64,000 bases of DNA from a virus (IMGVR_UViG_3300037312_000757); one strand, 5' to 3'. Positions 1-64,000 are shown, counted from the first letter of the stretch. Program-made: numbers and translations. Notes: generated by a model not told the origin, from the sequence alone.

Positions 1-127
1 TGCAGAGCGTGCAACCCCGCAGAGAATACCAATTTTCATGTTTCACTCCAATACATTCAGTATTGTAGCGAACACGAACCATATTACCTAAATTCGTAAA
101 GAAGGCCAGATGGCCTTCTCATCCTGC

Positions 128-820
128 TTAGTAGGGCAGCAAACCTGCAAACTGCACCGCAAGCGTGAGCTGATATGGTGTTTCAAGTTCCTTGAATTCT
201 CGCCATTCATCGGGCGTACAAGCGGGACCATCACCATCAACTTCACCAGTTGCGTCGTCACCAGTGAAATATGGCTTCATCTTGTCGGTCACGTACTCGA
301 GAATATACTCGGGATCAGACCAGTTTTCCTTTTCACGTACACTATCGCCGATCTTCTTGTCGATCGTAGGGCCGTACTCTTCAAAGAAGAAATCAAAGGC
401 CGGGCGCGCCAGCTCAATAACTTCCTGGTGTTGTGCTGGGACCTCAATTTCATACCGCTTGAGACGCTCAGCGAGAGACAGCTCACCGCTGGTTTCTGCT
501 TTCTTAGCACGCCGGCTCGCGCGTTTCGCAGCCTTTTCCGCTGCGATTGCAGCCATCTGGTCCTTGAACGCTTGTTCCTGTCGTGCTCGAACGGATGAAG
601 GGTCATTGATAACGGGTCCTTTCCAACCTTTTCGGTACTTAACCTCTTGATCTTTCTCGAAACGGTCGAACGTATTGTCCGGATACATGACAAAGTGAAC
701 GCCTTGATTCTGGCCCACAGCAGCCACATCGTTACCGTTCACCACCTGTTCTTTGTAAATCTCACCGCCGATTTTCGTAAGGCGGTCGATGCGATCTTGT
801 ACGAGCGAATTAAAGTTCAT
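128..820 (-). CDS. hypothetical protein (230 aa)
   Basis: Long minus-strand ORF in the gene-dense run. Confidence 0.75.
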   Translation of the reverse strand: MNFNSLVQDRIDRLTKIGGEIYKEQVVNGNDVAAVGQNQGVHFVMYPDNTFDRFEKDQEVKYRKGWKGPVINDPSSVRARQEQAFKDQMAAIAAEKAAKRASRRAKKAETSGELSLAERLKRYEIEVPAQHQEVIELARPAFDFFFEEYGPTIDKKIGDSVREKENWSDPEYILEYVTDKMKPYFTGDDATGEVDGDGPACTPDEWREFKELETPYQLTLAVQFAGLLPY

Positions 821-874
821 TGTCTCTTGCTGTGGTGATTCTTGGTTGAGAAAATTATAACGAGTTGCGTTTGC

Positions 875-1321
875 TCAAGCAAACGTTCTTTTACGAGGAA
901 CTGCTAACCACGTACCATCACCGGATTTCCATGGCTTTGCATCTTTTACTCCCCATGCATAATCAATTGCATCTTCATTTACATATTGCATAAACCAGGG
1001 TTCACGTCCACATTCAAGACGCAATTGCGTTTTGATAGTGTGATCTGCCTCAAGCAACCCTTGATGCGTATGCCATCCACGCATCAAGTCCTTGTCGTCT
1101 AGAAGAGTACGCGGGAAGTTTGTCTCGACGAAGTGCAACATGTTCGCAACGATGTCTTGAATCGAATGAGGCCGCTTCAACATGGGGTGTGCGGCTCTGT
1201 ACGCGGTCTCGACGTCTTGAAACATGCATGCTGTGCTGAACGAACCTGGCTGCAATCCTAGAACGATCCACAACGCGAACGAATCGATCAGATCAAGTTG
1301 ATAGATGCGGCGATCAACCAT
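875..1321 (-). CDS. hypothetical protein
   Basis: ORF overlapping upstream stop codon. Confidence 0.7.
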   Translation of the reverse strand: MVDRRIYQLDLIDSFALWIVLGLQPGSFSTACMFQDVETAYRAAHPMLKRPHSIQDIVANMLHFVETNFPRTLLDDKDLMRGWHTHQGLLEADHTIKTQLRLECGREPWFMQYVNEDAIDYAWGVKDAKPWKSGDGTWLAVPRKRTFA

Positions 1322-1544
1322 TTACGTTCACCCGCATGCTTTCGTCCCAGCTAGGGTGGCCAAGGAAGTACCATTCGGCGAGATACCCGTAAGTCTTCAC
1401 GTACTGTTCAGCACGTTGTAAAAGGTTGTCACCGCTGAACAGCGCAAGCCTCAAACCTTTGTAGGTGACAATGAGGACATCGTACGGCTCCTTCGTCTTG
1501 TCATTGACACGTTGTTCAGCAACAAAGTCAAAAAGCGCGTTCAT
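1314..1544 (-). CDS. hypothetical protein
   Basis: GGAGG RBS upstream. Confidence 0.7.
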   Translation of the reverse strand: MNALFDFVAEQRVNDKTKEPYDVLIVTYKGLRLALFSGDNLLQRAEQYVKTYGYLAEWYFLGHPSWDESMRVNVNG

Positions 1545-1598
1545 AACATCCTCCTGTAAAAACCAAATGATACGAAATGGTCTTCAGTTAGTCAATGC

Positions 1599-1997
1599 TT
1601 AACGATAAGCGTAGGTGATTTCTGTCTTGCCATGCGGTGCCGGCTTGCCATCTTCGCCCAAGTTAACAAACACAATCTTATCAATTGATAGAATGGTCTG
1701 CTTGGTCATTTTGTTGCGAACCTCACAACGCATTGTGATCGATGTGCGACCAAAATGGGTTGCCACAATGCCAAGTTCGATAATGTCACCCTGTTTCGCG
1801 CTGCTGATAAAGTTGATTTCTGACATCAACTTGGTAACGATCTTTTGATTCTGCAGCTGAATCATGGCATAGACTGCTGCTTCTTCATCAATCCACGCAA
1901 GCAAACGACCACCGAAGAGTGAACCATTTGGATTCAAGTCTTCGGGTTTTACCCACTTGCGGGTGTGAAAGTTCATCGGGTTGGTTACTTCGATCAT
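1599..1997 (-). CDS. acyl-CoA thioesterase (hotdog fold, YciA-like)
   Basis: VKPEDLNPNGSLFGGRLLAWIDEEA hotdog motif. Confidence 0.88.
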   Translation of the reverse strand: MIEVTNPMNFHTRKWVKPEDLNPNGSLFGGRLLAWIDEEAAVYAMIQLQNQKIVTKLMSEINFISSAKQGDIIELGIVATHFGRTSITMRCEVRNKMTKQTILSIDKIVFVNLGEDGKPAPHGKTEITYAYR

Positions 1998-2001
1998 TTT
2001 C

Positions 2002-2436
2002 TTACCAGTCGAACGTAAAGCTGGCGATGTTATCAGCCAGAATTTCTTCCTTCAGAGCTTCGACAACCTCAGGTGTGTCTTCAAACTTTTCGGTGAACAT
2101 GTATGCCGCATCTTCACCTTCAGCAATAGCATTGAAATCTTCTTCGAGGTTTTCGACGAATTCGATCAAGTCGACTTCCTGGTGACGTTCACAACTATAG
2201 TCAGTATACCAGTTGAAATCACGGCCCAGAATTTTCGAATCCCACACATAACTCTGGTGTCCCTTCAAATCACTTGGCGCCTTGATGAACATATCCCAAC
2301 GATCATCAAGTGGAATGCTTTTGTCCGACATGATTTTCTTGAAGTCAACTCGCAACTGGTTCGCACGCTCTTTCAGTTTGCGGGATTCTTCTTGCATCTG
2401 ATCAATTGCCAGCTTGAGGTCAGCGATGTTTGCCAT
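2002..2436 (-). CDS. hypothetical protein
   Basis: ORF in operon-like run. Confidence 0.7.
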   Translation of the reverse strand: MANIADLKLAIDQMQEESRKLKERANQLRVDFKKIMSDKSIPLDDRWDMFIKAPSDLKGHQSYVWDSKILGRDFNWYTDYSCERHQEVDLIEFVENLEEDFNAIAEGEDAAYMFTEKFEDTPEVVEALKEEILADNIASFTFDW

Positions 2437-2504
2437 CTTATTGTTTTTATTATGGGCTAAAAAGGGAAGCCAATTGTGCTTTACAACTGGCTTCCAAGCA
2501 ACAC

Positions 2505-4085
2505 TTAGTTGGCTTTATTCAGCAAGAACTGAACGATCAGTGGAACAGGACGGCCAGTCGCAGCCTTGTTCTTACCACCAGTCGAAGCAGTACCAGCGAT
2601 GTCGAGGTGTGCCCAAACAGTGCCATCTTCGACGAAGCGACCCAGGAAGCAAGCAGCAGACGAACTACCACCATCGCGCCCACCGACGTTTGCTACGTCA
2701 GCATGATTCGTTGACAGCATGTCATCGTATTCCTTGTCCATCGGCATGCGCCACACTGTGTCCATTGCACCGTAGCCAGCGGCAATGAGATCTTTTGCCA
2801 GTGTGTCGTCCTTCGTGAACAGACCGCTATGCACTTCACCCAATGACACACAGATAGCACCAGTCAATGTTGCCATATCGATGATCAGTTCTGGTTTGAC
2901 GAGCAGGTTCTTTTGTGCGAATGTCAACGCGTCACAGAGAATCAAGCGACCTTCAGCGTCGGTGTTGTTGTTTTCGATCGTGATACCTGACATTGACGTA
3001 ACGATGTCGCCTGGCTTGACCGCATTGCCTGATGGCATGTTCTCGCAAGCAGGGATGATGCCGATCACGTTCTTCTTCAAGCCGATCTGTTGGATCGCCT
3101 TGATCGCACCCAGAACTGTACCAGCACCTAGCATGTCGTACTTCATTTCGTTCATGCCAGAAGATGGCTTGATCGAGATACCACCTGTGTCAAACGTGAT
3201 GCCTTTACCAACTAGCACAATTGGAGCTTCCATGCTGGCGTTAGGACCAATTGCTGAATCTTCCGCACCGCAGTATTGAATGACAATGAACTTAGGTTCT
3301 TGAACTGAACCTTGCGCAACGGAGAGGAACGAATTCATACCGAGCGACTTGATCTGTTCAAGACCCAGAACATTGACTGATGTCATAGGCTTACCAATAA
3401 CGTTCGTGTCAAGCTTCAGCGCTTCGTTTGCCAACCAAGTTGGTGTACACACATTAGCAGGCGTGTTGCCCAGATCTTTGGTGAATGCCATCCCAGCAGC
3501 AATTGCTTCACCAGTGTTCACTGCATCTTGCGCAAACGTGATGCTTTCGTCACCGTGAACCGTGACCGTAATGGATGCCGGGAAGTCAACCGGCTCAGCC
3601 TTGCTCTTGAATGCGTTGAACGAATACTGTGCGACGCGGAGCTTCATGGTAAGCTCACGAAGAGCATCGAGCGCACTTCCGTACTGGGTGTTGACTTGCT
3701 CAACCAAACGCACCAGAACGCTGGCAAACTTGCGGCCTTTGATAATTGAAGCAACTGCTTCTGCTGCCTTGTTGAACGCATGGCGATCGAACTTGGCTTG
3801 CTTGCCCAGACCGATCAATGCGATGCGAACGGCTCCCGAATCTTCCGTGTATGTGGTGCGCGGCTTGGTGTAGAACTCCGTGAACGTATTGCCCAGCTTG
3901 GGGGAGAAGTCACCATCAGCAATACGCTTGGCAATGAATCCGTTCAGTTCGAAATTGTACCGATAAGCAATGTCACCCATTTCTTCGTCATCGAACACAC
4001 CGATGACTACCATGTCTTCAACAGTCGCAGCGTCGTATGCGGGCTCCAGAACTACTTTGATATCCATATTGTTTTTATGATCCAA
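2505..4085 (-). CDS. pepA: M17 leucyl aminopeptidase
   Basis: VGKGITFDTGGISIKP, MKYDM and NTDAEGRL metal-binding motifs. Confidence 0.95.
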   Translation of the reverse strand: MDHKNNMDIKVVLEPAYDAATVEDMVVIGVFDDEEMGDIAYRYNFELNGFIAKRIADGDFSPKLGNTFTEFYTKPRTTYTEDSGAVRIALIGLGKQAKFDRHAFNKAAEAVASIIKGRKFASVLVRLVEQVNTQYGSALDALRELTMKLRVAQYSFNAFKSKAEPVDFPASITVTVHGDESITFAQDAVNTGEAIAAGMAFTKDLGNTPANVCTPTWLANEALKLDTNVIGKPMTSVNVLGLEQIKSLGMNSFLSVAQGSVQEPKFIVIQYCGAEDSAIGPNASMEAPIVLVGKGITFDTGGISIKPSSGMNEMKYDMLGAGTVLGAIKAIQQIGLKKNVIGIIPACENMPSGNAVKPGDIVTSMSGITIENNNTDAEGRLILCDALTFAQKNLLVKPELIIDMATLTGAICVSLGEVHSGLFTKDDTLAKDLIAAGYGAMDTVWRMPMDKEYDDMLSTNHADVANVGGRDGGSSSAACFLGRFVEDGTVWAHLDIAGTASTGGKNKAATGRPVPLIVQFLLNKAN

Positions 4086-4162
4086 ATGAAAAGGACCGCA
4101 TAGCGGTCCGAGAAATGAAACAGCTACCTTGCCAATTATACAACAAATGGCAAGGTTATGCG

Positions 4163-4561
4163 TTATGCGGAAGTGTGCGTTGTGGCGGGGATAACAACAG
4201 ACTCGAACGTGGTAACGATTTCGCCGTCAGCGTTGATGCCATACACTGGAATCTTCAACGCGCCTGCTGACTCGATCTCGTGCGTGACGCCTGTCGACTT
4301 GTCCCAGCCATCGAGCTCGAGAATAAACAGCGCGTCACTGCGTTCGAGCAGCTCGAGGCTGTAGTTCCTCCAGTATTCCCAGTCACCAGGCAAGTCGCAA
4401 TACTTGAGCATGAAATGCTTGTAAAGCGGCGACACAGTGCTGAACCCCTTCTTGATCAATACGGAATCGGTTCGACAAAACTGTTCCATTCGTTCTTCGA
4501 TCACACGCGGATCAGGGTCACTGTACGGCGCAGCGAGATACACAACCTTTCTTTCAAACAT
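4163..4561 (-). CDS. DUF1937 / nucleoside 2-deoxyribosyltransferase-like protein
   Basis: YLAAPYS start, GWDKSTGVTHEI motif. Confidence 0.65.
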   Translation of the reverse strand: MFERKVVYLAAPYSDPDPRVIEERMEQFCRTDSVLIKKGFSTVSPLYKHFMLKYCDLPGDWEYWRNYSLELLERSDALFILELDGWDKSTGVTHEIESAGALKIPVYGINADGEIVTTFESVVIPATTHTSA

Positions 4562-4572
4562 TGTCGTCTCCC

Positions 4573-4926
4573 TTAGAACGAATTACCCATCCGCTTCAAC
4601 TCTTCACTTTCGATTTCATCACGTATTTCAAAATACTTGCGAGTCCACTCTTCATCACCACGTTTGAATCCAAGGCTATTAACGTCGCAAGTATGCAACG
4701 TGCATATCGGTCGCAAATGCGGTTCCGCCGTGCAGCCATTTGGGCCCATCAACGGTAGCTTGGGATGGTCAGTGCGTTCGAGTGTTACTCCCCATTTGTC
4801 CTGCGCATACATGATTGTTGCTTCACAGTATTCGCCTGAGCAGCACGAATGAGGACAACGGCAGTTGGCACACTCGTCCTTCGTGTGCTCGTACATCGAA
4901 CGATACAAACGAATCAGGTGTTCCAT
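4573..4926 (-). CDS. Cys-rich hypothetical protein
   Basis: CxxCxCxxSCC pattern; start moved downstream of the tRNA. Confidence 0.65.
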   Translation of the reverse strand: MEHLIRLYRSMYEHTKDECANCRCPHSCCSGEYCEATIMYAQDKWGVTLERTDHPKLPLMGPNGCTAEPHLRPICTLHTCDVNSLGFKRGDEEWTRKYFEIRDEIESEELKRMGNSF

Positions 4927-4941
4927 CTCTACCTCAGAAAG

Positions 4942-5018
4942 TGGTGCGCCGTGAGGGATTCGAACCCCCGACACCAGGCTTAGAAGACCCGTACTCTAAT
5001 CCGCTGAGCTAACGGCGC
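4942..5018 (-). tRNA. tRNA-Arg(TCT)
   Basis: Cloverleaf, loop CTTCTAA, CCA encoded. Confidence 0.92.
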
Positions 5019-5047
5019 ATATCGCATACGATAACACCATTTGAACA

Positions 5048-5260
5048 TTAAATCAGCACGCCTTCACACGAATCGATCGTGACATAGAACGACACATCAT
5101 GAGGCCTGGACTGCGACTCGTAATGCACCATCACCTTTGTCATCGCTTCATCCGCGTCTTCAGCAAGCACCAAACGCCGCAGCTTATCGTGCTCAGGGTC
5201 ACTCATATAATGCACCGTTTGCAGCGTGAACTCGACCAGGAATAGGTTGGCGACTTCCAT
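5048..5260 (-). CDS. hypothetical protein
   Basis: TGATG coupling to upstream ORF. Confidence 0.6.
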   Translation of the reverse strand: MEVANLFLVEFTLQTVHYMSDPEHDKLRRLVLAEDADEAMTKVMVHYESQSRPHDVSFYVTIDSCEGVLI

Positions 5261-5574
5261 CAGAACGTCACCCATCGCGCTTCCTGCTCACGCTCTTCGT
5301 CCGACGCATCTTCAGGGTGAAAGAAAAGCGGCATACCTTTCGCCATCATGTGGTGGTTGATGACCGCCTGCATCTCTTCCCCATTCCGGTGCATCGCTTG
5401 GTGAATACGCGCCAACGAGTCAGGACAGAACACGACTGGTTTTACCTCGTCTAGGTCTTCGATATACACATCCTGACCAACAACCTTCACGTCGATCTGT
5501 TCGGTATGAGTATCGCGTATGATGGTGAGACCTTCCAGAACAATGACCGGCAAAACTTCTTCGATATGAAACAT
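5260..5574 (-). CDS. hypothetical protein
   Basis: ORF with RBS. Confidence 0.65.
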   Translation of the reverse strand: MFHIEEVLPVIVLEGLTIIRDTHTEQIDVKVVGQDVYIEDLDEVKPVVFCPDSLARIHQAMHRNGEEMQAVINHHMMAKGMPLFFHPEDASDEEREQEARWVTF

Positions 5575-5617
5575 ATGCCCTCCGGATGTCTAATTCTTAT
5601 ACAGCAAAAAGCGTGCT

Positions 5618-5944
5618 TTACAGTTTCGTAAGCAGCTTGAGCAGCAATGGTGATCCCTTCGGATTGTCTAGTTCTTTGGGTTCTCCCTGGCCGCCGACCA
5701 GGTTGTTGAACGTTTGCACGACAAACATGTCGTGCAAACTTGGACAATACGAGTCCAGAATGAGAACGTCTTCGAACTTGCTCGATGCTGGCAATTCGTT
5801 ATGCAGCTTTAACAACTGTCGATGGAGATTAACATCAGCCATCGACCCCGAATTGTCAGGAAGAATGCAATACAGATTCCGATCACGTTCAACACTTGAC
5901 AACGACGGTAATACCAAATCCAGTGTTCGCTTCGTGTCCATCAC
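5618..5944 (-). CDS. hypothetical protein
   Basis: ORF behind palindromic promoter. Confidence 0.65.
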   Translation of the reverse strand: MMDTKRTLDLVLPSLSSVERDRNLYCILPDNSGSMADVNLHRQLLKLHNELPASSKFEDVLILDSYCPSLHDMFVVQTFNNLVGGQGEPKELDNPKGSPLLLKLLTKL

Positions 5945-6002
5945 AACCCCCTTCGTCTACCATAACCAAATGGTACACTCATCTGGCTACGGAAACAAGC
6001 AC

Positions 6003-6188
6003 TTACAAGAAACCATCAGCCAACGCCTTGATACGAAAACACTCATCACGAAACGCTTCCAGTGCAGGAGTCATCAACTCACCCTCCGCCTCCAAATGCA
6101 CGTCAAACGCACGAAGACAACGACAATGCATCAGGTAATCATTCTCTTCTACCATCATCCCTCCTGCCCAATCTGCAACCCATGGCAA
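6003..6188 (-). CDS. hypothetical protein
   Basis: Short ORF, start uncertain. Confidence 0.5.
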   Translation of the reverse strand: MPWVADWAGGMMVEENDYLMHCRCLRAFDVHLEAEGELMTPALEAFRDECFRIKALADGFL

Positions 6189-6346
6189 AACGCCATGAAC
6201 ATGTACTCCGTCACACCAGGCAGACGCTTCTCCAACATAGCAATGTACGCAGGAGTAAACTCAATATCGAACTTCTCCTTTGCCTCAATGTGCGAATACT
6301 TCCCGACACGGTACGGTTCCTCTTGATCGTCCGCTATGTCACTCAT
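6155..6346 (-). CDS. hypothetical protein
   Basis: Short ORF downstream of triplicated element. Confidence 0.6.
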   Translation of the reverse strand: MSDIADDQEEPYRVGKYSHIEAKEKFDIEFTPAYIAMLEKRLPGVTEYMFMAFCHGLQIGQEG

Positions 6347-6393
6347 ACTCCTCTTCCCCTAAAGTCAATCAGTCTAGTATCTATTCCAGATAA

Positions 6394-6497
6394 CATTGTT
6401 CATTGAACAATTCATGGAGGTTATTAAGTATATCTAATGATAGCCATTAATCAATAGACTGATACTACCAAACCCAGGCAGAACTCTTCAAACTTGG
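6394..6497. repeat. triplicated ~100-bp intergenic element, copy 1
   Basis: ATTCATGGAGGTTA..TATCTAATGA..ATCAATAG..CAAACCCAGG shared with 50263 and 54165. Confidence 0.85.
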
Positions 6498-6767
6498 CTA
6501 CCGCTTTACGATGACTTGGTAGTTACCATCCGGCAGATCGCCAGTGTAATCGAGGTATGTGTTCACCATGCTGTCGGCTCCGCGGAAGCGTTCCACGGTC
6601 AATGTACCGACTTCGTTCTTCACGTCGAATGTCTCTTCGATCAACTCCATCGCGTCGATTGCAATGTCGGCACGTTCACCCCAATCAATCTCACCGGGCT
6701 GGCTAATCGCCTTCTGCCAGCGTGCAATCAATGCTTCGGCGCGTTGCTGCCGGGTTGGTTCGCTCAT
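6498..6767 (-). CDS. hypothetical protein
   Basis: AGGAG RBS, early-type promoter. Confidence 0.65.
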   Translation of the reverse strand: MSEPTRQQRAEALIARWQKAISQPGEIDWGERADIAIDAMELIEETFDVKNEVGTLTVERFRGADSMVNTYLDYTGDLPDGNYQVIVKR

Positions 6768-6791
6768 CTGCTTGCTCCTGTTGTTTACTGT

Positions 6792-6826
6792 ATTCAAATG
6801 ATAATTTCATTTGAATGGAGAAGCAA
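6792..6826 (-). promoter_or_regulatory. sigma70-like promoter with palindrome over -10
   Basis: TTGCTT-N17-TATCAT; ATTCAAATGA-N5-TCATTTGAAT inverted repeat. Confidence 0.75.
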
Positions 6827-6841
6827 GCACGGAATGAACGA

Positions 6842-6863
6842 AGGCGCCACTAAGTGGCGCCTT
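6842..6863 (-). terminator. intrinsic terminator hairpin
   Basis: aggcgccac-taa-gtggcgcct. Confidence 0.6.
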
Positions 6864-6876
6864 GCTTGCGTAACGC

Positions 6877-7254
6877 TTACGCGTTAGCTTTGAGAAACGT
6901 GATGATCTCGGCGATGATCTTCTTTTGCTCGTCGATTTCGACAAGTAAATCATCGTTCATGTATGCTTCTCGGTCCATCTTTACGATAAGATGTTTGCCT
7001 TGGAAACGCTTCATCACATCGTAAAGCGCAAAGATTGACTTGCTGTCACCATACCAGCGGCACGTACCACGCTTACCCGTACCATGCCAGCCATCGATGG
7101 AATACACAACTACGCCGTGTTTCTCGAAGTCCGTCTGGTACATTGCCGACGCAATTGAAGTCTTCTGCTTGTAGCCCTTCGACTTCATCAGCGCCAGGAT
7201 CTCCTTGCGACCAGCTTCGACAACTTCGTTCACTGCGGCGATTTGTGCATTCAT
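6877..7254 (-). CDS. hypothetical protein
   Basis: AGGAG RBS and promoter upstream. Confidence 0.7.
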   Translation of the reverse strand: MNAQIAAVNEVVEAGRKEILALMKSKGYKQKTSIASAMYQTDFEKHGVVVYSIDGWHGTGKRGTCRWYGDSKSIFALYDVMKRFQGKHLIVKMDREAYMNDDLLVEIDEQKKIIAEIITFLKANA

Positions 7255-7320
7255 TGTCTGCTCCTTGCTGTTGTCTACCATGTATCACATTCTACATTCA
7301 TTTGGTAGCCAGTCAAGCCG

Positions 7321-7425
7321 TTATTCGTTTGAAAACGTTCCTATTTTTGCCATCAGCATGACTACGCCGAACACGGCGACGATGACGATAGCGAAGATAC
7401 CGATGATTTGCAGGACGGGATGCAT
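7321..7425 (-). CDS. small membrane peptide (34 aa)
   Basis: MHPVLQIIGIFAIVIVAVFGVVMLMAKIGTFSNE, GGAG RBS. Confidence 0.5.
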   Translation of the reverse strand: MHPVLQIIGIFAIVIVAVFGVVMLMAKIGTFSNE

Positions 7426-7460
7426 TTGGTCTCCTTATGTCTAGTGACCAAATATTAGAC

Positions 7461-7664
7461 TCATCTAAGGGGAAAATCACCTAAAGATGGCAACCCTCTG
7501 CTTGTACGTTGGTGATATTCTTGCAGTTCAGGCTCGGTGTCAAACAAACGCTCTTTGACACCATCCGTCAGCACGTAACGGTAACCCAAGCGTTTGTCCT
7601 TGAAGCGATAAACTGAAGAAGAACCAACTTTGTAGAGAAACTCGCGTTGATGATTCACAGACAC
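7461..7664 (-). CDS. hypothetical protein
   Basis: AGGAGG RBS. Confidence 0.6.
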   Translation of the reverse strand: MSVNHQREFLYKVGSSSVYRFKDKRLGYRYVLTDGVKERLFDTEPELQEYHQRTSRGLPSLGDFPLR

Positions 7665-7804
7665 ACCTCCTGATTAACACGGTAGCTTCATGTGAATGTG
7701 AAGTCAAACGTCTTCGTCGTACGGCATACCGGGAACACAGCAGAAATCAAGCAGAGCTATGATCGAAACAACAACGATGATGCATACTGCTATGATGAAT
7801 GCTC

Positions 7805-8002
7805 TCATTGGTTGGTAACTGGAAAGATGTCAGGATGAGCACGTCGCGCAAGACGTGCCATTACTTGCCGCTGCAAGATGTGAATGTGGTGCGCGAATTC
7901 ATCACGGTCGTTTGGATGACTGTTTGATAAAGCCACAAACGCATTAAAAGCATCAGCAAGCTTCTCGACTACCGTGATCTCGTCTGGAGTCATCTCAGAC
8001 AT
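7805..8002 (-). CDS. hypothetical protein
   Basis: Short ORF. Confidence 0.6.
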   Translation of the reverse strand: MSEMTPDEITVVEKLADAFNAFVALSNSHPNDRDEFAHHIHILQRQVMARLARRAHPDIFPVTNQ

Positions 8003-8116
8003 GAAGAGCTGCCTTTACAATGTCCAGGAACTCATGCATCACAAAACCAATTTGCGACACAAAAAGGTAGATGAACGAACCCAGTAACAACCAGCCTAAA
8101 ATTGCTCGTTTGTTCA

Positions 8117-8473
8117 TTACCAACTCACCAGTAAGTAACTACCCTTGCTGTTAGCATGAGTGTAATAAACCACCTTCGCACCAAGATTCAACTCATGAAG
8201 ACGTGTGATGATTTTCTCTTGCATGGGAGTCAACCCATCGTCATTGTTGAGTTGATCGAAGCCAAATAGATAACATTTGGTATACGAAATCTGATCCTTC
8301 ATTCGTACAAACGCACGTTTCAAAATCTGATTTACGACTTCTTCTACCGCATTGTCTTTCTGACTTGCCAGTCTCTGCGCATAGTGTTCATTGTCTGCAC
8401 GAATAGCATTCGCTTTATGCACAGCATAAGTTTCGCTGAATACTGAACAGAATTTCGACCAAATATTCATCAC
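8117..8473 (-). CDS. hypothetical protein, paralog of 8470-8829
   Basis: LTPxQ.xII.RL..L.L.A.V..YL.VSW shared. Confidence 0.7.
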   Translation of the reverse strand: MMNIWSKFCSVFSETYAVHKANAIRADNEHYAQRLASQKDNAVEEVVNQILKRAFVRMKDQISYTKCYLFGFDQLNNDDGLTPMQEKIITRLHELNLGAKVVYYTHANSKGSYLLVSW

Positions 8474-8829
8474 CAGCTCACCACCAGATACCGTTCATCA
8501 TAGCTTTTCGATCGCGACCAATATTTCTTGGGCACATCCTTGACTTCAGCTTTTAGATCAAGTGCTTCAAGCCGCTCGATGATTCTTTTCTGGGCTGGCG
8601 TCAGCTCAGCTTGATACACATTGAAACCGTACGATTGCGTCCTGAAACTCGTATGACCTTTTGATTTCTCGACGTTTGCGGTACGCAACAGACTTAGTAC
8701 CGCGTTGTCGACTGTATCAGTGTTCTTCAACATGCCAGCAAGACGATTGATACGATCTTCGACAGGCATTGCCGGATCGATCCCTTCTTCAGGGTCTGGT
8801 GCGTGATTGAAAAAGTCAAAGATGGACAT
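8470..8829 (-). CDS. hypothetical protein, paralog of 8117-8473
   Basis: ATGA coupling, shared C-terminus. Confidence 0.7.
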   Translation of the reverse strand: MSIFDFFNHAPDPEEGIDPAMPVEDRINRLAGMLKNTDTVDNAVLSLLRTANVEKSKGHTSFRTQSYGFNVYQAELTPAQKRIIERLEALDLKAEVKDVPKKYWSRSKSYDERYLVVSW

Positions 8830-9323
8830 TATTTCCTCAGTGTTAATGCGTAGGGTTGCCATTCATGGTCGATCCATTCGTAACGTTCGAGTGGCCCATG
8901 CTTGACGAAACCAACTTTCTGGAAGAACGGTTCGACGATGGTGCGACCATACTCTGTGTGCGGAACCAGTTCGATCAATCGATTACGATCTGGGAAACGT
9001 TTCGAGCATTCGTCACGAACAAGCAACTCAAGTGCTTGACGTGCAACACCACCTTTGCGCAATCCGGGAACGACGCCAGTCCATCGCAAGTAAACGTCTG
9101 TGGGTCTTTCACCAAGACCGTCTTCCGGGTGGTCGTCACTCAAAAACAAACCAGTCGTACCGACTACTTGATCATCGAGAACGATCAAGTACACTTCACC
9201 TGTATGCGAATCTTCGGCTGATGCTTCGTGTGCAAACGTGTTGTACGGTTCCGGCCAGATCGTCTGGAGTTGCGGATACAGATCAAATGGACTGCCTTCC
9301 GCCGTTACTAGCTTGATGTTCAT
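8829..9323 (-). CDS. GNAT-family N-acetyltransferase
   Basis: LRWTGVVPGLRKGGVARQAL motif A; FFQKVGF. Confidence 0.75.
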   Translation of the reverse strand: MNIKLVTAEGSPFDLYPQLQTIWPEPYNTFAHEASAEDSHTGEVYLIVLDDQVVGTTGLFLSDDHPEDGLGERPTDVYLRWTGVVPGLRKGGVARQALELLVRDECSKRFPDRNRLIELVPHTEYGRTIVEPFFQKVGFVKHGPLERYEWIDHEWQPYALTLRK

Positions 9324-9544
9324 CGTTGTTCTTTAAGTGAAAGATATTGCCGTGCTACCCAATGCATGTTGTAGAAATCATCGTCAGCAAACATTCTCAC
9401 CATATGATCGAATTTGGCTTGCCCGTAATCAGGGTCACTGTATTCTGGGTATCTATTGAATACCTCTCTCAACTCTGCTTCGAGTTGTTCCAGCGTCTTA
9501 CCTTCTATGCGGGCGTAGTTTCTATTGCCGTAGTCGGGAGTCAT
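9320..9544 (-). CDS. hypothetical protein
   Basis: ATGA coupling. Confidence 0.6.
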   Translation of the reverse strand: MTPDYGNRNYARIEGKTLEQLEAELREVFNRYPEYSDPDYGQAKFDHMVRMFADDDFYNMHWVARQYLSLKEQR

Positions 9545-9747
9545 TTGTTGAACAGCTCGCACAGCTTGCCGTTCAATTCAGAATCTGAGCTGGCTGTGAA
9601 TGTTGCGACATGAGTTGAATTTGCTACGGTACCAATTCGTGCTTCGAAATCAACGTTATTGAACGACTCAACGATGACAACCGTGCTGTCATCAGTGTTG
9701 CGGAAGATCGCGAAATTTTGGTCTACTGCCATATCAAAGTGATACAT
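9541..9747 (-). CDS. hypothetical protein
   Basis: ATGA coupling, AAGGA RBS. Confidence 0.6.
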   Translation of the reverse strand: MYHFDMAVDQNFAIFRNTDDSTVVIVESFNNVDFEARIGTVANSTHVATFTASSDSELNGKLCELFNK

Positions 9748-9772
9748 TTTATTCCTTGTGAATCTGCGCAAA

Positions 9773-9988
9773 TTACAGCATTGATGGGTCAACCCTGCGG
9801 ACTTGAAGTGCATGCACGTGCGCGTTCCAGTTGCCTTGATCAACGCCCATCGTCTGCATGTAACAGTTGTTCAACGGATCAAATACGACACCACCAATTG
9901 GTTCCCACAGCAAGCCAATCATGTTGTTGACATTCTCTTCGAGAGTGTCTGTGTTGCTTGCTTTTACGATTCGATATTTTGCGTACAT
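9773..9988 (-). CDS. hypothetical protein
   Basis: Short ORF. Confidence 0.55.
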   Translation of the reverse strand: MYAKYRIVKASNTDTLEENVNNMIGLLWEPIGGVVFDPLNNCYMQTMGVDQGNWNAHVHALQVRRVDPSML

Positions 9989-10024
9989 ACCATCCCCCAG
10001 AGCAATAGTCTAGCGCGGAATGGC

Positions 10025-10053
10025 AAGAAAGCCACCTTAGGGTGGCTTTCTTT
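10025..10053. terminator. intrinsic terminator hairpin
   Basis: aagaaagccacc-tta-gggtggctttctt. Confidence 0.7.
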
Positions 10054-10083
10054 TAACTTAACTGGAATCTAATATTGACTTTA

Positions 10084-11055
10084 TTAGTCAAGGTCGATCC
10101 CATCCTCGTTCCTTGATCTAAAATATTTTCTTAGAGCGTCGCGGAGTTCTGGTTTATTACCAACCAAGAAAGGCATACCATCCTTGTCGAATGCAATGTC
10201 AGTGCGTGGGTCGAACTTAGTTTCAACCAATGTTGCCCAACGTTCAACATAGTAGCGCTTCTTCTTGCTGCCGTGCCAATGGTGCATGAGTGTACCTGGA
10301 ACATACCCTACGTCCTTTTGGATGTGAGTATCGCACAGTGCTTGGAATTCGGCCGCCTTTGTACGGTAACCGATACCCATTTGTCCGTGGACGCCACTCC
10401 AAATATCACCAACAAAAGCCCAGGCCATATGGTGATCCCCGGCACCCATGGGACACCAGTCAATGAATTTCTTGATACCGTCCATTGCATCACGACGGAT
10501 TGCCCATGCGTAGCCCGCATGCCAGTACTCACCACCATATTGTGACATTGGAGGAACACCTTCCACGTAGCATGACAGGAATGAACGTGCTGGTTTGCCT
10601 ACGAGCTCGTGGTTAGGACCGAGGTCAAGTGAGTGGCTCCATGGCTGAACCACTTTGTAATGCTGCAGAGCTTCGATTGTTTCTTCTGCCCAATCAGGAC
10701 GTGAAAACTCAACGTCTGCATCAATCCATGCCGCATACTTCCAATCAGGATACTTTTCGTACAAATGTTGGAAACCACGGTTCATCATTGGCTCTTTGAG
10801 CCACAGTTCATACTCAGGACCACCGCGTAGCTGAACATGGTCTGGGTTGTTCATGTCCGTCACATCAAAAGGACGGTCGCCGAACGCGTGTTCTACAGTA
10901 ATGAGTTTTACATTCTCATGCTCTGCCATACGAGCGGCAAATTCTTCGTAAAGGCGGATACGGCTATCGTAGCGGACTGGGTTGCTGATTACAGCGACGA
11001 CATAAAGGGTCCGGCCATTATGTCCTTGGCTAACTTTCTGATCTCGGTGACTCAT
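10084..11055 (-). CDS. putative glycosyltransferase (GT-A-like)
   Basis: WIDAD DxD motif, GAGDHHMA, HHWHG; late-type promoter. Confidence 0.55.
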   Translation of the reverse strand: MSHRDQKVSQGHNGRTLYVVAVISNPVRYDSRIRLYEEFAARMAEHENVKLITVEHAFGDRPFDVTDMNNPDHVQLRGGPEYELWLKEPMMNRGFQHLYEKYPDWKYAAWIDADVEFSRPDWAEETIEALQHYKVVQPWSHSLDLGPNHELVGKPARSFLSCYVEGVPPMSQYGGEYWHAGYAWAIRRDAMDGIKKFIDWCPMGAGDHHMAWAFVGDIWSGVHGQMGIGYRTKAAEFQALCDTHIQKDVGYVPGTLMHHWHGSKKKRYYVERWATLVETKFDPRTDIAFDKDGMPFLVGNKPELRDALRKYFRSRNEDGIDLD

Positions 11056-11103
11056 TATTCTTCTTCTTTTGGGATGGGATTGGCGAGACGGACGTCTCAA
11101 ACG

Positions 11104-11111
11104 TATTTATA
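11104..11111 (-). promoter_or_regulatory. T4 late-like promoter TATAAATA
   Basis: Exact match upstream of 10084-11055; variants at 16515, 27912, 35592, 41255 (minus) and 36321 (plus). Confidence 0.6.
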
Positions 11112-11256
11112 AACTATTCTTTTAATTTTCCGCTCAACCAAGTATTAGAATACAGAAAAATTGTTACCAATTCAACTTTTCTAATATTAAGTTTTTGTTA
11201 CCAACCCCTTGCACAGCCAGAAGGCATAAGGCACTTTTGTAGTGCCTTTCATTTGA

Positions 11257-12429
11257 TTAGTCTGGGTTATTGGCGATAAAGTTATTCATTGCATTGTATG
11301 GCAACTGATTGGGCGTGCCATTAATCACCAAACCCCATGTTGTGTCACCGCTATCGAGCTCGTAATACATGATCGAATCAATGTTGTCCGTCTTCCTGTT
11401 CGCATAGTAGGACGACATCTTCTGCGTGATGTAGTCGGCTCTTGCTTGCTGCGTGACTTCAGGGTTGGCATTCCATTCAGTCAGCATGAAGGGTACACCA
11501 TACTTCGCCTTGCAGTATGCTGGTAAGTCAAAACCAGGACCGGCACCATCTGTGCCAATGTTGAAGATATCACCGTACACCTGGTAATTGTGCCATGTCG
11601 TGATATCCCAGCGAACGGTAGGATGGCCCGTTGAACCATCGGGTTGTGTACCATTCCACAATGCATCACTTGCCCCGATATCAGCCACGCAGAAATTGAT
11701 ACCACACTGCGCAGTAGGTTGAACTGACTTGACACCAGCCATCATACCACGCATCAAGCCGCGCATCAATGGCCAGTTCGCATTATTGAAGTCTTGGACT
11801 TTGCTACCTGCTTCTGCGGAGTTGAGGATCATCTGTGGGCGTCGTGTGAGTTCGTTGCCACATTCATACATGGTCACACCAAGAAGAGCTAATGCCTTTG
11901 CGGTTGATGACCCCCAGTTATACCCTTCATTGTATGCGGCTTGTTCGTTCACCCACAGGTTACCGTTTGAATCAACATAGTTGGGGTCGATACAGACGAA
12001 CAAAGTCTTGTCAGTGCCCTGGAATGCTTTAGCTAGGTTAGCAACTGCGCCGAGTGAATTGGTCAGATTTTCAACAGTGACGCGATAAGTTGTACAGCCC
12101 AGAGCAGTCATCATCGAGATAACTTGAGCCGGCGTGTACGTGTAATCGAAGTGTCCGTTGACACCGTAGAAGATTTTCTTCTTAGTGATTGATGATGACC
12201 CATTCGATGTGTTTGAGCCATGCGAGTTGGTGTTTGTAGGGGATGGTGAATTAGCACTAGCTGCGGATGTCGCCGATGCTGCCGAAGCTGGCACGGCTGC
12301 TCCTGTACTGCCTGTGGTTGCGGAACCAGTGTTGCCTGGTTGTGTTGGATCAGAACCACCACCACAAGCGGCTAGAATAGCGGTACCGAAGATAGTACCT
12401 GCTGCTGCGAGGAAATTACGTCGTTTCAT
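11257..12429 (-). CDS. lipoprotein with glycoside hydrolase (clan A-like) domain
   Basis: KRRNFL Tat-like signal, LAAC lipobox, S/T linker, GNEL and TEWN catalytic-type motifs. Confidence 0.7.
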   Translation of the reverse strand: MKRRNFLAAAGTIFGTAILAACGGGSDPTQPGNTGSATTGSTGAAVPASAASATSAASANSPSPTNTNSHGSNTSNGSSSITKKKIFYGVNGHFDYTYTPAQVISMMTALGCTTYRVTVENLTNSLGAVANLAKAFQGTDKTLFVCIDPNYVDSNGNLWVNEQAAYNEGYNWGSSTAKALALLGVTMYECGNELTRRPQMILNSAEAGSKVQDFNNANWPLMRGLMRGMMAGVKSVQPTAQCGINFCVADIGASDALWNGTQPDGSTGHPTVRWDITTWHNYQVYGDIFNIGTDGAGPGFDLPAYCKAKYGVPFMLTEWNANPEVTQQARADYITQKMSSYYANRKTDNIDSIMYYELDSGDTTWGLVINGTPNQLPYNAMNNFIANNPD

Positions 12430-12526
12430 ATTTTACTCCATAAACGGCAAGCCAATTTTAATATGGCAATGGAGTGGCAAACAGAAACTTGGTTGACTTT
12501 TACATTTTGTTGCGCCGGATGGCACG

Positions 12527-12552
12527 ATAGCTCACCAAAAGGTGAGCTATCA
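12527..12552 (-). terminator. intrinsic terminator hairpin
   Basis: gatagctcacc-aaaa-ggtgagctatc. Confidence 0.6.
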
Positions 12553-12556
12553 TATT

Positions 12557-12636
12557 AGGGGGCCACGGTGGGACTCGAACCCACAACCAACCACTAGCAC
12601 ATAGTGGGTCTCTAGCCAGTTGAGTTACGCAGGCCC
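12557..12636 (-). pseudogene. degenerate tRNA (loop ATGTGCT, His-like)
   Basis: T arm intact, acceptor imperfect, no CCA. Confidence 0.5.
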
Positions 12637-12643
12637 ATTGAAA

Positions 12644-12907
12644 TCAATCGAGTGTTAGAAGCTCTTTTTCAACAAAACCTGCAGATAGCAATGCTTGCTT
12701 TGCTGCATCATCAGTATCGAATGTATGTTCGTACATCGATTCAGTCAACTCATAGAGGCCATCAGGCAATGCTGCCTCAGTGTCTTCGTCAAGACCGTCA
12801 CCATCAAGACATTCTTCGTGCTCCCAGAAGTCTTTGCTTGCGATTGCGATGCAAGTACCAAACATCGGGTCAGTGTAAAGTTGAAAATAACCAATTGTCA
12901 TGATCAA
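12644..12907 (-). CDS. acidic hypothetical protein
   Basis: ORF between tRNA-like genes. Confidence 0.6.
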   Translation of the reverse strand: MIMTIGYFQLYTDPMFGTCIAIASKDFWEHEECLDGDGLDEDTEAALPDGLYELTESMYEHTFDTDDAAKQALLSAGFVEKELLTLD

Positions 12908-12924
12908 TGTCTCGTTGAATAAAC

Positions 12925-13048
12925 TGGAGCGTGGGGCAGGAGTCGAACCTACACTGTTTAACGAGCGTCCCCGTTAACTGACAGCTTCCGGATTGCTATC
13001 AAACTGGCCTCAGCGACCAGTGCCTCTAACCTCTTGGGCTACCCACGC
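12925..13048 (-). ncRNA. 124-nt tRNA-like RNA with two extra hairpins (loop CGCTGAG)
   Basis: Acceptor GCGTGGG/CCCACGC-T-CCA, D and T arms, ~50-nt variable region. Confidence 0.75.
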
Positions 13049-13200
13049 ATAAAACTGTTTTAGGTGATGGGCCTTGATACCCACTGTTCGTCGATGTGCC
13101 ACACTTCATTACGATAAAGGAGTGACTAGTTCCAAGTGTGATATGACCATACGCCTCGTCGTCCGCCATTTCCGGTCAAGGCTGGTGGGACCGTGAACAC

Positions 13201-13410
13201 TTAGTCATTTCGTTGCCGGTCCATCCCGGCTGCACCTAATTCGATACGTCTTCGAAAACTTGATACTTCACTTTCTGGCATTGCTAGAGTAAACACTCGC
13301 GCATCACCATGATAGTGATTCGAGCAAAGACCATCGTGATACTCTCGAACCTTGCATTCGTTTGTCCGACCGTCATAGCAGACGTGAACGTCGATGATCT
13401 TTGCTTCCAT
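13201..13410 (-). CDS. hypothetical protein
   Basis: Short ORF. Confidence 0.55.
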   Translation of the reverse strand: MEAKIIDVHVCYDGRTNECKVREYHDGLCSNHYHGDARVFTLAMPESEVSSFRRRIELGAAGMDRQRND

Positions 13411-13425
13411 GGCTTTACTGGAGCC

Positions 13426-13821
13426 TCACAGACGCTCTGGTTTATCAGGGACGATGTCGGAAAGCTTCAACATGATACGGTACTGTTCCCACGCTTCCTT
13501 TACACCTTCATGATCGGAGAGCTTTGTTGGGACCAAATCCATCCAAACATGGTCCTCGATGATTCTAACTGGCCTGGTACCAAAGTTGCGCGGTTGATGC
13601 AACCGACCCGTGGTCCACAGTTCCAAGCCGACTTCCTGGCACTTTTCTTCGTCGAGGTCCATCAGATAATGCGGAACGTACATATATTCGGCGATGACGA
13701 ACTTCATGTCTTCGGGTTCGGTCATGCGAGTGCGGGTGATGATTGCAACCACATCATTGATGTCAACATCACCTTTAACAATGTCGCGAATACAGCGTCC
13801 GAATGAGAAACCAATCTTCAT
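13426..13821 (-). CDS. hypothetical protein
   Basis: ATGA coupling. Confidence 0.7.
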   Translation of the reverse strand: MKIGFSFGRCIRDIVKGDVDINDVVAIITRTRMTEPEDMKFVIAEYMYVPHYLMDLDEEKCQEVGLELWTTGRLHQPRNFGTRPVRIIEDHVWMDLVPTKLSDHEGVKEAWEQYRIMLKLSDIVPDKPERL

Positions 13822-13976
13822 TTTTTCTTGCTCTTTTTCTTTGCCGCTTTCATGCCAAGCTTGATATACTTCTTCAAGAGCTTGCCATGATGGACATTTT
13901 CCTTGACCGCCTGCAGACGAATCTTTACATCAAGTTCTTCTGGCAGGTGGACGATATTCAGAACTACGTTTGCCAT
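13818..13976 (-). CDS. putative ribbon-helix-helix DNA-binding protein (52 aa)
   Basis: MANVVLNIVHLPEELDVKIRLQAVKENVHHGKLLKKYIKLG, basic tail; not in ORF track. Confidence 0.5.
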   Translation of the reverse strand: MANVVLNIVHLPEELDVKIRLQAVKENVHHGKLLKKYIKLGMKAAKKKSKKK

Positions 13977-13977
13977 G

Positions 13978-14106
13978 TTAAACGAAGAAAACCAACACCA
14001 AAAGAATCAACGGTACATAGACTAAGTCCGCACCATGACCGCTTGCAATTGCACCACCGATCGCTGCTGCTATGCCTGCTACTGCAATACCCGTACCGAT
14101 TGTCAT
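13978..14106 (-). CDS. small membrane protein
   Basis: Hydrophobic 42-aa ORF. Confidence 0.55.
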   Translation of the reverse strand: MTIGTGIAVAGIAAAIGGAIASGHGADLVYVPLILLVLVFFV

Positions 14107-14123
14107 CGTTTCTCTTCTTTGTT

Positions 14124-14201
14124 TGGAGCACAGGGAGGGATTCGAACCCCCGGCTTTACGGCTTTGCAGGCCGTTACTTTGGACCACTCAGTCACCTGTG
14201 C
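14124..14201 (-). tRNA. tRNA-Cys(GCA)
   Basis: Loop CTGCAAA, U73-CCA. Confidence 0.92.
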
Positions 14202-14258
14202 ATTAATCTGGTCTACATCTTGTTGCCAATTCTACACGACTGGCAACTAGCGTCAAGC

Positions 14259-14501
14259 TTACGAAACCAGTTCGCTGTTTGCTTTTCTGAACGTTTCCGC
14301 CAGCTGCGCATCGTCGATGTAAATTCGCAATTCCACCAACGCACTCATGCCGGCTTTCATTTCGAGAAACCATACACCTTCGCGTGGTTCACCCAGAACA
14401 GAGTTCATGAATACGACTTTCTTGGCGATGTCACGTTCACTGATGTACGTGTTGAAGCCAAACTTCGCCTTGCGCGGCTTGAATTCACCGTAGAGTGCCA
14501 T
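14259..14501 (-). CDS. hypothetical protein
   Basis: AGGA RBS. Confidence 0.6.
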   Translation of the reverse strand: MALYGEFKPRKAKFGFNTYISERDIAKKVVFMNSVLGEPREGVWFLEMKAGMSALVELRIYIDDAQLAETFRKANSELVS

Positions 14502-14523
14502 TTGATTTTCCTGAGGTTGAGAA

Positions 14524-14985
14524 TTAGACGCCTTGTAGTGCGAGATGATTGACGTTGACGCAGTCAATCAATTCGTCCCAGTGAACATCAGGATCGAAAC
14601 CAGCTTTGTCATCCAGCAAAATGCTGAAATAAAACTTCTGATCGAAGCAGCCAGTCTTCGTGTTCTTCTCGTCTGGGTTCTCGTTGAAGTAATGAACGTT
14701 GATACCGTTTTCAGCCATGAAGTCGATAATGGCTGGCTTCTCGTGATCATGACACGACGACCACAGAATGATTTTGCTTTCAGGGAGACTGGCGATTGTA
14801 CGGAGACCTTCGCGGGCAGCGGCATTGATGAACTCATAGCCACCATTTTCGTAGTTCGACTTGAGGCAAACACCATGCAGGTCGATTGCCCAGTAGATCG
14901 TGTCCCACTTGCGCTCGATCATTACTTCATAAGCGCGATTGATTGCTTTTGCGATCATAGCCATTCCAAAAGAAAAGAGTGCCAT
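14524..14985 (-). CDS. HAD-like phage protein
   Basis: WAIDLHG, ILWSS, LLDDKAGF. Confidence 0.6.
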   Translation of the reverse strand: MALFSFGMAMIAKAINRAYEVMIERKWDTIYWAIDLHGVCLKSNYENGGYEFINAAAREGLRTIASLPESKIILWSSCHDHEKPAIIDFMAENGINVHYFNENPDEKNTKTGCFDQKFYFSILLDDKAGFDPDVHWDELIDCVNVNHLALQGV

Positions 14986-15026
14986 ATTGTAGCACTCTTT
15001 TAGGATTGGCAAAACCAGTTTATTGC

Positions 15027-15278
15027 CTAGTAATCACCCCGTTCGTCTTGACGACCCAGTTGGCGATATTCGGTTTTGATTTCGTCGATGTAGTCGTCCA
15101 ACGTCAGCACGTGGTACTTGATCGACATCGTCGTACCCGGAATGACCTTCGACATTTCAGCAGCTTTGGCTTCAGCCTCAGCTTTGTCAGTGTAGATATT
15201 TTCAGTATCACCACTGATGCCATCGTACTGGCTGTACGTGACAAGGATAAACAGATCGCTTGCTGATACCGTGCTCAT
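15027..15278 (-). CDS. hypothetical protein
   Basis: ATGA coupling. Confidence 0.6.
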   Translation of the reverse strand: MSTVSASDLFILVTYSQYDGISGDTENIYTDKAEAEAKAAEMSKVIPGTTMSIKYHVLTLDDYIDEIKTEYRQLGRQDERGDY

Positions 15279-15838
15279 TGAATCTCCTTCAACTTTTCGA
15301 TGACCTTGTCCCAATGCAGATCGTACCGATGACCACCATCTGCCGTTTCCGTCAGCGACTTTGCGAAGGGAATGTTGCGCTTTGCAACAACGGAATCAAG
15401 CACGTCATCGTCAGCAGCGAGAAAAAGATCGATCAGCCCGCCGTTTTGTCCGTTTTCGATTTCGGCCTTCATCGCCTTCCATTTGGCGAGGAATTCTTCT
15501 TCGACCACAAAATCTTTACCAGTCGAATAATTCTTGTTCACACCAAGGCGAGCAACCATCGTAACGTCGGGTTCCGTGCTCGGGTTAACCAGCACGCAAG
15601 GAGCATCGAACTTGGTGGAGAAATAGTGTGCGTAGAATCCGCCGAGACTGGTGCCAACAAACACGATCGGATAATCTTCGTTTTCGCGAATGATTGTACT
15701 CACCACTTCGATCACTGCGTCGGGATCAATGGGAAGATCAGGGCTGATCACATGATCGTCACCAAACACGGCTTTGAGCGCCTGAGACTTTGCGCTATTG
15801 CCCGAACTTCCAAAACCGTGTAAGTAGATGACCTTCAT
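15275..15838 (-). CDS. YqiA/YcfP-family alpha/beta esterase
   Basis: YLHGFGSS, GTSLGG nucleophile elbow, GGHRY. Confidence 0.85.
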   Translation of the reverse strand: MKVIYLHGFGSSGNSAKSQALKAVFGDDHVISPDLPIDPDAVIEVVSTIIRENEDYPIVFVGTSLGGFYAHYFSTKFDAPCVLVNPSTEPDVTMVARLGVNKNYSTGKDFVVEEEFLAKWKAMKAEIENGQNGGLIDLFLAADDDVLDSVVAKRNIPFAKSLTETADGGHRYDLHWDKVIEKLKEIQ

Positions 15839-15901
15839 GCTCGACTCCCTCTTCAATTTCACAGTTTCATTATATGAACAACTGCGAGCGACGTCAAACG
15901 A

Positions 15902-16489
15902 TTATTTGGGGAGCTTAATGTTACTTGGCAATGTGTGAAGATCGACACCTGAGGCCACCAGCTTGGCCGCTGTGTCCTTGTCGAGATTCACAAAACCGTA
16001 GATGATTTTCGTATGGCGGTGACCTGAGATGAGTCGATCGTAATGGTAACCATCAGGATCAAGCTCCAGAATCTCCTTACCAGTCAACACATTAGCCAAC
16101 GTGTTAGGTACTGGCTGAGCACCAGACTTCTTCATTACATTTTCAGCTGGACCGCTTACCTCAGCCCAAGCACGTTGACGTTCAACGTCTTCGTCCTTCA
16201 TAAGCATGTAGTCGCGTTTGCCACGGCTCGAGCCGTCAGTACCACTCGCAATACTCTTTCGACCGTTCTGGTCTTTGTATAGCATGGCCGCGAACACATG
16301 GTCATCGCGAACGCAGAGTTTCCAGAGACCAGTCTTCTGGATCAACTCCTGTATGTTAGCGGCCGTGTGGAAGCCGCCAAGTTTTTCGTAACTGCGGACC
16401 ATGATAGCCCAAACTTGGTCCGCGTATTTTTCTTTGGAATTTACGTCGAAGGCATTGACGTAATGTTCAAACAGTTCTGAATAGCGCAT
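15902..16489 (-). CDS. hypothetical protein, probably late
   Basis: CATAAATA at 16515-16522. Confidence 0.7.
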   Translation of the reverse strand: MRYSELFEHYVNAFDVNSKEKYADQVWAIMVRSYEKLGGFHTAANIQELIQKTGLWKLCVRDDHVFAAMLYKDQNGRKSIASGTDGSSRGKRDYMLMKDEDVERQRAWAEVSGPAENVMKKSGAQPVPNTLANVLTGKEILELDPDGYHYDRLISGHRHTKIIYGFVNLDKDTAAKLVASGVDLHTLPSNIKLPK

Positions 16490-16580
16490 AACCCGCCTTT
16501 ATGTTATAGACGGTTATTTATGCGCTGGGGAGCGTTGCACTCCCCAACTGTTCATGAGATGAAAGCCTCAGCTGGTTGAA

Positions 16581-17096
16581 TTAGCAAGTCCGCTTGAGAA
16601 CAGTGCGCCAAGTCGTGGTGAACGGTGCTTCGACGAAATTGTCCTTCGTCCAGATCAGCGCGTTATTGCACCAGAATTCGAGGTTGGGATCGTGGATGTT
16701 GGTGGGTTCTGCTGGGGCGTCATCACCGGTCCAGGCAGACACGAAGAAACTTTCGTTGGGATTGCGACCCTTGCGCAGCACTACCGTGATAAGCGGCGTC
16801 AACGACGGAACTGCAATAGCGCAACGTGAGGGACGCTTGCGGTTGTGGCGCAATGCAAACAAGGTGGGTTGATCAAGGTCGACTACCGTAGCGGACACCC
16901 TACCGTTCAGGCCAACACTGCGGCCCATGTCAACGGTCCCCTTCCAGAACTTTTTGCCGTCACGCGCAACTGTCATCATACCGAAAGCTTCATGAAGAAT
17001 TTCATCGGCAATCGGGTGAGCTTTCATGTGCTCAACACCGGATTCGGTGATGATGATGCGGTGGTTATTTCTGGCAGGGAAAATACCTTTTTGCAT
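16581..17096 (-). CDS. hypothetical protein
   Basis: GGAGG RBS downstream of tRNA-Leu. Confidence 0.7.
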   Translation of the reverse strand: MQKGIFPARNNHRIIITESGVEHMKAHPIADEILHEAFGMMTVARDGKKFWKGTVDMGRSVGLNGRVSATVVDLDQPTLFALRHNRKRPSRCAIAVPSLTPLITVVLRKGRNPNESFFVSAWTGDDAPAEPTNIHDPNLEFWCNNALIWTKDNFVEAPFTTTWRTVLKRTC

Positions 17097-17114
17097 TACG
17101 TCACCTCCATGTTG

Positions 17115-17201
17115 TGGTACGGGTGATGGGATTCGAACCCACAATCCTCAAGGGCGGCAGATTTTAAGTCTGCTGTGTATTGCCATTTCCACCACACCCG
17201 C
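17115..17201 (-). tRNA. tRNA-Leu(TAA)
   Basis: Loop CTTAAAA, long variable arm. Confidence 0.92.
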
Positions 17202-17207
17202 ATTGAA

Positions 17208-17477
17208 TTAGAATGTGCGCTGGATGAGCGCATATGCGTCTGCTGCGCCAGTAGTGTACGCGATATTCAACAGACTAACAATTTGTGCCACATTGTCCTC
17301 GTGATCTCGTATTTCACGAATCTCGGTGTCCATGTAATAGATGTAATACTTATCGCCAACTGCCTCCCGCAACCACGATGGCAATCGCGACGGTTTCAGC
17401 TTAAAACTGTAAGGCTTGCCCAACGCACGGAATGTTTCCAATACGTCAAGGGGCATTTTGACGATTTCGCTCATCAC
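17208..17477 (-). CDS. hypothetical protein
   Basis: GAGG RBS. Confidence 0.6.
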   Translation of the reverse strand: MMSEIVKMPLDVLETFRALGKPYSFKLKPSRLPSWLREAVGDKYYIYYMDTEIREIRDHEDNVAQIVSLLNIAYTTGAADAYALIQRTF

Positions 17478-17637
17478 ATCCTCTAAGGTTTAAAGACGTA
17501 TGATGGTACGTGTAACAATATACTACGTCAATGTTACATCGTTGTGTGGCTGAGATATTAAAGGCCGCAATTGCGGCCTTTACATTTTGCTAATTGCTTA
17601 GTCGTTGATAATAAGCATGCGCAGATTTGCAAGATGA

Positions 17638-17925
17638 CTACGTGCGCCACGCACACCTTCGGGGGGCAGGCTTCAGACGCCATCCTGCAACTTCACGATC
17701 TTCGCCTTGCCCGCTGTAGTCGATGCTATCGACCACGAACACGATTTTGTCACCCGTGCGCTCTGAGATCAGCGTGATGCCCTCGTCACAAGCGTCGTCA
17801 TAAACGCGCCCAAACACAGGGCGACGGCTGCCTTGGCTAAGCGTCGAGATCTCCACCGTGAACAGCTTGTCCTTGAACGAGAACAGATCCGTCGAAAACG
17901 TGTAAGGGGTCAGCAGCATGTTCAT
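17638..17925 (-). CDS. hypothetical protein
   Basis: AGGAG RBS, palindromic promoter. Confidence 0.65.
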   Translation of the reverse strand: MNMLLTPYTFSTDLFSFKDKLFTVEISTLSQGSRRPVFGRVYDDACDEGITLISERTGDKIVFVVDSIDYSGQGEDREVAGWRLKPAPRRCAWRT

Positions 17926-17947
17926 CTCTCCTTGTTGTCTACCATGT

Positions 17948-17981
17948 TTCAAATGATAGCTTCACTTGAAGGTGAATGCAA
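17948..17981 (-). promoter_or_regulatory. sigma70-like promoter with palindrome
   Basis: TTGCAT-N17-TATCAT; TTCAAGTGA-N5-TCATTTGAA. Confidence 0.75.
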
Positions 17982-18004
17982 GCACTATTTGACAACCAGA
18001 TCGG

Positions 18005-18271
18005 TTATGAAACTTGCTGATCTCTGCGCAGAGCAGTTGAACGACGCTTTGTCCAATTGTAGCCAGGTTCAACGTCACTTGCGCCCATCTTACCAACACA
18101 GTTCGGGTTCTCCGAAACCATACCGACGAACGCAATGCCTTCGCCTGCATGTTGGCGCTTGCGCAGGTCTTCCATGAACTTGAGCGCTTCGCTCATTTCG
18201 TTTGATTCAAAGCTTTCGCTTTTTGCTTCTACAGCCCCAGTCACATTCTGGGACCAATACACCATATACAT
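18005..18271 (-). CDS. hypothetical protein
   Basis: ORF. Confidence 0.65.
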   Translation of the reverse strand: MYMVYWSQNVTGAVEAKSESFESNEMSEALKFMEDLRKRQHAGEGIAFVGMVSENPNCVGKMGASDVEPGYNWTKRRSTALRRDQQVS

Positions 18272-18390
18272 ATTGATCTCTTTTTGTCTTTAGATATGTT
18301 CATTCTATTTAAACAATCACTTGAGATCAACAAGTATTTGAATGGCAAAAGAGGACCAAGCGGTCCTCTGTGCATCAGATGCAGTCGTGC

Positions 18391-18639
18391 TTAGTGACTG
18401 CTATCGGCTTCTTCGACGAACTGAATACGGATAATCATGTCATCCTGATCGAGATACGCGAATTTTTCCGCTTTGTTGAGCGTCAGGTTTTCCGTCACCG
18501 CGCCGACCATGTCAGTGTCACCATCGAAGAATGTGTCGAGGATCTCACCAACAACCTCGTCTGTGAGATCAGACCCGGTATCGATGTAATCAATCGCGGT
18601 TGCAGGCTTGCCAGGTGTAATCATTACAAAACGAAACAT
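18391..18639 (-). CDS. acidic hypothetical protein
   Basis: GGAGG RBS. Confidence 0.65.
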   Translation of the reverse strand: MFRFVMITPGKPATAIDYIDTGSDLTDEVVGEILDTFFDGDTDMVGAVTENLTLNKAEKFAYLDQDDMIIRIQFVEEADSSH

Positions 18640-18693
18640 TCTTACCTCCGTTGTTCACCAGGTCTCACACAATATGACAACATTTGCTTGAGG

Positions 18694-19053
18694 TCAACCT
18701 TTGTTTTCGCTGTTCTTTCCAATATGAAAACCGTCACAGCGCATACATTTGTAATTGCTGAAATAGACACCACGTTTCTTCGCCATAGCGGCGGCAGCTT
18801 TCTGCGCACTGGATTTTGAGCCATAGCTGATCTTTGGCTTACCATCTACGTTCTCATGCGATCGACGAGAAAGCAAACCGAAGACATGGCCCTTCAAAAG
18901 GTTACGGACTAGCCGACGCCACGGCAGCTGGTCCTTTAAAGCCAGGTAAATATTTTTGACTTTTAACAATGCAATACCTTGATAATGAAATCGTGAATCT
19001 GGGAGGCGTGAACGCAAGTCTCGCGATCCCAGTTGGATTCGTTGATAACCCAA
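18694..19053 (-). CDS. hypothetical protein (true start probably near 18970)
   Basis: C-terminal YKCxxCDGFHIG. Confidence 0.55.
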   Translation of the reverse strand: MGYQRIQLGSRDLRSRLPDSRFHYQGIALLKVKNIYLALKDQLPWRRLVRNLLKGHVFGLLSRRSHENVDGKPKISYGSKSSAQKAAAAMAKKRGVYFSNYKCMRCDGFHIGKNSENKG

Positions 19054-19211
19054 TCGCGGAAATCTTCAAATGTAGAAAACCAACCCATGAACGTTTCGAC
19101 TTCATCGTTGGAGATACCATTATCACCGGACGCAGCAACGTCAGCTTGCACACCGGCAACGCGATTAGCGATATACTCGAAAGCACGGGCTTGGATTTGC
19201 TTTTGGTTCAT
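18963..19211 (-). CDS. hypothetical protein
   Basis: AGGAG RBS. Confidence 0.65.
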   Translation of the reverse strand: MNQKQIQARAFEYIANRVAGVQADVAASGDNGISNDEVETFMGWFSTFEDFRDWVINESNWDRETCVHASQIHDFIIKVLHC

Positions 19212-19213
19212 GG

Positions 19214-19420
19214 TTATTCTCCTTGCTTGACGATGACGTCTTTGTACAATTCAATCACAGAAACAGTCTGATCGAAATCCCCATCGTACGGATCTCGTTT
19301 AGTTTCGACACCAGCATCGAGGATCACATCAAACAGATTGCCGTTGCCATCCTTGATCATGATCTCTTTGTCAAGGTAGCAGTTGCTTTGGATCAGATCG
19401 ATCAGTTCTTGTCCCGTCAT
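19214..19420 (-). CDS. hypothetical protein
   Basis: AGGAG RBS. Confidence 0.65.
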   Translation of the reverse strand: MTGQELIDLIQSNCYLDKEIMIKDGNGNLFDVILDAGVETKRDPYDGDFDQTVSVIELYKDVIVKQGE

Positions 19421-19535
19421 GTTTAGCTCCTAATGTTTACCATGTTTCATATGGTACTATAATTAGGCGATATTAGCAAGCATTTGAAAATAAAAAGGGC
19501 GCACATGGCGCCCTTTTACCAGCTTACTGCTTTGT

Positions 19536-19832
19536 TTAGCTGTACGTGCTTTCGTATGCGATTTCGCCGACCACGTTGCGTGCTTCTTCTTCGGTCTTGA
19601 ACGGACCGCGCCATTCACCACCACGGCTACCCGAAAACTTGCCGTAGTAACCAGGCTTGCTGGTGTACGTTTCCAGCGTCTCGAACGGGAACATACTCTC
19701 GACTGCTTCTTGCGTCTGGCCGCATAGCAACCAGCTATCGCGCAGTTTTTGCATGCGTTTGTTGTTGGAATTGACATCCGTCTTCTTCATGTCCGACGAG
19801 TGCTTGATCGTGATCGTGGGCATCTTCTTCAT
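19536..19832 (-). CDS. hypothetical protein
   Basis: AGGAG RBS, palindromic promoter ~19855. Confidence 0.65.
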   Translation of the reverse strand: MKKMPTITIKHSSDMKKTDVNSNNKRMQKLRDSWLLCGQTQEAVESMFPFETLETYTSKPGYYGKFSGSRGGEWRGPFKTEEEARNVVGEIAYESTYS

Positions 19833-19899
19833 CTTGCAGCTCCTTTGTGGTTTACCATGTTCAGATAATACATTCGCCTGAACATGGCTGCAAGCGTTT

Positions 19900-20286
19900 T
19901 TAGAACACGGTCGCAAGTGCGACACGACGGAGCTCATCACGGTCTGCTTGGAACAACGAAGCCGTAACGGGGCGGGTGGAAGGCCATGCGTACATAGTCG
20001 GCTCCGTCTTCATAAGTGAATACGGAATCGAGTACACATAATTCCACTGATTGTTGATGGTGTCCCACACGTGAACACGAGCGTGACACTGAAATGCGTT
20101 GGAGTCAGAGCTGATGTCATACTTCAGCTTTTGCACACGACCATCATTGTGCGTGTAGATTTCAATCTGGTTGAAATCCACGGTTTGCCGGCCTTTCGAA
20201 AGGGTGGTAGTTATCGGTTCAATCTTGGCGATTTTTGCATTGTCCATCATCATCGCCATTTTAATTAGTGACGTCGTGCGTGCCAT
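19900..20286 (-). CDS. hypothetical protein
   Basis: AGGAG RBS, palindromic promoter. Confidence 0.7.
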   Translation of the reverse strand: MARTTSLIKMAMMMDNAKIAKIEPITTTLSKGRQTVDFNQIEIYTHNDGRVQKLKYDISSDSNAFQCHARVHVWDTINNQWNYVYSIPYSLMKTEPTMYAWPSTRPVTASLFQADRDELRRVALATVF

Positions 20287-20311
20287 TTGATATCTCCTGT
20301 TGTTTACCGTG

Positions 20312-20345
20312 TTCAAATGATACATTCATTTGAATGTGGTTGCAA
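20312..20345 (-). promoter_or_regulatory. sigma70-like promoter with palindrome
   Basis: TTGCAA-N17-TATCAT; TTCAAATGA-N5-TCATTTGAA. Confidence 0.75.
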
Positions 20346-20351
20346 GAGATT

Positions 20352-20615
20352 TTAGATAGGCATCAACTCCACATTGTAGGCCGTAAGCGGTCTATTGGGT
20401 TTCCCGTCGGATCGCATAGGCTGTACCTTTGACGTCTGCGTCCAAAATGCATGCGCGGCCGTGGTCGATTCAAATGTCATTGCTTCTTTCACGTCAGTAG
20501 TGGTTGTGAGAAACCCTCGTCCCTTATGCGCGTCTGGGTCAAAGGTCTTGACAAATGTACCATCTACGCTTGTTCTATGCCCTGTAGCGTCGCCTACAAT
20601 ACGAATAACTATCAT
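20352..20615 (-). CDS. hypothetical protein
   Basis: GAGGGGG RBS. Confidence 0.6.
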   Translation of the reverse strand: MIVIRIVGDATGHRTSVDGTFVKTFDPDAHKGRGFLTTTTDVKEAMTFESTTAAHAFWTQTSKVQPMRSDGKPNRPLTAYNVELMPI

Positions 20616-20626
20616 TTGAATCCCCC

Positions 20627-21613
20627 TCATGGTCGCATACGAACACGATAGTCTTTTACAATCACGCCATGTTCTGATGTGCTGCGCATATGCGAGTGCC
20701 ACCAGAATATGCCTGACTTGCGTCGCTTGAAATGTCCAATAACAGAATGCAGCCTCGGCGGGCTTTTGAGCCACTGTTGAATAGCTGCTGCGCGCCTACC
20801 TCTACCGGACGGTATATCACGAATGCCGCCGAGAAATATATCAAGAACCTTGTACTCGAAAAAGGGCACTCTGCCGGCTTTACGGCGCTTTTTATTCAGT
20901 TTCTCGGAAGGCCGGACTGAAACCTCTTTTACGTTGCGGGCATTGAGCGCTAGTAACGCTGCTATCGTGACCGTTACTTCTTCATGACAGTCACGAGCCA
21001 AGGTATTAATATCAATACCTTGTTCCCTGTGGTCTCTAATAGAGTCAGGTAACAATGGTATAAAAGCTGTTTTGAACGATGAGCGTTCCCGCCCCTCAAG
21101 TATTACTGGTGTAATCTCGTTGTTACGTGGTACCCAAATCCCAATAGGTGAAGGCACCCAAATATCAACGTGATCATAATATGATATTGGTTGAAGCAGA
21201 ACGCCGTCAGTTGAATCGTCACCTGTTATCTGTTTTACTATCGGCTCAAGTACGTCAAGCGCTTCGCCGTCAGTAACAACAATCAATCGCTTGGACGAAG
21301 GTGATATTGTAGACGTACTGCTTCGCGTCCCATAAAATTCATCTGCGTTCGCTATAACCTTTTCGTCTATGGTGTTCACGGTTTCATACTCAAACACCAT
21401 GACTGGGTACGGGCACTTGGTGAGCTTGAACAGCTCAGCATCAATATGACTTACACCGACGCGTCCGTGCATGGGTAACAGAAACTTGACCCCGTAACGA
21501 AGTTGGTCGATGAGCAATTCGACCCCGAACGCATCACGCCGCGAATCAGGTTTCTTCGCGTAGGCTTTCTGCAGACGTTCCAACAACTCAATGGCTTCTG
21601 AAACGAAGTTCAT
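20627..21613 (-). CDS. hypothetical protein, R-x-H-x-V-x-G-H family (paralog of 33627-34643)
   Basis: C-terminal RLHSVIGHF..WW..H.R...G.I...Y.V. Confidence 0.75.
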   Translation of the reverse strand: MNFVSEAIELLERLQKAYAKKPDSRRDAFGVELLIDQLRYGVKFLLPMHGRVGVSHIDAELFKLTKCPYPVMVFEYETVNTIDEKVIANADEFYGTRSSTSTISPSSKRLIVVTDGEALDVLEPIVKQITGDDSTDGVLLQPISYYDHVDIWVPSPIGIWVPRNNEITPVILEGRERSSFKTAFIPLLPDSIRDHREQGIDINTLARDCHEEVTVTIAALLALNARNVKEVSVRPSEKLNKKRRKAGRVPFFEYKVLDIFLGGIRDIPSGRGRRAAAIQQWLKSPPRLHSVIGHFKRRKSGIFWWHSHMRSTSEHGVIVKDYRVRMRP

Positions 21614-21674
21614 TTGAAGCGCTCATATAATTGTCGTCAGTGTATGGTACAATCATATGAATACTACCGCAAGC

Positions 21675-21899
21675 TTAAACGCTTTCGGTCACAATCAAAG
21701 TGCGGGGAGGAAAACGAAGCGGTTGCTTGGAATCGTCGCAGTAGACTTTGCCGTTCTCGACGCGAGTAACGGTAATGATCTTGATGAGATGCAGGTCAGC
21801 ATGTCCGCCGCTGTATCCCTTCGCCAGCTTCGCGCCGACTTTGATCTCACGACCCAGCATGTCGATTGCATCCTTGCAATCTGCGCTAATGACGTTCAT
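21675..21899 (-). CDS. hypothetical protein
   Basis: AGGAG RBS, promoter. Confidence 0.65.
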   Translation of the reverse strand: MNVISADCKDAIDMLGREIKVGAKLAKGYSGGHADLHLIKIITVTRVENGKVYCDDSKQPLRFPPRTLIVTESV

Positions 21900-21982
21900 T
21901 TGCTTCTCCTGTTTGTTGTTCACCATGTATCACATGATACATTCATATGGTAAAAATACAAGAGACCCAATGAAGTAAAAGA

Positions 21983-22058
21983 TGGTCTGGGTGGTGGGGA
22001 TCGAACCCACGGCCTCCGCGTTCCGAACACGGCCGTCTACCGCTGACATTACACCCAG
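21983..22058 (-). tRNA. tRNA-Pro(CGG)
   Basis: Loop TTCGGAA. Confidence 0.9.
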
Positions 22059-22066
22059 ATAGAAGT

Positions 22067-22144
22067 TGGTAGGATAGGTCGGACTCGAACCGACAATCGA
22101 CTTATTTTGAGTAAGCCAGGTATTCCAATTCCCTTCACTATCCC
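22067..22144 (-). tRNA. tRNA-Leu(CAA), short variable loop
   Basis: Loop CTCAAAA, A73, 5-nt variable region. Confidence 0.85.
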
Positions 22145-22149
22145 ATTGT

Positions 22150-22225
22150 TGGTCACCCCTGACAGACTTGAACTGTCGCTCCATGATCCCAAATCACGTG
22201 TGCTTGCCGCTAACACTAAGGGGAG
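22150..22225 (-). tRNA. tRNA-Pro(TGG)
   Basis: Loop TTTGGGA. Confidence 0.85.
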
Positions 22226-22262
22226 ATATGACGATGAGCCTAAAGGCTCATGTAAAGAAAGA

Positions 22263-22350
22263 TGGTGCCCAAGAGGGGACTCGAACCCCTACGCCCTAAA
22301 CGGGCCACGGACTCTCAATCCGTGATGTCTACCAATTCCAACACCTGGGC
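22263..22350 (-). tRNA. tRNA-Leu(GAG)
   Basis: Loop TTGAGAG, long variable arm. Confidence 0.9.
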
Positions 22351-22401
22351 AAAACAAAAGAGCCACAGGACATGGCTCTCTTTTAAAACTTGTACTGCTA
22401 C

Positions 22402-22656
22402 TTACTGCGGAACACGCTGCACATGGAACGTGCGCAACACTTTGTTGGGACCGCACGCCATGACAACTTTAAAAATTGCTTGCTGCTTAGTACGCGTATT
22501 GCGGAAGTAGCCAAAACCACATTCAACAATAGTACCGGTGACAGTAACGCGATTTGCACGACTAGATTCAGACAGCTTGATGGTGAACTGCTGTCCAACA
22601 GCTTGGGCACCAATCCGGTTCGCCTTCTCCATCAGTGCTTGATCCGCTGCGTTCAT
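22402..22656 (-). CDS. hypothetical protein
   Basis: GGAG RBS, palindromic promoter. Confidence 0.65.
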   Translation of the reverse strand: MNAADQALMEKANRIGAQAVGQQFTIKLSESSRANRVTVTGTIVECGFGYFRNTRTKQQAIFKVVMACGPNKVLRTFHVQRVPQ

Positions 22657-22675
22657 CGTCTGCTCCGTTTGTTTA

Positions 22676-22714
22676 CCATGTTCAAATGATACATTCACTT
22701 GAACATGGTTGCAA
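22676..22714 (-). promoter_or_regulatory. sigma70-like promoter with long palindrome
   Basis: TTGCAA-N17-TATCAT; CCATGTTCAA..TTGAACATGG. Confidence 0.8.
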
Positions 22715-22720
22715 GAGCTC

Positions 22721-23230
22721 TTAACTATCCAGCACTTTGTTCAACGCAGCAACACGTTCATGCAGGAAGTCGCGTTCGATAACTCGGCTGTCGTATGACA
22801 GTGGGCGTTTGCCCGCTTTGATTGCTTCGATGCGAGCTTGTGCCCTGCGAATCTCTGCTTCCAGCTTTGCTATCTCGTCTGCATCCTCTTTGTCGCACTT
22901 TGCGAATGCTTCGTCGAACTTCTTCTGCAGATACTTGCGGATACCTGCTTCATTGGTTGTCAAGTTTCCGTAGAAACGAGTTCCGTTGCTAATGTCACCC
23001 CACTTACGTCCATCGCGTTGACCGTACAGTTTGCGCTGTTGTTCGTAGTCAAGGCTGAGACGTTTGCTAACGTCAAGCCCAGGGGCAGTGGTGAAGCAAT
23101 AGTCGTCGGCGCTCGTGACAACTTCTTTCTTGAAGAATTGCAGAGTCTGCTTGTAGTGATAGATGTTGTCCCACAGGTCGATGGATTCGAAATTGATCAC
23201 CACATCGCCTACGTTGAACTTGCGCGTCAT
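22721..23230 (-). CDS. hypothetical protein
   Basis: AGGAG RBS. Confidence 0.7.
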   Translation of the reverse strand: MTRKFNVGDVVINFESIDLWDNIYHYKQTLQFFKKEVVTSADDYCFTTAPGLDVSKRLSLDYEQQRKLYGQRDGRKWGDISNGTRFYGNLTTNEAGIRKYLQKKFDEAFAKCDKEDADEIAKLEAEIRRAQARIEAIKAGKRPLSYDSRVIERDFLHERVAALNKVLDS

Positions 23231-23294
23231 GTTGTTCTCCTTGTTTACCATACTCACATGATAAGTTCATATGAACTTGGTAGCAAGGTTTATT

Positions 23295-23380
23295 TGGTAC
23301 CCTGGGAGGGATTTGAACCCTCACGCCTAAAAGGCCACGCGTTCTGAGCACGTGATGTCTACCGGTTCCAACACCAGGGC
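23295..23380 (-). tRNA. tRNA-Leu(CAG)
   Basis: Loop CTCAGAA, long variable arm. Confidence 0.9.
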
Positions 23381-23387
23381 ATTAAAA

Positions 23388-23510
23388 CTATTTTGCGAAT
23401 CGCCAGCCTACACACCACAGGTCAAGTCGCACAAACCATGTTCCGTTGTGTTTGCCGAAACCAAATCGGAGCATACGGTTGTCTTTGTCAAGAGATATTT
23501 TTGTTATCAT
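23388..23510 (-). CDS. small hypothetical protein (40 aa)
   Basis: MITKISLDKDNRMLRFGFGKHNGTWFVRLDLWCVGWRFAK fills inter-tRNA gap. Confidence 0.5.
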   Translation of the reverse strand: MITKISLDKDNRMLRFGFGKHNGTWFVRLDLWCVGWRFAK

Positions 23511-23518
23511 TTTGTTAA

Positions 23519-23596
23519 TGGTGGGTAAGGTGGGATTCGAACCCACAGGCGACTGCTTCTGAGGCAATCAGGTATTCCAATTCCCTTCACTTACCC
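23519..23596 (-). tRNA. tRNA-Leu(CAG), short variable loop
   Basis: Loop CTCAGAA, A73. Confidence 0.85.
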
Positions 23597-23601
23597 GCTA
23601 A

Positions 23602-23678
23602 TGGTGGACCCCAAGGGAATCAAACCCTTCACAGACGCATTGCAAGTGCATCTCGCCACTCTTGGTACATGGGAGCCC
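23602..23678 (-). tRNA. tRNA-Ala(TGC)
   Basis: Loop CTTGCAA, G3:U70. Confidence 0.85.
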
Positions 23679-23686
23679 ATAAAACT

Positions 23687-23763
23687 TGGTCGGGATTGCA
23701 GGACTCGAACCTGCAGCCTCCGGTTTCCAGAACCGGCCGTCTACCAATTGACATTAAACCCCG
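23687..23763 (-). tRNA. tRNA-Pro(TGG), C33
   Basis: Loop TCTGGAA. Confidence 0.85.
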
Positions 23764-23772
23764 AATAAAACT

Positions 23773-23900
23773 TGGTGAGTTTGGGTGGATTCGAACCATC
23801 CTGAGCGCTTTCGTATCGCCTCTTACCATGACATTTCCCCGTGCCTGGACACACCATAAAGATGCAAGCGGGAGTCGAACCTGCTTATGCCTCAAACTCA
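23773..23900 (-). ncRNA. tRNA-like RNA with two T-loop hairpins
   Basis: Acceptor GAGTTTG/CAAACTC-A-CCA; TTCGACT and TTCGAAT hairpins. Confidence 0.75.
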
Positions 23901-23906
23901 TATCAG

Positions 23907-23984
23907 TGGTCGGTGTGGTGGGATTCGAACCCACAAGCATTTGGCTCTCGACCAAATAGGTATACCAATTCCCTTCACACACCG
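23907..23984 (-). tRNA. tRNA-Leu(GAG), short variable loop, C33
   Basis: Loop TCGAGAG, A73. Confidence 0.8.
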
Positions 23985-23992
23985 ATAAAACT

Positions 23993-24092
23993 TGGTGGAT
24001 ACGACGGGGTATTCTCCCGCACATGGGCCCCGCAGGGGCAGGCGCATATTTTGCCCGAGCCGATGTAGTTTTCAGGACTCCCTAACATACCC
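23993..24092 (-). ncRNA. tRNA-like RNA with non-canonical T loop
   Basis: Acceptor GGGTATG/CGTATCC-A-CCA; GCGGG-AGAATAC-CCCGT. Confidence 0.65.
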
Positions 24093-24100
24093 ATAAAACT

Positions 24101-24174
24101 TGGTACCCCAGCAAGGAATCGAACCTTGGTATGCGCCGTGTAAGGACGCCGTTCTACCATTGAACTACAGGGGT
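24101..24174 (-). tRNA. tRNA-Val(TAC)
   Basis: Loop CTTACAC. Confidence 0.9.
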
Positions 24175-24184
24175 GTTGAAAAAG

Positions 24185-24262
24185 TGGAGCGGGTAGGGAG
24201 AGTCGAACTCCGCGATCTTCAGCTTGGAAGGCTGCTGGACGCCCCTTGTCCTGTCTACCCGC
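24185..24262 (-). tRNA. tRNA-Gly(TCC), atypical D arm
   Basis: Loop CTTCCAA, U73. Confidence 0.8.
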
Positions 24263-24271
24263 ATTGAAACT

Positions 24272-24345
24272 TGGTGGGGGCGCTAGGGATTGAACCTAGA
24301 CCTGCTGAGTCAGAGTCAGCCACGCTGCCATTACGCCACGCCCCT
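24272..24345 (-). tRNA. tRNA-Gln(CTG)
   Basis: Loop CTCTGAC, 1:72 mismatch. Confidence 0.9.
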
Positions 24346-24354
24346 ATTAAAACA

Positions 24355-24475
24355 TGGTGCCTAGAACTGGGATCGAACCAGTGTCCTCGAAACAAACCAA
24401 GAACCACCGCGAGACGCAGGTGCGTACACCTGTACGGGTTCAGGATTTCGTGCTCTACCTCTGAGTTACCTAGGC
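24355..24475 (-). ncRNA. tRNA with ~53-nt anticodon loop
   Basis: Normal acceptor, D and T arms; stem CGAAA/TTTCG encloses long insert. Confidence 0.75.
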
Positions 24476-24482
24476 AAGGTAT

Positions 24483-24559
24483 TGGTGCCGCCCCGCGGAT
24501 TCGAACCGCGCTCTCCGGATTTTCAGTCCAGCGCTTTCACCAAGATTAGCTTGAGCGGC
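24483..24559 (-). tRNA. tRNA-Phe(GAA)
   Basis: Loop CTGAAAA. Confidence 0.9.
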
Positions 24560-24621
24560 ATTAAATTCTGTTTCCGGTTACGGGTTCCGGATGCTGCCCT
24601 ATCATTACAGCCGGTTTAAAA

Positions 24622-24696
24622 TGGTAGGTCGTAAGGGAGTCGAACCCCTGTCATCGCGTTCGTAGCACGATATTCTTTCCGTTGAACTAACGACCC
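24622..24696 (-). tRNA. tRNA-Arg(ACG)
   Basis: Loop CTACGAA. Confidence 0.9.
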
Positions 24697-24702
24697 ATTA
24701 AC

Positions 24703-24775
24703 TGGACCCACGTGGTGGAGTTGAACCACCGTAATTCGGCTTCGTAGACCAAACACCAGCTCCGCTGGACGTGAG
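24703..24775 (-). tRNA. tRNA-Arg(ACG), shortened D arm
   Basis: Loop CTACGAA; CCAGC-GGA-GCTGG D region. Confidence 0.7.
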
Positions 24776-24785
24776 ATTAAAAACT

Positions 24786-24861
24786 TGGGGTGACTAGTGG
24801 GAATCGAACCCACATCTCCGGATTCACAGTCCAGAACTCTAACCATTGAGCTATAGCCACC
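24786..24861 (-). tRNA. tRNA-His(GTG)
   Basis: Loop CTGTGAA, G-1/C73. Confidence 0.92.
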
Positions 24862-24883
24862 ATCGACTAAACAACCTTGAAAC

Positions 24884-25001
24884 TGGAGTGGGCGCCGGGA
24901 TTCGAACCCGGGTCTCGTCCTTGGAATGGAAGAATGATTGCTGAACGTTTCCTTGTCAGGAAAGCTTTTCTTACGCGTGCTAACCACTACACCACGCCCA
25001 C
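24884..25001 (-). ncRNA. CCA-ending tRNA body with CAGCAA handle hairpin replacing the anticodon
   Basis: GTGGGCG/CGCCCAC-T-CCA; insert GCTTTCC-TGACAA-GGAAACGTTCAGCAA. Confidence 0.8.
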
Positions 25002-25019
25002 ATTTAAAACTAAAATCAC

Positions 25020-25094
25020 TGGGGTGAGTTGGAGAATCGAACTCCAGTCGCCTGGTTCACAGCCAAGCATTCTAACCACTGAACTAATCTCACC
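25020..25094 (-). tRNA. tRNA-His(GTG)
   Basis: Loop CTGTGAA. Confidence 0.9.
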
Positions 25095-25104
25095 ATTGAA
25101 ACCG

Positions 25105-25434
25105 TTACAGCTTGTCAGGATATTGCGCATCGATATGATCGATGTACGCAAGCGGACTCATACCTGGTTCAAGGTCATGAACCTTGCTGAACCCGTTTTC
25201 CTTCGTGACAAGTGCATCCTCAGGCTTGACTGCACCAGCATACTTTCTGAAACCAGGCTTGTTCATCAACTTGCCTGTTGCTGGGTCAATCGACCCCCAA
25301 TCCGTCCAGTCAGTTTTGCTCTGACCGTCAATCGGTTCTACGAAATACGACTTACCAGTACGTTGACTTGTTACAATGAAGCGTCCGGTTTCGTCTGTAT
25401 TTGTGAGAAACCGTTTGCGTAGGTCGGGGTCCAT
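25105..25434 (-). CDS. hypothetical protein
   Basis: AAGGA RBS. Confidence 0.7.
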   Translation of the reverse strand: MDPDLRKRFLTNTDETGRFIVTSQRTGKSYFVEPIDGQSKTDWTDWGSIDPATGKLMNKPGFRKYAGAVKPEDALVTKENGFSKVHDLEPGMSPLAYIDHIDAQYPDKL

Positions 25435-25461
25435 ATTGGAATCCTTCTTGTTAGAGTTAAT

Positions 25462-25536
25462 TGGTGCCCTCGAGGTGAATTGAACACCTGTATCCGACAT
25501 ACCAAGTCGGCGTAATTGCCACTATACGACAAGGGC
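25462..25536 (-). tRNA. tRNA-Thr(GGT)
   Basis: Loop TTGGTAT. Confidence 0.88.
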
Positions 25537-25541
25537 GTTTC

Positions 25542-25952
25542 TTATTTCCAAGGAGTTGGTGGAGGAACAACAGCATTTTCTGGGGCTGGAACTCCAACAC
25601 TACCAAAGTCTGCTGGTGAACAAATCTCCAGGTACTCCATGTCAGGCGAGTAATCATACAAATAATGCACTAGCCCGGGAACTTGATGCACAACATCGCC
25701 TGCTTCAACAAGCGTAATTGTGTCGCCATACATGAACTTGGCCCAGCCTTTGTTCATGATGACAATTTGAAAATCTAAAACATGCTGATGCCAACCAGTA
25801 CCTTCTGTAGGTGGTTTGTTGGCTTTCACCAAGTGCGCAATAACCTTACCGTCAGTTGCGTCCTTGATACCTAAATCCTTGTACAGGAAAAAATCACGCA
25901 GTCCGTCACCTTTCCATTCAGTGTCGGCTGGTTTTACATGCGAAAATTTCAT
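25542..25952 (-). CDS. cupin-domain protein
   Basis: GWHQH..FQIVIM.KGW..F and H-x-L cupin motifs. Confidence 0.8.
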   Translation of the reverse strand: MKFSHVKPADTEWKGDGLRDFFLYKDLGIKDATDGKVIAHLVKANKPPTEGTGWHQHVLDFQIVIMNKGWAKFMYGDTITLVEAGDVVHQVPGLVHYLYDYSPDMEYLEICSPADFGSVGVPAPENAVVPPPTPWK

Positions 25953-26012
25953 GAGTTCTAACCTCAAAAAGTTAAATTATCATTATAAACTTCTTGGTTA
26001 GAACTACAATAT

Positions 26013-26087
26013 TGGCGCACCCTACAGGAATCGAACCTGTATCCAACTCTTAGGAGGAGCTGATTCTATCCGTTGAACTAAGGGCGC
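26013..26087 (-). tRNA. tRNA-Arg(CCT)
   Basis: Loop CTCCTAA. Confidence 0.9.
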
Positions 26088-26093
26088 GGCAGC

Positions 26094-26444
26094 TCAAACA
26101 ATCACTTGTTCAAGTTTATTCCACACATCATCGTACAATACGTAAAGCTTGCTTCCATCTACTTCGATTGGAATCGCTTTACTACCAAGACCAGCCATCC
26201 CCGCAACCTCACCAGGTATGACCATACGCCCTGTCACTTTGATGATGGCCGGCGCACGAATGATCCTGATAACATTGTCGATCACGTTACCATCAGCATC
26301 TTTTTTACACGCTGGGTGGTAGATTCCCACTCGTACTTGAATATCTTTCTTGGTCTTCCAGACCGTACCTTTCTTCAGTAATGAACGAATACTACCGGTC
26401 ATGATAAACCTCAAAGGAAAATCATATGATACGGTAGCATTCAT
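26094..26444 (-). CDS. hypothetical protein (start uncertain)
   Basis: ORF between tRNAs. Confidence 0.6.
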   Translation of the reverse strand: MNATVSYDFPLRFIMTGSIRSLLKKGTVWKTKKDIQVRVGIYHPACKKDADGNVIDNVIRIIRAPAIIKVTGRMVIPGEVAGMAGLGSKAIPIEVDGSKLYVLYDDVWNKLEQVIV

Positions 26445-26461
26445 TTAATGTCAAACAAAAC

Positions 26462-26536
26462 TGGTACCCGAAGTTGGAATCGAACCAACGACCTACGCGA
26501 TGTCAACGCGTTGCACTACCGCTGTGCTATCCGGGT
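26462..26536 (-). tRNA. tRNA-Val(GAC)
   Basis: Loop TTGACAT. Confidence 0.9.
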
Positions 26537-26543
26537 GTTGAAA

Positions 26544-26620
26544 CTGGAGCGTCATGAGAGGATCGAACTCCCGACCTGCTGGTTCGTAGCCAACTGCTCT
26601 GTCCACTGAGCTAATGACGC
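26544..26620 (-). tRNA. tRNA-Arg(ACG)
   Basis: Loop CTACGAA. Confidence 0.9.
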
Positions 26621-26628
26621 ATAAATCT

Positions 26629-26703
26629 TGGCATCTCGTATGGGAGTCGAACCCATCTCTGCAGATTGAAAGTCTACTGACCTAACCGATAGTCGAACGA
26701 GAT
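26629..26703 (-). tRNA. tRNA-Glu(TTC)
   Basis: Loop CTTTCAA. Confidence 0.9.
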
Positions 26704-26710
26704 ATAAAAC

Positions 26711-26785
26711 TGGAGTGCCATACGGGAGTTGAACCCGTCTTCCCACCTTGAAAGGGTGGTGTCCTAACCGATAGACGAATGACAC
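26711..26785 (-). tRNA. tRNA-Glu(TTC)
   Basis: Loop CTTTCAA. Confidence 0.9.
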
Positions 26786-26794
26786 ATAAAAATC

Positions 26795-26869
26795 TGGAGC
26801 CCCATGTGAGAATCGAACTCACATTTCTGGATTACGAAACCAGTGTTCTAGCCATTAAACTAAAGGGGC
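26795..26869 (-). tRNA. tRNA-Thr(CGT)
   Basis: Loop TTCGTAA, 31:39 mismatch. Confidence 0.75.
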
Positions 26870-26874
26870 AATTA

Positions 26875-27129
26875 TTACATATCAAAAAGAATATGACTCA
26901 CAAATGCGACAAGTTGTCCTTGTTGCAAGCCAGATCCTAATTTGTGACCAAAAACTGCTGAAAGATTCTTTATGGTTCCAGTTGTACTGCCAACCTGGAC
27001 TATACCATTATTTTGTGAAGCTTGCTGCAAATCGCTAAACACTTGGTCAATGCTAACCTGTTGTGTTGCGATTAACTCAAAGTGATTTCCTTGTTGCTGC
27101 GTTACTACGTTGGATGGAACTTGATACAT
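26875..27129 (-). CDS. hypothetical protein (Q-rich)
   Basis: AGGAG RBS. Confidence 0.65.
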   Translation of the reverse strand: MYQVPSNVVTQQQGNHFELIATQQVSIDQVFSDLQQASQNNGIVQVGSTTGTIKNLSAVFGHKLGSGLQQGQLVAFVSHILFDM

Positions 27130-27170
27130 AATTATCTCCTTTTGTGGAGATAATATACCAACCACCAATG

Positions 27171-27890
27171 TCAGTCAAATTTCATTTTTCTACCAACCTG
27201 CCATCCATTTTGCAGGTATGATTCTAAATCTGTTTTGGCAATCTTCTTTGCCGCTTTCTCTACGATTGAGAATATCCAACAAGACCCAAACTGAGAATTT
27301 TTCTCACCTTGCTGGTGTTTGTTTTTCTCAAACGTTTTTGTTCTTTTCAGCTTTGCTTCTGAAGTGTGTGCTTTCCTTGAAGCTTCAATTTGCCGCGTTC
27401 CGCCTTTAACAAACAGGGTGTGAGCAATTGTTCCGTCGGCATGTAAGTCAGTTAAACGCTTTGCTGACGCATCCAGATGCTCCTGGTAACGTTTGGTGTC
27501 TGATTTGAACTTCTGCATACGTGCAGGGCCACCGACCTTACCAGCGTCACTTGCGGTCTTTCTTTTAAGCTCTGGGTTTTCATTTATATGATCAAACCCA
27601 CCTTCCCCACCCACTTTTAAGTTCATACAAAGCGGATCAGTCAGTTGCTCTTCGCAAACTAACTCAGCTTCTCGAGCTTTCAAGGATTTGCGATCAGGTA
27701 AAAACTCTAGAATCTCACAAACATGATTATCTTTACCATGTTTGTTAATCGAATACCAAAGCCTTTTACCGGATCCCACGTAACCGTCATTAAGGTCATC
27801 TGTGGAATGCATACCGATGTAATACTTACCAGTTACTATACACGTTGTTTTGTATATGTAATGGTATTTTCTTCTTGCTGCTTGACGCAT
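27171..27890 (-). CDS. GIY-YIG homing endonuclease (Seg-like)
   Basis: YIYKTTCIVTGKYYIGMH..YVGSG, E..E, MNLKVGG; GCTAAATA upstream. Confidence 0.88.
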   Translation of the reverse strand: MRQAARRKYHYIYKTTCIVTGKYYIGMHSTDDLNDGYVGSGKRLWYSINKHGKDNHVCEILEFLPDRKSLKAREAELVCEEQLTDPLCMNLKVGGEGGFDHINENPELKRKTASDAGKVGGPARMQKFKSDTKRYQEHLDASAKRLTDLHADGTIAHTLFVKGGTRQIEASRKAHTSEAKLKRTKTFEKNKHQQGEKNSQFGSCWIFSIVEKAAKKIAKTDLESYLQNGWQVGRKMKFD

Positions 27891-27942
27891 TTGCCAAATC
27901 TCCTTTCGGAGTATTTAGCGGAAATGCGTTGATTTTGTTCAG

Positions 27943-28017
27943 TGGCGTCCGATACGGGAGTCGAACCCGTCTTTCCAGGTTGAAAGCCTAGCGACCTAAC
28001 CGATAGTCGAATCGGAC
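27943..28017 (-). tRNA. tRNA-Glu(TTC)
   Basis: Loop CTTTCAA. Confidence 0.9.
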
Positions 28018-28026
28018 ATGAAATCT

Positions 28027-28102
28027 TGGTACTGTCAGTGGGACTTGAACCCAACATTTGCTGATTGAAAGTCAGCGGTCCTAACCTTTAGACGATGACA
28101 GT
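28027..28102 (-). tRNA. tRNA-Glu(TTC)
   Basis: Loop CTTTCAA. Confidence 0.88.
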
Positions 28103-28107
28103 ATTAA

Positions 28108-28229
28108 CAGGATGGTATTTTTTACGTGCTCCCATTACACCACAGCGGGACCCTACCCCACTGCCGGGACTCGAACCCGGACCTTTCTTTTTTCCAGAAG
28201 AATAAAATAAATTTGCTGAAACCATCCAA
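28108..28229 (-). ncRNA. circularly permuted tRNA mimic with CAGCAA handle
   Basis: GGATGGTTTCAGCAA, then T arm, closed acceptor CAGTGGG/CCCGCTG, D arm, then ACCATCCTG. Confidence 0.85.
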
Positions 28230-28235
28230 GGGTTC

Positions 28236-28325
28236 TGGCAGTGGGAATGGGATTCGAACCCATGGGGCTTTTTAGGACCCGACGCCTTTCCAAGACGTTG
28301 CAATAGACCGCTCTGCCATCCCACT
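28236..28325 (-). tRNA. tRNA-Ser(GGA)
   Basis: Loop TTGGAAA, long variable arm, G73. Confidence 0.9.
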
Positions 28326-28360
28326 ATAAATTCAAATCACCAAGCCACGAAGAAAGGCGA

Positions 28361-28552
28361 TTACGATTGTGCTGCGAAACCTTCTTCACGTGCGAATGCC
28401 ACGACGCCACGGACTGCTTCGAGTGCGAACTCACCATGGAGTCGCTCCACGCGTTCTGCGGGGGTGGTCTCACGTCCAAGAGTCTCAGGGCGAGCCAGTA
28501 CGAGCGTATGCAACGGCAGTGCGGAAACGCGTGCAAATGTCAGCGTCGTCAT
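28361..28552 (-). CDS. hypothetical protein
   Basis: AGGAG RBS. Confidence 0.5.
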   Translation of the reverse strand: MTTLTFARVSALPLHTLVLARPETLGRETTPAERVERLHGEFALEAVRGVVAFAREEGFAAQS

Positions 28553-28595
28553 GATTGCTCTCCTTGAGAAAATGGTTAAAAGGTACTACGTTAAT

Positions 28596-28687
28596 TGGCG
28601 GTAGCGGAAGGATTTGAACCTTCGGGGCTTTTTAGGACCCGCTAGTTTTCGAGGCTAGTGCAATAAACCGGACTCTGCCACGCTACC
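28596..28687 (-). tRNA. tRNA-Ser(CGA)
   Basis: Loop CTCGAAA. Confidence 0.9.
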
Positions 28688-28694
28688 ATAAAAC

Positions 28695-28895
28695 TTACTT
28701 GGTGTCTTTCGATTGCTCTTCGCGCTGTGCGCTAATGAAAATGCAACCTTCAGCACCACATCCACAGACGATATGTCGTTCACGTACAATCTTGTCTGCG
28801 TCTTTGATTTCACCACGGTTACGAAGTGAATTGAAAACTTCCGTTGTATGGCGTGCTGCTGCCATATCTTTCTGCGATAAGCGTCTTCCGCTCAT
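28695..28895 (-). CDS. hypothetical protein (CGCG..GC)
   Basis: ORF between Ser tRNAs. Confidence 0.55.
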   Translation of the reverse strand: MSGRRLSQKDMAAARHTTEVFNSLRNRGEIKDADKIVRERHIVCGCGAEGCIFISAQREEQSKDTK

Positions 28896-28912
28896 ATCGT
28901 TCTCGTTATTAG

Positions 28913-29002
28913 TGGAGGAAGGTAAGGGATTCGAACCCTTGGGGCTTTTTAGGACCCGACTGTTTAGCAAACAGTTACAATAGACCGCTCTGCCAACCTT
29001 CC
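28913..29002 (-). tRNA. tRNA-Ser(GCT)
   Basis: Loop TTGCTAA. Confidence 0.9.
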
Positions 29003-29012
29003 ATTTAAAACT

Positions 29013-29108
29013 TGGTAGTCCCCCAGGGATTCGAACCCTGCCGTCGCAGCCCATCTAGCCGCTCTCCCGAGGATATAAATCTCAGCCGCTCAACCAGAGC
29101 TAAGGACC
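29013..29108 (-). tRNA. tRNA-Ile(TAT)-like with long variable arm
   Basis: GGTCCTT acceptor, A73, loop TTTATAT. Confidence 0.65.
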
Positions 29109-29119
29109 ACTGCAAAAAT

Positions 29120-29197
29120 TGGAGCTCCGAGCTAGATTCGAACTAGCGGTTTTACTGCTTTGCAGGCAGTTGCCTTGGACCTCTCGGCCATCGGAGC
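29120..29197 (-). tRNA. tRNA-Cys(GCA)
   Basis: Loop CTGCAAA. Confidence 0.9.
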
Positions 29198-29206
29198 GTT
29201 GAAAAC

Positions 29207-29282
29207 TGGAGCGGGTAACGGGGTTCGAACCCGTGACGTCTTGCTTGGCAAGCAAGTACTCTACCAACTGAGCTACACCCGC
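29207..29282 (-). tRNA. tRNA-Gly(GCC)
   Basis: Loop TTGCCAA, U73. Confidence 0.92.
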
Positions 29283-29293
29283 ATGGTGTATAA

Positions 29294-29356
29294 CTGGATG
29301 CACTTTAACGAGGTCAGATTAACGGTCTGGTGTTTGAAGTTGCTGTAGGCATCCAA
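29294..29356 (-). ncRNA. minimal CAGCAA-handle RNA
   Basis: GGATGCCTACAGCAA..GTGCATCCAG. Confidence 0.8.
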
Positions 29357-29362
29357 AACTGA

Positions 29363-29414
29363 CAGGAAGCACTTAGTCATGTAAGAAATGAGTAAGATTG
29401 CTGTAGGCTTCCTA
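29363..29414 (-). ncRNA. minimal CAGCAA-handle RNA
   Basis: GGAAGCCTACAGCAA..GTGCTTCCTG (compensatory change). Confidence 0.8.
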
Positions 29415-29426
29415 AAACTTGAATTC

Positions 29427-29681
29427 TTATAACAATCAGCACTAGGTTTGCAGTTTACCGCAGTGGAGGAATTAACTCACGGTGATCAAGCCGTTACTTC
29501 ATTCCATTCTCACGACCAAACTCAGGACCAAACAAGGAGGCGCGTCGGGGGCTCCCGAAACTCGTAAGCGGCTTAACTTCAGTGTGATACACTGTCCACA
29601 CATACCTACCCTTGCCCTCTGAGCGCTTTACCACTTGCACTGCAAAAACGGCCAGTTACTTCCTAACGCTGACTGCTATAA
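29427..29681 (-). ncRNA. ~255-nt structured RNA with 20-bp closing stem
   Basis: TTATAGCAGTCAGCGTTAGG pairs with CCTAGTGCTGATTGTTATAA; promoter TTGCAT-N16-TATCAT at 29687-29714. Confidence 0.7.
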
Positions 29682-29722
29682 AAACTATGATACACTTTGT
29701 TGCCATTTATGCAACAGAAAAC

Positions 29723-29814
29723 TGGCAGAGCTGCAAGGAATCGAACCCTATTGACTACCACCCACCGATTATTAAAGTCGCTGGTTTTGGAGACCAGTAG
29801 CGGGGAACAGCTCT
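29723..29814 (-). tRNA. tRNA-Trp(CCA) lacking D arm, expanded variable region
   Basis: AGAGCTG/CAGCTCT-G-CCA; loop CTCCAAA; only 10 nt between acceptor and anticodon stem. Confidence 0.75.
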
Positions 29815-29840
29815 GTTGAAAACTTGATACTACTAAAACT

Positions 29841-29917
29841 TGGTAGGGGCGGAGAGATTCGAACTCTCGACTTCCTGATTAAGAGTCAGGCACTCTGGCC
29901 AACTGAGTTACACCCCC
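29841..29917 (-). tRNA. tRNA-Lys(CTT)
   Basis: Loop CTCTTAA. Confidence 0.9.
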
Positions 29918-29924
29918 ATTGAAA

Positions 29925-30055
29925 TACCATTTGATGTGATCCCCATCACATCACCTGTTGAACACGATTCTGAAGCTACTTGCACATATAACGCTGAGTA
30001 GGCGTCACGTGCTTTTACTTACCGTGGGTGATCAGGTTAACCATATCAAATGGTA
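29925..30055 (-). ncRNA. ~130-nt stem-closed RNA
   Basis: TACCATTTGAT terminal inverted repeat. Confidence 0.55.
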
Positions 30056-30067
30056 CTTACGGAAACT

Positions 30068-30144
30068 TGGTGGGGGCACTGGGATTCGAACCCAAGCCTG
30101 ACGGATTAAAAGTCCGCTGTGCTAACCGCTAACACCATACCCCC
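30068..30144 (-). tRNA. tRNA-Lys(TTT)
   Basis: Loop CTTTTAA. Confidence 0.9.
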
Positions 30145-30150
30145 ATTGAC

Positions 30151-30225
30151 TGGTTGGGGCAGTGGGGATCGAACCCACGACCTTGAGATTAAGAGTCTCA
30201 TGCTCTACCGCTGAGCTATACCCCA
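30151..30225 (-). tRNA. tRNA-Lys(CTT)
   Basis: Loop CTCTTAA. Confidence 0.9.
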
Positions 30226-30245
30226 GTAAACTGGACTACAGAATC

Positions 30246-30380
30246 AGTAAGCTGGTACTTTCAATCAAGTACAGTGTACAGCTTACGACTCCCATGACTA
30301 CATTTTTGTCTGGGAGTCGTCGAACTTAATCTGCTACGACTCCCAGAAGTTTCGATGATTTTCGTTTCATCACAAACTCC
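30246..30380 (-). promoter_or_regulatory. leader-peptide RNA switch (MKRKSSKLLGVVAD, 30326-30370)
   Basis: AGGAG RBS; mutually exclusive 1:2, 2:3 and 3:4 helices. Confidence 0.65.
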
Positions 30381-30571
30381 TAAAGAGAAAATTAAATTAA
30401 AGTGTCCGAAAAATGTACACAAATTTCGGACAAAACCAACAACAAAGCCTGCATTTCCATCAGAGCACTTGCAAAAGCAAATGGTGATTCACGCAACTAG
30501 ACGTGATGGACTGGTTTAGCTCAAAGGCCAACCTAGGAGTATCAGGTCCCACCTATGGTTATTGGTAAACT

Positions 30572-30648
30572 TGGTTGCGCGAAGCAGGAGTCGAACCTGA
30601 TATCACCAGCTTATGAGACTGGTATGTAAACCGTTTCACTCTCGCGCG
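30572..30648 (-). tRNA. tRNA-Met(CAT), initiator-like C1:A72
   Basis: Loop CTCATAA. Confidence 0.8.
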
Positions 30649-30656
30649 AAACTTGT

Positions 30657-30737
30657 TGGTACCCCGCAAGAGATTCGAACTCTCACCCGAAGACCGGAAC
30701 CTAAATCCGGCGCGTCTACCAATTTCGCCAACGGGGC
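30657..30737 (-). tRNA. tRNA-Leu(TAG)
   Basis: Loop TTTAGGT. Confidence 0.9.
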
Positions 30738-30772
30738 ATCAATGCAGACCTACTAACGTCTGCACGAAATAC

Positions 30773-30850
30773 TGGTTGCGGAGAGATGGATTCGAACCAT
30801 CGACCTCCAGCTTATGAGGCTGGCGAGCTACCGGGCTGCTCTATCCCGCA
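30773..30850 (-). tRNA. tRNA-Met(CAT), fMet-like D arm
   Basis: AGAGCAGCCCGGTAGCTCG; loop CTCATAA. Confidence 0.85.
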
Positions 30851-30859
30851 ATTGAATTC

Positions 30860-30935
30860 TGGTTGTCAGTACTGGACTTGAACCAGTGACCTATCGCTTA
30901 TCAAGCGAGTGCTCTACCAACTGAGCTAACCGACA
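30860..30935 (-). tRNA. tRNA-Ile(GAT)
   Basis: Loop TTGATAA. Confidence 0.9.
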
Positions 30936-30939
30936 ATTG

Positions 30940-31168
30940 TCGCATCGCACTCGCTAAGGGCAACATTAAGCATCCACGCGCTAGAACAAGTTCCTGGCGT
31001 ATTCTCCGAATGTCATCCCTTACCAGCCATCATGCGCTGCAATGCATTTGCGCATAATGGACGAGATGCTACGTCCCTAACTGTAACCAAGTCTATTACC
31101 AACAAAACGTAGCAATACTGTTGGCACACATTGGCTCTGTTACAGCCCAGCAAGTTACCCTGCTAGTT
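30940..31168 (-). ncRNA. putative ~230-nt multi-hairpin RNA
   Basis: Promoter TTGCAA-N16-TACAAT (31175-31202), no ORF, several hairpins. Confidence 0.45.
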
Positions 31169-31210
31169 TGTTGCATTGTACAGCTTTTGCCATACTTTGC
31201 AAACACAACA

Positions 31211-31284
31211 TGGTTGTTCCAGAAAGAATCGAACTTTCGTTAATGGCTTATCAAGCCACCGTTCTACCATTGAACTATGGAACA
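31211..31284 (-). tRNA. tRNA-Ile(GAT)
   Basis: Loop TTGATAA. Confidence 0.88.
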
Positions 31285-31294
31285 ATTGAATTCT

Positions 31295-31369
31295 TGGTGG
31301 TTATAGATGGAGTCGAACCATCATTACCGGCTTATGAGACCAGTGTCCTAGCCATTGAACGATATAACC
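31295..31369 (-). tRNA. tRNA(CAT), elongator Met or Ile2
   Basis: Loop CTCATAA, G1:C72. Confidence 0.8.
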
Positions 31370-31373
31370 ATAA

Positions 31374-31429
31374 CTGGATGCACTTACGTTTTCACCGAAA
31401 GAAAGTATAAGATTGCTGTAGGCATCCAA
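31374..31429 (-). ncRNA. minimal CAGCAA-handle RNA
   Basis: GGATGCCTACAGCAA..GTGCATCCAG. Confidence 0.8.
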
Positions 31430-31449
31430 AACGGGTATTCGACATCAAA

Positions 31450-31557
31450 CTACCAAAAGTAGCGATACAACCAACCACTTTCTTGTTTATCAGTCATACA
31501 TTCGATTGGCGCTAATTCCCACACATCATTTTCAGTTCTGCGTCGAAATAACTGCAT
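31450..31557 (-). CDS. small protein (35 aa)
   Basis: AGGAG RBS; MQLFRRRTENDVWELAPIECMTDKQESGWLYRYFW. Confidence 0.5.
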   Translation of the reverse strand: MQLFRRRTENDVWELAPIECMTDKQESGWLYRYFW

Positions 31558-31575
31558 ACCAATCTCTCCTAAATG

Positions 31576-31650
31576 TGGCTCCAGAACCAGGGATCGAACC
31601 TGGGACCAACGCATTAACAGTGCGCTGCTCTACCGCTGAGCTATTCTGGA
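31576..31650 (-). tRNA. tRNA-Asn(GTT)
   Basis: Loop CTGTTAA. Confidence 0.92.
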
Positions 31651-31751
31651 ATTGAAACAGGACTGCATCGCGTACTCAGGCATTCGACACATTCAAATGC
31701 TTTCCTTTCCTTACTCTGCGGAATACCGCTAGAGATGATGCAGCAAAAACT

Positions 31752-31830
31752 TGGCTCCGCACACTGGGATCGAACCAGTCTAGCCACTGATTAACAGTCA
31801 GGTCCATGCACCTTGCTCGGATTCTGCGGA
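31752..31830 (-). tRNA. tRNA-Asn(GTT), atypical D arm
   Basis: Loop CTGTTAA. Confidence 0.82.
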
Positions 31831-31849
31831 ACTGTCATACAACAAAACT

Positions 31850-31925
31850 TGGTGCCTGGAGACGGAATCGAACCGCCGACACCCTGATCTTCAGTCAAGT
31901 GCTCTACCAACTGAGCTACCCAGGC
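31850..31925 (-). tRNA. tRNA-Phe(GAA), G37
   Basis: Loop CTGAAGA. Confidence 0.9.
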
Positions 31926-31996
31926 AAAGACCATAACGATGAGAACCTAACACACGCCTTAGCAGTGCGTACCCGCTCAACGTTACGATCAAAATT

Positions 31997-32071
31997 TGGC
32001 GATGCGTAGGGGATTCGAACCCCTGACTCCCGGCTAGACAGGCCAGTACTCTACCGCTGAGTTAACGCACC
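31997..32071 (-). tRNA. tRNA-Asp(GTC), U37
   Basis: Loop CTGTCTA. Confidence 0.88.
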
Positions 32072-32128
32072 ATGCGGGAGCAGCTTCTACTCCCCGCGCC
32101 CTGCTGTCGAAACAACAGGACTAAAACT

Positions 32129-32203
32129 TGGCGACCCTACGGAGAATCGAACTCCGTTCCCCAGATAGACAGTCTAGGATAATAACCAATATAAGATAGG
32201 GCC
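32129..32203 (-). tRNA. tRNA-Asp(GTC), U37
   Basis: Loop CTGTCTA. Confidence 0.85.
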
Positions 32204-32211
32204 GTGAAACT

Positions 32212-32299
32212 TGGTGAAGTGTGAAGGAATCGAACCTAATAACCAACCACCCCAGTATCATGGTAACGGGTTTACAATCCGCTCTGGGGAACACACTCC
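32212..32299 (-). tRNA. tRNA-Tyr(GTA) lacking D arm
   Basis: GGAGTGT/ACACTTC-A-CCA; loop TTGTAAA; GTTCCCCAGA replaces D arm. Confidence 0.75.
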
Positions 32300-32315
32300 A
32301 TTAAAACTTGTGCAA

Positions 32316-32468
32316 TTTGCTTTGCTCATCCGGGTGGGATCGAACCACCTTTTTATCCTCGAACATTTAGGCGCATTCGATAGCAACACGCTGGAATTAC
32401 GCTACCTTTAGCAGTCTTCTTCTGCGCTTCGGCCGAATAACCTGCGCAGTGCGGATGATAAAAGCAAA
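32316..32468 (-). ncRNA. ~155-nt RNA with T arm and extended acceptor-like stem, no CCA
   Basis: TCATCCG/CGGATGA; GGTGG-TTCGATC-CCACC. Confidence 0.65.
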
Positions 32469-32479
32469 CTACTGAAACT

Positions 32480-32563
32480 TGGTGGAGGATCCAGGATTCG
32501 AACCTGGGAACCCGAAGGAACGGATTTACAGTCCGCCGGCTTTAACCACTCACCCAACCCTCC
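32480..32563 (-). tRNA. tRNA-Tyr(GTA)
   Basis: Loop CTGTAAA, long variable arm. Confidence 0.92.
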
Positions 32564-32632
32564 ATTGCAACTTTACAACAAATGAAACACAAGTGCCTGC
32601 ATAGCTGTTATCCTCTTGTTTCATTTTACATC

Positions 32633-32722
32633 TGGCGGAAGCGGTGAGATTCGAACTCACGGACCTTTTTAGGGATCGACGGTTTTCAAGACCGCTGCCT
32701 TAACCCACTCAGCCACGCTTCC
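32633..32722 (-). tRNA. tRNA-Ser(TGA)
   Basis: Loop CTTGAAA. Confidence 0.92.
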
Positions 32723-32730
32723 ATTAATTC

Positions 32731-32804
32731 TGGCAGGAGCGCCAGGGTTCGAACCTGAACTACGTGAGTCAAAGTCACGGGTGCTACCATTACACTACGC
32801 TCCA
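32731..32804 (-). tRNA. tRNA-Gln(TTG)
   Basis: Loop CTTTGAC. Confidence 0.9.
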
Positions 32805-33067
32805 ACAGCGCTTACAAAGCTGATTACAACCACGGGTTTGAACCGCGATCAACTTAGTAAGCAACCTGCACAACGGTTCAGCACAAACATCATGCTGCTG
32901 CGTCATGCAGTTGTGTCTAGGCCTAATTGCCCTAGACTGACGGATTTTATACATTCGTTTGCAAACGAATCTTCATCCTCGCCGCCGCCCATTTAGCCAG
33001 TTTTTACGTGCGCGCCTGGGATCTCGTTTCCCGTCTACACGTTACTACAAAGAACATTGATGCCTTA

Positions 33068-33154
33068 AAACACGAAACCCCGGAAACTTTCGTTTACCGG
33101 GGTGCCTTGTTGTTGAGACTGCGCTAACTTATGCGCTGCCTCCTTGGCACCCCT
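33068..33154 (-). terminator. attenuator: terminator with overlapping antiterminator
   Basis: CCCCGG-TAAACGAAAGTTT-CCGGGG-TTTCGTGTTTT; GGGGTGCC in leader pairs with GGCACCCC. Confidence 0.85.
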
Positions 33155-33269
33155 TCCAATCTGACAGACTAATGCTATTCTTCTCACCATTACCGAGCCA
33201 ATAAGCTACAGGCATGGACGCTTTCTGTCCTTGCTGCTGCTCTGGTCGATAAAAGTTAAATGAATGCAT
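33129..33269 (-). CDS. attenuator leader peptide (46 aa)
   Basis: GAGG RBS; MHSFNFYRPEQQQGQKASMPVAYWLGNGEKNSISLSDWKGCQGGSA. Confidence 0.75.
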   Translation of the reverse strand: MHSFNFYRPEQQQGQKASMPVAYWLGNGEKNSISLSDWKGCQGGSA

Positions 33270-33327
33270 TTCGTCCTCAAAAAGGAAGTTAGTTAAACAA
33301 CACGCCGTTCATTACAGCGTGCATCGT

Positions 33328-33356
33328 ACTCTAAATCTACTGCTTTGCGAAGTCAA
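33328..33356 (-). promoter_or_regulatory. sigma70 promoter of leader/tRNA array
   Basis: TTGACT-N17-TAGAGT. Confidence 0.75.
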
Positions 33357-33423
33357 CAACTTTTTGTGACAACGCGGAAATCTTTTTGTTGCGCGCAACA
33401 CTGTTCGCTGCAACATGTTTCAC

Positions 33424-33539
33424 ATTCTATTTAGCAAACTATGGCAAGTCAATAACTTTTTAACCATCTTGCTAAACTTTTTGCAAACGCTGCATCAGCA
33501 ACGTGTTCACATTCTATTTAGCAAACTGACATCAGTTAA
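33424..33539 (-). promoter_or_regulatory. two repeated sigma70 promoters overlapping GCTAAATA
   Basis: TTGACT-N17-TAGAAT and TTAACT-N17-TAGAAT; 20-bp direct repeat cacattctatttagcaaact. Confidence 0.7.
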
Positions 33540-33626
33540 TAACTTTGTTGCCACTTTTTGCTGCACTGCTCTGTTCCGCAGCGCATGTTCGTACTATACG
33601 GCATGCCATTCCAGGCGTCAAATATA

Positions 33627-34643
33627 TTATTCTGTAACCTGGTAATGACTTGTGACAATGCCCTTCTCTTCATGCCCTCTCTTGTGCTCAGTACGCCACC
33701 AGCGCACTCCGCCACACTTGAGCTTGCATTCCCAATGCAAGGGCTTCGTCTCTTCCCATTCATGCAAGCAACCGCTGAAACGCGCTTCCTTGTTATGACA
33801 GAAGTGCCCACGCACATCATGTAGTCTACGGAAAACACCCACACCTGCTATAAGTTTTCGCAAACGTGGTATTGGGTTCAGCTTGATCTTGATGACACTG
33901 TGCTTGAGCAGCGGTGCAGCACGTCTTCCTATCATGGTCTGTGCGCGCCCAACCTCTGTTGTATATATGTCCTTGCTCGCTCTATTAAGGAAGAGCAGAA
34001 TCGCAATAATGTTGCGCAGATCACCAGCTAGGCTTCCCGCCATCGCAGTGACTAGTTCTTCTTCATATTCCTTAGTGCATTGCAACTTGATTGAATGATT
34101 GCGACGAAGTGCGCGAAGACCTTCCTTATCATGTTCTTCAATTAGCTGGTTAGCCGCAGCACCCCAGAACATTTGATCAAGCCCCAAACGCGAGATATGG
34201 GCCTTGTGACAGAAATCAAGTTCCTCTTGAGGAGTCCACGGTTGAAACAAACGGTACTCGAATTGAATGCAGACTGGGTTTTCATTTGCTTCGCTCGGAT
34301 TGCCAGCTACTACTCGCGCAACGGGACCAGCAATCAGATATCCCACTCGCTCATCACTGTTACTGGCCGAAGGTTCACCAGTCACGACTTCGTATAAGAG
34401 GCGAGCATTGAACTCGATCCAAGTTTGCTTGAAGGGTGGGATTGCGAAGTCTTGAGCATCCGCAATGATGCGGGGCATTGTGCGTATGAGTTCGCCAATG
34501 TAGCGAACAGCGTCGTCATCAAGTACGAATCGGTGAGCCTGACGAATGTGATCGCACGTGGTTTGCACGAAGTGCGGCGCATCAATGCGCGTCTTCTTAG
34601 CAGTCGCGAGATAAAAGTCTGCGAGTAACGGCTGTCGCTTCAC
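33627..34643 (-). CDS. hypothetical protein, R-x-H-x-V-x-G-H family (paralog of 20627-21613)
   Basis: RLHDVRGHF..WW..EHKRG..EKGIV...YQV. Confidence 0.75.
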   Translation of the reverse strand: MKRQPLLADFYLATAKKTRIDAPHFVQTTCDHIRQAHRFVLDDDAVRYIGELIRTMPRIIADAQDFAIPPFKQTWIEFNARLLYEVVTGEPSASNSDERVGYLIAGPVARVVAGNPSEANENPVCIQFEYRLFQPWTPQEELDFCHKAHISRLGLDQMFWGAAANQLIEEHDKEGLRALRRNHSIKLQCTKEYEEELVTAMAGSLAGDLRNIIAILLFLNRASKDIYTTEVGRAQTMIGRRAAPLLKHSVIKIKLNPIPRLRKLIAGVGVFRRLHDVRGHFCHNKEARFSGCLHEWEETKPLHWECKLKCGGVRWWRTEHKRGHEEKGIVTSHYQVTE

Positions 34644-34756
34644 CGGAGACTCCGCTCATATGATTACTCATTGTAACTTCATATGAGCGGAAAGTCTAGC
34701 GTTAGATTTTAAAAAGAACATGATCTAACGTAGAATCAACATACAACTATAAGAAC

Positions 34757-35386
34757 GTGGCCAAAGCCACGCATATCATGACTAGAGAAGAAAAAAGACT
34801 ACGAGCAGTAGCCAATGCTCAAAAGAAAGCCGACGAATTGGCCGCATACCTGGCTAACCCAAAGCTTTGTCGAAACTGTAAAGTTCAGATTGATTTCAAG
34901 AAGCGCAACACAAATGAATATTGCTCAAGTAGGTGCTCTTCTGCAGTCAACAGCTCATTGCGATCAACACGTATCAAGGCAAATAAGAAATCTTTCGAAT
35001 GCATTAATTGCGGAACCTTAAAAGTATATAAGAGTGAAAAACCTGGTAGGTATTGCTCAAATACCTGCCAACATCAATACCAAGAAAAGCAGCAGTTCGC
35101 ATTAGTTGAAGCTGGTAAAGCTAGTAACTCCGGTCAAGTCAAACGATATCTGTTAGCAAAATACGGCAATATTTGTATGGACTCTGAATGCTGCTGGAAT
35201 CAATCGAAGCGCCCAGTAGTAGTTGAGCTCGAACACCAGGATGGTAATTCAGATAACAACACTCTCGAAAATTGCATCTTGTTGTGCCCAAACTGCCACA
35301 GCTTGACGCCAACATACAAGAACAAAAACATGGGAAATGGTAGAGCGTATCGCAGAGCACGATACGCAGAAGGAAAGAGCTACTGA
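34757..35386 (+). CDS. HNH endonuclease with Zn-finger repeats
   Basis: LEHQDGNSDNNTLENCILLCPNCHS; inverted relative to neighbours. Confidence 0.88.
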   Translation: MAKATHIMTREEKRLRAVANAQKKADELAAYLANPKLCRNCKVQIDFKKRNTNEYCSSRCSSAVNSSLRSTRIKANKKSFECINCGTLKVYKSEKPGRYCSNTCQHQYQEKQQFALVEAGKASNSGQVKRYLLAKYGNICMDSECCWNQSKRPVVVELEHQDGNSDNNTLENCILLCPNCHSLTPTYKNKNMGNGRAYRRARYAEGKSY

Positions 35387-35433
35387 AAATGACGATGAGC
35401 AGCCTAGGCTGCTCATCTAAATTCGCAAATCAG

Positions 35434-35518
35434 TGGTGCCGGCTGTGAGACTCGAACTCACGATGGGTTTCCCCGCCGGATTACAAATCCGGTGCAATAG
35501 CCACTATGCGAAACCGGC
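35434..35518 (-). tRNA. tRNA-Thr(TGT) with long variable arm
   Basis: Loop TTTGTAA. Confidence 0.85.
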
Positions 35519-35631
35519 TTACTTGAATACAACAGTTTGTTCGACTGGATAACAACTACTGCCCAGCTCACCAACAAACTTACTACAAATCTATTTAGCA
35601 AATCAACAACGTTCGCTAACTTAGCTTCAAA

Positions 35632-35926
35632 CAGGATGGTTTGTGCATGCAGGTTTGAAAGTTATCGTTCAGTCTACATAGCAGGTTGCCTTATCTTCAC
35701 GTGCTCATGTAATTTTCATTACACAAGGGAAGCCTTATCAACAAGCGTACACCCACTGAACTATCACGTATTCTACGTGCCTATCTTGTTTGTTCTCGTC
35801 TACAAGCTGACGCCACATTCTTCGCTGCGGACGCTATCTAGCCTAGCATGTTTTACCAGTGCGCTTTCGCACACTGCACGCGTACTAGCACAATCATTTA
35901 GATTTGATATTGCTGTACCCATCCAA
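35632..35926 (-). ncRNA. ~295-nt CAGCAA-handle RNA
   Basis: GGATGGGTACAGCAA..AACCATCCTG enclosing several hairpins. Confidence 0.7.
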
Positions 35927-35963
35927 AACGCCAACTATCCAAAAGCCAGCGCTTCGAAACTAA

Positions 35964-36139
35964 CAGGATTGTGGTCTCCCTACACTCTTTACCGGGCCAG
36001 GATCTTCCCGGAGAGCTCGTTTCTACGAGAAATAGCTGCATCTCACACCGCAGGCACTCTTTCGAGTTCGACATCTAAGTCAGCTTACGGATTATGCAGC
36101 ACGCCATAGTTGTAAAGTATGGTTGCTGTAACAATCCTA
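35964..36139 (-). ncRNA. ~175-nt CAGCAA-handle RNA
   Basis: GGATTGTTACAGCAA..CACAATCCTG; starts just after promoter 36148-36175. Confidence 0.75.
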
Positions 36140-36147
36140 AGACTGCA

Positions 36148-36267
36148 ATTCTAACAAATCTACCAAACAAGTCAATAAATTTGTTGAAACTTTTCTACTT
36201 CGGCGCTGCTTTCGCTGCGTCGTCTACATCATATGCCAATTATGCATGCCTGCTGGCAACACGTCAA
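36148..36267 (-). promoter_or_regulatory. two sigma70 promoters
   Basis: TTGACT-N16-TAGAAT and TTGACG-N17-CATAAT. Confidence 0.65.
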
Positions 36268-36370
36268 CAATTAATTTACCACTTCTGCGTTATGCTGGCT
36301 GTTTAGCTGTACGTTTTCCCGATAAATATTAAGTCACGTGATTTTTCGCGCGACATAAGGAGAAAAACAT

Positions 36371-38185
36371 ATGGCTAATGTAAAAAACTTTGGCTTGGAA
36401 GGCGTAGCTTCCTCAGTTCAACTGGGTAAGGGCGGCGCTACTCTGCAAGGTTCAGCTTCAAGCGTGGCGGTGAAGACAGCTGATGGTTCAGCTCTCGTAA
36501 ACCTGCAGGCGGCTGATCCTGTTGCAGCACAAGACGTAGTCACAAAGGGTGTTTTCGACGCTCTGAACGGCGGTACTGTTCAATTGGGTAATCCACAAGA
36601 CGGCACATTGAACGATGGCGCTGTGCAGTTGACAACTTCAACAACAGTCACTACCGCAGTTGACAAGCTGAACGAGATCCTCGGTAAGCTGGTTCCAACC
36701 GCTCCAGCCAACTTCCCTGGCGGTCAAACACTGTCACTGTCAGGCGCAGGCACAGCTCTGCTGGCTAGCGGTTCAGTTGCTGACAACACAGGCGGTGGCA
36801 CGCTTCCAGTTACAGCAGGTAGTTCAGTCACACGTGTGACAGCAGCAACAGTTTCATCAACAACCATTGGTGACAACGGTTCAACAGGCTTCGTTGGTCC
36901 AGGTGACAGTGGCACAGTTCAAGCAGTGGTTAACGGCGCAGTCGTTGACTCACAGGCAATGAGTGGTGGTGTTGCTAAGAGCACAGGTGTTCTGCGTATC
37001 AGCAATGATACAGCGTACCCAGCAGCCACACCAGGTTTCTGGTACAGCTTCCGCGCAAGCATCAGCGGTGCTTCAGCCACACAAGGCTGGAACCGTATTG
37101 CACTGAATGACACAGCATCAGGTGCAACAGCAACAAACGATGTCTACTTCGTTCGTGACAACTTGACAGCTAACCCAGTAGTTTCATCGGGCACAGTTGT
37201 TCAAGGTACAGCTGGCACACTTGCTTATTCATCAAGCGTTCCACACTATAACACAGGCGCAACACTGACAGTTGGCTTCACAGCGACAAACATCGCAGGT
37301 GAAACATACTCATCAGGTAACATCCTGTCAGTAGCAGGCTCAAACGGTATTCTGTCAACTGTTGGTTATGCTGCCGGTTCCGGTGGTTTGTCAAGCCCAG
37401 TTGCTCGCCAAACACTAAGCTTCACAGCATCAGGTCTGAGCATTCCAGTTAGCGGCACTAACGTATTCGCATCAGGTCAGATCACAGCAACAGCAACAAA
37501 CCCAAATGGTTCAGGCAACGCAACATTCGGTCCAAACATCCTGGTGATGAATGGTACAGCTTCAAGCAAACTGTATGAAATGAATGTTCCAGTTACAGTC
37601 GCAGTGAACGGTGGCCCATCCGGCAACTCAACACGTGTGACAATGAGCAACGGTGACAATCCAAGCGACGACAAGTCTTCACTGACTACCGGCGACTGGA
37701 ATTCATCATCAGCTTTGCAAGTATGGGATGCAACAGTGGTTGCAGGTGTTCTGAAGAACGACTTGACAGACTACAGCACTTATCTGCCAGCAGGTCCAAA
37801 CCTGACAACACAAAACGCAACACAGTACGTGACATTCATGTTCCGCCGTACAGCCGTGTCCAAGTTTGACATTGCAGTAACAGGTACATATGCTGGTATG
37901 TGGATTAAGGCAGTTGGTCTGACCGAACAGTACACAGCTTCAGCAAATGGTTGGTACTCAATGTCAGCATCATATGCTGGTTCAGGTTTCCCAGGCGACC
38001 AGGCAGGTGCTAACGGTTCACTGGGTTGCGCATTGGGCGGTACAGCAAGTGGCAGTGGTTCATTCACAGCCACACTGGGCACACTGAGCTCAACAAACGC
38101 GACAAACAACATCATCATGGTACGTTTCAAGCTGACAGCAGGCCAGTCAATCACTGCCCTGAGCTTTGTACCAGCTACACACTAA
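36371..38185 (+). CDS. probable virion structural protein (604 aa, G/S/T-rich)
   Basis: Beta-rich composition, GATAAATA upstream, strong AGGAG RBS. Confidence 0.7.
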   Translation: MANVKNFGLEGVASSVQLGKGGATLQGSASSVAVKTADGSALVNLQAADPVAAQDVVTKGVFDALNGGTVQLGNPQDGTLNDGAVQLTTSTTVTTAVDKLNEILGKLVPTAPANFPGGQTLSLSGAGTALLASGSVADNTGGGTLPVTAGSSVTRVTAATVSSTTIGDNGSTGFVGPGDSGTVQAVVNGAVVDSQAMSGGVAKSTGVLRISNDTAYPAATPGFWYSFRASISGASATQGWNRIALNDTASGATATNDVYFVRDNLTANPVVSSGTVVQGTAGTLAYSSSVPHYNTGATLTVGFTATNIAGETYSSGNILSVAGSNGILSTVGYAAGSGGLSSPVARQTLSFTASGLSIPVSGTNVFASGQITATATNPNGSGNATFGPNILVMNGTASSKLYEMNVPVTVAVNGGPSGNSTRVTMSNGDNPSDDKSSLTTGDWNSSSALQVWDATVVAGVLKNDLTDYSTYLPAGPNLTTQNATQYVTFMFRRTAVSKFDIAVTGTYAGMWIKAVGLTEQYTASANGWYSMSASYAGSGFPGDQAGANGSLGCALGGTASGSGSFTATLGTLSSTNATNNIIMVRFKLTAGQSITALSFVPATH

Positions 38186-38199
38186 TCGGGAGATTTTAA

Positions 38200-39222
38200 A
38201 TGGCTATTTCTGACTCAAGCAAAGTCGACCTGATGTGGAAGAAGCTGGTTTACGGCGTTTCCAAGACAGATACATCATCAGCAAAGAGCGGTTCAAATGA
38301 AACAGTGTCATCACCACTGCCAGTTTACGCTAACAGCATTTGGGCACAAGCAGGCAGCATTCCAGCAACTCCACCAGCTTCAACAACATCAGTTGTTAAG
38401 CTGCTGACAGGTGCTAATCGTGTTGCAGCCACAGAAGATACAACAGCAACACTGAACGCAACATGGAAGACAGGCCAAACAAACTGGATTCCAGCGTCAT
38501 TCGGTGCAAACTACACCGTTAAGGTGTATGTTGGCGATCCACAGACAACAGGCGTTCAGATCTTCCCAGACACAAGCGGTACCGAATACACATTCGACTA
38601 CAATGCTGGTGTTCTGAACTTCCCAAATAGCTTGCCAGCTAACATTGCAAACGGCATCTACGTCGTCGGTTACCAATACATTGGTACACTGGGTCTGACA
38701 GGTACAGGTGCTGGTGCAAAGAGTGCAGTAGTCGCTGACATCACAGCTCGTAACGCAATCACAGGTCAAGCAGTTGGTGACATTGTGTTCGTTACCGATG
38801 CTTCAGGCATCCCTACTGACGCTAACCCAGGTCAGTATGCAGTGTACATGTGGACAGGTTCCGCTTGGACTGTGATTGCAACACAAGACTCAGGCGAAGC
38901 AGACGACAAGGTTAACTCAGTTGCTTTGACATCAGCTTCAACTGGCACAATTGCTCTGAGCACAGCTCGCGCTGGTGCTACAGTGACATCAGTTCAAATC
39001 AACGTAACAACAGCATTTGACGGTGCGTTCGCAATCTCAGTTGGTACATCAGCAAACAATGCATTGCTGGTTGCATCATCAGAGAACGACATGCAAACAG
39101 CTGGTGTTTACCAATTGAACATGTCCCTGATGGTTTCTCCAACAGCAGCAACAGCAGTCAATATCTACGTGACTGGAACAGCTACGGTTGGCGCAGCAAA
39201 CGTAACGATCACTTATGCTTGA
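38200..39222 (+). CDS. probable virion structural protein (340 aa)
   Basis: Co-transcribed; FDYNAGVLNF motif; similar composition. Confidence 0.7.
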   Translation: MAISDSSKVDLMWKKLVYGVSKTDTSSAKSGSNETVSSPLPVYANSIWAQAGSIPATPPASTTSVVKLLTGANRVAATEDTTATLNATWKTGQTNWIPASFGANYTVKVYVGDPQTTGVQIFPDTSGTEYTFDYNAGVLNFPNSLPANIANGIYVVGYQYIGTLGLTGTGAGAKSAVVADITARNAITGQAVGDIVFVTDASGIPTDANPGQYAVYMWTGSAWTVIATQDSGEADDKVNSVALTSASTGTIALSTARAGATVTSVQINVTTAFDGAFAISVGTSANNALLVASSENDMQTAGVYQLNMSLMVSPTAATAVNIYVTGTATVGAANVTITYA

Positions 39223-39239
39223 TAGGTAAGTGAGTTGGC

Positions 39240-39270
39240 AAAAGGCCCCACAATGTGGGGCCTTTTCTTT
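39240..39270. terminator. bidirectional terminator
   Basis: aaaaggcccca-caatg-tggggcctttt. Confidence 0.8.
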
Positions 39271-39284
39271 GGGCTTGTGAAAGC

Positions 39285-40073
39285 TTAGATCTTGATTTCG
39301 TGCGAGCCGAACGAGATGCGCGAAACCCAGTCGATGAACTTACGGGACACGAAGATCACCTTGTCCACCAGCACAGTCAGCACGCGCGAGAAGAGCGTCG
39401 ACAGAATCGTGATCGGCCATTCGAACACAGCAGAGGCCAGGATCGTCTTGCCTTGCAACGTGCGCGGCGGAAACAGTTCGGCCATCTTCTTCGCGATCAT
39501 GGCTTGCATGTCTTCGATCATCTCGTATTGACGCAGCGTCCACGTATCGAAACTAGTGTTCACCTTGTATGCGTAACCGAAGATCGTTTGCTTGTTGCTC
39601 GTTGCGAGGTCAAGCTGCAGAACCTGGCGTACGAAGTCGTCCGTGAGATCAGTGTCAGCGAATTGCACCTTGCGTTGATCGTTCATCTGTTTCAGAATGT
39701 TTGCACGGTAGTTGGCAAATTTTTCCGAGTCCATGAGATACGGCAAAACGAGGTTTCGATAACGTGTCTTCACGTGCATACAGTAAAGCACCCAGTTCGC
39801 GAACGAAACGACCACGCCGATCAGCAAGTAGACAACAATTGGCAACAGCACAGCATGCGCAATTGCACTTGGCTGTCGAATCAGATCGAAGACCGGCACA
39901 TGAGCGAACACGCCGATCGAAACGAACATCGCGACCATGGTGACGAACGAAACGCCGTAATGCTCGTTCGAATAAACCGCGATCGATACGACCAGTAACA
40001 CGAGCGCCGCCGCAACAGCAATCCACTCAATCAGAGTGAAAGCCACCGCTCCGGCCATCAGAGCTGCAAACAT
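39285..40073 (-). CDS. multi-pass membrane protein
   Basis: Several hydrophobic segments. Confidence 0.7.
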   Translation of the reverse strand: MFAALMAGAVAFTLIEWIAVAAALVLLVVSIAVYSNEHYGVSFVTMVAMFVSIGVFAHVPVFDLIRQPSAIAHAVLLPIVVYLLIGVVVSFANWVLYCMHVKTRYRNLVLPYLMDSEKFANYRANILKQMNDQRKVQFADTDLTDDFVRQVLQLDLATSNKQTIFGYAYKVNTSFDTWTLRQYEMIEDMQAMIAKKMAELFPPRTLQGKTILASAVFEWPITILSTLFSRVLTVLVDKVIFVSRKFIDWVSRISFGSHEIKI

Positions 40074-40299
40074 GTAAGGAACCTCTTGAAATTGTTATGA
40101 AAGGAAACAGCGCTGCCATTCTGCAATGGCACGCCATTTCATTCAAGCGTTCGTTACCATCTTAAAACTGAAGCGCCAAATGCCTAGACGCCCCACATGA
40201 ATCTAGTCCATGCAGGGCGTTTTCGGCAGGTAAACAACTTCAGGAGGTGAAGTGTTAAGTGTTAGATTACACCCGTCTCAGGATGCAGTCAAGCACTTT

Positions 40300-41130
40300 T
40301 TAGAACAGGATCAGCGAAGTGCCGCATTCACTGCAGAACTTGGCTGTCGCCTTGTTCGTTCTACCGCAAGTTTCGCACTTAGGCTTGGCCTTCACCGTCA
40401 CAGGTGCTTCGACCTTCTTCCCTTCTGGGCTTTCACCCAACAGCTTGAGCGCGATGACGTGTTTCGTGCTCTCTACAGGGAACCAAGCCGCAGTCTTAAA
40501 TGATTGCGAGCTGTGGGCGCCAGGTACGGTGATACCAACTTCATTTTGCACCGCAGCTTGAGCGGTGTATGCGGTGTTCACTGCATTTGTTGCCACTGAC
40601 GCAGACGCAACTGATGCGGTTGCGTTAAGAGTGGCGCCACGCAAGATACCCTTTGTAACGGGTTCTCCAGCAGTGGTTGAAGTGGTGAAGGTAACGTCGT
40701 TACCGTAGAAAGTACCATCATACAGACCTGGTGACTTGTAGACCCAGCCATTGTTGTTCCAAGTGTTGACTTGTGGGTAAAGATATTCGAACTGATATTC
40801 GACACGGATGAACCCGTCATCAACTTTGGAACCACGGTGATTTTCAATCTCGGCAGTGCGTTCGATGAACTTAAACTTGTTACCTTCCTTCAGGTTCCCG
40901 TTCTTGATGAAACGCTCGAACTCAATCTCGCTATGAGCTTCGATTACGAGTGCGGTGCCTTCTGTTGCATCAGTACCATCAACATGAACCTTGACCTGAA
41001 CACGACGTGAGTCCATGTTTTTGATCAGAATGCTGTAGTGGGAGCCAAATGGGATGTAGCAAGTGTCCTTTACTTCGCGCAGAACTTTGCCATTCGCCTT
41101 GACGGCGACGATGAGATTTTGATTGAACAT
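40300..41130 (-). CDS. hypothetical protein with C-terminal zinc ribbon
   Basis: CETCG..KFCSECGT. Confidence 0.75.
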   Translation of the reverse strand: MFNQNLIVAVKANGKVLREVKDTCYIPFGSHYSILIKNMDSRRVQVKVHVDGTDATEGTALVIEAHSEIEFERFIKNGNLKEGNKFKFIERTAEIENHRGSKVDDGFIRVEYQFEYLYPQVNTWNNNGWVYKSPGLYDGTFYGNDVTFTTSTTAGEPVTKGILRGATLNATASVASASVATNAVNTAYTAQAAVQNEVGITVPGAHSSQSFKTAAWFPVESTKHVIALKLLGESPEGKKVEAPVTVKAKPKCETCGRTNKATAKFCSECGTSLILF

Positions 41131-41134
41131 GGTG

Positions 41135-41262
41135 TGGTTTCCTTATTGTACGGCCTACGGAGTAAAGGCCTTATGTTTTAACTCCGTTTCAGGTGTTGAG
41201 TTGTTCGTCTCAACGGTTTCAACTATAGGCTATTGCCAACCTATAGTCAAAATCTATTTAGT
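41135..41262 (-). promoter_or_regulatory. structured 5' leader with putative pseudoknot
   Basis: ACTAAATA, two hairpins, GGAGT/ACTCC pairing into loop of GGCCT/AGGCC. Confidence 0.5.
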
Positions 41263-41263
41263 A

Positions 41264-41737
41264 TCAAGCATCGACAATCGATTCAAGCATGACATCGAGG
41301 CTTTCATACATCTTGACACCGAAGCGATTACACACGATGTCCACGTTACCCTTGCGCCAAAAGCCTTCTGGGCAGCATACGTGCAGTTTTTCTGGATAAC
41401 GAGCAGCGACGATACCGAGCTCGAGCAGCGTAATGGGTGATTTTGTACCTGGTGCAAAGTACATGATGACAATGTCCGCTTTATCGATGTGATCGAGCTC
41501 CCAGTTCACCTGTGTGTTGAAGTTGGGCTCGTCAATCTCTTGACGCCATGATGAGTCCCAGTCCGAACGACGTGGATTGTAGATTACACTGGCGAAACGG
41601 TCGAGCTTGCCGATGGCATATGTTTGCCAGTCTTCGGACGCACCCATTTCGATCGTCCCCGCCAGAAACACGGATGGCGCTTCCAAGAGCGCTGGCTTGT
41701 TGAAAAAGCACGGTGGGTATTTTACGATTGCAGTCAT
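41264..41737 (-). CDS. nucleoside 2-deoxyribosyltransferase-like protein
   Basis: VFLAGTIEMG..DWQ, NPRR, QVNWEL, SPITLLELG. Confidence 0.8.
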   Translation of the reverse strand: MTAIVKYPPCFFNKPALLEAPSVFLAGTIEMGASEDWQTYAIGKLDRFASVIYNPRRSDWDSSWRQEIDEPNFNTQVNWELDHIDKADIVIMYFAPGTKSPITLLELGIVAARYPEKLHVCCPEGFWRKGNVDIVCNRFGVKMYESLDVMLESIVDA

Positions 41738-41840
41738 TTTATTTTTCTTGTTAGCAGACTGTGGAACGACTAAGGGCTCCCGTAAGGGAGCCCGTCGCCG
41801 ATGGTAACAACCTACAGGAGGAACTACATGGTAAAACCAA

Positions 41841-41973
41841 CAGGATCCCTTTACATGTCTAGCGCGTATACCAATTTCGCCACAATCCACTTTTAAGGGT
41901 GGATTAGAAGGGTTCGAACCTTCACGTCTTTCGACACCAGATTTCCGATAGTTTGTTTGCTGTACGGATCCTA
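41841..41973 (-). ncRNA. circularly permuted Leu-type tRNA mimic with CAGCAA handle
   Basis: GGATCCGTACAGCAA, variable arm + T arm, closed acceptor, GGCGAAATTGGTATACGC D arm, GGGATCCTG. Confidence 0.85.
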
Positions 41974-42014
41974 AAATCTACCACCAGTAATACTTCGCTG
42001 GTGGGAAAAACTAA

Positions 42015-42071
42015 CTGGATGCACACTTGGTTTCTTAGCAAAAGAAGAGTGTGGTTGCTGTAGGCATCCAA
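42015..42071 (-). ncRNA. minimal CAGCAA-handle RNA
   Basis: GGATGCCTACAGCAA..GTGCATCCAG. Confidence 0.8.
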
Positions 42072-42129
42072 AACCTTAAATTCTTCCAGTGTTCGTGTTT
42101 AACACAAAGAGAACACTGGCAACCTTTGC

Positions 42130-42225
42130 GTTAAGTCCCAGCTCGTTGAGCGCTGAAACACTAGGCCTTTTAACTCTCACTCGACACTAGCTTCTAACAT
42201 CTAGTGCAGACCTAACTACCTTAAC
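42130..42225 (-). ncRNA. ~95-nt stem-closed RNA
   Basis: GTTAAG/CTTAAC and TAGGTCT/AGGCCTA; promoter TTGACG-N17-TAGAAT at 42229-42257. Confidence 0.5.
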
Positions 42226-42281
42226 TCTATTCTACTGCTATGGCAACCTAACGTCAAGCATTTTGTTGCCACTTCATTTAA

Positions 42282-42414
42282 CAGGATGGGACTACTTTAA
42301 GGCCGCTGCTCTGCCAACTGAGCTAACCATGCTTACCAATTTCTTAGTAATCATAGTGCAGGACTCGAACCTGCGACCCGCGGCTTGGATTTAGTGATTG
42401 CTGAATCCATCCTA
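42282..42414 (-). ncRNA. circularly permuted Lys-type tRNA mimic with CAGCAA handle
   Basis: GGATGGATTCAGCAA, GCCGC + T arm, acceptor closed by GAAA hairpin, D arm + GCGGC, CCCATCCTG. Confidence 0.85.
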
Positions 42415-42422
42415 AAACTTGT

Positions 42423-42563
42423 GCTTTATGGGAAAGGGCTGAGGTGATCTTCAGCTTGCGGCGGCCTTATTCTCCGTGTTCCGCTGTACGACAGGATCCC
42501 TGCACATTCGCGAACAGGTTGCCCACTAGCGCATCACCATTGCGCATTCCCTTCCCATAAAGC
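42423..42563 (-). ncRNA. ~140-nt stem-closed RNA
   Basis: GCTTTATGGGAA terminal inverted repeat. Confidence 0.55.
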
Positions 42564-42569
42564 TTTTGG

Positions 42570-42688
42570 AAGGCTCACCGATTTCTTAGGTGTTCGGCGC
42601 TTGTGAGGGCTACCTCTTTATCAATCAGCACGCTGACCAATGTAAGGGTTCTTCACAGCTAAGTTCACCCATCTCGTCGGTGAGTCTT
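42570..42688 (-). ncRNA. ~120-nt stem-closed RNA
   Basis: AAGACTCACCGA/TCGGTGAGCCTT; promoter TTGACT-N17-TATGCT at 42711-42739. Confidence 0.55.
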
Positions 42689-42779
42689 ACAAAAGCTTCA
42701 CCTTACATAAAGCATAGCAAATGAATCATTTCAAGTCAAGCACTTAATTCATCTGCTATGCTCTCACATAGCCACCAAA

Positions 42780-42930
42780 TTGCCATAGCAGGAGTGATGC
42801 TGCTACGCGTTACCAGGTCGCTGGACACTGTGACTAGACATCCGGTGGTTTGTTATGCCCAAGGACTGTTACGCCCCCACCGCATTTGCCATTCTGCAGT
42901 CACCAATGACCAGCGTCAAGCATCAATTAC
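42780..42930 (-). ncRNA. rod-like structured RNA
   Basis: Nested TGATGCT/AGCATCA, GGTC/GACC, TGACT/AGTCA, CGGTGG/CCACCG. Confidence 0.5.
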
Positions 42931-42943
42931 CACCTAAAATGAC

Positions 42944-43213
42944 TCATGCATCGTTGTCATAGTAGACGATGAGCTTCGCACCGACAGCTTGCAGTTCCTT
43001 TTCGACACACGCACGGAAGTCGAAACGGCCATCAGCGTAGAGCGCGTAATCATCCTCTTCAGCTTTCTTCACTTGTTCATGAAGCATTCGAGCTTGGGCA
43101 TCAGCTTCGCTGGGAGAAAGCCACGTATTGGGCTCTGCTACAACCGTAACACCGTTGAATGCCTGAAAATCAAGCACCATAAGCGTCTTCGCGTAACCGC
43201 TGCTATTCGACAT
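42944..43213 (-). CDS. hypothetical protein
   Basis: GGGGAAG RBS. Confidence 0.65.
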   Translation of the reverse strand: MSNSSGYAKTLMVLDFQAFNGVTVVAEPNTWLSPSEADAQARMLHEQVKKAEEDDYALYADGRFDFRACVEKELQAVGAKLIVYYDNDA

Positions 43214-43285
43214 TCTCTTCCCCGGTGAGTTATCGTATTCATATGGTAAACGAAGCACAGTTGCCAGTCAAGGTTCTTTGGCACA

Positions 43286-43316
43286 AAAAAGATGCCAGAG
43301 TGCTTGGCACTCTGGC
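43286..43316 (-). terminator. intrinsic terminator
   Basis: gccagagtgc-caa-gcactctggc followed by U tract. Confidence 0.75.
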
Positions 43317-43337
43317 CGCCAATATTTGGCTGTTTTC

Positions 43338-43415
43338 ACGTCTCATCATGAAGAGCCTACCAAGAGGGGGAACAGATGGCAGGTTAACGCTACATCGAGG
43401 AGGGTGATGAGGCGT
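43338..43415 (-). ncRNA. putative sRNA with C-rich loops
   Basis: ACGCCTCATCA/TGATGAGACGT stem; CCCTCCT and TCCCCCTCT single-stranded. Confidence 0.4.
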
Positions 43416-43491
43416 CCCAGTCAGTATGCTACATGCCTTAAATAGGTGCAAACTGCTGACATTTTGATTCTTACAGATGCATTAAAAGTGT

Positions 43492-43593
43492 TTAAACACT
43501 TTTCTTTTTCCTCCAGGACGAAACAGTGAGCGAAAATGCAGAAGCACCAACGACTGCCGTTGCCAACCAAGCAATTGTGATTTTTAGTAACAT
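43492..43593 (-). CDS. small single-TM peptide (33 aa)
   Basis: MLLKITIAWLATAVVGASAFSLTVSSWRKKKSV. Confidence 0.45.
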   Translation of the reverse strand: MLLKITIAWLATAVVGASAFSLTVSSWRKKKSV

Positions 43594-43791
43594 GGCTAAT
43601 AGTTGAATTCTAAGTAATTTCTACATAAACCAGCTTGGAATTATACTTAGAAATTACTGTTTTATGCGTTTTAACGTCAGCCATTGGTAACACTATGTTA
43701 CATAAACGCTTTACGTAACTTTTGCACAACTAAGCAGCCAGTCATAGCGAAGCCGCACTTTTTACAGTGCGGCTGTCAAACAACCGTTTGT

Positions 43792-44013
43792 CTACTTGTG
43801 ACGGAATGTAATGCGACCACGTGACATGTCGTAGGGCGAAATGTCGATCGTGACTTTGTCACCTGGGAGGATGCGGATGTAATTCTGACGAATTCTGCCG
43901 GATACATGACCCAACACAACATGCCCATTCTCGAGCTTCACACGGAACGTAGCATTAGGGAGGTTTTCCACAATCTCACCTTGCATTTGAATCACATCAT
44001 CTTGTTTCGGCAT
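43792..44013 (-). CDS. infA: translation initiation factor IF-1
   Basis: [39 protein letters not shown]. Confidence 0.95.
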
Positions 44014-44033
44014 TTGTCCTCAGAATGAAAAAT

Positions 44034-44111
44034 TGGAGCGTGTGACAGGATTCGAACCTATGGTTTTACTGCTTTGCAGGCAGTTGCCTTGGACCACTCG
44101 GCCACACACGC
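44034..44111 (-). tRNA. tRNA-Cys(GCA)
   Basis: Loop CTGCAAA. Confidence 0.9.
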
Positions 44112-44201
44112 ATCGTGAACTGCTATTATGAATCTTTGTTGCCACTAAGTCAACTACTTTTGTGCAGCCAAGCTATTAACCTGGCTGCACTTGGTTACTG
44201 C

Positions 44202-45275
44202 TTAGAACGCGCCGTAGTCGAAATACTTCGGCTGAACACGCTTCATCAGCAACTTGTATTCGCCGTCGCCGAACAAGAACGTTCCAGCTTGAGCATCAAC
44301 CTTCAGCAGGTTCGATTGGTTGAACTCAACGCACTCCCATTCCCAGTCGTCACGGTCATCGCTGCCCTTGTCGTCGTAGAAGTTGATCGAGATGTCATCT
44401 TCCGGCGACAGCGGGTTGCCGTTCCATTCCTTGCCGTGAATGCGATCGTCCGGCACTTCCTTGTCACCACGGAACAGCTTGACATCGAACTTCGAACCAC
44501 CGTCGAATTCCGGCGAAGCGTTCAGCATACGCAGCGCTTCTTGCGGTGTTTCACCGTAGCGGTTCATTTCTTCGACCAGTGCCTTCAGCATGTCGAAGTT
44601 GAATTCGCGGAACAGTGCTGCGATCTCGCAAATCTTGTTGATGAACTGCTTGTTCTGCAGGTTGTCCTGGCAGTATTCCGTGATGAAGTCTGCACCCAGG
44701 CCCTTGAAGTTCAACATGTAGTAGATACGACCCGGACGGTTGCGCATGTGGCTGTCAACACGGAACTTGTCATTGCACGTGAGCACGAACAGCTTCTTGC
44801 TAGGGAATACTCCGTCCAGCAGCGTCAGGATTTCTTCCTGATCATCGCGATCATACACTTTCTCGAACTCGTCGAACAGCACCATGCAAGGCTGGCTGAT
44901 GTCTTGCAGGAACTTATTGAAGGCATCACCCTTCCAAGGCGTGTTGATCACGATCGTCGGAATGTCCAGGGCCGCACATTCGATCGACAGCGTCTTCGCG
45001 AGCAGCGACTTGCCAGAACCCTTTTCACCAGCAAGCATGACGCCAGTGCTGACCGTGCGTTCACGGAACGTATTGATGATACGACCAGCATTCTTAGTCG
45101 TATCGCCGTACAGCTTCTTGAGCGGCGTGAAGCCGTCGATCATCTCGAGATACAGCGCACCAGTCATCGGGTTTTGCTTGATGATGTAGTTGCCGGCGGG
45201 CAGCTTCTCGTGAATGTCCAGGGAATTCGAATCAGAAACGTTGAACGTGTTGCCGTTACGGATGAAATATGACAT
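44202..45275 (-). CDS. AAA+ ATPase
   Basis: GEKGSGKS Walker A, VLFDEFEK Walker B, RPGR. Confidence 0.88.
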   Translation of the reverse strand: MSYFIRNGNTFNVSDSNSLDIHEKLPAGNYIIKQNPMTGALYLEMIDGFTPLKKLYGDTTKNAGRIINTFRERTVSTGVMLAGEKGSGKSLLAKTLSIECAALDIPTIVINTPWKGDAFNKFLQDISQPCMVLFDEFEKVYDRDDQEEILTLLDGVFPSKKLFVLTCNDKFRVDSHMRNRPGRIYYMLNFKGLGADFITEYCQDNLQNKQFINKICEIAALFREFNFDMLKALVEEMNRYGETPQEALRMLNASPEFDGGSKFDVKLFRGDKEVPDDRIHGKEWNGNPLSPEDDISINFYDDKGSDDRDDWEWECVEFNQSNLLKVDAQAGTFLFGDGEYKLLMKRVQPKYFDYGAF

Positions 45276-45340
45276 TTCGTTATAGTTGTGTTGTTTGCGA
45301 CGAGTCACATTGTACGTATGGCAACCTTGCTGTAAAGCCT

Positions 45341-45523
45341 TTATTGCCACTTTGTTGTAAACGTGGCAACCTGCTTCTTTATACGAATGACGATCTCGCC
45401 CGATTCTTCAGTGACTCGCATGTCGACTTTCATATTCACTTTGATGCCAAACTGTTCGCACACTTGTCGAGGAATACGTAGAGCTAGGCTGTTTCCCCAT
45501 TGACGAATGAACGATGAGAACAT
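45341..45523 (-). CDS. AbrB/MazE-like DNA-binding protein (orphan antitoxin-like)
   Basis: IRQWGNSLALRIP... Confidence 0.8.
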   Translation of the reverse strand: MFSSFIRQWGNSLALRIPRQVCEQFGIKVNMKVDMRVTEESGEIVIRIKKQVATFTTKWQ

Positions 45524-45640
45524 TTGCACTCCCTGGTTGAATGTAAGAGTCATGGTAAGCCTTCCATGGTACATTCAACACTAGGCTCAGATGCAGAAAG
45601 AGCACCGCTTGGGTGCTCTTTGGTGACGCGTTATGAACGC

Positions 45641-45964
45641 TTACAGATAATCGCGGCGCGTTGACGATCTGATAAAACCACGAACAGGAGCGCCCTGATT
45701 GAATCGATAATTTGCAACTCGCCAACGTGCAGCCGCATTCTTGGGACCATGATCCCATGCGAAATGCAAAGCACCGTGAAACCTGATCTTGAACTGTGCA
45801 TTCAATGGCAACACTTTGCCAGTTCTCAAATCAGTGTGTAAACGTGATTTGTGCCGATCTCTGACGTTACTGTAATAATATCGAACAATCCCATTGGCTC
45901 TAGCTAATGAGATGCGATACCTAGTGCTCTTCGAACACCCGTCAGGCCTCAGGTACTTACTCAC
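45641..45964 (-). CDS. hypothetical protein
   Basis: ATGA-type overlap with upstream ORF. Confidence 0.55.
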   Translation of the reverse strand: MSKYLRPDGCSKSTRYRISLARANGIVRYYYSNVRDRHKSRLHTDLRTGKVLPLNAQFKIRFHGALHFAWDHGPKNAAARWRVANYRFNQGAPVRGFIRSSTRRDYL

Positions 45965-46281
45965 AGTTCACCCTTGAAATCGAAATACAGATCAGTTGGA
46001 TCAGGTTTCTTCCAGTTCAAGATCTGGCCTATTTCAATGTCAATGACAAACCGTACATAGTCGCCACCACCCAGATTGATGCCATGCATCATGCCGTTAG
46101 TTTCGCTGCGCATCACTTCCCGACCATCAGCATCCTTGCCGATGATCGTCGCCATATCGCTGCATTTGGCATTGATGGTAAGCGTCTTGATGGTTGCAGC
46201 TTTGTTGCGGCCATCGACTTCTTCATCAGCTTGCAATTCTTCACCACGCTCTTCATCAAAATCGTTTTCAAACATTCCCAT
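45961..46281 (-). CDS. hypothetical protein
   Basis: GGGDYV.F.ID..GQI.NW phage motif. Confidence 0.7.
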   Translation of the reverse strand: MGMFENDFDEERGEELQADEEVDGRNKAATIKTLTINAKCSDMATIIGKDADGREVMRSETNGMMHGINLGGGDYVRFVIDIEIGQILNWKKPDPTDLYFDFKGEL

Positions 46282-46283
46282 GA

Positions 46284-47939
46284 TTACCCCACGTGTTCAG
46301 CCATCTTGTCCAGGTCGATCAGTGCAACCTGCAGATCGCCATTATATGACAAACGGATCTGCACGCCCGTCGCAATGTCTTTCACTGCGAATGCAACTTG
46401 CAAATCGCCCTTACCGCGCTTGATGTCAGCCTTGTCGATGCTTGCTACTGCTTCATCAATCTCGGCTTTTTCGTTTGCCAGCAGTTCACCATCCCAATCA
46501 CGATCGTCCTTGTTGAAGACGACCACCGCGGTGAATTCTTCCAGCTTTTTCTTCTTCTCGAGATCCGAATACACTTGGCGAACACCACTGCCATACTTCA
46601 CAGTCAATTCACGCAGTGACCATGAACGCTTGAGCGAATTGACAAGGTCAATCTTGCGAACCACTTGCTTGGTCGTTTTGTCAATCTCGTGAATCTCCCA
46701 CGTATCAGGAATGTCAAACTTCTTCGGACCACCAGTGTAATAGTTGTCGTATCGATCGTTACCTGGCAGATTGTGGTAGTACCCGCTCCATTCCATCACT
46801 GCACGACGCACGTCAGCAAGACGCTTCCAGTTCTTGCAGCCCTTCGGGCCTTTGTTTGAATATTCTATCGAATACTGCCAGGTATAATACTGCCCGCTCA
46901 GGACATGTTCTGCACCGTCGCTCTTGTAATACTTCTGCGTAGCAGTATCGAAAATGTAGTAGACCGGAATCACGTCCTTCGGATCGATGTTCACCGTGCC
47001 ATCTGCATTGGTGGTCGGTTGAGCAGTCAGAATGCGTTCGACTTTGCCATTCACATCAGACAGTCGTGCCCATTTCTGGTTAATGCCGTCGAACTTGATT
47101 CTGCACCAGATACCTTTTGTCCAACCAGGACCATACGTTCCAGCCTTTTCTTCCATCTTGAATTCGGTACCAACAGGAATCACATCACCGAGATCATCTT
47201 CGATAGTCGTGACTGGATAGACGTGGCCATGCGGGTTGGTCACTTGCTTGGTGGTGATTTTCGGCAGCTTGATTTCGGTCGTGACTTTCCACGTGGTGCC
47301 TGGAACGAACACTTGACGGAACGTGGGACCCTTGCTCGTGGACTCCTTGCGTGCTTTTGGTGCATCCGCCTTCTCGATGTCATCTACGTGAACAGCTTTC
47401 AGACCATCCGCGTAACGGAAATACAGGCCAAGCTTTGCTCCCACTGGTGCTTCGTGGCCAAGAACAAACCAGCTTGCCGTCTTGCCCTTGTACTTGCGTG
47501 CTACTTTCGTCACATTGATACGATCTTTGTGATTAAACAAATCGTATGCGTTGTTGTACCAATTGGGATTGGTTTCGACGTACTCAAGCAACAGCCCACC
47601 AGCTTCGACTTCAAAATGCTCGTCGTCTTGAATGTCGGTGCCGTCCGGCCATTTGGCCGTTTCTGATACTACTTGGTTGTTGATGAAGTAGATGTACTTG
47701 TCACCAGTCGCCGCCGAACGTCGACACCAGCGCATGTCAAGTGGAACGGAACTTTTGATGATCGCTTGCAGGTTGCGCGGGATCTGATGTTCGCGATACT
47801 GGTCACGATATTCAAGCACCATGTCTTCCTGCAGAGTTTCCGCAGTCCAAGTGCAAGTGTGAAGACCATAGTTACTTGCGTCAGCCACAAAGACAACCGA
47901 ACCAGCGGGAAGCTTCATGACTTGAATCGTGGCGCCCAT
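46284..47939 (-). CDS. hypothetical protein (551 aa)
   Basis: Long ORF, GGAG RBS. Confidence 0.8.
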   Translation of the reverse strand: MGATIQVMKLPAGSVVFVADASNYGLHTCTWTAETLQEDMVLEYRDQYREHQIPRNLQAIIKSSVPLDMRWCRRSAATGDKYIYFINNQVVSETAKWPDGTDIQDDEHFEVEAGGLLLEYVETNPNWYNNAYDLFNHKDRINVTKVARKYKGKTASWFVLGHEAPVGAKLGLYFRYADGLKAVHVDDIEKADAPKARKESTSKGPTFRQVFVPGTTWKVTTEIKLPKITTKQVTNPHGHVYPVTTIEDDLGDVIPVGTEFKMEEKAGTYGPGWTKGIWCRIKFDGINQKWARLSDVNGKVERILTAQPTTNADGTVNIDPKDVIPVYYIFDTATQKYYKSDGAEHVLSGQYYTWQYSIEYSNKGPKGCKNWKRLADVRRAVMEWSGYYHNLPGNDRYDNYYTGGPKKFDIPDTWEIHEIDKTTKQVVRKIDLVNSLKRSWSLRELTVKYGSGVRQVYSDLEKKKKLEEFTAVVVFNKDDRDWDGELLANEKAEIDEAVASIDKADIKRGKGDLQVAFAVKDIATGVQIRLSYNGDLQVALIDLDKMAEHVG

Positions 47940-48012
47940 GCATTCTCTCCGTGCATTGAAAACGCCATTTTACAACCTTTTGGTTCCACGAGTGCCACAA
48001 AGTGGCAAATAC

Positions 48013-48282
48013 CTACATCTCAGTTGAAAGCTTGATTACACGCTGCCCAAGATCTGCTAGAACGACCATGCGAAACGTACTGTTAGCATTCGCTTGATAC
48101 TTGGTGACACTTTTCTCGCTATCATGTGTCTTGTAATCAAATCGAAACTCTTTACATATGATACGATCCAAACTGTTCATGACATCCAGAAACTGCTGCG
48201 TCGTATCGAAGTACCATACAACGGACTGCATACTGGAACACTGTGGCATGCAGGTGATACGCTTTGTTATCTTCCCCAACAT
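48013..48282 (-). CDS. hypothetical protein, possible degenerate FKL-family member
   Basis: Ends MVVLADLGQRVIKL. Confidence 0.4.
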   Translation of the reverse strand: MLGKITKRITCMPQCSSMQSVVWYFDTTQQFLDVMNSLDRIICKEFRFDYKTHDSEKSVTKYQANANSTFRMVVLADLGQRVIKLSTEM

Positions 48283-48416
48283 TGGTCCCTCCGCTCAGTA
48301 ATTTGTACGTTAGCGCACTTATTTTACAGTCATACTAAAGTAAATGTGTTGCATAAACGCAAAAAGGTTTTACCTATTAACTCAAAAAAGCCAATAGGTA
48401 AAACCTTTCTATTTTC

Positions 48417-48818
48417 TTACCAAGCGCTGCTAACCAACTTAAACGCCACCGCGTCCACATCATTATCGATCTGCACAATCACGCGCATCATCTTGCATCC
48501 AATGTTGATGAGTTTATTGTTGTCCCTATTCATCAACTGTATCTGTGCTGATGCATCGATCCAGAACAGCTTTGCACCGTCGTAAATGTTGCTTGCTATA
48601 TGGTTGTAACGCAAGTTTGTGTATTTGGAATGGTCAAAATAACCATCCATTTGGTCAAATGCTTCTTTCTGGTTCCGACACGGTGACCAAATACGTTCGC
48701 ATTCGGTGTAATTTGAATCAAGCCATGTTACTGCTTCTTCAAACAACTTGCTCAAATACTCTTCTTGTTGAACCTGCGAGCCATTCGCTTTAAAGGTGAA
48801 CAGATTCGGTGCCGTCAT
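48417..48818 (-). CDS. FKL-family paralog 1
   Basis: WLDSN; VIVQIDNDVDAVAFKL. Confidence 0.8.
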   Translation of the reverse strand: MTAPNLFTFKANGSQVQQEEYLSKLFEEAVTWLDSNYTECERIWSPCRNQKEAFDQMDGYFDHSKYTNLRYNHIASNIYDGAKLFWIDASAQIQLMNRDNNKLINIGCKMMRVIVQIDNDVDAVAFKLVSSAW

Positions 48819-49176
48819 AACTGAGTTTAAAAAGAACCGCGTCTTCGCTATTTGGAAATTCAATCACCACATCATAATAGGTGTCATCACGAATGATGAA
48901 TTCATTCGTTCGTTGGGTGTTCCAAACATTGTAATTATTGCCTCGATTGACTTCTAAGAAAACAATCTCTCCTTCCAAGTTCAATCCCTTTGAGATTTCA
49001 TGAAACTCGGATAGTAATGAATAATATATATTTTTCTGCGAAGATCTGGCTCCCCAGATTCCAGGGTCAACACGACCATACTGTTCACCCAACTTTTTCA
49101 AGGTGAAATTCAGAAAATCTGAATGAATCCTGTTTTCTTTAGGATACTCATGTGTATAGCAAACTACATTTCTCAT
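48790..49176 (-). CDS. FKL-family paralog 2
   Basis: VVIEFPNSEDAVLFKL. Confidence 0.8.
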   Translation of the reverse strand: MRNVVCYTHEYPKENRIHSDFLNFTLKKLGEQYGRVDPGIWGARSSQKNIYYSLLSEFHEISKGLNLEGEIVFLEVNRGNNYNVWNTQRTNEFIIRDDTYYDVVIEFPNSEDAVLFKLSYDGTESVHL

Positions 49177-49535
49177 AGTGCTAACTTCAATGCCACCCCG
49201 TTGCTGACATCCTTTACTTCAATAATGATCAGTCGCTCACGCGACTTACTCTTCCCGCCATAACCTTGCAACCATAGCATCCGCCATTCTTCATTGTTGC
49301 CGGTAACACAAGTGATATGATCAACAGTAACATCATCGAAGTCCTGCGGTATCTGAAGAATATGCTTCAACATGATATCGTAATACAACGAATGAAACTT
49401 CAACTTCTCGTTGTCATCATCAAAATACGCATATGCCTGCACGTTGTCATTCATCGGCGAAACATTGGTAGTAAGCCACTCCCGAGCAGCGTACCAAATA
49501 TCCAGGTTGGTATTCTCAATTATTATTCTATTCAT
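49173..49535 (-). CDS. FKL-family paralog 3
   Basis: WLTTN; IIIEVKDVSNGVALKL. Confidence 0.8.
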   Translation of the reverse strand: MNRIIIENTNLDIWYAAREWLTTNVSPMNDNVQAYAYFDDDNEKLKFHSLYYDIMLKHILQIPQDFDDVTVDHITCVTGNNEEWRMLWLQGYGGKSKSRERLIIIEVKDVSNGVALKLAL

Positions 49536-49924
49536 AATACGCTCAACTTGAATGCTACCGCATTTGTGTCATCGTAAATGATGGCAATGACATGGTAAAA
49601 GTCCTTCATGTACCCCGTACATGTATAACGACCATAATGTTCAACGTCCCATCGTTCAAACTTCTCACGATACTCAACGTACCACAACTCCCCATCACCA
49701 CTGCTTATTTTCGTACAATGCCATATTGTAACACCATCGTTGAATCTATCCTGGTACTCTGCAGCCACTTCACGAACATTCGGTGTATCCTGTGGTCGAT
49801 ACTGATAATCAACATCCCATCTGCGATCATCATATGACCCATTGGCAATGAACCACTCATGACCATTCTTGAAGAGCGGATACACATCCGTCACTGCCTC
49901 ACTCTTCAGATTGATTACTTCCAT
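49532..49924 (-). CDS. FKL-family paralog 4
   Basis: IAIIYDDTNAVAFKL. Confidence 0.8.
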   Translation of the reverse strand: MEVINLKSEAVTDVYPLFKNGHEWFIANGSYDDRRWDVDYQYRPQDTPNVREVAAEYQDRFNDGVTIWHCTKISSGDGELWYVEYREKFERWDVEHYGRYTCTGYMKDFYHVIAIIYDDTNAVAFKLSVL

Positions 49925-50265
49925 GAAATTTTAGGTAACTCGAATTCACTACTGATTAACTTGAATCGAACTAATTCAATCTCAGAACCATATACGTAAA
50001 TCCGGCGAAAGAACTGGTTAGGAACACCATTCGGTTCCTTCTGCTTACTGATCACTCGCCATACTTCAATGTCACCACATCGAAATCCCATACAGTCGGA
50101 TGGTTTCCAATAGTCAGGTAAATCAGATATCTTGCTCAATGGGAATTCAGTTTGCATTAGATCCACACACTTACCATCACCATGCTCCCTGTACCAATCT
50201 TCAGCCATTAAGAAGAAGAACATGGTCCGTGTACCAGTCTCAAATCCAATTTCGATCTTGTCCAT
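49915..50265 (-). CDS. FKL-family paralog 5
   Basis: IYVYGSEIELVRFKL. Confidence 0.75.
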   Translation of the reverse strand: MDKIEIGFETGTRTMFFFLMAEDWYREHGDGKCVDLMQTEFPLSKISDLPDYWKPSDCMGFRCGDIEVWRVISKQKEPNGVPNQFFRRIYVYGSEIELVRFKLISSEFELPKISWK

Positions 50266-50369
50266 TATTTCAACGAATAATTCATGGAGGTTAATTACTT
50301 TTATCTAATGACTACCTGGGATCAATAGAGGAAAGTAATCAAACCCAGGTAGAACTCTACGAACTTGCC
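50263..50369. repeat. triplicated intergenic element, copy 2
   Basis: Matches 6394 and 54165. Confidence 0.85.
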
Positions 50370-50704
50370 AACTTATACATCACAGCATCAACATCATTCT
50401 GGAATAGCAGAACGGCACGATACTTGAACATTGGGTTACTACCTTGGTAATAGTATGTGACCTTTAATACTCGATACTCTTCACCTTCCCATAACGAAAT
50501 CAAGAAAGCGTTATCTGTGGGGATGCCACTATCGTTCAGCTTCTGCATCATCTCCCCAGTGTTGAATCCCGACAGATCGTCGTTATGCGTATTGCACCAT
50601 TTTTCTTTTGATAGAACGTATTGACGATGTAGATATTCGAGCCATTCACTTAGCGTGTGTTCAACAGCACTACTGTCTTCCGCGTGGCACTCGAATCTTT
50701 TCAT
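50357..50704 (-). CDS. FKL-family paralog 6
   Basis: VLLFQNDVDAVMYKL. Confidence 0.8.
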   Translation of the reverse strand: MKRFECHAEDSSAVEHTLSEWLEYLHRQYVLSKEKWCNTHNDDLSGFNTGEMMQKLNDSGIPTDNAFLISLWEGEEYRVLKVTYYYQGSNPMFKYRAVLLFQNDVDAVMYKLASS

Positions 50705-51045
50705 GGCATCATCAACTTAAAAGCGACCGCATCAGCATCTGAGATGGGAAACTTGAACTGAACAATAAACGGATATGCGGTTTTATAGGTGATTTCGTTC
50801 TCGAGGTTGTACAGCAGAATTTGCCATTTATCAGCGTCTAGCACATAAACACTCGTGATGCGCATATCTGGGTCAGATGGTAAGAACGATTTGTATTTGT
50901 CAAGTCGCATCTGAGCGTGAGCATCAAACGTGAATCTCGAATATGAATATTCTTGTGTATGCGCACCATACGCATCAGTCAATAGGCTCAATGCCTTTTG
51001 TGCTTTCTCTTGTGCTAGAACAGCGTCTGGAAAGTAAATTCTCAC
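50701..51045 (-). CDS. FKL-family paralog 7
   Basis: FPISDADAVAFKL. Confidence 0.8.
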   Translation of the reverse strand: MRIYFPDAVLAQEKAQKALSLLTDAYGAHTQEYSYSRFTFDAHAQMRLDKYKSFLPSDPDMRITSVYVLDADKWQILLYNLENEITYKTAYPFIVQFKFPISDADAVAFKLMMP

Positions 51046-51443
51046 AGCATCTCCAGCTTGCAGAGAATCGCCAGTTGTTCATCATCAATCACAACAAACA
51101 CATGATTGTGGTAAGACCGACCATTACCATCACCTCTATCTTTGATAACGTATCGCTCCCACCCAGGAGCCGAATCGTAGATTACCGTATGCAGCTTTGC
51201 AAAGTCGTAGTCGTCATCAGCAATGACGGGACGCAGCTTGTCTACGACCGTTTTGAAGTCGGTTTGAGTGCCTTCACCAATGAAAGAATATCGTTCCTTC
51301 TTGGGCTCGTACGCGTGAAAATAGCATTCATTCCGGTGGTTGAACTTGTAATAACCCTTACCCTCACTGATGTTGGTATAGAGCCACTGATCCAGATCTG
51401 TCAGCAGGGTATTGGTGCCTTTTTGGAATACAATCTTATTCAT
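51042..51443 (-). CDS. FKL-family paralog 8
   Basis: WLYTN, APGW, VVIDDEQLAILCKL. Confidence 0.8.
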   Translation of the reverse strand: MNKIVFQKGTNTLLTDLDQWLYTNISEGKGYYKFNHRNECYFHAYEPKKERYSFIGEGTQTDFKTVVDKLRPVIADDDYDFAKLHTVIYDSAPGWERYVIKDRGDGNGRSYHNHVFVVIDDEQLAILCKLEML

Positions 51444-51912
51444 TTGCCATCAGCTTGAATGCCACCGCGTCGCTCGGATCATCAAACGCAATCATGATGC
51501 GATACATATCACGTCTGTAATTGTCAAAACGGAGTTCTGAGCTTTCATTTTCGTTATAGACAAGTATGAGACGACGCCATTTGGTCGTAATGTCGTGACC
51601 TATATAGTACACGCTTTCGAGCCAGTTGTCTTTGGCATCTTGATAATAATGGCAAACTTCATCCTCTAGCACTTGCCATTCCACCAATGATTCTTCTGGT
51701 GTCTTTTGGACATCAAGTTCCTTGAAATCCTCATCACGCCCAAGACGTTGTTTGTACTGGGTGTAACGTATTTCGCCATCAACTTTGTTCAGCAGATAAT
51801 ACGTATCGGTTGAGTCGAGTTGAAGCAGCAAATTCTCCAACCTTTCCAATGCATCACGGAACTCGAAAACATCACGATACTCATACTTGATTGCGTATGG
51901 TTTGTACATCAC
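51436..51912 (-). CDS. FKL-family paralog 9
   Basis: MIAFDDPSDAVAFKL. Confidence 0.8.
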   Translation of the reverse strand: MMYKPYAIKYEYRDVFEFRDALERLENLLLQLDSTDTYYLLNKVDGEIRYTQYKQRLGRDEDFKELDVQKTPEESLVEWQVLEDEVCHYYQDAKDNWLESVYYIGHDITTKWRRLILVYNENESSELRFDNYRRDMYRIMIAFDDPSDAVAFKLMANE

Positions 51913-52334
51913 ATCCTCAACTTAAATTCGATTGCGTCGAGTTCGTTGTCGAACTCGTATACCACGTATGCTAGACCTTCACCTGTATTCTTGCAAAACC
52001 AGTATCGTTGCCACCCGGGTCCGTTGTCATACATCATGTCGTTGAATTCACAAAACTGACTAAGATGTTCACCAACCAATGCCAAACATCTATTGCTAAA
52101 TTCAACCGCATCAGCATCTGTTGTTAGAGCGACTTCTGATCGAAGGGTAGCGTCGATAATGGTGTTTGAGTCTGGTTCAATCTTGTAGGTGCAAAACCGT
52201 GAACTATCCATGTAACGAAGAACTATACGAGTATGGCCTACTGCAAAAAGCACTTTGTCAGACCTGCGGATTTCTTTCCACATTTCGTTATTGGCGAAAT
52301 GGCCGTCGAATGTCTTTACGATTTTTGTTGTCAC
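51909..52334 (-). CDS. FKL-family paralog 10
   Basis: GPGW, YEFDNELDAIEFKL. Confidence 0.8.
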   Translation of the reverse strand: MTTKIVKTFDGHFANNEMWKEIRRSDKVLFAVGHTRIVLRYMDSSRFCTYKIEPDSNTIIDATLRSEVALTTDADAVEFSNRCLALVGEHLSQFCEFNDMMYDNGPGWQRYWFCKNTGEGLAYVVYEFDNELDAIEFKLRM

Positions 52335-52774
52335 AGCATCAACCTCATAGCCACAGCATCAGTTGCTTCTTTCATCCAGATAAAGACGTCAGACATGATT
52401 TCATTATCTTGTTGTGTCCCAACGATCCAACGTTCCCATCCAGGCCCAGTGTCCAGACCGAACAACAAGTATTCACCATGATCAGCATTCATGTACGACT
52501 CAACCTTATTGATCATCATGTCAGAAAATGCTTTGGCTGATATGAACGAAGTCACTACGCTTTCAGCGTGCAAACCCTCGCGCCGATACGAATATGGCAT
52601 GCCTGGGAGAGCCATAGCCATTTCAAATTCTGTTGGGTAGTGCGAGAACAGATAAATACCATCGTGCCCATGGTGCTCCAACAAATAGTCAGAGGTCTTG
52701 TCCACCATGTCTGCGTACTCATCTGAGTATGTTTCGAAATTGTAATGAAGATGAAGCTTAGTATAGTCTTTCAT
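52331..52774 (-). CDS. FKL-family paralog 11
   Basis: GPGW, IWMKEATDAVAMRL. Confidence 0.8.
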   Translation of the reverse strand: MKDYTKLHLHYNFETYSDEYADMVDKTSDYLLEHHGHDGIYLFSHYPTEFEMAMALPGMPYSYRREGLHAESVVTSFISAKAFSDMMINKVESYMNADHGEYLLFGLDTGPGWERWIVGTQQDNEIMSDVFIWMKEATDAVAMRLML

Positions 52775-53103
52775 TGTAATAATTTGAACTCCACAGCGAG
52801 TAGATCATTATCAATTTCAACAACCAGACAACCCCGTTCTGCATATGGTAAATTACTATTTTTACGCTTGACGAAATACAGGCTTGCCATTTTCCACCCT
52901 TTACCTCTGATTACTCTACCGAAATAATACTCACAGCTATATTCCTGTGCAGTCTGAACAATGAAATCTCGATAAAGTTCAAATGTGGTATCAGTTGATG
53001 ATACACCATTGATACGATAGCCCACACGTTCCGCAAGCCATTCTACGGTTTTGTTGGCTACGCTCTTGTTGTCATAGTCGAACTGAATAACAATGCGATT
53101 CAT
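52771..53103 (-). CDS. FKL-family paralog 12
   Basis: GKGW, VEIDNDLLAVEFKL. Confidence 0.8.
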   Translation of the reverse strand: MNRIVIQFDYDNKSVANKTVEWLAERVGYRINGVSSTDTTFELYRDFIVQTAQEYSCEYYFGRVIRGKGWKMASLYFVKRKNSNLPYAERGCLVVEIDNDLLAVEFKLLQ

Positions 53104-53453
53104 GATGTCATCAACTTGAACGCAACCGCGTCAGTGTCGTCCTTGATCTCAACAATAAAACCCACATAGGACATCAAACCAGGTATCCAAGTATCAATCG
53201 TATAAGACTTATACGAATCACATTCTGCTATGCAAGCACGAGAGAAATTGGAGATGTCGAATTCTTCAAATGTGATCTGCTTAATTGCCTTCTCTTCTGG
53301 CGAATCTACCTTTCCGCTGACCCAAGGTGCATGCTGTACTGTGCGGTTAGTGACTTCACCACGTTCTATCTGCTTGAGAATCTCTGCCCACTCCCTCATT
53401 GCATTCTGGTCTTCATCCTCTTCCAGATACAAGCTGAATCGATTATTTGCCAT
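53100..53453 (-). CDS. FKL-family paralog 13
   Basis: VEIKDDTDAVAFKL. Confidence 0.8.
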   Translation of the reverse strand: MANNRFSLYLEEDEDQNAMREWAEILKQIERGEVTNRTVQHAPWVSGKVDSPEEKAIKQITFEEFDISNFSRACIAECDSYKSYTIDTWIPGLMSYVGFIVEIKDDTDAVAFKLMTS

Positions 53454-53829
53454 TCATATACTCCGAATACGTTAATTTGAATTGCAGAGCTAACATCTCA
53501 TCCTCAATGCCAATATCCAACACAAATGGCGACACTTCAAATACGGTAGGATACGCTCTGTTCTGCGTTGCGAAAAGTTCCCATCCATCACCAACCGTAT
53601 GAGTGATACAACCAATGGCAGAAAAAATCTGGCAGAAATTGAAATGCAAAACACATATCTCGGTAAACCGTTTATTGTCAACATCAAACGATTTTACTGA
53701 CGACCGTTCAAACGGATTAAACACTGACTCAGAACTCTTGATCGGTCCAATTTCATCAATAAGCCAATCAAACACCGACAAGAAATGCTTGTCATCAGTC
53801 CGGTGTCCAATTAATCGAAACTTGTTCAT
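53443..53829 (-). CDS. FKL-family paralog 14
   Basis: GDGW, IGIEDEMLALQFKL. Confidence 0.8.
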   Translation of the reverse strand: MNKFRLIGHRTDDKHFLSVFDWLIDEIGPIKSSESVFNPFERSSVKSFDVDNKRFTEICVLHFNFCQIFSAIGCITHTVGDGWELFATQNRAYPTVFEVSPFVLDIGIEDEMLALQFKLTYSEYMNGK

Positions 53830-54167
53830 ATCACCGCCAACTTGCACTGAACAGCTAATACATCATCTTCAATGCTGAGGAAATAACCAATTCCAAAACC
53901 AACACCAGACTGCTTAAAAATGTAATATTCAACAACAATCATCTCCCACCCAGGACCCTTTGAATGGCGAATCCAGTCAGGATCCATATCAGAAGGAATC
54001 CAGTCTGCATATCCAGTATTCAATCTATGCAAACACACTTGATAATCAGTATTGATCTTGGTGGCAGTGTAACTACTATCAGGCCAACCAATATTCGTCT
54101 CAAGCCATGCACTAATGGCTTGTATATCCTTACTCGTTACATTGGACGTCTTCGCTATCACTGCCAT
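53826..54167 (-). CDS. FKL-family paralog 15
   Basis: WLETN, GPGW, LSIEDDVLAVQCKL. Confidence 0.8.
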   Translation of the reverse strand: MAVIAKTSNVTSKDIQAISAWLETNIGWPDSSYTATKINTDYQVCLHRLNTGYADWIPSDMDPDWIRHSKGPGWEMIVVEYYIFKQSGVGFGIGYFLSIEDDVLAVQCKLAVI

Positions 54168-54258
54168 TATTTCAACGAATAATTCATGGATGTTATTAAG
54201 TTTATCTAATGATCTCTTCTTATCAATAGGTTGAAACTACCAAACCCAGGTAGAAGTC
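54165..54258. repeat. triplicated intergenic element, copy 3
   Basis: Matches 6394 and 50263. Confidence 0.85.
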
Positions 54259-54265
54259 ACCACTT

Positions 54266-54679
54266 TTACAATACGGTCAGTTTCAGTTGGATCAAATCCA
54301 GTTCATTGTACGTCATGAACAAGAAGTGATTTTCCAAGTAGCCATCCAGGTTGTAATGCCAAAACGCAAACACTGCCCATCCATCACCCACAGCTCTTGC
54401 AGATGCTTTCGTATGCCACAGACCACTCCACACTTCATCCGCCATCATCATGTAGTGGGCAACGACGTTATCGAATTTTGGATTATGCTCCCTCAGATAT
54501 CTCAATGCTGTTGGGTTCGATTGAATCTTCGTTGAACGCATTCTCTTTCTGGCATACTGCCCTATTTGCTTGCACTCAGAAACATTCTCCGACAACCATT
54601 CGACCGCCAGATCGAACAGAGCAAGTACCTCAGGTTCTCTAAGTTGCGCGTCAATTCTGTGAGTCATTTGGTACATCAA
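54266..54679 (-). CDS. FKL-family paralog 16
   Basis: WLSEN, GDGW, MTYNELDLIQLKL. Confidence 0.8.
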   Translation of the reverse strand: MMYQMTHRIDAQLREPEVLALFDLAVEWLSENVSECKQIGQYARKRMRSTKIQSNPTALRYLREHNPKFDNVVAHYMMMADEVWSGLWHTKASARAVGDGWAVFAFWHYNLDGYLENHFLFMTYNELDLIQLKLTVL

Positions 54680-55074
54680 AGCATCTCCAGCTTGAATAGC
54701 AAGCCAAGAGTTTCATCATGGAAGTCGAATGTGAAATGGCACACACCAAGGTGCGACCGGTCACTGTTAAACCGATACGTGGTTTCATACATCGTGCAGC
54801 CTTCAAACTGATATGTCCAGCAGCATTCAATATCCCAGGGCTCACATTCGATGCCTTGAATTGCAATTATTGGATCAGCGTATTCCTTCATTTCTGGCCA
54901 TTGTACCGCCAGCTTGTTTCGACCTTCATGCGGAACAACATCACCCCAACTATTGCCATCTGGAGGGTTGGGAATGAACCAGTCCCCAACAGAGTTGATA
55001 AACTCTAGCCCCTTGTGCCAAACGTTGTTCTGGCCGTATCCAAAACCGGTAATGACGTGATGTAGTCGATGCAT
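54676..55074 (-). CDS. FKL-family paralog 17
   Basis: FDFHDETLGLLFKL. Confidence 0.8.
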   Translation of the reverse strand: MHRLHHVITGFGYGQNNVWHKGLEFINSVGDWFIPNPPDGNSWGDVVPHEGRNKLAVQWPEMKEYADPIIAIQGIECEPWDIECCWTYQFEGCTMYETTYRFNSDRSHLGVCHFTFDFHDETLGLLFKLEML

Positions 55075-55076
55075 GA

Positions 55077-55463
55077 TTATCCGTACAGCAGTTTGAGTTC
55101 TGTTGCCTCTAAGAGATCATCGATCAACACCAAGTACGTGTATGAGATACAACGGATATCGTCGTAATGATCTCCCTCTGGATCATCTTTACTCACAACC
55201 GGTGGTGGGTCGATTGAACGAACGCAAATGATTTCCCATCCTTCGGCTACGGATCGCATAACCGTGCTCAAAAATTGTGTATCAAACCAAGGATCGAGAT
55301 TGACAATTCGTTCGCGTAGATCGTCAGGGAGGTCTTTCCAGTCGTACTTTTGTTGACTGAATGGGCGTCCGAGATTCGTTACCCATTCACACAATTCACG
55401 CGACTTATTATCATAACCACGATAGTCGTTGTTTTCGTCAAACCGATACTTGATGAGATGCAT
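55077..55463 (-). CDS. FKL-family paralog 18
   Basis: AEGW, VLIDDLLEATELKL. Confidence 0.8.
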   Translation of the reverse strand: MHLIKYRFDENNDYRGYDNKSRELCEWVTNLGRPFSQQKYDWKDLPDDLRERIVNLDPWFDTQFLSTVMRSVAEGWEIICVRSIDPPPVVSKDDPEGDHYDDIRCISYTYLVLIDDLLEATELKLLYG

Positions 55464-55996
55464 TAGAGTGGCAATGTTACGTTATGCTTTTTGGCCAGTG
55501 CGAGCAACGCTTCGGCGTTACCGATCGCATCGTTCACCGGGTTGTGGTCGTGCTTGGTTGTTCGCAGCTTCTTCCAGTTGTTTGCTGCCTTGTAATTGCC
55601 TTCAAGGCCAGCAGCAAAGTCACCGATACGACGTGACGAGAAGCCAAACGGATTTTCACCTGCGAACTTGTGCAGGTAATAGCACATGAACATCCAGTCG
55701 AAGCCATTGTTGTCCGACACGAACACGGCATGGCTATCACCTTTGTTCTGTTTGACAAAGTCGACCGCTTGTGGCATAACGATGTTTGGTGCCAGGAACG
55801 TGTGCGTCTCTTCACGGGTATGACCGCTGACTGCTAGAGCCTCAGGCAGCCAATAATCACTAACCGGAGCTACTTTACCATAGAAGGTAGGCGCCGCACT
55901 CAAGTCTTCTTGCACCTTCACGATACCAAACGAGATCATCGAATAGTCGCCTGGGTATGGACCGTCGGCTTCGACGTCAACAATAAACAATGCCAT
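55463..55996 (-). CDS. DEDDh 3'-5' exonuclease
   Basis: VDVEADG, DNNGFDW, HNPVNDA. Confidence 0.85.
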   Translation of the reverse strand: MALFIVDVEADGPYPGDYSMISFGIVKVQEDLSAAPTFYGKVAPVSDYWLPEALAVSGHTREETHTFLAPNIVMPQAVDFVKQNKGDSHAVFVSDNNGFDWMFMCYYLHKFAGENPFGFSSRRIGDFAAGLEGNYKAANNWKKLRTTKHDHNPVNDAIGNAEALLALAKKHNVTLPL

Positions 55997-56281
55997 AGTT
56001 AGCCTCACAATAATGTGCCAATTGTAGCAATGAATAGAAGTCAATATTGTGTTTAAAAACCAAGATTGGCAATCTGCCAATACAGCATCAGCCATGCTGA
56101 ACGATCGAATGATCCGTCATTACGTCTACGGTTAATTTGGCGGGGGCTGGTGGTGTTGGCTCGACTAACTATAGCACGGGTAGATGCTCGAGCAAATGAG
56201 CGCTTGGTGGCTCTTTGGTGACGTCTATGAGATGGGTTGATGAATATGAATCATCAACCCAGACTGTTAAGCGATAATAGC

Positions 56282-56599
56282 TTAATATGAACGGTAGTAA
56301 CCGGGATACACTGGTGCAGGCTGAACGATGACCGGTTGTGGTGCGACGTAAACGGGCGCTTGCTGGTAGATGACTGGAGGCGGTGGGGCGACATAGGTCG
56401 GTTGTGACATTGCACCAACTACCGCACCCGCAACCAGACCACCTACGATAGCAGGTCCAACCCAGTGACCTCCGCCGTAGTATCCGTGCCCGTAACCGTG
56501 ATGGTAGTAACAACCATAACAACCAGCGAATGAAGCGCTGCTGGATGCAAGGCCCACTGCCACGAGCAATGTTGCTAAAAGCTTCTTCATGTTTGTCAT
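56282..56599 (-). CDS. secreted glycine-zipper / proline-rich protein
   Basis: Signal peptide, GGLVAGAVVGA, YVAPPP repeats. Confidence 0.65.
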   Translation of the reverse strand: MTNMKKLLATLLVAVGLASSSASFAGCYGCYYHHGYGHGYYGGGHWVGPAIVGGLVAGAVVGAMSQPTYVAPPPPVIYQQAPVYVAPQPVIVQPAPVYPGYYRSY

Positions 56600-56685
56600 T
56601 CTCCTTGTTATAGATTGACGCTAAATGATAACACAAATGGCATGTTCATCTGTTACGGCTGCCATTCTTTTGTAACCAAAAACAA

Positions 56686-56710
56686 CGAAGGCCCCTTTAC
56701 GGGGCCTTCA
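56686..56710 (-). terminator. intrinsic terminator
   Basis: aaggcccc-ttta-cggggcctt. Confidence 0.6.
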
Positions 56711-56729
56711 AACTTTACATCAGATCAGC

Positions 56730-58229
56730 TTAGAACTGGTAGCCTGCGCCGATCACTGCACCGAAGTCACCACGGCTGTTGCCAGTCACTGCGCCCTTCA
56801 CAACCCAGGGGCCTTGCACCGTCGAAACACCGATCGCGTAACCCGTTGCACCGTGATACGTGCTTGCTGCTGCCGACATCATCGAACGGTGATTGCCAGT
56901 CGGTTGCGGAAGACCTGCCACTGCCAGTGCGCTGCTCACACCACCGTACATGTCTTGACGCACACTGTTGATGTCTGCTTCAGCTTGGTTGAAGCGTTGG
57001 TCCGTGTACTGGTTTGCCGCCCCCAACGTTGCTTGCGACGATTGATCCATGTACTTGGCCACCGCACGACCCATGCTGTTCAGCGAGCTGTCCGTGTAGT
57101 CGTTTGCCGACTTCAGCGTAGCCGCATCACCAGCATCAGCATGTGCGTTCGCACTTTGCAGCGTCTGTGCCGACGATTGATCCGTGTACGACTTTGCCGA
57201 GGTCAGCGTCTGTTGTGCCGTCTGCTGGACTTCCGTATGCGTTGCGCTGTTCGTCTGCAGAGTCTGGATGTTCTGCGCGTTCGTTGCAATGTTGGTCGTA
57301 TTGGTCGTCACTTGCTTCTGCACTGCACCGACTTGTTGATCGGTGTATTGATTTGCCGCCACACCGACACCGTCAGCATACGTATTCGCTTGAGACAGAC
57401 CACTAGCCACTTGCTTGTCAGTGTACGTTTGCGCAGCGTTTGCCGCATCGCTCACTTCCTGATGAGTTGCGCCGTTGACTTGCAGTGCATTGATGTCCGA
57501 CGTGTTCTTGCCTTGCTGCGTTTGCAGATCGGTGATCGCTTGCGTATTCGTGCCAACTGTCGTCTTCAGTCCTGAGATATCGGACGTATTGGTCGTAACT
57601 TGAGTCTGCACCTTGCCGACTTGTTGATCGGTGTAACCGTTTGCCGTCGTGACCGCGCCAGTGGCTGCATTCGTGACTTCAGCATGCGTTGCCGAGTTTG
57701 TCGTCAGACTGTCGATCGCTTTGCCTTGCGCCGTGCTTTGATCTTTCAGGCTCGAGATATCCGCCGTGTTCGTCGATTGCTGCGTCTGGAGCGCCGTGAT
57801 AGCTTGCGTGTTCTGGCTGACGTTGCCAGCATTCGTAGTCACTTGCGATTGAACACCTGCCAGATCGCTGGATGTCGCCAGACCTGTTACCGTTCCAGTC
57901 ACAGACTTGCCGTTCGAGAGAGTTGATGTCACGGTCGATCCAGAAATCGAAACGCCCGTCACCGACGCGCCATCAGCACCAGTTGCGCCCGTAGCACCTT
58001 TCAGCGATGGGTTATTTGTGATCGCCGTCGCAATTGCACTGTCCGTGTATGCGTTGGCAGCCGTCAACGTATTTGTTGCACTGGTACTCACCGCGTTGTC
58101 AACATAGCCTTGCGTGGCACTTTGGCAATCATGCGGGTTGCCGACGCACGCGTCGGCAAATGCCGGTGCAGTGATCGTTCCCATCACTGCGGCTGCAAGG
58201 AGCGAACGCACAAGAATACTTTTCTTCAT
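56730..58229 (-). CDS. YadA-like trimeric autotransporter adhesin
   Basis: Signal peptide, ANxYTD stalk repeats, YadA anchor ending GAGYQF. Confidence 0.88.
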   Translation of the reverse strand: MKKSILVRSLLAAAVMGTITAPAFADACVGNPHDCQSATQGYVDNAVSTSATNTLTAANAYTDSAIATAITNNPSLKGATGATGADGASVTGVSISGSTVTSTLSNGKSVTGTVTGLATSSDLAGVQSQVTTNAGNVSQNTQAITALQTQQSTNTADISSLKDQSTAQGKAIDSLTTNSATHAEVTNAATGAVTTANGYTDQQVGKVQTQVTTNTSDISGLKTTVGTNTQAITDLQTQQGKNTSDINALQVNGATHQEVSDAANAAQTYTDKQVASGLSQANTYADGVGVAANQYTDQQVGAVQKQVTTNTTNIATNAQNIQTLQTNSATHTEVQQTAQQTLTSAKSYTDQSSAQTLQSANAHADAGDAATLKSANDYTDSSLNSMGRAVAKYMDQSSQATLGAANQYTDQRFNQAEADINSVRQDMYGGVSSALAVAGLPQPTGNHRSMMSAAASTYHGATGYAIGVSTVQGPWVVKGAVTGNSRGDFGAVIGAGYQF

Positions 58230-58321
58230 CTAAACCCCCTTCTAAGTTGTTTAACTGTTTACTTGCCACATTCAAATGATACGTTCACCTAACAATGGCA
58301 GCAAGCGTTTTATTGAATGTT

Positions 58322-58735
58322 TTACCAACGCCCCCGCCGCCAACGTATTGCATCAATGGCTAGTTGCGTTGCCTTTTGTACATCAGGATGGTAGACAGGC
58401 AAATTCAGCTTCTGTGCTTGATACCTGGCCTCACGCTTGAAGTGCAGTTTGTCACGAGCCTTCACGTCCTTCTTGGGGACCTTCTGAGCTTTGGACAACT
58501 GCTTGCGATATTGATACCGATCACGTACTTCAGCCTCAGTCAAGCCAGTACGAGCCATGATGCGGCGCAGTTCTTTGCCTTCATTCTTGTTTGGCGCATG
58601 CGGCGCACCATCAGGAATGTTCTCATACGTGCGCTCACGAACTCTCACGTATTCCTGATCATCCTCGTCCCATTCACGAGTCACCGTAACGTAGCTACGT
58701 TTGGCGGCACGAACTTGATTCTTATTCATTTTCAC
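58322..58735 (-). CDS. basic hypothetical protein
   Basis: ORF. Confidence 0.65.
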   Translation of the reverse strand: MKMNKNQVRAAKRSYVTVTREWDEDDQEYVRVRERTYENIPDGAPHAPNKNEGKELRRIMARTGLTEAEVRDRYQYRKQLSKAQKVPKKDVKARDKLHFKREARYQAQKLNLPVYHPDVQKATQLAIDAIRWRRGRW

Positions 58736-58841
58736 TCGCGAATTGGTAATGAGTGCGATTATAGCAAAGAACTATTGCTAAATCGTTGTTAATTGGCACG
58801 AAGCCGCCTAATTGGCGGCTTCCGTTTGCTGCGGAACTTGC

Positions 58842-59213
58842 TCAGATGTACATGCTAGTTTCTGCGTTGCGGGCACGCGTTTCTTCGAGATCGAACTTGT
58901 GGTTGCGCCAGCAGAACGTGTAAACGTCCAGACGATGCTTCTTTTCGTTGCTCGAACCCTTGTAAGCGATGATTGTCACCGTCTTGTCGGTGATTGACTC
59001 GATCACACCGGTGTATGACAGGTTGAAGCTGTCATACTCGGCGATGTCGCCGATTTCGAACTTGCGTGCAATGGTGACTTGATTAGAGCGTTCGACGAAG
59101 ATCTGAATGCTCTTGTTCTTCTCGATGACAGCCAGGTATTCGCTTTCCTTCGGCTCGTAATGCTTGCGTGCTTTGGTCATCACGCGCTTCGCATTCTTGA
59201 TCGCTTCGAGCAT
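58842..59213 (-). CDS. hypothetical protein
   Basis: AGGAG RBS, palindromic promoter 59243-59275. Confidence 0.7.
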   Translation of the reverse strand: MLEAIKNAKRVMTKARKHYEPKESEYLAVIEKNKSIQIFVERSNQVTIARKFEIGDIAEYDSFNLSYTGVIESITDKTVTIIAYKGSSNEKKHRLDVYTFCWRNHKFDLEETRARNAETSMYI

Positions 59214-59332
59214 TTGTTTCTCCTGTTTGTTGTTCACCATGTACCAAATGATACATTCATTTGGTTATTAGTCAACACTTGAATGAATGATGGCTCCCAC
59301 AAAGTGGGAGCCATCATGTAATGCGTTGATGC

Positions 59333-59683
59333 TTACGCGAAGAGCAGCGGATCGATCAGTGCTTGGAAGATGGCGTTCCGCATGTGGCCAGTGCCGCCAG
59401 TGATGAATGCGCTCATGATCTTTTGCGAGTGATCTTTGAACAGCTTGGCGTAGATGTCGTTATGCGCGAACTTCAGCTGAATGCGTTCCTGATCGGCTTT
59501 TGTCTTCTGGCTGAGAATCACACGATCTTCTGCGGTGACGATCAAGTCTTGGATGCCCGCATCCAGACCCTTGCGCCCGCTGTCCATGAACTTGAAGAAA
59601 AGATGCTCGACGAAAAAGTCCGTCAACTCGTGAACATTGTTCTCGTTTACCGGCTTGTCGTTGATTGCAACAAAACGTGGCAT
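59333..59683 (-). CDS. hypothetical protein
   Basis: AGGAGG RBS, palindromic promoter 59711-59731. Confidence 0.7.
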   Translation of the reverse strand: MPRFVAINDKPVNENNVHELTDFFVEHLFFKFMDSGRKGLDAGIQDLIVTAEDRVILSQKTKADQERIQLKFAHNDIYAKLFKDHSQKIMSAFITGGTGHMRNAIFQALIDPLLFA

Positions 59684-59829
59684 ATCACCTCCTATGTTTA
59701 CCGAATCATTCCAAATGATATGCTCACTTGGCTACCGAATCAACTACAGATTCGGGTCAACATTCAGCACGTAGTGAAACATAGGGCCAAGCGAAGCAAG
59801 ACAAAACGCGATGAGTAGAATTTGATCCA

Positions 59830-60177
59830 TCATGCTTCCTTGCCGTTGTATTCAGAATAGACCCACGTCCATGTTCCACGCGACGGACCCTTGTCCTGGA
59901 ACGGTTTGCGCTGATACGGCTTGCCTTTAGCCTGTGCAGCAGCTTCGGCCGCATCTTGCCCAGCTTCGTGACGTGCGACATCCTTTTCACGGTTGTAATA
60001 CGAGTACTTGAACACCAAGTACATGCGGATATTACCGACCGCATACTGGGGATACCGCTCGTTTTCGTCTTCTGACAGTTGCGGCAGCGCCGTCGAATAA
60101 TCGTGGTTATGCGGTGACGGCGCGGCGAACAGTTCGTAGACACCAGTTGCACCGGGTCGGCTACTCTTGACCTTCAT
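59830..60177 (-). CDS. hypothetical protein
   Basis: AAGGA RBS. Confidence 0.65.
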   Translation of the reverse strand: MKVKSSRPGATGVYELFAAPSPHNHDYSTALPQLSEDENERYPQYAVGNIRMYLVFKYSYYNREKDVARHEAGQDAAEAAAQAKGKPYQRKPFQDKGPSRGTWTWVYSEYNGKEA

Positions 60178-60185
60178 GTTGTTCC

Positions 60186-60812
60186 TTATCGTTGACGAAA
60201 TGCCTTCAGCCAAAAGGTAGCGACAGCATCAGAAATCACTTCTTCAGGCATATTCTCGGCGGCTTCTAACAGCTTGCGCAGCCATGCCATTTGATTTCGG
60301 TCTTGCGTCGCATCAGGCAAACTGGTGTATTGTAGCATGCCAGTATGCTCACTGCGTGGTTCCATTGCCTGCTTGATGAGGTTGATGTACATCTGGCGTG
60401 CAGTCAACGGGCCTTCCTGCGTAACTTCAGGCTCGAACTGTTTGTAGTAGCGCACCTTGACACGTTTGCAGTTCTCGTCGGCCACATCTTGTATGTTGAA
60501 GAGGCTCAGTTCGTAGAATTGAACCTTGTGCGCGTACTGCTTGGGCAGCTGATACAGAACTTCGGCTATAGTCGGGTAGTCTTCATGATGCTTGAAGTAG
60601 ACCCATTCTTCACCTAGCTCAACCAGCTCTTCGTCGCGATAGAGATGAAATGACAGCTTGAAGAACTCGGCAAGGTTGCCAGAATACATCGAGATCTGGC
60701 CAAGGTCATAAGCATTGAAACCTCCGCCGCGTCGACGATCCACATACTTGATCCGCTCGACGAGCTCCTTCGCGTCAGATTTCGAAATCTTGTCCCACTT
60801 GCTGTACGCCAT
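60186..60812 (-). CDS. hypothetical protein
   Basis: GGAGG RBS. Confidence 0.7.
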   Translation of the reverse strand: MAYSKWDKISKSDAKELVERIKYVDRRRGGGFNAYDLGQISMYSGNLAEFFKLSFHLYRDEELVELGEEWVYFKHHEDYPTIAEVLYQLPKQYAHKVQFYELSLFNIQDVADENCKRVKVRYYKQFEPEVTQEGPLTARQMYINLIKQAMEPRSEHTGMLQYTSLPDATQDRNQMAWLRKLLEAAENMPEEVISDAVATFWLKAFRQR

Positions 60813-60813
60813 G

Positions 60814-61263
60814 TTATTCCTCCCCGAAACGGGCCTGAAGGCCCTTGAGATTGCGATCGACATAACCAGCTTCGTTGAGATCGTCCAAGATCATCATAAG
60901 ACGTTCACGTGCGATGGCTTCGTTGTAACCGTACACTTCCATGTGAGTGACCGTGTACACCAGATCGATGCGTTCTTTTACGTACGACTGTTGTGTCGTT
61001 GCATCGATCACAGTGGGACGACACGGGTATGCGTTGATATCACCAGTGAGGAAATTGTAATGCACATACTTGGTGAAGTGTTGAGCAAAACGCCCGACCA
61101 CAGGTTTCTCTACCACGATGCAGGTTTCATTAACACCCTGCGAACGATCATATGAGTTGACAGCATCCTTCAACTTTATCGCAGCAACCCTGTCATCGAA
61201 GGTTCCCAAGCTTTCCTCGTCATCTGTTGATGTACCGCACAGCACCTCCCAGACTTGGCTCAT
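60814..61263 (-). CDS. hypothetical protein
   Basis: GAGG RBS, palindromic promoter 61285-61311. Confidence 0.7.
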   Translation of the reverse strand: MSQVWEVLCGTSTDDEESLGTFDDRVAAIKLKDAVNSYDRSQGVNETCIVVEKPVVGRFAQHFTKYVHYNFLTGDINAYPCRPTVIDATTQQSYVKERIDLVYTVTHMEVYGYNEAIARERLMMILDDLNEAGYVDRNLKGLQARFGEE

Positions 61264-61308
61264 AATCCTCTACCCAATGAATGATAGCCAGATGGTACAC
61301 TCATCTGG

Positions 61309-61587
61309 CTACTTTGTAAAGGTCTCGGCAAACTTTAGTGCAAACGCTACCAGTAAGGTGTCATCATGAATTGTGATGACAACCGAACCGGACAATATTC
61401 GTTTTCGGTGGTGAAATGAGACACCAGGTAAACTTATATTGCGTTCGTCCAACACACAGTCCAGCTGATTTGCGTTCTCAGGGAAATGGTTTTTGAACCA
61501 GTCGACCACTTCAGTCAGTTTCGATTTCCATTGCTTATCAGTACTCTGGCAATGGATCATGTAATTACGTTGATCGACTTGTTTCAT
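61309..61587 (-). CDS. dispersed FKL-family-like protein
   Basis: WFKNH; VITIHDDTLLVAFALKF. Confidence 0.65.
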   Translation of the reverse strand: MKQVDQRNYMIHCQSTDKQWKSKLTEVVDWFKNHFPENANQLDCVLDERNISLPGVSFHHRKRILSGSVVITIHDDTLLVAFALKFAETFTK

Positions 61588-61886
61588 TTCTCAACGTTTG
61601 TGCAATAGCCATAAACCTGATTGAGCGATGTCCAACCGTTTGTCCCACCCCTATTATTACCGATCAGAACTCGCTTACCGTCCACCGCTTTGACAAGATG
61701 CAGATATTGATTACCCATCACCTTGCATAAAACGATGTCGCCCTTTTCGGGTTCGCGATCACCGCGTGGTTCAACCGTGACAAGCTCTCCATCATTGACA
61801 AGCCCAGTCATCGAATGACCGCGTGGGCGAAACTTGACAGTCTCGCCTTGAAGCAGCTTGTTGATATAAACGGTTGCCCAGCCCAT
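61584..61886 (-). CDS. S24/S26 peptidase-like protein
   Basis: RGHSMTGL..DG, YLHLVK, IGNN. Confidence 0.6.
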   Translation of the reverse strand: MGWATVYINKLLQGETVKFRPRGHSMTGLVNDGELVTVEPRGDREPEKGDIVLCKVMGNQYLHLVKAVDGKRVLIGNNRGGTNGWTSLNQVYGYCTNVEK

Positions 61887-62194
61887 TATTGCTCATCCTT
61901 CTTGGGATACGAAAACAACTCGTTGTCGAAATTATGCGGATTGGCCAAGGCCAGCAGAATATCAGCGTGACATGGCTGCGGATGGCACCAGCATGCGAGC
62001 GTCTTTCCAGTCAACTCTGGTAGTTGTGCCAGCAGCTCGTGATTCGACATCAAGTAGTCCTTGTACTTGGCGATTATTTGACTGCGAGTTCCATGTTCAC
62101 CAATGACAAATGGGTTTCCCCATTTACTGGGTCTTCCGACGTACACGTCATAGAATTCCTTCTTGACGTGTACGACTTTGGGCGTGTTTGCCAT
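61886..62194 (-). CDS. DUF4326-like protein
   Basis: YVGRPSKWGNPF, LACWCHPQPCHAD. Confidence 0.8.
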   Translation of the reverse strand: MANTPKVVHVKKEFYDVYVGRPSKWGNPFVIGEHGTRSQIIAKYKDYLMSNHELLAQLPELTGKTLACWCHPQPCHADILLALANPHNFDNELFSYPKKDEQ

Positions 62195-62195
62195 G

Positions 62196-63317
62196 TTATT
62201 TCTTCGGAGCGAATTCCTTGCGGAGTTCGTCGCGCATGTCAGCAATCAACTTCACAGCCTCAGCACGTTCCTTCTTGCCTGCTTCGATATGCGTTGCAGC
62301 AGTGCGGCTAGATTCGATCAACGACTTCTGCGTGTACTTCATCGTCTCGATGTCATAGCTTGAACGTTGGCTCAACTTGGCAGCAGCAATTGCATTCTTG
62401 CCGTTGAGATCAGCCAGCTTGCGTTGCATTTCGTTAGTCTTGTCCATGATTGTATTGCCAAGCTCCAAACGTTCCTGCAGAGCTTGACCCATCGACGCAA
62501 GACTCATCAGCTTCTTCCAAGCAGGCAACGTCTGCTCGCGAATGACTGTGAGGTTGTCAATGCTGTCCATGTTGCCGTTCTGGATGCGGCGAATTTCAGG
62601 TGCAGTCAGATAGGCCATGTGCTGTGAACGACGCAGACGATCAGCTTGCTTGTCGATCTTGTTCACAAAGTCTTCTTGATCGCTGATCTTCTGCACTTGC
62701 ATTGGTGTAGGATCTTTGATCGACTTCATGTCGTTCAGAATTGCTTCTTGTTCAGCCTTGAACGTGTCAAGTGCTTCAACAGTGTAGCCAAGTTCTTCGT
62801 ATTCACGAAGGTTAGCTTCGTACATGTTCTCGAGGAACACATTCTGTTCTTCAGCCGCCTTGACATTTTCTTCCAGCTTGTCACTGATCTCGGCAATCTG
62901 ATCAGACACCGTCTTGAAGTGTGACATGACTTCGTTCTTCGACTTCTTGAACATGCCAGTCATCTTACCCATCAGACCCTTGCTCTTATCGAGGTTCAAG
63001 TCATCAGGATCAACACTGTCAGTCAAGTTGATGATCGACGTCAACTGTTTGCCAAACTCACCCATGTGAGACACGGTCGTGAGTTCCAGCACTTCATCAC
63101 TCAGGCGCGCTGTCTCTTCGGCATGATTCGCACCAAAACTGCTCACTGTCAAGCGGTTAACGCTTCTGAGCGCTTCCATTTGACGTTGGACTTCCGGGCG
63201 TCGAACAGCAACGGCAGACGTTTTGGTGGGCATTGCCACGATATTTGCGGCTTGCGGTTGACCAAGATCAGGCAATGCCTGTTTGGTTTTCGAAACCGGC
63301 TCAAACGTAATTTTCAT
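62196..63317 (-). CDS. TelA-like toxic anion resistance protein
   Basis: Helical protein; LTAPEIRRIQ..N, QTLPAWK pattern. Confidence 0.75.
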   Translation of the reverse strand: MKITFEPVSKTKQALPDLGQPQAANIVAMPTKTSAVAVRRPEVQRQMEALRSVNRLTVSSFGANHAEETARLSDEVLELTTVSHMGEFGKQLTSIINLTDSVDPDDLNLDKSKGLMGKMTGMFKKSKNEVMSHFKTVSDQIAEISDKLEENVKAAEEQNVFLENMYEANLREYEELGYTVEALDTFKAEQEAILNDMKSIKDPTPMQVQKISDQEDFVNKIDKQADRLRRSQHMAYLTAPEIRRIQNGNMDSIDNLTVIREQTLPAWKKLMSLASMGQALQERLELGNTIMDKTNEMQRKLADLNGKNAIAAAKLSQRSSYDIETMKYTQKSLIESSRTAATHIEAGKKERAEAVKLIADMRDELRKEFAPKK

Positions 63318-63991
63318 TTTTGTTCTTTTAACTGTTTAGCAGCTTCTACCAACGAATTGCAAAGCTTGGCATCAACTTCCTGATGCGAGCAGCGTTTCAA
63401 CATAATCTCAATGCTGATCGACTGCCATGTAGGCATCATCGTGTTCTGCAGGTCATTCACAGAATCAATGAAGCTTTCAATGGTCTGCTTTGCAGTGTCA
63501 AGCTGATTGATTCCTGCTTCGTGCAAGCCACGCGTTTGATTGATCGCAATCGTACGCTTATTAACCCAGTCATCATCAGCTACACGTCCGAGCAAATATT
63601 CTTCGCACACTGCAAGCTCATCCAATTGCTTAGTGATACTTGGCATGCCATCGATCAAGTGCTCAAACTTTTTGTTCAGGAATTTCGCATCGTTCACACA
63701 GATCTTTGCAGAGGACATCAGATCGTCAAACACGTCACGAACTTCCTGCACTGATGGAACTTCAACATTGCGACCCAACACACGATCAAGAATTGATCGT
63801 TGTGGTGGCAATACCGTTTCAAACACGTGACTGATCTTCAGCTTCAATTCACTAAAACGACTGGAGACTTTTTCGAGATCAATCACCGCATCCTGAATGG
63901 CATCAACTTGCTGACGTACAAGGTCGGTCACAGGTCTACCAAGACTTGCAACCGACTCGCGATCTTTTAGGTCGATGTCACCGATGTGCAA
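63314..63991 (-). CDS. helical protein coupled to telA (may start beyond window)
   Basis: ATGA overlap; TMMPTWQ resembles TelA motif. Confidence 0.6.
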   Translation of the reverse strand: MHIGDIDLKDRESVASLGRPVTDLVRQQVDAIQDAVIDLEKVSSRFSELKLKISHVFETVLPPQRSILDRVLGRNVEVPSVQEVRDVFDDLMSSAKICVNDAKFLNKKFEHLIDGMPSITKQLDELAVCEEYLLGRVADDDWVNKRTIAINQTRGLHEAGINQLDTAKQTIESFIDSVNDLQNTMMPTWQSISIEIMLKRCSHQEVDAKLCNSLVEAAKQLKEQK

Positions 63992-64000
63992 GTCAATGCG

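What the first reader, a model, noticed from the sequence alone, without database searches (positions are those of the whole stretch)
35632..36175. The 'empty' intergenic region holds two large handle RNAs behind their own promoter
What looks like non-coding spacer is a promoter (36148-36175) followed almost immediately by a 175-nt and then a 295-nt RNA, each closed by the CAGCAA helix. Internal hairpins include CAGTGTGC-GAAA-GCGCACTG, CACGTA/TACGTG and TGTAAT/ATTACA. These cargos are not tRNA-like, so the handle is a general module.
Basis: partly seen in the sequence, partly recalled or inferred. Interest (0 to 1): 0.75.

Follow-up and report, generated by a model that had tools for sequence, protein, structure and literature searches.

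The report
Two large phage Y-like RNAs
The "empty" 650-base gap in this 524-kb phage holds two real folded RNA genes (about 172 and 291 nt) that carry the same stem-plus-CAGCAA tag as the phage's small tRNA look-alike RNAs. They are most likely extra-large partner RNAs of the phage's Ro60-shaped protein, an RNA-protein system I found in no paper or Rfam family.

Summary
On the minus strand, a sigma-70-type promoter (TTGACT-16-TAGAAT, 36175-36148) is followed by two RNAs, 36137-35966 (172 nt) and 35924-35634 (291 nt). Each is closed by a 6-7 bp GGAUNN/NNAUCC helix with an unpaired NUA-CAGCAA beside it. Next come tRNA-Thr(UGU) and a terminator.

A related metagenomic phage (L379) keeps the same promoter hexamers, both RNAs (195 and 281 nt), the tRNA-Thr and the terminator. 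Helices are kept through compensatory changes, and no plus-strand ORF is there. The window's 190-aa plus-strand ORF has antisense-like codon usage, so it is not a gene.

The handle travels with DUF2828 proteins. 74 of 80 viral loci with this gene carry handle RNAs, often as a triad (~160 nt, ~180-280 nt, ~55 nt) just upstream of it. This phage encodes one about 100 kb away, and its model matches Ro60 structures best. A model of the large-RNA core from those loci matches RNA2 weakly, and both RNAs in L379.

Best reading (0.6): these are Y-RNA-like partner RNAs with large scaffold cargos. Binding, RNA ends and cargo function are untested. This scan noted the handle family before in many genomes and similar tandem pairs in two. 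Rfam has no match.

The parts
36148..36175 (-). Sigma-70-type promoter: TTGACT (36175-36170), 16-nt spacer, TG-TAGAAT (36153-36148). The predicted start is about 3 nt before the RNA1 handle.
   Evidence: One search gives 10 of 12 consensus matches with an extended -10. Identical hexamers and spacing stand upstream of the RNA1 homolog in L379 (2088-2061). The promoter class is about 7-fold enriched in the genome and strand-biased in the window.
35965..36138 (-). RNA1, 172 nt (174 with the A-U pair). Closing helix (A)GGAUUG/CAAUCC(U), then unpaired UUA-CAGCAA. The cargo is a P2 hairpin, a 64-nt three-helix core (36099-36036), a CUCG-UAGAAA-CGAG hairpin and a CCGGG/CCCGG hairpin.
   Evidence: See (z = -2.39). 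The homolog at L379:2007-1813 has 8 of 34 predicted pairs with compensatory changes, for example CUGCAU/AUGCAG versus CUCUAU/AUAGAG and CCGGG/CCCGG versus GCUAU/AUAGC.
36036..36099 (-). Conserved core domain of RNA1 (21 base pairs, one branch point).
   Evidence: Model R3 finds only this site in the window, in the own genome and in about 700 kb of DUF2828 loci. The domain is therefore lineage-specific.
35634..35924 (-). RNA2, 291 nt. Closing helix GGAUGG/CCAUCC, then unpaired GUA-CAGCAA. The cargo has at least six hairpins (GAAA, GAA/UAGAAUA and GAAA loops), repeated GAUAG and GAUAAGG linkers, and a long-range helix between its 5' and 3' parts.
   Evidence: See (z = -4.27; 0 of 200 shuffles fold as well). 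The homolog at L379:1774-1494 has 14 of 43 predicted pairs with compensatory changes; some lie in poorly aligned stretches and may not be real.
35707..35785 (-). Core of RNA2 that resembles the large handle RNAs found next to DUF2828 genes (UAG-GC-hairpin with UAGAAUA loop-GAUAGU...).
   Evidence: This is the best hit of model R2 in the whole window, both strands, filters off: 23.9 bits, E about 0.008, full model length.
35434..35518 (-). tRNA-Thr(UGU), the last gene of the same apparent transcription unit.
   Evidence: A tRNA-Thr(UGU) stands at the same place in L379 (1297-1222).
35394..35417 (-). Intrinsic-terminator-like hairpin (10 pairs) with a U-rich tail, closing the unit.
   Evidence: The counterpart in L379 is at 1209-1180.

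Best explanation
The gap is a small RNA operon: a host-type promoter, RNA1, RNA2, tRNA-Thr(UGU) and a terminator.

RNA1 and RNA2 are stable structured non-coding RNAs whose 5' and 3' ends pair in a short helix. Together with the adjacent unpaired NUA-CAGCAA, this helix forms a conserved 'handle'. I read the handle as the docking site for the phage's DUF2828/DUF7788 protein, a Ro60-fold ring with a vWA domain. On this reading the two RNAs are oversized Y-RNA-like partner RNAs. The large multi-hairpin cargo would be the variable effector or scaffold module, as in Ro60/Y-RNA particles, where the non-handle part recruits another factor such as PNPase.

Shown here:
- the anatomy of the RNAs;
- that they are conserved and non-coding;
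- that the handle family is real and covaries;
- that handle RNAs and DUF2828 genes co-occur, tested in both directions;
- that the predicted fold of the protein is Ro60-like.

Inferred, not shown:
- physical binding of the handle by the protein;
- processing of the transcript to ends at the handle;
- what the large cargos bind or do.
For: 1. Anatomy and statistics of the handle and promoter.

2. A conserved cassette in L379 with compensatory changes in RNA1 and RNA2.

3. The plus-strand ORF is not coding.

4. The genome encodes a 467-aa DUF2828 + DUF7788 protein. Its AlphaFold model (pLDDT 86, pTM 0.85) has as best PDB matches:
- Ro60 (2i91, 1yvr, 1yvp): E 5e-9 to 9e-8, TM 0.63-0.66 over the full length;
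- Thermus phage phiLo Ro60 (9kop, 9l5y);
- D. radiodurans Rsr, with a weaker superposition (TM 0.36).

5. In 80 viral loci chosen only by the protein:
- a strict 7-bp handle scan finds 173 hits on the gene strand against 30 on the other strand;
- 74 of the 80 loci have at least one hit;
- most gene-strand hits lie directly before or after the gene.

6. The reverse test: of 4 records found only by the handle sequence, 3 encode the protein, next to the handle where I checked its position (two records). The fourth is a half-complete fragment.

7. Large handle RNAs of about 140-170 and 175-280 nt are a recurrent pair just upstream of the gene.

8. L147 has a promoter, then a large handle RNA, then the DUF2828 gene.

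9. A model of the core of those RNAs has its best window hit inside RNA2 (E about 0.008). Its two best L379 hits fall inside the RNA1 and RNA2 homologs (E 0.0035 and 0.0053).

10. Published Ro60 partners have the same logic: a 5'-3' stem flanking a bulge with a short conserved motif (GNCGAAN0-1G / CGAA), and are encoded near the protein gene (PMC4201824, PMC12135203).
Against: - No binding data exist for any DUF2828 protein or CAGCAA RNA in the library I searched.
- Pfam's TROVE model does not match anything in this genome, so the protein is Ro60-like by predicted fold only (12-17% identity).
- The motif is CAGCAA, not the Y-RNA CGAA motif.
- The RNAs are 1.5 to 3 times longer than known Y RNAs.
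- In this genome the RNAs lie about 100 kb from the protein gene.
- The similarity of RNA2 to the large RNAs at DUF2828 loci is weak: 24 bits against 80-94 bits for true members. nhmmer finds nothing. The RNA1 core has no match there at all.
- Only one close homolog was available for covariation.
Confidence: 0.6

Rival explanations
1. The handle is a processing or stability signal and not a protein dock for DUF2828. On this view the terminal helix plus CAGCAA is a punctuation mark that a host or phage nuclease uses to cut stable RNAs out of long tRNA-cluster transcripts. The large RNAs would then act on their own, for example as decoys, sponges or ribozymes.
For: - All copies lie on the tRNA strand, tightly packed among tRNAs.
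- The flanks are conserved: U-rich 5', (U/A)GUU 3'.
- The spacer sequences after both RNAs are conserved in L379.
- In L379 about 50 nt separate the promoter from the handle, so 5' trimming is needed if the ends sit at the handle.
- T4 also makes stable RNAs of unknown function from its tRNA cluster (own knowledge).
Against: This view does not explain why the handle tracks one particular Ro60-fold protein in both directions of the test. It also does not explain why handle RNAs are usually the immediate neighbours of that gene. The two readings do not exclude each other.
Confidence: 0.17
2. The handle is a ligation or circularisation signal. The paired ends would be cut and joined, as at bulge-helix-bulge sites of permuted tRNA genes, to give circular RNAs. 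For the tRNA-like cargos this would give re-ordered functional tRNAs.
For: Three other handle RNAs in the window carry tRNA parts in permuted order: T arm, sealed acceptor stem, D arm. The handle brings the two ends together.
Against: - There is no RtcB in the genome.
- The acceptor stems of the tRNA-like cargos are closed by loops, and I could not assemble a clean 7-nt anticodon loop across the junction from the sequences (reading of the sequences).
- RNA1 and RNA2 have no tRNA parts.
- No splicing-type endonuclease was looked for.
Confidence: 0.05
3. RNA1 and RNA2 are a long cis-acting leader that controls the downstream tRNA-Thr(UGU), and are not separate RNAs.
For: The tRNA-Thr and the terminator are kept downstream in both phages. 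Other notes of this scan report leader-type control in this tRNA region (not tested by me).
Against: Both elements have the closed-end architecture of the free-standing family. Homologous large RNAs in other phages precede a protein gene or a minimal hairpin, not tRNA-Thr. L379 has a further promoter-like site between RNA2 and the tRNA.
Confidence: 0.05
4. The plus-strand ORF 35537-36109 (190 aa) is the real product, and the hairpins are incidental.
For: The frame is open for 190 codons. It has one weak Pfam hit, DUF7729 (E 4e-4, 20.5 bits, below the 25-bit cut-off).
Against: - The codon score equals the antisense mean and lies far below coding windows.
- The frame is not open in L379.
- Substitutions between the two phages preserve base pairs, not a reading frame.
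- The start codon is TTG, and the translation does not read like a typical protein.
Confidence: 0.02

Closest known systems
Ro60 (Rsr) with Y RNAs: bacterial and mycobacteriophage YrlA/YrlB and D. radiodurans Yrn1 (Chen et al. 2014, PMC4201824)
   Same: - The protein partner is a ring of HEAT-like repeats plus a vWA domain (predicted fold).
- The RNA has a stem made of its own 5' and 3' ends, with a short conserved motif beside it and a variable second module.
- Some family members mimic tRNA with a sealed acceptor stem.
- In most genomes the RNAs are encoded next to the protein gene.
   Different: - The protein is DUF2828/DUF7788, not a Pfam TROVE match.
- The motif is NUA-CAGCAA, not GNCGAAN0-1G.
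- No Rfam family matches.
- RNA1 and RNA2 are 172 and 291 nt against 80-130 nt, with non-tRNA cargos.
- In this phage they are unlinked from the protein gene and sit in a tRNA island behind their own promoter.
Thermus phage phiLo phiRo60 with Yrl1/Yrl2 (PMC12135203; PDB 9KOP, 9L5Y)
   Same: A phage-encoded Ro60-fold protein with two Y-like RNAs encoded in tandem upstream of it. The RNAs bind the protein and scaffold host PNPase in vitro. 9KOP and 9L5Y are among the top structural matches of this phage's protein.
   Different: Yrl1 and Yrl2 carry the CGAA motif and were defined next to a canonical Ro60. Here the motif, the protein family and the RNA sizes all differ, and no biochemistry exists.
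Large handle RNAs next to DUF2828 genes in uncultured phages
   Same: - The same handle.
- The same tandem layout of two large RNAs.
- A shared core module: hairpins with UAGAA-type loops separated by GAUAG. Model R2 matches RNA2 and both L379 homologs.
- Position inside tRNA clusters on the tRNA strand.
   Different: - The match is weak, 21-24 bits against 80-94 bits.
- The RNA1 core domain is absent from those loci.
- I see no counterpart of the first-position (~160 nt) class signature (UGGAG...UUGAAGG) in RNA1.
- No ~55-nt minimal RNA follows.
- The protein gene is about 100 kb away.
Stable 'species 1 and 2' RNAs (rnaC, rnaD) of the phage T4 tRNA cluster (own knowledge, not checked here)
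   Same: Stable non-tRNA RNAs of unknown function, co-transcribed and processed with phage tRNAs.
   Different: To my knowledge T4 has no DUF2828 gene and no CAGCAA handle. No sequence comparison was made.
Large ornate phage-associated RNAs GOLLD and ROOL (Rfam; own knowledge that they lie near tRNAs in prophages)
   Same: Large structured RNAs encoded beside tRNA genes in phage DNA.
   Different: No Rfam match, even at E up to 10. RNA1 and RNA2 are much smaller, and their defining feature is the terminal handle.

Membership tests
CAGCAA-handle RNA family (defined in this scan, not in Rfam) | Terminal helix of 6-7 bp formed by the 5' and 3' ends, GGA... / ...UCC, with inner pairs that covary | tested here: met
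   RNA1 has (A)GGAUUG/CAAUCC(U) and RNA2 has GGAUGG/CCAUCC. Nine window copies show five compensating variants. A profile of 135 unique elements from other phages gives the same consensus.
CAGCAA-handle RNA family (defined in this scan, not in Rfam) | Three nucleotides (mostly NUA or NUU), then invariant CAGCAA, directly 3' of the 5' strand | tested here: met
   RNA1 has UUA-CAGCAA and RNA2 has GUA-CAGCAA. Both are kept in the L379 homologs.
CAGCAA-handle RNA family (defined in this scan, not in Rfam) | The genome encodes a DUF2828/DUF7788 protein | tested here: met
   The gene is at G000:C1:281171-282574, 467 aa. Pfam gives DUF7788 at 1.2e-44 and DUF2828 at 4.2e-28.
CAGCAA-handle RNA family (defined in this scan, not in Rfam) | Lies among tRNA genes on the tRNA strand | tested here: met
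   There are 52 tRNAs on the minus strand of the window. tRNA-Thr follows RNA2 by 115 nt.
Y RNA (partner of Ro60/Rsr) | A Ro60/TROVE protein is encoded in the genome | tested here: inconclusive
   Pfam TROVE gives no match. The DUF2828 protein model does match Ro60 structures first (E 5e-9, TM 0.64).
Y RNA (partner of Ro60/Rsr) | Conserved Ro-binding module with the GNCGAAN0-1G / CGAA motif (PMC4201824, PMC12135203) | tested here: not met
   The motif beside the stem is CAGCAA in all copies. No Rfam Y-RNA-type family matches.
Y RNA (partner of Ro60/Rsr) | Length about 80-130 nt | tested here: not met
   The lengths are 172 and 291 nt.
Y RNA (partner of Ro60/Rsr) | Bound by the Ro60-type protein in vivo or in vitro | not testable with these tools
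   Only gene-RNA co-occurrence is available.
Large (~175-280 nt) handle RNAs at DUF2828 loci | Core of three hairpins with UAGAA-type loops separated by GAUAG linkers | tested here: inconclusive
   R2 gives RNA2 23.9 bits, E about 0.008, full length. RNA1 gets only a partial hit at E 2.6. The L379 homologs of both score 20-21 bits. True members score 80-94 bits.
Large (~175-280 nt) handle RNAs at DUF2828 loci | 3' domain with an ACUGAACCGAUAUAC-type box inside a covarying helix, plus a second helix that would make a pseudoknot | tested here: inconclusive
   RNA2 and its L379 homolog keep AACGAUAAC. I could not place the two helices in RNA2. The helices in the other phages were read by eye only.
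tRNA or permuted tRNA mimic | T arm, D arm and acceptor stem | tested here: not met
   ARAGORN and Rfam find no tRNA between 35634 and 36137. In contrast, three other handle RNAs of the window do carry such parts.
Protein-coding gene (plus-strand ORF 35537-36109) | Coding-like codon usage and a frame kept open in relatives | tested here: not met
   The codon score is -0.164 against a coding mean of +0.237. The longest ORF on that strand in L379 is 66 aa.

The most novel reading that the evidence does not exclude
The stem-plus-CAGCAA handle is a natural modular tag. One viral Ro60-like ring is loaded with interchangeable RNA adaptors: tRNA mimics, bare hairpins and these large multi-hairpin scaffolds. 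The large adaptors would recruit a second machine, for example a host exoribonuclease or a tRNA repair or modification enzyme, to the phage's tRNA pool. That would make this a virus-wide, undescribed counterpart of the Ro60/Y-RNA/PNPase particle, also present in laboratory phages such as the Felix O1 group.
Probability: 0.3. Interest if true: 0.85.

Novelty: new variant of a known kind. Interest (0 to 1): 0.66.

Why it matters
Ro60/Y-RNA particles are known from animals, some bacteria and a few phages, but their jobs in microbes are still poorly understood. Here a different protein family with the same predicted fold is found in at least 710 cultured phage records (Felixounavirus, T4-like, Listeria, Staphylococcus and mycobacteriophages) and in hundreds of viral contigs. 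It is paired with its own RNA tag, and the tag sits on cargos from 30 to about 280 nt.

The two RNAs examined here show that the tag is not restricted to tRNA mimics, and that large, conserved, multi-domain RNAs belong to the system. If the binding is real, this gives a testable function to a large set of "hypothetical" phage genes and to unannotated gaps in phage tRNA clusters. It also offers a compact natural handle for loading chosen RNAs onto a protein ring.

Tried and rejected
1. Canonical Ro60 and RtcB were sought in the genome and not found. This weakens a classical Rsr/Rtc reading and the circularisation idea.

2. Rfam gave only tRNAs, at gathering scores on the window and on ten related loci, and at E up to 10 on the region. 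A Lysine-riboswitch hit at E 0.04 spans the promoter and is spurious.

3. blastn of the region against 50,697 phage records matched only the tRNA-Thr. blastn of a large-RNA pair from L197 found nothing.

4. Four collection scans with short-motif patterns returned mostly chance hits. Of these, only one search was useful, because it gave L147; the later core-pattern scan was also useful.

5. The 604-aa neighbour's relatives in viral contigs (38-44% identity, L003-L006) are not syntenic.

6. Whole-record searches of five large phages found handle RNAs with tRNA-like and minimal cargos, but no relative of RNA1 or RNA2.

7. nhmmer with the large-RNA alignment found nothing in the window. RNAalifold on the mixed 18-sequence alignment returned no structure, because the helices were out of register.

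8. Model R1, built from the minimal hairpins, cannot bridge large cargos. I used an explicit stem-plus-motif scan instead.

9. The RNA1 core model R3 has no hit outside its own lineage.

I therefore could not fetch the contigs of about 35 closer relatives (60-75% identical neighbour protein).

Full report
**Setting.** The window is part of a complete 523,836-bp virus record with terminal repeats. It carries 52 tRNA genes, all on the minus strand. The finding concerns the 650-base stretch between tRNA-Thr(UGU) (35518-35434) and a divergent 604-aa gene that starts at 36371.

**What is in the sequence.** Read on the minus strand, the region holds the following:
- A sigma-70-type promoter: TTGACT, 16 nt, TG-TAGAAT (36175-36148).
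- Three bases after the predicted start, the first RNA: (A)GGAUUG, UUA, CAGCAA ... CAAUCC(U), at 36137-35966, 172 nt.
- Forty-one bases further, the second RNA: GGAUGG, GUA, CAGCAA ... CCAUCC, at 35924-35634, 291 nt.
- Then 115 nt of spacer, tRNA-Thr, and a 10-bp terminator hairpin with a U tail (35417-35394).

One correction is needed: CAGCAA is not the helix. It is the invariant unpaired stretch beside a closing helix whose inner pairs covary.

**The handle family in this genome.**
- Nine minus-strand elements share ...GGAxxx-NUA-CAGCAA...xxxUCC-(U/A)GU, with stems GGAUGC/GCAUCC, GGAUGG/CCAUCC, GGAUCC/GGAUCC, GGAUUG/CAAUCC and GGAAGC/GCUUCC.
- A loose whole-genome scan gave 46 stem-plus-CAGCAA candidates. 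Only these nine have the GGA...UCC form, and all lie in the tRNA/RNA islands.
- Cargos are of three kinds: four bare hairpins (48-59 nt); three bodies with T arm, loop-sealed acceptor stem and D arm in permuted order (118-129 nt); and the two large RNAs.

**Are the two large RNAs real?**
- Both fold better than shuffled controls: z = -2.39 for RNA1, and z = -4.27 for RNA2 with 0 of 200 shuffles as stable.
- The decisive evidence is comparative. The neighbouring 604-aa protein has many relatives at 60-75% identity. One of them, on a JGI metagenome contig, could be fetched (L379, 71% identity).
- Upstream of that gene, on the opposite strand, L379 has the same cassette: TTGACT-16-TAGAAT (2088-2061), an RNA1 homolog (2007-1813, 195 nt), an RNA2 homolog (1774-1494, 281 nt), tRNA-Thr(UGU) (1297-1222) and a terminator.
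- Blocks of sequence are conserved, and helices differ by paired changes. In RNA1, CUGCAU/AUGCAG becomes CUCUAU/AUAGAG, CCGGG/CCCGG becomes GCUAU/AUAGC, and CUCG-UAGAAA-CGAG becomes GCAG-UAGAAA-UUGC. This gives 8 of 34 predicted pairs with changes on both sides.
- In RNA2, 14 of 43 predicted pairs change on both sides. They include a 10-bp hairpin whose GNRA loop changes from GAAA to GUAA. Some of these pairs lie in poorly aligned stretches and should be treated with caution.
- With one homolog this is good support, not proof.

**The plus-strand ORF.** The 190-codon frame 35537-36109 is not a gene.
- It has the codon usage of antisense DNA: score -0.164, against an antisense mean of -0.166 and a 5th percentile of -0.049 for real coding windows.
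- It is not open in L379, where the longest ORF is 66 aa.
- Its only family hit is below cut-off.

**The promoter.** TTGACN-16/17-TANAAT occurs 26 times in the genome against 2-5 in first-order Markov simulations. The six copies in the window are all on the RNA strand. They include the sites before the main tRNA array and before the second RNA island. Identical hexamers and spacing in L379 support function. In L379 the promoter lies about 50 nt from the handle, so if the mature RNA starts at the handle it must be trimmed there.

**The likely partner.**
- I first thought of Y RNAs, but found no TROVE protein and no RtcB.
- Earlier notes of this scan pointed to DUF2828, and I tested that lead. 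The genome has a 467-aa DUF2828 + DUF7788 protein at C1:281171-282574.
- Its AlphaFold model (pLDDT 86, pTM 0.85) matches Ro60 structures first: 2i91, 1yvr and 1yvp at E 5e-9 to 9e-8 and TM 0.63-0.66 over the whole chain. Thermus phage phiLo Ro60 and Deinococcus Rsr (weaker superposition) are also among the top hits. Isolated vWA domains follow far behind.
- A scan of viral contigs found at least 562 relatives. In the best 80 loci, a strict scan (7-bp stem, NNN, CAGCAA, complementary 3' strand, then G) found 173 elements on the gene strand against 30 on the other strand. They occurred in 74 of the 80 loci. Most gene-strand hits lie directly upstream or downstream of the gene.
- The consensus of 135 unique elements is: U-rich flank, A-G-G-(A/U)-U-N-N, N-U-(A/U), CAGCAA ... 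N-N-A-(U/A)-C-C-U-G-U-U. The G after the stem was imposed by my filter.
- The reverse test also holds. Of four records found only by the handle sequence, three encode the protein, next to the handle where I checked its position (two records). The fourth is a 51%-complete fragment.
- The protein is in 710 cultured phage records. Unannotated handle RNAs lie beside it in Cronobacter phage S13 and in Felixounavirus BPS17W1, the latter with GACCNN stems.

**Large handle RNAs elsewhere.**
- At many DUF2828 loci the gene is preceded by a triad: an RNA of about 140-170 nt, one of about 175-280 nt, and a minimal one of about 55 nt, 10-15 nt apart, inside tRNA clusters.
- A motif from the second class (UAG-GC-NN-GUAGAAUAC-NN-GAUAGU) hit 17 viral stretches. 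Fifteen of them lie inside a handle RNA that my scan finds, and most of those have the same neighbours.
- L147 shows a promoter, then one such RNA, then the gene.
- These RNAs have well-supported helices: 14 of 32 pairs are compensatory in six sequences. They contain three hairpins with UAGAA-type loops separated by GAUAG.

**Relation of RNA1 and RNA2 to those RNAs.**
- A covariance model of that core (R2) has its best hit in the whole window inside RNA2: 35785-35707, 23.9 bits, E about 0.008, full length, filters off. RNA1 gets only a partial hit.
- In L379 the two best hits fall in the RNA1 and RNA2 homologs (E 0.0035 and 0.0053).
- The model is specific. It gave no stray hit at E up to 0.1 in 474 kb, and true members score 80-94 bits. 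The relationship is therefore distant: shared modules and not clear orthology.
- nhmmer sees nothing.
- The 64-nt core of RNA1 (model R3) has no match in about 700 kb of DUF2828 loci or elsewhere in the own genome.
- My reading is that both are lineage-specific, enlarged relatives of the second-class RNAs, moved away from the protein gene into the tRNA island.

**Mechanism.** By analogy with Ro60/Y RNA, the stem plus bulged motif would dock on the ring, and the other module would recruit or gate a second factor, such as PNPase in Deinococcus and in phage phiLo (PMC4201824, PMC12135203). On this view the handle binds the DUF2828 ring and the large cargos act as scaffolds. The G-UAGAAUA-C loops have the outline of T-loop motifs (U at position 1, purine at 4, A at 5). 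This is my inference only. It would fit a compact tertiary fold or a tRNA-elbow-like surface. None of this is shown.

**Comparison with what is known.** In logic the system works like Ro60/Y RNA. It fails the membership tests of that family on motif, size, Pfam protein family and Rfam match. I therefore file it as a new variant and not as a member. The library holds no functional paper on DUF2828. A jumbo-phage survey mentions only that a few phages have a ROT/TROVE protein with a tRNA-like partner (PMC7824862).

**Earlier work of this scan.** The handle family has been noted in many genomes (78 notes in at least 70 genomes). Tandem long handle RNAs of 197-199 and 284 nt were noted in two other genomes. 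Those sizes resemble L379's 195 and 281 nt.

**Limits.**
- There is one close homolog only.
- E-values of my models are rough.
- There are no expression or binding data.

Noticed in passing
window 24358-24475 (-): Rfam calls a tRNA of 118 nt here (42.4 bits) that ARAGORN does not report. It is probably a tRNA with an insertion of about 45 nt.
   Followed up: no
window 42412-42284, 41971-41843, 28227-28110 (-): Three handle RNAs carry tRNA parts in permuted order: variable region, T arm, acceptor stem sealed by a loop, then D arm. I could not build clean 7-nt anticodon loops across the handle.
   Followed up: partly
whole genome; window 42257, 36175, 33452, 15897, 14256, 7316 (-): The promoter class TTGACN-16/17-TANAAT occurs 26 times against 2-5 expected. 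All six window copies are on the tRNA/RNA strand, several directly before RNA genes. This suggests that host sigma-70 drives the RNA genes of this phage.
   Followed up: partly
window 34757-35386 (+): A 209-aa ORF just beyond the cassette's terminator has weak HNH endonuclease hits (E 0.004-0.008, below cut-off). It may be a homing-type nuclease beside the tRNA region.
   Followed up: no
L147, L153, L176, L197, L202 (3' part of the ~175-280 nt handle RNAs): By eye, two covarying helices cross, which would make a pseudoknot. One is GACUGAU/AUUAGUC versus GGUCUAA/UUAGACC versus GCUUGG/CCAAGC. The other is GGAAC/GUUCC versus GGGGC/GUCCC versus GAGAC/GUCUC. They surround a conserved ACUGAACCGAUAUACUGGGGAU box.
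   Followed up: partly
L338 (Cronobacter phage S13) 4390-4781; L339 (Salmonella phage BPS17W1) 4220-5432: In S13, two odd annotated tRNAs (tRNA-Ser of 121 nt and tRNA-OTHER of 113 nt) and an unannotated 133-nt handle RNA follow the DUF2828 gene. In the Felixounavirus, four unannotated handle RNAs with GACCNN/NNGGUC stems follow it. Both are culturable systems for testing the idea.
   Followed up: partly
L379 about 1890-1872 (-), inside the RNA1 homolog: The homolog carries an extra CUCG-CGAA-CGAG hairpin that is absent from the window's RNA1. This accounts for most of the 195 versus 172-174 nt length difference.
   Followed up: no
protein list: The 604-aa neighbour protein has distant relatives (41-47% identity) in Caulobacter and Brevundimonas jumbo phages (Ccr2, Kikimora, Domovoi, Bajun). 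This hints at an alphaproteobacterial host range for the wider group.
   Followed up: no
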